Assembly: GCA_019058015.1 (NCBI GenBank)
Contig: JAHLWH010000072.1
Coordinates: 1-14,755, forward strand
Length of the DNA stretch: 14,755 nt
Direction: 5' to 3'
Origin: Promethearchaeota archaeon
GTDB lineage: Archaea > Asgardarchaeota > Lokiarchaeia > Sigyniarchaeales > SOKP01
Made by a program: the position numbers and the translations under genes. The notes under the pieces are model-generated. The model searched no databases. It saw nothing but the letters and a program-made list of their open reading frames with translations, and was not told where the DNA came from. Positions 1-14,755 of the stretch are shown here, one piece after another (position 1 is the first letter of the stretch; every line of letters starts with the position of its first letter).

Positions 1-606
1 AATATATACAGAATCGATTCTGATTTTATCGAAACCAATCAATTCGATGGGTTTCCATATTCCTATATCTGGCAACTTAGGTCCCCAATCCCAACCAAAA
101 GAATATTGTGCTTTTCTAAGAAATGGAACTCCAGGAATAGCATCAGGAGTCTCTTTTAATCGATGACCATATTTTTCAATTTCTTCACGAGCTCTCTGTG
201 TTGGACTATGAATGATAACCTTTATTCTGTTTCCAGAGTTTTTTATATAATTTTTTACATCAAATTCATAACTACGGAACATATTATTCGTTGTTCCAAT
301 ATAATTATTATTTAGTTTAATTTCTGAAATTGTATCAATACCATTAAATTGGAGAATAACATTTTCAAGCTTCAATATATCGTCAGGGACATCGAAAGTT
401 GTTTCATATTGCCAATCTGATTCATATACCCAAGACATTTCATGCTCATGCATCCCATAAAATGGATCTTCAATAATATTATTTTCGCGTAAAGCTTCAT
501 ACACCGAACCGGGTACTGAAGCAGGAATATTGATTGATCTAGCTTCATTTTTTAAACTCCATTCACCATTTAAAGAAATTTTCCCTATTTTTTCCATCGT
601 TGTCAT
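1..606 (-). CDS. Glycoside hydrolase family 2, beta-mannosidase-like (N-terminal part; runs off the window start)
   Basis: Not in the ORF track. Manual minus-strand translation from ATG 606 (alternative 597) gives MTTMEKIGKISLNGEW...PASVPGSV...DPFYG...FNGIDT...NMFR...LRKAQYSFGWDWGPKLPDIGIWKPI, open to position 1. RKxQxSFGWDWGP is typical of GH2 beta-mannosidases. Confidence 0.9.
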   Translation of the reverse strand, partial: MTTMEKIGKISLNGEWSLKNEARSINIPASVPGSVYEALRENNIIEDPFYGMHEHEMSWVYESDWQYETTFDVPDDILKLENVILQFNGIDTISEIKLNNNYIGTTNNMFRSYEFDVKNYIKNSGNRIKVIIHSPTQRAREEIEKYGHRLKETPDAIPGVPFLRKAQYSFGWDWGPKLPDIGIWKPIELIGFDKIRIDSVYI

Positions 607-669
607 CTTTTTTTGGGAGATATAATTTAAAAAAAAACATATCTTGTAAATTATTTATAAATAATCAAA

Positions 670-1431
670 TTACTTAGATAAAAAAAAGTTAGACAAAGTT
701 TTAGATAATATGCGAATTACTTTTAAATAAAGCTTTTCATCATTATACCGAATATCATCTGAAAATTCTATTTGCATTGATTTGGAAAAATCATAATTTT
801 CTGCACCATATTTTTGAGTTATATATCCACCAGTTAGAACATATTCTTTTTGCCTTGGCCATATAGGTGCAGCAAAAATATTATTTTTATGTAATTCTTC
901 AATAATTAAATTTCGTATGTTTTTATGTTTCTCATTTTTGGGCTGACCTTCAGGAAATAATGTTTGTAAATTTTTCGTACCAATTACTATCTCTACATCC
1001 ATGAAGCTGGGTGGTCTCTTGGACTTTTCAAAACCGTGAATATCAATTAGATATGAAACTTTCCAATTTTGAAAATTATAAAAAAGTAATTTTTTCAGAT
1101 TTTCATGAAAATCATTATATATTTTTTCAGATAATTTTGAATCAGCTGGGTATGCTTCGCTAGGCGGTCTATTAAAGTCTATTCGACTTCTATGAACATC
1201 TGAAAAGATTAATGAGGGAGTTTTTTGGGTTTTAAAGTTTTTTTGACTATAGTTTTGAATTGATTCTTTTAACTTTAATGCAATTTTGATTGTATTTTTA
1301 TCTATTCCCTTTATTCCCGATTCTCTCTCGTATAAAATGTCTTCGAATTTATTTGTACCCCCATGGGGAATTGATAAGATTAGAGGAATATTTCCTTTAT
1401 TACAAATTATAAATATATTTTCATTCATCAT
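670..1431 (-). CDS. N-formylglutamate amidohydrolase-family Zn-dependent hydrolase
   Basis: 253 aa. Motifs SIPHGG, DFNR, IDIHG, GGYITQKYG and MQIE match the FGase-like family. The true substrate is uncertain. Confidence 0.75.
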   Translation of the reverse strand: MMNENIFIICNKGNIPLILSIPHGGTNKFEDILYERESGIKGIDKNTIKIALKLKESIQNYSQKNFKTQKTPSLIFSDVHRSRIDFNRPPSEAYPADSKLSEKIYNDFHENLKKLLFYNFQNWKVSYLIDIHGFEKSKRPPSFMDVEIVIGTKNLQTLFPEGQPKNEKHKNIRNLIIEELHKNNIFAAPIWPRQKEYVLTGGYITQKYGAENYDFSKSMQIEFSDDIRYNDEKLYLKVIRILSKTLSNFFLSK

Positions 1432-1559
1432 GGAATAATTGATTTTTCAAATAGAAGTGAGTTATTATCAATTAAAGTTTCTTTAGATAGATATAATTTA
1501 GTTCAAAATTTATAAATAAATGAAATTAAAAAATTTAAAAATATAAAGTTGATCTGATT

Positions 1560-2675
1560 ATGATTATTGGAATTCCAAAAGAAATTAAAGCTGGTGAAGG
1601 AAGAGTCAGTTTAACTCCAGCTAATGTTGAAGATTTAGTTCAAATGGGCCATAATGTAAATATAGAACACGAAGCTGGCAAGATCGCAGGTTTTTCAGAT
1701 TCAAAGTATTTTAAAGCCGGTGGGAAAATTATTGATTCAAAAAAGAAAACATATTCGGAATCAGAAATAGTTGTGAAAGTAAAGGACCCATTTGCCGAAG
1801 AATTCAATTATTTTAACCCAGGTCCTATTTTGTTTTCATTTTTACATTTAGCAGCAAATAGAGAATTAACTCGAACATTTGTTAATGGTAAATCTATAAC
1901 TTTAGCATTTGAATCAGTTGAATTAGAAAATGGCCAATTACCAATTTTAATACCAATGTCAGAAGTTGCAGGAAGAATCGGGGCAATAGTTGGTTCAAAT
2001 CTATTATCCATAAAAAATAAAGGTTCTGGAGTATTATTAGGAGGATCATCTGGTGTTCACCCCGGGTATGTAGTAATTTTGGGGGGAGGGACTGCTGGTA
2101 AGAATGCAGCATTAGTAGCGGCTGGATTAGGAGCTCAAGTAATAATTCTAGAGAAAAATAATAAGACAATAAGAGATTTAAACAATATTTTACCAAAGGA
2201 AATTACTGTAATAAAATCAAATTTGAAAAATTTAAGAGAGTATGTAAAATTAGCCGATCTCTTAATAGGGACTGTCCTAATTCCAAATGCTAAAGCTCCA
2301 AGAATAATATCTAGAGAAATGGTAAAAAGTATGAGATCTGGTTCCGTAATCGTAGATATTTCTATAGATCAAGGTGGATGCATAGAAACAAGCCGACCAA
2401 CAAGTCATGATAATCCCACTTTTATTGAAGAAGGAGTTACTCATTATTGCGTAACTAATATGCCGGGAGCATACCCTAGAACCGCAACTGAAGCATTGTC
2501 TGAAAATTTATTCCCATATCTAGTTGATTTAATTTCAGATGAAGATATTAACAAAGTATTAAAAAATAACGCTCCATTGAGAAAAAGTGTTAATACTTTC
2601 AAGGGAAATGTTGTTTTAAAACCAGTAGCAGATGAATTTGGATATCCATATAAGCCAATAGAAGAACTTTTATGA
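1560..2675 (+). CDS. ald: Alanine dehydrogenase (bacterial AlaDH/PNT type)
   Basis: 371 aa. [14 protein letters not shown] start, [20 protein letters not shown] Rossmann motif, [27 protein letters not shown]. Confidence 0.95.
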
Positions 2676-3599
2676 TAAAATATAACCATTATCTTCTTTT
2701 TTTATCATTCCTTTTTGCATAAGACGATCAAAATGATTTTGAATTATAAAATCCTCCGAGATGACAAGATAGTTTGCGAATTCTCCTTCATAATTTTTAT
2801 ATACTATACGTTTTTTAATTAAATCCTTGGTAGTTTTAGGAATTTTCTCACTTAAAAGGTTAAGCACTTTATTATCCCTTTCATAAATAACATTTAAATA
2901 GCGTTTTAAAGCATCTGCTATTATTTTTTTTCCGGTAAATAGACCATTATGTCCAGAGATGGCATAATCAATATCTAAACTCAAAATTTTTTTAATGGAT
3001 TCTTCGAACTCGTTTACATTTGCATCTTGACAGAGATACATTGGTCCTAACTTTGATAAATCAATATCTGCCAAAAAAATTATTTTACTTTTAGGTTCAA
3101 AAAAGCTACAATGCCCAGCAGTATGTCCTGGTGTATGAATTACTCGAACGCTTAAATCATCTTTTATAGGAATTAAATCATTATCTCGTATTATTTTAAT
3201 ATCATTTAAAGGCTCAATTTTTAAAAACTGCATAATTGGAAAAAATTCTTTTTCGGCTGGTGTTCCTTTGACCCCATACAAATCTATGAATAAATCTAAA
3301 TCTCTAAGAGGAGGAATATCCAGATTATGGCAATAATATTCATGTTTTTTAAATAGAGCGCAACCTGACACATGGTCTTCATGCCAGTGACTAAGATAGG
3401 TCTTTTGGATCTTAAATTCTCTCTTCAATTTCCTGATTAGTCTATGACCGATTCCATTATCAAAAAGGATTGCTGAATGACTATTTTTTTCTATTTGGAC
3501 TAATAATGAGTTGGAATAAGGATATCTCGCTCGATTATTACCATAAACAATGTAAAATTCTGGAAATTCTTCCGATATTTGAGAACAAAATTGTAGCAT
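2670..3599 (-). CDS. Metallo-beta-lactamase-fold hydrolase with probable C-terminal winged-helix-like domain
   Basis: 309 aa. HWHEDH (HxHxDH), [13 protein letters not shown] and SGH metal-ligand motifs. Its 3' end overlaps ald convergently by 6 bp. Confidence 0.85.
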
Positions 3600-3670
3600 A
3601 TCTGTTAATCATTAAGAACAATGAGATTTAAAATTTATTAATATTTAATATTATATAATTTCCCTTTTTT

Positions 3671-4441
3671 TTAGTGTTTCCCTGTTGGAAATTGTGTAAT
3701 TCTACGTTTAACCCCTTCAGATTGGCCTGTTTCCATCATTGCAATTGCTTCACTATCTAGAACAGCTTCAATACTTTTATCTTGGTTTTCGTTTACTAAT
3801 TTTTTAGTTATACGAAGTGCTAAATGATCCTTTTGTACAATTGAGTTAGCAGTACGTCTAAGAACCCTTCTAAGGCCTTCACGCTTGCAAACAATATTAA
3901 TCAAACCTATGTTAAGGGCTTCTTCTGCACTAATTTCATTACCCAAATAAAATAACTGTTTGGCTCGGCTTTCACCAACTATTCGTGGTAATAATTTTGT
4001 AGAAGCATTCGAAAAGAAAAGACCCATGCTCAATTCTGGAAGCATAATCCTAGTATCAGCAGCAGCGATTCTCAAATCACAGCAAAGTAATTGTTCAAAA
4101 CCTCCTCCAATGACCCATCCATGAAGACCAGCAATAATTACCCCAGAATGTGCCAACATAGCTCTTGTTAATACTTGCCAGCTTTGTAGAAACTCCATTG
4201 CTTCAGCCAATCTATCAGGATTGGTAAGTAACTCATAGCCATATTTGAGATCAGCACCAACCGTGAAATGTTTTCCTTCAGCAGCATATATTACACAAAC
4301 ATCTCCATTCTTAGCGCTTTTATTGAAGGCTTCAATTAATTTGTTATTCGTATTTAAGTCTAAAGAGTTGCGCTGTTCTGGTTTATTTATTGTAATTTTA
4401 CCAATATCTCCTTCTTTTTCATATAAAACAATATCTTCCAT
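3671..4441 (-). CDS. Enoyl-CoA hydratase/isomerase (crotonase) family protein
   Basis: 256 aa. INKPEQRNSL, FTVGADL oxyanion loop, GGGFE and LPE (both catalytic Glu positions), CDLRIA. GAGGT RBS at 4449-4453 on the minus strand. Confidence 0.92.
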   Translation of the reverse strand: MEDIVLYEKEGDIGKITINKPEQRNSLDLNTNNKLIEAFNKSAKNGDVCVIYAAEGKHFTVGADLKYGYELLTNPDRLAEAMEFLQSWQVLTRAMLAHSGVIIAGLHGWVIGGGFEQLLCCDLRIAAADTRIMLPELSMGLFFSNASTKLLPRIVGESRAKQLFYLGNEISAEEALNIGLINIVCKREGLRRVLRRTANSIVQKDHLALRITKKLVNENQDKSIEAVLDSEAIAMMETGQSEGVKRRITQFPTGKH

Positions 4442-4585
4442 AGTAATTACCTCTTTTTTGTTTTAAAATTAAATAATGTAGTAATATATTATTGTCAATA
4501 TTTATTTTTTCTACCTTTTAGTATTATTAAGAATTTTCAATTTTTAATATAAAAGAAATAAGTCTTTAGAGAATTATTATTGTAA

Positions 4586-5542
4586 TTATTTCCAAGTCTT
4601 TTTAAATACTCTTAATAAATTCTCATGAGAGATCTTATTAATGTCCTGTTCACTATATCCATGTTCTAGGAGATACTCCCAAAATGCCGGAAATGTCGAG
4701 CAATCCTTAAGAGAGTCGGGGACGGAGGTACCGTCATAATCAGAACCAATAGCGACTGTATTAATGTCTGTTAAATTTATTAGATAATCCATTTGATCTT
4801 TGATCACGTCAAACCCGAGATTAGGATCTTGTTTTCCAGGGTTTTCAGCATTTAAGAAAGCCGTTGAAAAATTTATTCCTATAGTTCCTTTTTTTTCCTG
4901 AATGGCTTTAATTTGATTGTCGGTAAGGTTTCTGGGATGATTTGTAAGTGATCTAGCATTTGAGTGTGTTGCAATAATTGGCTTTTTCGCTATTTCATGT
5001 AAGTCCCAAAATGAAGGATCATTTAAATGAGAGACGTCAATTGTTATACCTAACGATTGTGCTTCAAATATCAATTCTCTACCATTGTCCGTTAATCCGG
5101 ATTTTTTTTGATGCTTTATGAATCTTGCTCCTGTTCCAAATTTATTTGTATTTGCCCAGGTTAGACTTATGCAACGAAGTCCAAGATGATATCCAATTCT
5201 TAAAAGATTAAAATCATCATCAATACCTCCTGCACCTTCAAAATGAAGAATTGCTCCTATTTGCATTGAATCTTTAAGTTTGGAAAAATCATTAATATTT
5301 TTAACTTGTAATAAATGATTATTAGGATCGGTAACCATTTTAAACCATAAATCTAAACCTTTAATTAGGTGATCTATAGTAACTACAGGATAAATGGCAA
5401 ACAATGCTGCTTGGACATTACCCTCTCTCATTCTGGGATAATCACAATGCCCAATTTTAGAACGTTCTGAAAAAGCACGATTCTGCTTTAGGATTTTGGT
5501 TGCAGTATCGATATGGCCATCTATTACAGGAAATTTTGTCAT
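4586..5542 (-). CDS. Membrane dipeptidase family (peptidase M19)
   Basis: 318 aa. IDGHID, HFEG, LTW, IDVSH, ATHSN, RNLTD and GSDYDG motifs. Confidence 0.92.
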   Translation of the reverse strand: MTKFPVIDGHIDTATKILKQNRAFSERSKIGHCDYPRMREGNVQAALFAIYPVVTIDHLIKGLDLWFKMVTDPNNHLLQVKNINDFSKLKDSMQIGAILHFEGAGGIDDDFNLLRIGYHLGLRCISLTWANTNKFGTGARFIKHQKKSGLTDNGRELIFEAQSLGITIDVSHLNDPSFWDLHEIAKKPIIATHSNARSLTNHPRNLTDNQIKAIQEKKGTIGINFSTAFLNAENPGKQDPNLGFDVIKDQMDYLINLTDINTVAIGSDYDGTSVPDSLKDCSTFPAFWEYLLEHGYSEQDINKISHENLLRVFKKTWK

Positions 5543-5809
5543 TTTTAATATGGACTAAATAATTATTATTAGTTTTAATTTAAAATGGGGTTTTACAAAT
5601 AAAAGATAATTCTTTAAAATAAATTTATAATTAATTATTTCTTCTTTTTGACAGGTTAATATTATCAATGAAATAATGAAAAGAGATTAATATTTAAAAA
5701 TTTTTAAGAATTATTTGAAATACTACAAGTTTTATTATAAGCTAACATTATAAAGAATTAATTGTCTCAATATAGGACAATTTAAGTAAATTGTTTTAGG
5801 TTTTTAAGA

Positions 5810-6052
5810 ATGGTAAATGGAACAGTTAAATGGTTTAATAGCCGAAAAGGCTATGGTTTTGTTACTTATGAGGAAGGTTCTGAAGAAAAGGACGTCTTTG
5901 TTCATTTTAGCTCTATTGTATCTGAAGAGGGTAGTTTTAAAACCTTATATGAAGGAGATAAAGTAGAATTTAATGTAACAGAGGGGCAAAAGGGTCCACA
6001 GGCTAGTGATGTAGTAGTGACTGAAAGAGCACCACAACCTCGTAGATATTAA
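5810..6052 (+). CDS. csp: Cold-shock domain protein (CspA family)
   Basis: 80 aa. GTVKWFN, RNP1 KGYGFV, RNP2 DVFVHF, FKTLYEG.VEF, GQKGPQA. Confidence 0.95.
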
Positions 6053-6126
6053 AACAAATGTTATTTTCGTAATTGATTAAAAAAGTAAAAAAAAAATTGA
6101 TTAACGAGAATAAAAGAAAATTAGAC

Positions 6127-6200
6127 AAATTAAAAAGAAGAAATAGAACAAAGAATAATCTGCATTACTAATCTTCTTTAATTTTTATTTTTTATTTTTC
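6127..6200 (+). terminator. Putative terminator of csp (imperfect hairpin plus T-rich tract)
   Basis: AAATTAAAAAGAAGAAATAG (6127-6146) pairs imperfectly with CTAATCTTCTTTAATTT (6168-6184). It is followed by a T-rich run to 6199. Confidence 0.45.
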
Positions 6201-6370
6201 AGCAATAAATAACCCAGGTTATTTTTAATTTCCCTTGTTTTCAATTAAAATTTGATTCTGTTTAACTATTTTTACTGTATAGCAATAGAATATGGGTGTA
6301 ACCCCACACCCTCTATCCCATCCGCAGAAACCGCATTTGGGACTACTTTTTTTATTATGTTATACCCAGC
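6197..6370 (-). ncRNA. Putative TnpB omega RNA (reRNA) overlapping the tnpB 3' end, with guide from flanking DNA
   Basis: GC-rich hairpins in AT-rich context on the minus strand: GUCCCA-aa-UGCGG-UUU-CUGCG-ga-UGGGAU (6343-6315) and GGGUGU-GGGGUU-ACACCC (6311-6294). The position is where TnpB omega RNAs are encoded. RNA ends are estimates. Confidence 0.65.
6219..6253. repeat. Inverted repeat at the tnpB 3' (right) end
   Basis: TTATTTTTAATTTCCCTTGTTTTCAATTAAAATTT is 29/35 identical to the reverse complement of 7538-7572, with the first 11 bp perfect. Confidence 0.85.
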
Positions 6371-7462
6371 GTTCACATCAGCATTGATGAGAATTCCTTT
6401 TTGACTCTTAAAAAGACCTCTATTTATTCGCTTTCCCGAATATTTTTTATGCCTTTTGATAGGTTCTTTATCCAAAAAACTGCATTTGGAAGTAAAAGAC
6501 TCCCCAACGATAATAATATCTATACCAACTAAAACTGATTTATATTTAATTTGATTTATTAATTTGAAAAATGGTATTTGAACAAACTTCTGATTATTGA
6601 TCTTTCCTATATTTACTTTCTGCTTCCATGCTCTATTATAACCGATTATTATTGTTCCGAAATTGTTTTCAATACAATAATTAATAACTTTTCTTGAAAT
6701 TTTATGAAATATGTCATTTATTTTGTTGTTCCGTTTTGCTGTAATCCTTTTTAATCTTTTAGTCTCGAACTTAATTCCCTGCTTATCTTTAATTGATTTT
6801 AGTTCCGCAATTCTTTTATTATAGAGTTGATTTATAGATTTAACAATACCGCCTTTAATAATAGTGGGTTTTAACCCTACATTATTTACAATAGTTGCAA
6901 TATTGTTTATCCCTAAATCAATTCCTATAACCCTATCCTTATTTAAATTTAAATTATTTATCTTTCTAGTATATATAATCTCAAAAATATAATATAATTC
7001 CTTAGGAATTATTCTTACTTGATGCAATTGGTCTCTTATTCGAGTTTTAATCGGAGATAAATCTACTTTTTCAGGAAAATGTAGATAACCATTTTTAATT
7101 CTACATTGTTGATTCGTGAAAATAGCAATAAACTCACCGTTTTTCTTCTTATATTTTGGGAGTCTAGGTCTTCCTTGATATTTCTCCGGATGTTCCTTCC
7201 ATTCTTTCATAGAATTAAAGAAAGATTTCCAATTCTTATCTAATAATTTTAATATTTGCTGGGCTGTTTGTGATGGCAATTTTCTATACGGTTCTTTGTC
7301 TTTTAATATATAACATAAATCATAATATCTCAACCAATTACCCAGATAAAAAAATTCTTGCCTAACGTAATAATTTGCTAAATTATATAAATTCTTAGAT
7401 AAATAACATAAACAAGATAAATCCCCCCTTTTCTTCATCTGTATTTGTTCGGTAAGCCTCAT
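6272..7462 (-). CDS. tnpB: TnpB-family RNA-guided endonuclease, RuvC-II-rearranged type
   Basis: 396 aa. N-terminal KNLYN and LPSQTAQQIL, RuvC-I GIDLG (D182), IIIG (G274) at the usual RuvC-II Glu position, ESFTSK (E321), RuvC-III NADVNAGYNI (D362). Confidence 0.93.
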   Translation of the reverse strand: MRLTEQIQMKKRGDLSCLCYLSKNLYNLANYYVRQEFFYLGNWLRYYDLCYILKDKEPYRKLPSQTAQQILKLLDKNWKSFFNSMKEWKEHPEKYQGRPRLPKYKKKNGEFIAIFTNQQCRIKNGYLHFPEKVDLSPIKTRIRDQLHQVRIIPKELYYIFEIIYTRKINNLNLNKDRVIGIDLGINNIATIVNNVGLKPTIIKGGIVKSINQLYNKRIAELKSIKDKQGIKFETKRLKRITAKRNNKINDIFHKISRKVINYCIENNFGTIIIGYNRAWKQKVNIGKINNQKFVQIPFFKLINQIKYKSVLVGIDIIIVGESFTSKCSFLDKEPIKRHKKYSGKRINRGLFKSQKGILINADVNAGYNIIKKVVPNAVSADGIEGVGLHPYSIAIQ

Positions 7463-7489
7463 TGGTATAAAATAAAATATTTTTTTGTC

Positions 7490-7497
7490 TTTATAAA
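7490..7497 (-). promoter_or_regulatory. Putative archaeal TATA box for tnpB (leaderless)
   Basis: TTTATAAA on the minus strand ends 28 nt upstream of the tnpB ATG (7462), with no RBS evident. The AT-rich background limits confidence. Confidence 0.45.
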
Positions 7498-7537
7498 TAA
7501 AAAGAGAGCATAGATTTATCTTAAAATATATTCAAAA

Positions 7538-7572
7538 AAAATTTAATGAATAACAAGGGGTATTAAAAATAA
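7538..7572. repeat. Inverted repeat at the tnpB 5' (left) end
   Basis: AAAATTTAATGAATAACAAGGGGTATTAAAAATAA; its reverse complement matches 6219-6253 at 29/35. Confidence 0.85.
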
Positions 7573-7662
7573 ACCAAGACCATAATTCTGCTTATTCTCA
7601 TCTTTTCCATCAATACTTTTTTTCACAAATTCCTCTTTTGAACTTGCCACCTGAGTATTCAT
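7543..7662 (-). pseudogene. Small ORF translationally coupled to abrB and interrupted by the TnpB element
   Basis: TAATG stop/start overlap with abrB at 7664-7660. Reads MNTQVASSKEEFVKKSIDGKDENKQNYGLG, then LFLIPLVIH* from element DNA (39 aa). The in-frame remainder LFIAEK* lies at 6212-6192. Confidence 0.5.
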
Positions 7663-7940
7663 TATTCTTTGCCACTTTCTCCTTGATCTTCATTCATTTC
7701 ACTTTCTATTCCCTCGTCAGGTACCTCTTTCAGAACCCCAAGTATTTTTAATGCGTACTTTTTCATTCCTTCAATTTTTGAGATTCCAATTCCTTTATTA
7801 ATATCACCAACTACTAGTAAATGATCTCCATGCTTGATGTGGAATAAATCTCTAGCTTCTTTTGGTATAACTATCTGTCCTCTTTCTCCAACTTTAACCA
7901 TTCCGAAAATATATTTATCTTTATATATCCTAGCCATCAT
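7662..7940 (-). CDS. AbrB/MazE/SpoVT-family DNA-binding regulator
   Basis: 92 aa. FGMVKVGERGQIVIPKEARDLFHIKHGDHLLV swapped-hairpin signature, with an acidic C-terminal tail. Confidence 0.9.
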   Translation of the reverse strand: MMARIYKDKYIFGMVKVGERGQIVIPKEARDLFHIKHGDHLLVVGDINKGIGISKIEGMKKYALKILGVLKEVPDEGIESEMNEDQGESGKE

Positions 7941-7968
7941 ACATACCTATCAATATTTAATTTGAATT

Positions 7969-8481
7969 TTAAATCTTAGATGAAAATAACTTTGGAAACC
8001 ATTTTCCAACTCTCTTTTTATACTCCGTATATTCCTCACCAAAAATCTTTTCAAGATCTTTCTCTTCATAGGACGCAAATCGATCATATAGAATAGACAT
8101 TAGAATCCAAAAAATAATGCAAATAAGCGACATTGATATTAAAGCAAACGCAAGATATACTAAAAGCATACTGAGATATAAAGGATGTCGAACACGGGCA
8201 AAAACTCCTTTTTTTATAAGAGATGTTGCTTCATTATTTCCTCCAAATAAAACTTTATGAGAAGAATTCCCCAGTACAAAGGATAAAATCAATAAACTAG
8301 CGAAAATAATTATTCGAATTAACAATGGGATAAAAATCGTAAGCCATATTGAGAATTGAAATATAAAAGTATCTAAAAACCATATTAGTAAAAATGCTAT
8401 AGCAAGGATGATATTAAGCTGGTCTGTGTGAGGAAACTCCTTTCCTATACCACCACGTTTATGTTTATGTTTTTTTTTCAA
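7969..8481 (-). CDS. Isoprenylcysteine carboxyl methyltransferase / PEMT-family membrane methyltransferase
   Basis: 170 aa with hydrophobic helices, GVFARVRHPLY and EEKDLEKIFGEEYTEYKKRVGKWFP motifs. The TTG start is supported by an AGGTGA RBS at 8494-8489. Confidence 0.88.
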   Translation of the reverse strand: MKKKHKHKRGGIGKEFPHTDQLNIILAIAFLLIWFLDTFIFQFSIWLTIFIPLLIRIIIFASLLILSFVLGNSSHKVLFGGNNEATSLIKKGVFARVRHPLYLSMLLVYLAFALISMSLICIIFWILMSILYDRFASYEEKDLEKIFGEEYTEYKKRVGKWFPKLFSSKI

Positions 8482-8528
8482 TTTATATTCACCTTTTTTT
8501 TATTTTTTTTTGCGTATTATTAAATTGA

Positions 8529-8568
8529 TCATGTAATTCATGTGATTCATGTAATTCATGTAAATCAT
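8529..8568. repeat. Tandem 9-bp repeat (TCATGTAAT) x4.4, probable operator
   Basis: TCATGTAAT, TCATGTGAT, TCATGTAAT, TCATGTAAA, TCAT in the leader of the methyltransferase-abrB operon. Confidence 0.85.
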
Positions 8569-8595
8569 ACTTAATTATGATAGTTAATTTCTCTC

Positions 8596-8607
8596 TATTT
8601 ATAAATA
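8596..8607. promoter_or_regulatory. Palindromic TATA box, probably driving the methyltransferase-abrB operon
   Basis: Perfect palindrome TATTTATAAATA in the divergent intergenic region, about 28 nt from the tandem repeat. Confidence 0.5.
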
Positions 8608-8671
8608 TTATCCAAATAAATGCTTATTTTCAGTAAAAAAACTTTTAAAACACTTTAAATTTTTCAGCATT

Positions 8672-9835
8672 ATGTCAGAAAAAAAGCGAGCATTAGTGAT
8701 ATTTGGTAGCCCTCGATATAAAAAATCTGCATCCTATCATCTCGGACAACATTTTGCGAATGGCTTAAAAAGAGCTGGTATGGATGTAGAAGAAATTATG
8801 TTAGTAAAACAAAAAATTAATCATTGTATAGGTTGTTTTACCTGTTGGGTAAAGACACCTGGAAAATGTGTGCATAGAGATGATATGGATATTCTTTTAC
8901 CTAAAATTAGAAATGCAGATCTAATTGTTTATGCCATCCCTCTTTATATTTTTAGCGTTCCTGGCATTGTTAAGGATTTTTTAGACCGCCAGTTACCACT
9001 GGTTGAGCCCTATTTAGTTAAAAAAGATGGTATCACGTCTCATCCAATTCGCAATAAGTTAAAAAAAACCGATTTTTTTGTTATTAGCGTTGCTGGATTT
9101 CCAGAACGTTCCCATTTTGATGCAATGGTTGATATGTTTAAGAAAAAAACAAGACCTGCCGATGAAACCTATATTGGAGATATTTTAATCGGCGGTGCAG
9201 AAAGGATGAGTAAAGACGATTCCCAAGATGAATTTAAAGCATTATATAATTATATCGAGCAAGCTGGTTTTGAAGTGGCAACAAATGGTGCTGTCTCAGA
9301 AGAAACACAAAAGTTGATCAACGAAGAAAGTATGATAAAATCTGAAAATATTGATACTTTTATCGATATTGCGAATAAATATTGGGATTCCTTAATGCCA
9401 AAGGATTATAGCCAAATTAAAATCAAGAAAAGTGCTGATGCAAAACCCTTAAAAATAACAGATGGTGGAATGGCTACGTTTTTTGCAGGTATGTCAAGAA
9501 TTTTTAACCCAAATGCAATCCCTGGTTTAAAAGCCGTGCTTCAATTTAATTTGGATAAAGATCAATACCATTTAATTATGGATGAAGATGTATGTTTGGC
9601 ATATAGTGGCCCACACCCAAATCCAACTACGATAATTATCTCAACAGCAGATACTTGGATGAAGATATCAACCAGTGAACTAGATGGAGCAAAAAGTTTA
9701 ATGAAAGGTCTTTATAAAATTGAAGGTGACATGAATCTATTAATTAATATGAACAAAATATTCTCGGAGAAAGAAAAATCTGATACCAGTTCTGAGGATA
9801 TATCTGTTGAAAGTCAAAAAATACTTGAAAAATAA
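8672..9835 (+). CDS. Iron-sulfur flavoprotein / NAD(P)H-dependent FMN reductase fused to an SCP2 lipid-binding domain
   Basis: 387 aa. GSPR FMN phosphate loop, CIGCFTCWVKTPGKC (CX2CX2CX7C), PLY and KDFLDR. C-terminal SCP2-like region FNP...VLQF...W..I...ELDG.KSLMKG.YKIEGDM. Confidence 0.85.
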   Translation: MSEKKRALVIFGSPRYKKSASYHLGQHFANGLKRAGMDVEEIMLVKQKINHCIGCFTCWVKTPGKCVHRDDMDILLPKIRNADLIVYAIPLYIFSVPGIVKDFLDRQLPLVEPYLVKKDGITSHPIRNKLKKTDFFVISVAGFPERSHFDAMVDMFKKKTRPADETYIGDILIGGAERMSKDDSQDEFKALYNYIEQAGFEVATNGAVSEETQKLINEESMIKSENIDTFIDIANKYWDSLMPKDYSQIKIKKSADAKPLKITDGGMATFFAGMSRIFNPNAIPGLKAVLQFNLDKDQYHLIMDEDVCLAYSGPHPNPTTIIISTADTWMKISTSELDGAKSLMKGLYKIEGDMNLLINMNKIFSEKEKSDTSSEDISVESQKILEK

Positions 9836-9941
9836 ATTATTTTAAAATTAATTTATATTCAAATCATCTCTATTTTTATAATCAAATAATATTATTAACC
9901 AAATAATTGATTTTTAAAAGGATTAATTAAATGATTAATTA

Positions 9942-11687
9942 ATGGATAAGAATAACAATGCAGAATCTAATTCTCATCAAAAAGCGATAGATGGAACAGA
10001 ATTAGAAAAATCAGAAGAAAAATTTTATAATGTCCCTGGATCTTCAAGATCAATGATTTCTGGAGCTATTCACATGTTAGTTGCATTATTAAGCTCTTCT
10101 TGTATATGGTTCTTTGTAATAATTACATCAGGTTGGGAAGGTTTATCCTATTTTGGTTCCACATCTGCTTTAATGGGATTATTAGGAATTTTGGGTAATG
10201 GATTTAGCCAATCTTATATAGCAAAAATAAAAGAAGCATATATTTTAAATCCGGAGGTTGGAAAAATTAAAGCTGCATCATATTCTAAATTAATTTTTAT
10301 TATTGGTCTTGGGACAGGATTAATTTCTCTGTTTTTATTTTTGATTACGCCTGAAAATAATATATATATAAAGACCGCAGCATTTGCTTGCATCTTTCAA
10401 AGTATATTTGGTTATCTACAAGCGATTATAATCAATGGATTAGCAATTATTAATCGATATGATCTGATATCCTTTTCTGGTGTTTTATGGGGACCATTAT
10501 TGTTAGTTTTAGGAATATTTTGGATGATTTTTAATTTACCTCCAGAAGGGTTTGTTTTTTATTACATCTTGGTAAGTATCATTCCATTTCTAATATTATT
10601 TCATTATTTTCATAGATTTTGCCCTTATTCATTTATAGATATAATTAAAGGAAGATTTTTTTCACGAAATGTAATTAATACTGTAAATTTAGAAATAAGG
10701 AATCAATTTGAACCATTATTCGTTAAAAATTATATTAAATATTCAATTTTTTCTACGATTACGAATCTTGAAGGAATTGGAGTATTTGCTAACTTATTAA
10801 CTTTTTTTGCATCGTTATATTTGTTTTATTTTGACCCTGGATCTCAAGAAATTGGACTTAGAATTATTACAATTGTTACTTCTTACTCATCTGTGAAAAC
10901 CGTAATTCTATTTTATAGTGGTCCTTTAAATATTGAGATAGCAGAAGCAGTTTCTAAGGAGAATAGAGAAATGATAAGTGAAATCTTTAATAATACTACA
11001 CGAATATCTGCATTAATAGGCATCGGATTCGCTACGGGTATCTGTGCAATCACAGGTAATTTACTAACAATTCTTCACAATGAGACGTTTATAGGTGCAT
11101 CAGGTTTTGATCAAAATTTATTTTTAACTGCTCAATTACTTATGATACTAGCAATTATTGGGCAGTTTGGATTTGCCTTTTCGAGTTTATTTGGAAATGC
11201 ATTAATTGGCTCTGGAAATGCAAAATACTCCGGAATTGGATTCACTATTACAACAGTGATAATAATTGCAATTGCGCCATTAATTATATTCTTAACAGGT
11301 TTTGTAGGTATTGGGTGGGTCCAAGTGATTGCTATTGTTTTTTTACTTCCATTTATGATATGGCAAATAAAAAAACGGTTGCAAATTCAGATTAGATTTA
11401 AGTTAATCCGAATAATCCCTTGCTGTATAATTATGTTTCTCTTTATGTTTTTCTTCCCAGTTTCTGATACCACTACATTTATTCTTTCTATTGTATTAGG
11501 TGGCTTAATTTTTCTATTTTTAAGCCCATTCTTTGGTGTATCAATTCCTGAAGATGTGAAAATGTTGGAAGATCTTTTTGGTATTGTAAAACTAAAGTTT
11601 ATAGGAAAAATATTTGGAAAAGTGCTTTTATTTTTATACAATATTAGCCCGTTTAATCGAAAAGAAAGAGAAAAAGTAAAAATTTAA
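9942..11687 (+). CDS. Polytopic membrane protein, probable MOP-superfamily (MATE-like/oligosaccharide) flippase
   Basis: 581 aa with roughly 14 hydrophobic segments. The C-terminal half pattern (NALIGSGNAK...LAPLII...GFVGIGW) resembles Wzx/SpoVB-type exporters. Confidence 0.6.
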   Translation: MDKNNNAESNSHQKAIDGTELEKSEEKFYNVPGSSRSMISGAIHMLVALLSSSCIWFFVIITSGWEGLSYFGSTSALMGLLGILGNGFSQSYIAKIKEAYILNPEVGKIKAASYSKLIFIIGLGTGLISLFLFLITPENNIYIKTAAFACIFQSIFGYLQAIIINGLAIINRYDLISFSGVLWGPLLLVLGIFWMIFNLPPEGFVFYYILVSIIPFLILFHYFHRFCPYSFIDIIKGRFFSRNVINTVNLEIRNQFEPLFVKNYIKYSIFSTITNLEGIGVFANLLTFFASLYLFYFDPGSQEIGLRIITIVTSYSSVKTVILFYSGPLNIEIAEAVSKENREMISEIFNNTTRISALIGIGFATGICAITGNLLTILHNETFIGASGFDQNLFLTAQLLMILAIIGQFGFAFSSLFGNALIGSGNAKYSGIGFTITTVIIIAIAPLIIFLTGFVGIGWVQVIAIVFLLPFMIWQIKKRLQIQIRFKLIRIIPCCIIMFLFMFFFPVSDTTTFILSIVLGGLIFLFLSPFFGVSIPEDVKMLEDLFGIVKLKFIGKIFGKVLLFLYNISPFNRKEREKVKI

Positions 11688-11714
11688 TTTTTAGATAGAA
11701 TTATCATTTTTAAC

Positions 11715-13202
11715 ATGTCTGCAAAAAAAGGGAAAATTTCACGGGAAAAGTGGAATAATAACTTCATGGATTGGTTTTCAGATATCCTTCTTAAGGCTGA
11801 AATTATAGATTATAGGTTTAATTTAAAAGGATGTGGAGTTTGGTTAGGTTATGGCTTTAATCTTAGAAAACGAGTTTTTCAGATATTGCGTGATTTATTA
11901 GACAATACGCCCATACCTCATGAAGAAACTTTATTTCCTTTATTAATACCAGAACCTCTTTTCATGAAAGAGGCAGAACACGTCAAGGGTTTTGAAGATG
12001 AGGTGTATTGGGTAACAAGAGGGGGATCAAAACAGCTCGATATTAATTTATGTTTAAGACCCACCTCTGAAACTGTAATGTATCCTATGTTCAAATTATG
12101 GATTCGTTCCCATCAAGATTTGCCAATAAAGGTTTATCAAATAGTTAGTACATTTAGATATGAAACAAAAACAACAAGACCATTAATACGAGTAAGAGAA
12201 TTAACTACCTTCAAGGAGGCACATACAGTTCATGCTACTGCTAAAGAGGCCGAGGATCAAGTAAAGGAAGGATTAGAGATATATAGTAAATTTTATGATC
12301 GCTTGGGTATTCCCTATTTTATTAATGTACGCCCTGATTATGATAAATTTCCAGGTGCTGAATATAGTATAGCATTTGAAACTATTTTTCCTGGAGATCA
12401 TAAAACTTTACAAATTGGAACAGTTCATAATCTTGGTACAATTTTTGCCAAAACATTTGATTTAACTTATGAGGCAGATAATGGAGAGATAAAATTTGTG
12501 CATCAGACATGTTATGGAATCAGTGAAAGAGCAATTGCTGCAGTAGTTACCCAGCACGGAGATGATGCAGGATTATGTCTTCCACCTGAAGTAGCCCCTA
12601 TTCAAGCCATCATTGTTCCAATTATATTTAAAGGTAAAGAGAAAGAAATTTTGGAACAATCTAAGAATTTATTAGATAAGATGAATTCTTTAGGGATTCG
12701 TGCGAAGCTTGATGATTCAGACATAAGTTCTGGTAAAAAATTTTACAAGTGGGAAACCAAAGGGGTTCCAATACGTATTGAATTAGGACCTAAAGATATT
12801 GAAAAAAAACAATTTATTGTTGTTAGAAGAGATACAGGTGAAAGAATAACTTTGGATTTTAAGGAAGGAGCTAAAAAGATACCTAAAATTCTTGAAGAAA
12901 TACAGAAAGACTTGCATGAGAGAGCAAAAATATTAATGGAAAATTCAATAAAAGAAACAGATGACTACGATGAGTTGTATGATTTAATAGAAAAACGAGT
13001 TGGAATAGTGATTGTTCCATTATGTGATGAATATGACTGTGCAGAACAAATTGAAAAGCGCACTGAAGGAAAAATTATTGGGACACCAATTAAATATGTT
13101 AAAGAATTTAGTAAAGAATATTCTGAAAAAGAGTTTAATTTCAACTGCATTGTCTGTGCCCGTCCTACGAAAAAAAAGATGATTATTGGACGTTCTTATT
13201 AA
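11715..13202 (+). CDS. proS: Proline--tRNA ligase, archaeal/eukaryotic type
   Basis: 495 aa. EAEHVKGF, LRPTSET, FRYETK.TRPLIRVRE, QTCYGISER, WETKGVPIRIELGPKD, C-terminal Zn cysteines (CDEYDC...CIVC) and terminal GRSY. Confidence 0.97.
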   Translation: MSAKKGKISREKWNNNFMDWFSDILLKAEIIDYRFNLKGCGVWLGYGFNLRKRVFQILRDLLDNTPIPHEETLFPLLIPEPLFMKEAEHVKGFEDEVYWVTRGGSKQLDINLCLRPTSETVMYPMFKLWIRSHQDLPIKVYQIVSTFRYETKTTRPLIRVRELTTFKEAHTVHATAKEAEDQVKEGLEIYSKFYDRLGIPYFINVRPDYDKFPGAEYSIAFETIFPGDHKTLQIGTVHNLGTIFAKTFDLTYEADNGEIKFVHQTCYGISERAIAAVVTQHGDDAGLCLPPEVAPIQAIIVPIIFKGKEKEILEQSKNLLDKMNSLGIRAKLDDSDISSGKKFYKWETKGVPIRIELGPKDIEKKQFIVVRRDTGERITLDFKEGAKKIPKILEEIQKDLHERAKILMENSIKETDDYDELYDLIEKRVGIVIVPLCDEYDCAEQIEKRTEGKIIGTPIKYVKEFSKEYSEKEFNFNCIVCARPTKKKMIIGRSY

Positions 13203-13217
13203 AGAGAGCTTTTTTTT

Positions 13218-13682
13218 TTATATTTTTTTTGCCTTATATGGGTCTTTTAATCTTTTTTCAAGAAAAAATTCAATCTCTTTCTTTTTCTCTTCTGAATAAA
13301 AGGTATCTAGCTCATTTTTCGCGAGATTGGTGTATTTCCCATTGATTAATATATTTCTATTTTCCAAAAATTCAATTATTTGATCATAATATTCTTCACT
13401 GATTTGTTGGAAATTCTCGACTAATTTGAGAAAATGCATTAATTTCGTAATTAACTCATAGTAAAATTTTAGATGTGCCTTGATTTTTACCTTATCGTTC
13501 ATTTCTGTGATATCTGGATATAATTTTAAAATTGAATTAACAGAATTGCTGACAATAGCACAAGATTTTGCAATTTCATCTGTTGTTTTAATAGAGTTCT
13601 TTTCAAAAATATAAATTAATTCAGATTCTTGGGTTTCTAAGGAATTGAATATTGCAAAAATTTCTTTAAAATTTCCACTCAT
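13218..13682 (-). CDS. Hypothetical protein (predicted alpha-helical)
   Basis: 154 aa ORF filling the space between proS and the next gene. No family recognised. Confidence 0.7.
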   Translation of the reverse strand: MSGNFKEIFAIFNSLETQESELIYIFEKNSIKTTDEIAKSCAIVSNSVNSILKLYPDITEMNDKVKIKAHLKFYYELITKLMHFLKLVENFQQISEEYYDQIIEFLENRNILINGKYTNLAKNELDTFYSEEKKKEIEFFLEKRLKDPYKAKKI

Positions 13683-13814
13683 TGTAAGTAAAATACTAAT
13701 TCAGACTAAAATATTTACGACAAATTGAAAATAATCCTTTTTTTCACGGGAAAAAAGGGAAATCTTGTTTTTTTTAAATTTTAAATATTAGGAGTAATTT
13801 ATTTGCATATAATA

Positions 13815-14755
13815 ATGCAGAAAATAGATAAAATTCTGTCAAAATTAAGAGAGCGAAAAATTAAAATTGTCTTTTTAATCTTAACGACCATATTAATAAT
13901 CTTTCTTTCAAGCGTATTTGTCGAGTCCTCATTTGAACTAAATATGAATATTGAAGATTTTACTGTTTATACTGAAGATCATATTCGTCTTGAAGGAAGT
14001 ATCTATTATCCTAATAATCTAGATTCTGAATCTAATTACCCTACTTTAATATATTGTCATTCTTTAACTGGGGATCGACATGAAAATGAGATATTAAGAT
14101 ATAATCTGCTTGAGCATGGTTTTATTGTAGTTACTTTCGATTTACGAGGTCATGGCTCATCTTTAGGTGGATTAGAAGTTGACAGATCATATATGCTCGA
14201 GGGATATGCAAATTCTCCAAAACATGGTTTAGATATAGATGCAGTTTTGGATTTTATTTTAACCAAAGAATTAGTTGACAATGAATCTATAGGACTTTTT
14301 GGATACAGTCTTGGAGGAAGTGCATTGTCCTTTTACTCATATTTCGATTCATTAGATGAGAACCCACGAATAAAAGCATCTGTTTCAATATCATTTCTTG
14401 GAGAATATCATAGATACCTTGGAGTGAATGAAACAAATCCGAAAAATTTTCTCGCAATTATCGGTGCTCATGATGAATTTTTTCCAATAGATACGATCAA
14501 ATTATCTTTAAATTTACTGACAGGGAATAATAATGCAGAATTTAGAACTTTATATGGTAATTTCTCTAATGGAAATGCAAGAGAAGTTTATATAGTCCCT
14601 GATGCTGGCCACACAAATTTTGCCTATCGATTACCTACTATTAATGAAACAATCAAATGGTTCGAACAAGTCTTTTATGGAGAAATCTCGAATATACCCA
14701 TCTTTCAGAGAGATTTTATATATTCTATTAATGAAAACTTAAAATCATTTAGTGC
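13815..14755 (+). CDS. Membrane-anchored or secreted alpha/beta hydrolase (runs off the window end)
   Basis: Not in the ORF track. Manual translation gives MQKIDK...KIVFLILTTILIIFLSSVF (TM/signal), YPTLIYCH, FDLRGHGSS, GYSLGG nucleophile elbow, IGAHDE and DAGH. A possible in-frame TTG start at 13803 follows AGGAG (13790-13794). Confidence 0.85.
   Translation, partial: MQKIDKILSKLRERKIKIVFLILTTILIIFLSSVFVESSFELNMNIEDFTVYTEDHIRLEGSIYYPNNLDSESNYPTLIYCHSLTGDRHENEILRYNLLEHGFIVVTFDLRGHGSSLGGLEVDRSYMLEGYANSPKHGLDIDAVLDFILTKELVDNESIGLFGYSLGGSALSFYSYFDSLDENPRIKASVSISFLGEYHRYLGVNETNPKNFLAIIGAHDEFFPIDTIKLSLNLLTGNNNAEFRTLYGNFSNGNAREVYIVPDAGHTNFAYRLPTINETIKWFEQVFYGEISNIPIFQRDFIYSINENLKSFS

Follow-up and report, generated by a model that had tools for sequence, protein, structure and literature searches.

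A solo tnpB gene between IS6-like inverted ends in an Asgard archaeon: a probable non-autonomous DNA transposon

Cas12 and the eukaryotic Fanzors descend from TnpB, whose accepted role is homing, which offsets the loss of the element on excision; this model was derived from the scarless transposition of IS605 and IS607 elements. DDE transposons of the ISL2, IS630 and IS1031 types make target duplications of 2-3 bp. In a 2026 review (PMC13565253), DDE partners of TnpB are regarded as rare in prokaryotes because the homing model rests on scarless transposition. The main text of Altae-Tran et al. 2023 (PNAS), on which the comparison made here rests, describes TnpB branches DDE-1 to DDE-6, for example IS630-linked ones, as well as solo TnpBs whose ends are nearly identical to those of transposase-bearing elements; an IS6-type branch may stand in the supplement of that paper. 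The same text reports DDE-linked TnpBs with inverted ends, and the premise of the first-pass annotation of this locus, that prokaryotic TnpB carriers lack such ends, is outdated. Since that form is already published, the IS6-like form with a separate transposase described below is a variant of it. The IS6 family itself is described in PMC7986276, as far as that account goes, as making 8-bp repeats and including MITEs.

The window analyzed here is the whole stretch of 14,755 nucleotides at the start of contig JAHLWH010000072.1 of a Promethearchaeota archaeon. Its segment 6217-7574 is probably a non-autonomous Asgard (Loki-type) DNA transposon with IS6-like ends, moved in trans and carrying tnpB with its presumed omega RNA as the only cargo (Table 1). 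Among the open reading frames of the window, no second gene was found between the element ends.

Table 1. Features of the tnpB element and its flanks (positions in the window)
Feature	Position	Strand	Basis or remark
Whole element, 1,358 bp	6217..7574	-	Probable non-autonomous tnpB carrier; boundaries from copy comparison
Terminal inverted repeat, tnpB-downstream (right) end	6217..6253	.	Begins GGTTATTTTTAATTTCCCTTGTT
Terminal inverted repeat, tnpB-upstream (left) end	7538..7574	.	Reverse complement begins GTTTATTTTTAATACCCCTTGTT
tnpB, 396 codons + stop, intact	6272..7462	-	Pfam, NCBIfam
Presumed omega RNA scaffold, 3' part; overlaps last tnpB codons and reaches the element end	6217..6330	-	From 20 aligned right ends
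Terminal hairpin of the presumed omega RNA; 3' arm = inverted-repeat core	6227..6252	-	Single-sequence folding
Predicted single-stranded tail after the hairpin: AAAAAUAACC	6226-6217	-	
Putative guide-encoding flank, should the omega RNA extend past the element end	6197..6216	-	Analogy with TnpB right-end guide RNA
5'-TTAT, candidate TAM; lies across the upstream edge of the 8-bp duplication position	7582..7585	-	

The first-pass annotation had proposed inverted arms of 35 nt at 6219-6253 and 7538-7572 with 29/35 positions complementary, a perfect outer block of 11 nt (TTATTTTTAAT) and an inner block common to both arms (CCCTTGTT). Both blocks are present, and the arms were re-found by a repeat search as the longest of 36 inverted pairs in the region 6000-7800. 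The best 35-nt inverted match between 6100-6400 and 7400-7700 had a score of 29, which was reached by 0/1000 dinucleotide-preserving shuffles (mean 22.2, max 26) and by none of 1000 pairs of 301-nt windows located 1.3 kb apart in the same genome (max 27). Across 41 genomes, the true end pattern gave about 52 matches versus 10 for a reversed-pattern control, which had 0 matches in G000, G002 and G011. A chance match in AT-rich DNA might be suspected in a genome of 29% G+C with many weaker inverted pairs within the same 1.8 kb, but its probability is negligible in view of these three controls and of the coincidence of the repeat with copy boundaries and its retention in relatives.

The full repeat pairs 6217-6253 with 7538-7574, two bases further out than noted at first, with repeat position 2 altered at the tnpB-upstream end. 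The first 20-23 nt of the right-end repeat were identical or near-identical in relatives, and the left-end repeat had three mismatches to the 23-nt consensus. Homologous tnpB loci retained the inverted ends as far as about 70% protein identity, and these ends are unlike those of IS200/IS605 or IS607, in line with the atypical end architecture suspected from the sequence. The trinucleotide CCA reported as a direct repeat at 6214-6216 and 7574-7576 is present, but it is not a target duplication, because the C at 7574 lies inside the element and the duplication of the family is 8 bp long.

The boundaries were defined by comparison of copies. Similarity to other copies of the same genome begins at 6216/6217 and stops at 7569-7572, contigs from three of four public runs diverge from the window exactly at 6216, and contigs from two runs do so at 7569/7571. 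No joint representing an empty form of the window's own site was detected in the reads of the four public runs. Copies with the same ends were found in this genome on C98 (92%) and C267 (89%), accompanied by partial copies (C234 and C237) and solo ends (C55 and C272). The genome scan proposed earlier thus yielded further tnpB copies and solo ends, but no autonomous partner in the element's own assembly.

An 8-bp target duplication was observed in 10 of 15 two-ended elements from Asgard genomes, exact (8/8) in six of them (C98, L048, L053, L019, L166 and L176) and with 7/8 agreement in four (L051, L054, L165 and L094), whereas 5/15 had none. The chance of at least 7/8 is 0.0011 per site, and that of at least 10/15 elements is 7e-27. 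The two 8-bp flanks of the window copy agree at 4/8 positions and form no duplication (left flank on the minus strand, C64: gaatta TGGTCTTG), and for copy C267, 24 bp of the target were replaced. Copy C98 has GAGTTTAA at both flanks, and the corresponding site is unoccupied in two sister species (G004:C12 and G001:C32), in both of which the flanks are 96-97% identical and the 8 bp occur once (GAGTTTAA / GAGTTCAA). The 8-bp duplications together with this empty site exclude movement of the IS200/IS605 or IS607 type. Insertion sites of different copies were unrelated to one another, and two shortened forms, a 133-bp and an 836-bp derivative, each had their own 7/8 duplication. For 13 ends in G011, no inverted partners were found, and these ends represent solo remnants.

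The product of tnpB matched Pfam OrfB_IS605 (4e-21, 75.9 bits with a cut-off of 30.5), Pfam Cas12f1-like_TNB (7.3e-8, 32.9 bits with a cut-off of 26.3) and NCBIfam guided_TnpB (174.3 bits with a cut-off of 100). Residues D182 (IGIDLG), E321 (ESFTSKCS) and D362 (NADVNA), which we take to be the RuvC catalytic Asp-Glu-Asp of three TnpB motifs, were invariant in eight homologues, and the gene is constrained, with dN/dS of 0.07-0.26 in 23/28 pairs, those for which it was computable. A profile of the eight homologues compared with all solved chains gave seven matches at E <= 0.001, named TnpB, Cas12f, IS605 OrfB-domain protein and AI-designed nucleases. None of the seven was named as Fanzor, and the comparison with Fanzors drawn in the first-pass annotation found no link here. 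Paralogous tnpB genes on C54, C105, C45 and C203 (45-68% identity) showed no comparable inverted ends.

The same ends delimit an element with a transposase. Locus L122 of a related genome contains an insertion sequence of 1,495 bp (561-2055), the ends of which agree at 22/23 positions and the sole gene of which (ORF 708-1967) encodes a 420-aa protein. This protein has a zinc-ribbon-like stretch in its N-terminal part and matched Pfam DDE_Tnp_IS240 (36.2 bits, cut-off 27) over model positions 3-89 of 139 only; its scores with NCBIfam IS6 (42.2 bits, cut-off 125) and IS1 (38.4 bits, cut-off 100) lie below the cut-offs, so that with a partial Pfam match the placement in the IS6 family is loose. 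The L122 end is identical to the right-end repeat of the window at 19/23 positions and to the left and right ends of relatives at 21/23, the ends of tnpB-bearing and transposase-bearing elements differing at 2-4 of 23 positions. Because its ends are common to the IS6-like element, the tnpB element is best read as moved in trans by the transposase of the latter. The inner block CCCTTGTT, regarded earlier as a possible accessory binding site, instead belongs to the core TTTTTAATTTCCCTT, which is common to the ends of the transposase-bearing insertion sequence and is also part of the predicted RNA hairpin.

L122 was the sole complete close copy of the partner element and was without a target duplication. 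Multiple copies of the partner element interrupt contigs in G077 (9 ends) and G080 (12 ends), and a homologue in G044 (37-38% identity, 1,461 bp) showed exact 8-bp duplications in two of three copies examined. No homologue of the partner transposase was detected by tblastn in the element's own assembly (94% complete, 283 contigs), where self-megablast and ORF clustering also revealed no multi-copy transposase family, only paralogous large proteins, and no IS1595 domain was found. The six exact 8-bp duplications come from five genomes, of which G077 alone was seen to have the transposase-bearing element as well. In none of the 33 loci fetched around transposase genes was tnpB located beside the transposase. 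In the other 145 loci, one transposase match alone lay close to a tnpB homologue, a weak one (L026, E 2e-5, 74 aa); the remaining matches came from loci retrieved around the ends of the transposase element itself. ISH6 elements are 1.45 kb long, with 8-bp repeats and GGT ends. As the partner family, ISH6 was rejected, as it is Mutator/IS256-like (PMC3942029) and the partner matches IS240 only.

The first-pass annotation had also suggested that a repeat arm doubles as the 3' part of the omega RNA. An arm does lie beside the 3' end of tnpB, but it is the low-coordinate arm 6217-6253 and not 7538-7572, since tnpB is encoded on the minus strand. RNAalifold applied to 20 right ends predicted 19 pairs, all in upstream stems, and not the terminal hairpin, the 3' stems being in shifted registers of the 20-sequence alignment. 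The right-end tails were therefore folded singly, and the terminal hairpin was predicted in 19/20 of them, with a G-C pair in two G011 copies where others have A-U. A search of Rfam gave no match to the scaffold region at E <= 1. The first flank base past the right end was T in all copies examined but one of the 13 G011 remnants. According to this folding, the right-end repeat would presumably also supply the 3' strand of a terminal hairpin that is conserved in the presumed omega RNA.

At the upstream boundary of the duplication, the sequence 5'-TTA/T (the slash marks the boundary) was present in 18/21 independent tnpB-element insertions with a background of 1.4%. Its share was lower at the ends of the transposase-bearing element (4/25, p = 2.2e-6) and on the right-end side (3/9, p = 0.008). 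The trinucleotide TTA occurred at 7/25 ends of the transposase-bearing element, and thus part of the motif is probably a preference of the transposase. TTAT is given as a TAM of another TnpB, IsDge10 (PMC11589281). By sequence, TTA/T is a candidate TAM, and its excess suggests that insertions beside the motif persist or spread by homing.

Three other explanations of the copies were weighed. The element could be a conventional IS200/IS605 member of the IS1341 type, with a Y1 TnpA in trans moving it in single-stranded form and with its repeats representing the usual subterminal hairpins. The tnpB-only content and the size fit this, small hairpins are possible at both ends and the short conserved TTAT upstream resembles TnpA target sites, IS200/IS605 elements inserting immediately 3' of a target of 4-5 nt. 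It is nonetheless highly improbable, as Y1 elements have neither target duplications nor inverted ends (PMC4810608; PMC13565253), whereas duplications flank most of the two-ended elements and the empty site has the 8 bp once; moreover, the duplication separates the TTAT motif from the element end, and a DDE element has the same ends. The Y1_Tnp family (PF01797) had no match in the 94%-complete own assembly, and a control search found it in 6/14 control genomes. Another mover, either a Cas1-like transposase of Asgard archaea or the ISL3-like transposases of the same genome, which also make 8-bp duplications, is improbable as well. The main text of Altae-Tran et al. 2023 reports repeat-flanked, Cas1-associated TnpBs in Asgard archaea, ISL3-type DDE genes are present in the genome (C252, C159, C217 and C194), and G002, a genome with complete tnpB elements, contains a 330-bp stretch 95% identical to the ISL3-like element of C217. 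Against this, Cas1 (PF01867) had no match in the element's own genome, and none of the copies was seen to contain a Cas1 or ISL3 gene between its GGTTATTTTTAATTTCCC ends. The ISL3-like elements have other ends (AGGAYTAAATGTTA...), those of C217 and C194 beginning with TAGAGTATGAT..., and as partners the ISL3-like transposases were ruled out by this difference.

The copies might also be immobile relics of one old capture of tnpB in an insertion sequence, spread later by duplication or recombination. Such a history would accommodate the 8-11% divergence of the own-genome copies, the stop at codon 50 of the C98 tnpB, the lack of duplications in two of three own copies, the many solo ends in G011 and the transposase not being found in the own assembly. 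It was judged unlikely, because unrelated sites were used for insertion, each with an 8-bp duplication of its own, both sister species have the C98 site empty and even the short derivatives carry separate duplications.

A non-autonomous transposon moved in trans is therefore the preferred reading, and from it we infer the following model of mobilization, of the expression and limits of the omega RNA, and of TAM and homing. The about 23-37-bp inverted repeats matching the ends of the IS6-like element (1.46-1.5 kb, 420-aa DDE transposase) would let the transposase bind in trans to the repeat core common to both elements and join the tnpB element into staggered cuts 8 bp apart, giving 8-bp duplications. 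On transcription, the repeat at the tnpB 3' side would fold back on a complementary internal stretch, giving the final omega RNA hairpin; AUAACC would come next, and after it the flank sequence acting as the guide. This guide would match the insertion site wherever a copy of it is unoccupied, and TnpB could cut the empty site if a TAM lay directly upstream of the duplicated 8 bp.

A more specific proposal is put forward only tentatively, being rather doubtful at present: tnpB and its omega RNA would be the sole cargo of an IS6-like element, the RNA being fused to the transposase-binding repeat, and as the transposase gives no fixed motif, only insertions 8 bp downstream of TTA(T) would be driven or retained by TnpB cutting, leaving an asymmetric TAM footprint. 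If true, it would be the first sign of TnpB homing working with, and shaping the insertion landscape of, a duplication-making prokaryotic DDE transposon, and would parallel the lifestyle of Fanzors in a prokaryote, among the archaea most closely related to eukaryotes. The family, with tnpB alone between IS6-like ends and 8-bp duplications, is widespread in Asgard archaea and offers a natural test of whether TnpB benefits a putatively replicative, duplication-making transposon. It may serve as an example of a guide RNA and a presumed transposase-binding site in one sequence, and its candidate TAM would show how a TAM can be met without a transposase providing the motif. The locus also provides a TnpB that is compact, has a scaffold end that can be predicted and comes with TTAT as its candidate TAM. 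For annotation, it indicates that tnpB-only elements are not all of the IS1341 type.

In comparison with known systems, the DDE-associated TnpBs in the main text of Altae-Tran et al. 2023 likewise have symmetrical terminal inverted repeats and the tnpB 3' end near one transposon end, but their transposase is encoded beside tnpB, whereas here the two genes are on separate elements. For DDE partners of TnpB, PMC13565253 names the ISL2, IS630 and IS1031 types, in contrast to the IS6/IS240-like transposase and 8-bp duplication observed here. Members of the IS1341 group are similar in size (about 1.3-1.4 kb), in their single tnpB, 3' guide RNA region and multiple copies, and in being often decayed; however, they lack inverted ends as well as duplications and rely on a Y1 TnpA, while the present family has both features and no Y1 gene was found in the element's own genome. 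Elements of the IS6/IS26 group share the short G-initial inverted ends, 8-bp duplications and end-only derivatives, and, like the partner, have a single transposase gene, with N-terminal zinc-finger extensions in long forms (PMC7986276). In the account given in PMC7986276, one IS6 member is listed with a passenger gene, of unassigned function, and none with tnpB is described, in contrast to the element reported here; IS6 elements are typically about 0.8 kb long, whereas the partner element has 1.46-1.5 kb and its transposase is only a distant relative. Fanzor transposons resemble the element in their TnpB-type cargo, inverted ends and target duplications, and in a guide RNA that ends in or near the terminal repeat (PMC13565253), as the presumed omega RNA here would, although no sequence affinity to Fanzors was seen and the length of the protein (396 aa) is that of a TnpB, its D/E/D arrangement being the usual one.

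The inverted repeat proposed in the first-pass annotation is real, and the match between its arms is far beyond chance in the AT-rich DNA of the window (29.4% G+C in the own genome). The arms at 6219-6253 and 7538-7572 were complementary at 29 of 35 positions, including an outer block of 11 nt without mismatch and a common CCCTTGTT block, and the best inverted 35-nt match of one 301-nt flank with the other scored 29. This score was reached neither in 1000 dinucleotide-preserving shuffles (mean 22.2, maximum 26) nor in 1000 pairs of natural windows drawn from that genome (maximum 27), so the repeat withstood the comparison with composition-matched shuffles suggested earlier.

Similarity between copies started exactly at window position 6216/6217 (A/GGTTATTTTTAAT...) and stopped at 7569-7572, and of four public sediment and subsurface runs, three had contigs diverging from the window at 6216 and two had contigs diverging at 7569/7571. 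These limits coincide with the inverted repeats, which therefore delimit a mobile unit spanning 6217-7574, with the right end downstream and the left end upstream of tnpB. The recommended scan of the own assembly (G000; 3.84 Mb, 283 contigs, 94% complete, with the window as contig C64) revealed further full copies in contigs C98 (92%) and C267 (89%), partial copies in C234 and C237 and solo ends in C55 and C272. Related loci in named public genomes were all found in Asgard MAGs (10 of 10; Promethearchaeota, Promethearchaeia and Hermodarchaeota), and the search for MITE-like derivatives yielded two deletion derivatives, one consisting of the ends only. The genes neighbouring the element in the window were ordinary.

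Coordinates of the element, its neighbours and related loci (C, contig of the own genome G000 unless prefixed by another genome; G001 and G004, sister species; other G, further Asgard genomes; L, fetched locus)
Feature	Location	Strand	Remark
M19 dipeptidase	window 4586-5542	-	
Cold-shock domain protein	window 5810-6052	+	
tnpB ORF	window 6272-7462	-	396 aa
AbrB/MazE-type small DNA-binding protein	window 7662-7940	-	
PEMT/ICMT-like methyltransferase	window 7969-8481	-	
tnpB paralogues	C54:1004-2188; C105:7593-8762; C45:496-1653; C203:14734-15948		45-68% identical
L094, MITE-like deletion derivative of tnpB element	G132:C11:8017-8149		133 bp, ends only; own 7/8 target duplication
L165, deletion derivative of tnpB element	G081:C74:15248-16083		836 bp; own 7/8 target duplication
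L122, complete putative partner element	G010:C224, 561-2055		1,495 bp
L126, decayed remnant of IS6-like transposase element	G004:C10:600845-601400		~640 bp
L040, segment at window junctions	G001:C29:440-1157		716 bp
L057, empty counterpart of window site	G004:C8:451861-451931		
Solo right-end remnants (examples)	G011:C35:28926-28948; G011:C16:10229-10251		
Solo repeat copies, identical variant bases	G000:C272:20275-20297; G004:C11:31247-31269		
Solo repeat copies, identical variant bases	G000:C55:46916-46938; G001:C54:37490-37512		
ISL3-like DDE insertion sequences	C159:1231-3025; C252:~297-2100; C217; C194		

In the Asgard genome G011, there were 16-17 matches to the element end; the 13 ends fetched (loci L074-L086) were solo right-end remnants of 35-150 nt without tnpB, all of which began exactly at the outer GG and adjoined ordinary genes. 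The solo repeat copies sharing identical variant bases in two species look like old remnants older than the species split. One solo repeat copy lay within the final codons of an ORF encoding a 408-aa membrane protein.

The sole long ORF between the arms matched the Pfam domains OrfB_IS605 (4e-21) and Cas12f1-like_TNB (7.3e-8) and scored 174 bits against the NCBIfam RNA-guided TnpB model (cut-off 100). Residues D182, E321 and D362 were invariant across eight aligned homologues, which share 68-88% identity with the window TnpB, and a single cysteine was left in the region of the zinc finger usual in TnpBs. Pairwise dN/dS values of 0.07-0.26 (23 of 28 pairs computable) indicate purifying selection on the protein; the gene was intact in C64 and C267 and had a stop at codon 50 in C98. 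A profile search of solved structures returned seven hits (TnpB, Cas12f, an IS605 OrfB-domain protein and AI-designed nucleases), with no Fanzor by name among them. The four tnpB paralogues of the own genome had no comparable inverted ends; the right end of the C54 paralogue still terminates in GATAACC, and therefore several types of tnpB-element ends coexist in one genome.

The C98 copy was flanked on both sides by GAGTTTAA, and its site was empty in the two sister species, with GAGTTTAA present once in G004:C12 and GAGTTCAA once in G001:C32 within flanks 96-97% identical to the own genome. A census of every element with both ends (three from the own genome and 12 from other Asgard genomes, the two deletion derivatives included, an insertion met under both a genome handle and a public-genome locus being counted once) revealed identical 8-bp flanks in six of 15 cases (C98, L048, L053, L019, L166 and L176), flanks agreeing at 7/8 in four (L051, L054, L165 and L094) and unrelated flanks in five (C64 4/8, C267 2/8, L047 2/8, L049 4/8 and L050 5/8). 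At this base composition, a single site would show 7/8 or better with a probability of 0.0011, and 10 or more such sites among 15 would arise with a probability of 7e-27. The end architecture was rightly called atypical, with inverted ends at the copy boundaries and 8-bp duplications in 10 of 15 elements. The CCA triplets taken for a direct repeat outside the arms exist, yet they are no duplication, the element family duplicating 8 bp. The window's own copy was without a duplication; at its two junctions (6205-6216 and 7575-7590), G001 carried an unrelated 716-bp segment and G004 nothing, and remodelling has therefore taken place at this site. The same breakpoints were thus used in three ways; the G001 segment has a methyltransferase-like ORF. 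The C267 copy replaced 24 bp kept in three relatives.

The combination of inverted ends with a duplication of constant length (8 bp) is the hallmark of DDE-type transposition by staggered cutting. Neither feature results from Y1 (IS200/IS605) or serine (IS607) transposition (PMC4810608; PMC13565253; PMC3119063), and no match to Y1 transposase, Cas1 or IS1595 domains was found in the own genome. ISL3-like DDE genes of this genome were rejected as the partner, as their ends differ; the C159 element has 25-nt inverted ends (AGGAYTAAATGTTA...), and in the C252 copy the gene is split across two overlapping frames.

Scanning 161 genomes of the class with the 20-nt end gave matches in 63. Twelve matches in G080 had the variant GATAATTTTTAATTTCCCTT, each at a distance of ~35 nt from the end of a contig, and the inner sequences behind them were of two kinds, neither being the tnpB right end; contigs were broken by the same repeat in G077 (nine ends), G009 and G117. 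In stretches assembled over a few hundred bases, an ORF began ~145 nt inside the end and encoded a zinc-ribbon-like N-terminus. The complete element L122, with ends agreeing at 22/23 positions, contained one ORF of 420 aa, which scored 36.2 bits (cut-off 27) against Pfam DDE_Tnp_IS240, an IS6-family domain, covering only model positions 3-89 of 139. The transposase is labelled IS6-like because its scores with the NCBIfam IS6 and IS1 models (42 and 38 bits) were both under the cut-off. The L122 end shared 19 of 23 bases with the window end and 21 of 23 with the relatives' left and right ends. The closed genome G044 contains a homologue (37-38% identity), a 1,461-bp element with ends GAGAATTTCTYAATTCCCATGA, of which two of three copies examined had exact 8-bp duplications (TTAATAAG and CGAAAAGA); L122, the sole complete copy, had none.

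The tnpB gene and the IS6-like transposase lie in separate elements and never occurred together in the fetched loci. The 33 loci retrieved by way of transposase genes contained no tnpB; among the other 145, the only transposase match near a tnpB homologue was weak (L026, E 2e-5, 74 aa), and the remaining matches came from loci that had been retrieved by the ends of the transposase element itself. The six exact duplications fall in five genomes, of which only G077 also has the transposase-bearing element. A candidate autonomous partner with similar ends was found in a related genome and not in the window's own 94% complete assembly, an absence that speaks neither for nor against its presence because such repeats are often missing from such assemblies. 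The remnant L126 in the sister species G004, which lacks full tnpB copies, shows that this genus did once carry the IS6-like element.

Because tnpB is on the minus strand, the presumed omega RNA would end in the low-coordinate arm, and the earlier suggestion that a repeat doubles as its 3' part is supported for this tnpB-downstream arm. Twenty right ends of diverged copies aligned well from the last tnpB codons to the terminal ATAACC, and RNAalifold predicted 19 pairs in the upstream part of the alignment; no Rfam match was found for this region. When the last 48 nt were folded singly, a terminal hairpin was predicted in 19 of 20 right ends. The core of the inverted repeat (GGGAAAUUAAAA) supplies the 3' arm of this hairpin, after which AUAACC stays unpaired; the 5' arm is internal and, in most relatives, present only at the right end. 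In G011, two copies with C for U in the repeat have G for A opposite, and one copy is mismatched. The predicted folds fit an RNA-level selected structure overlaid on a putative transposase-binding site.

If the RNA ran into the flank, the guide would comprise the 8-bp duplication and the next bases and would match the unoccupied insertion site; the candidate TAM would be the bases that directly precede the duplicated 8 bp when the tnpB strand is read 5' to 3'. On the left-end side, TTA/T was found in 18 of 21 independent insertions (the others being ATA/T, ATA/T and CTA/T), after three seemingly orthologous or duplicated flanks (L180, L184 and L187) had been dropped; the genome background of TTAT is 1.4%. 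At the ends of the transposase-bearing element, TTA/T occurred in 4/25 cases, TTA alone in 7/25 and T as the first duplicated base in 10/25 (Fisher test against tnpB elements, p = 2.2e-6), and TTA was present on the right-end side of 3/9 tnpB elements with duplications (left versus right, p = 0.008). Part of the TTA signal is probably the transposase's own preference, since its own element's ends also carry some TTA. Such an excess and asymmetry of TTA/T would be expected from a TAM filter, and IsDge10, another TnpB, has TTAT as its TAM (PMC11589281).

The favoured explanation is that tnpB and its presumed omega RNA are carried by an element with IS6-like ends, which is moved in trans; a TAM-dependent homing layer on top of this movement is plausible but unproven. 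According to PMC7986276, the IS6 family generates 8-bp repeats and includes MITEs made up of the ends alone, besides one member carrying a passenger gene. Searches of full texts gave no account of a TnpB with an IS6-like partner, of an 8-bp-duplicating tnpB-only family or of a TAM at the border of a duplication; the supplement of PMC10691335 may list an IS6-type branch. Reviews and older analyses present TnpB carriers without inverted ends or duplications (PMC4810608; PMC3119063; PMC13565253), and the first-pass statement that prokaryotic carriers lack terminal inverted repeats is out of date, as DDE transposase-associated TnpBs were already reported by Altae-Tran et al. 2023 (PMC10691335). 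Citing that work, a 2026 review lists ISL2, IS630 and IS1031 as DDE types of TnpB partners (PMC13565253). Altae-Tran et al. also described Cas1-linked TnpBs in Asgard archaea and solo TnpBs whose ends resemble those of transposase-bearing elements (PMC10691335).
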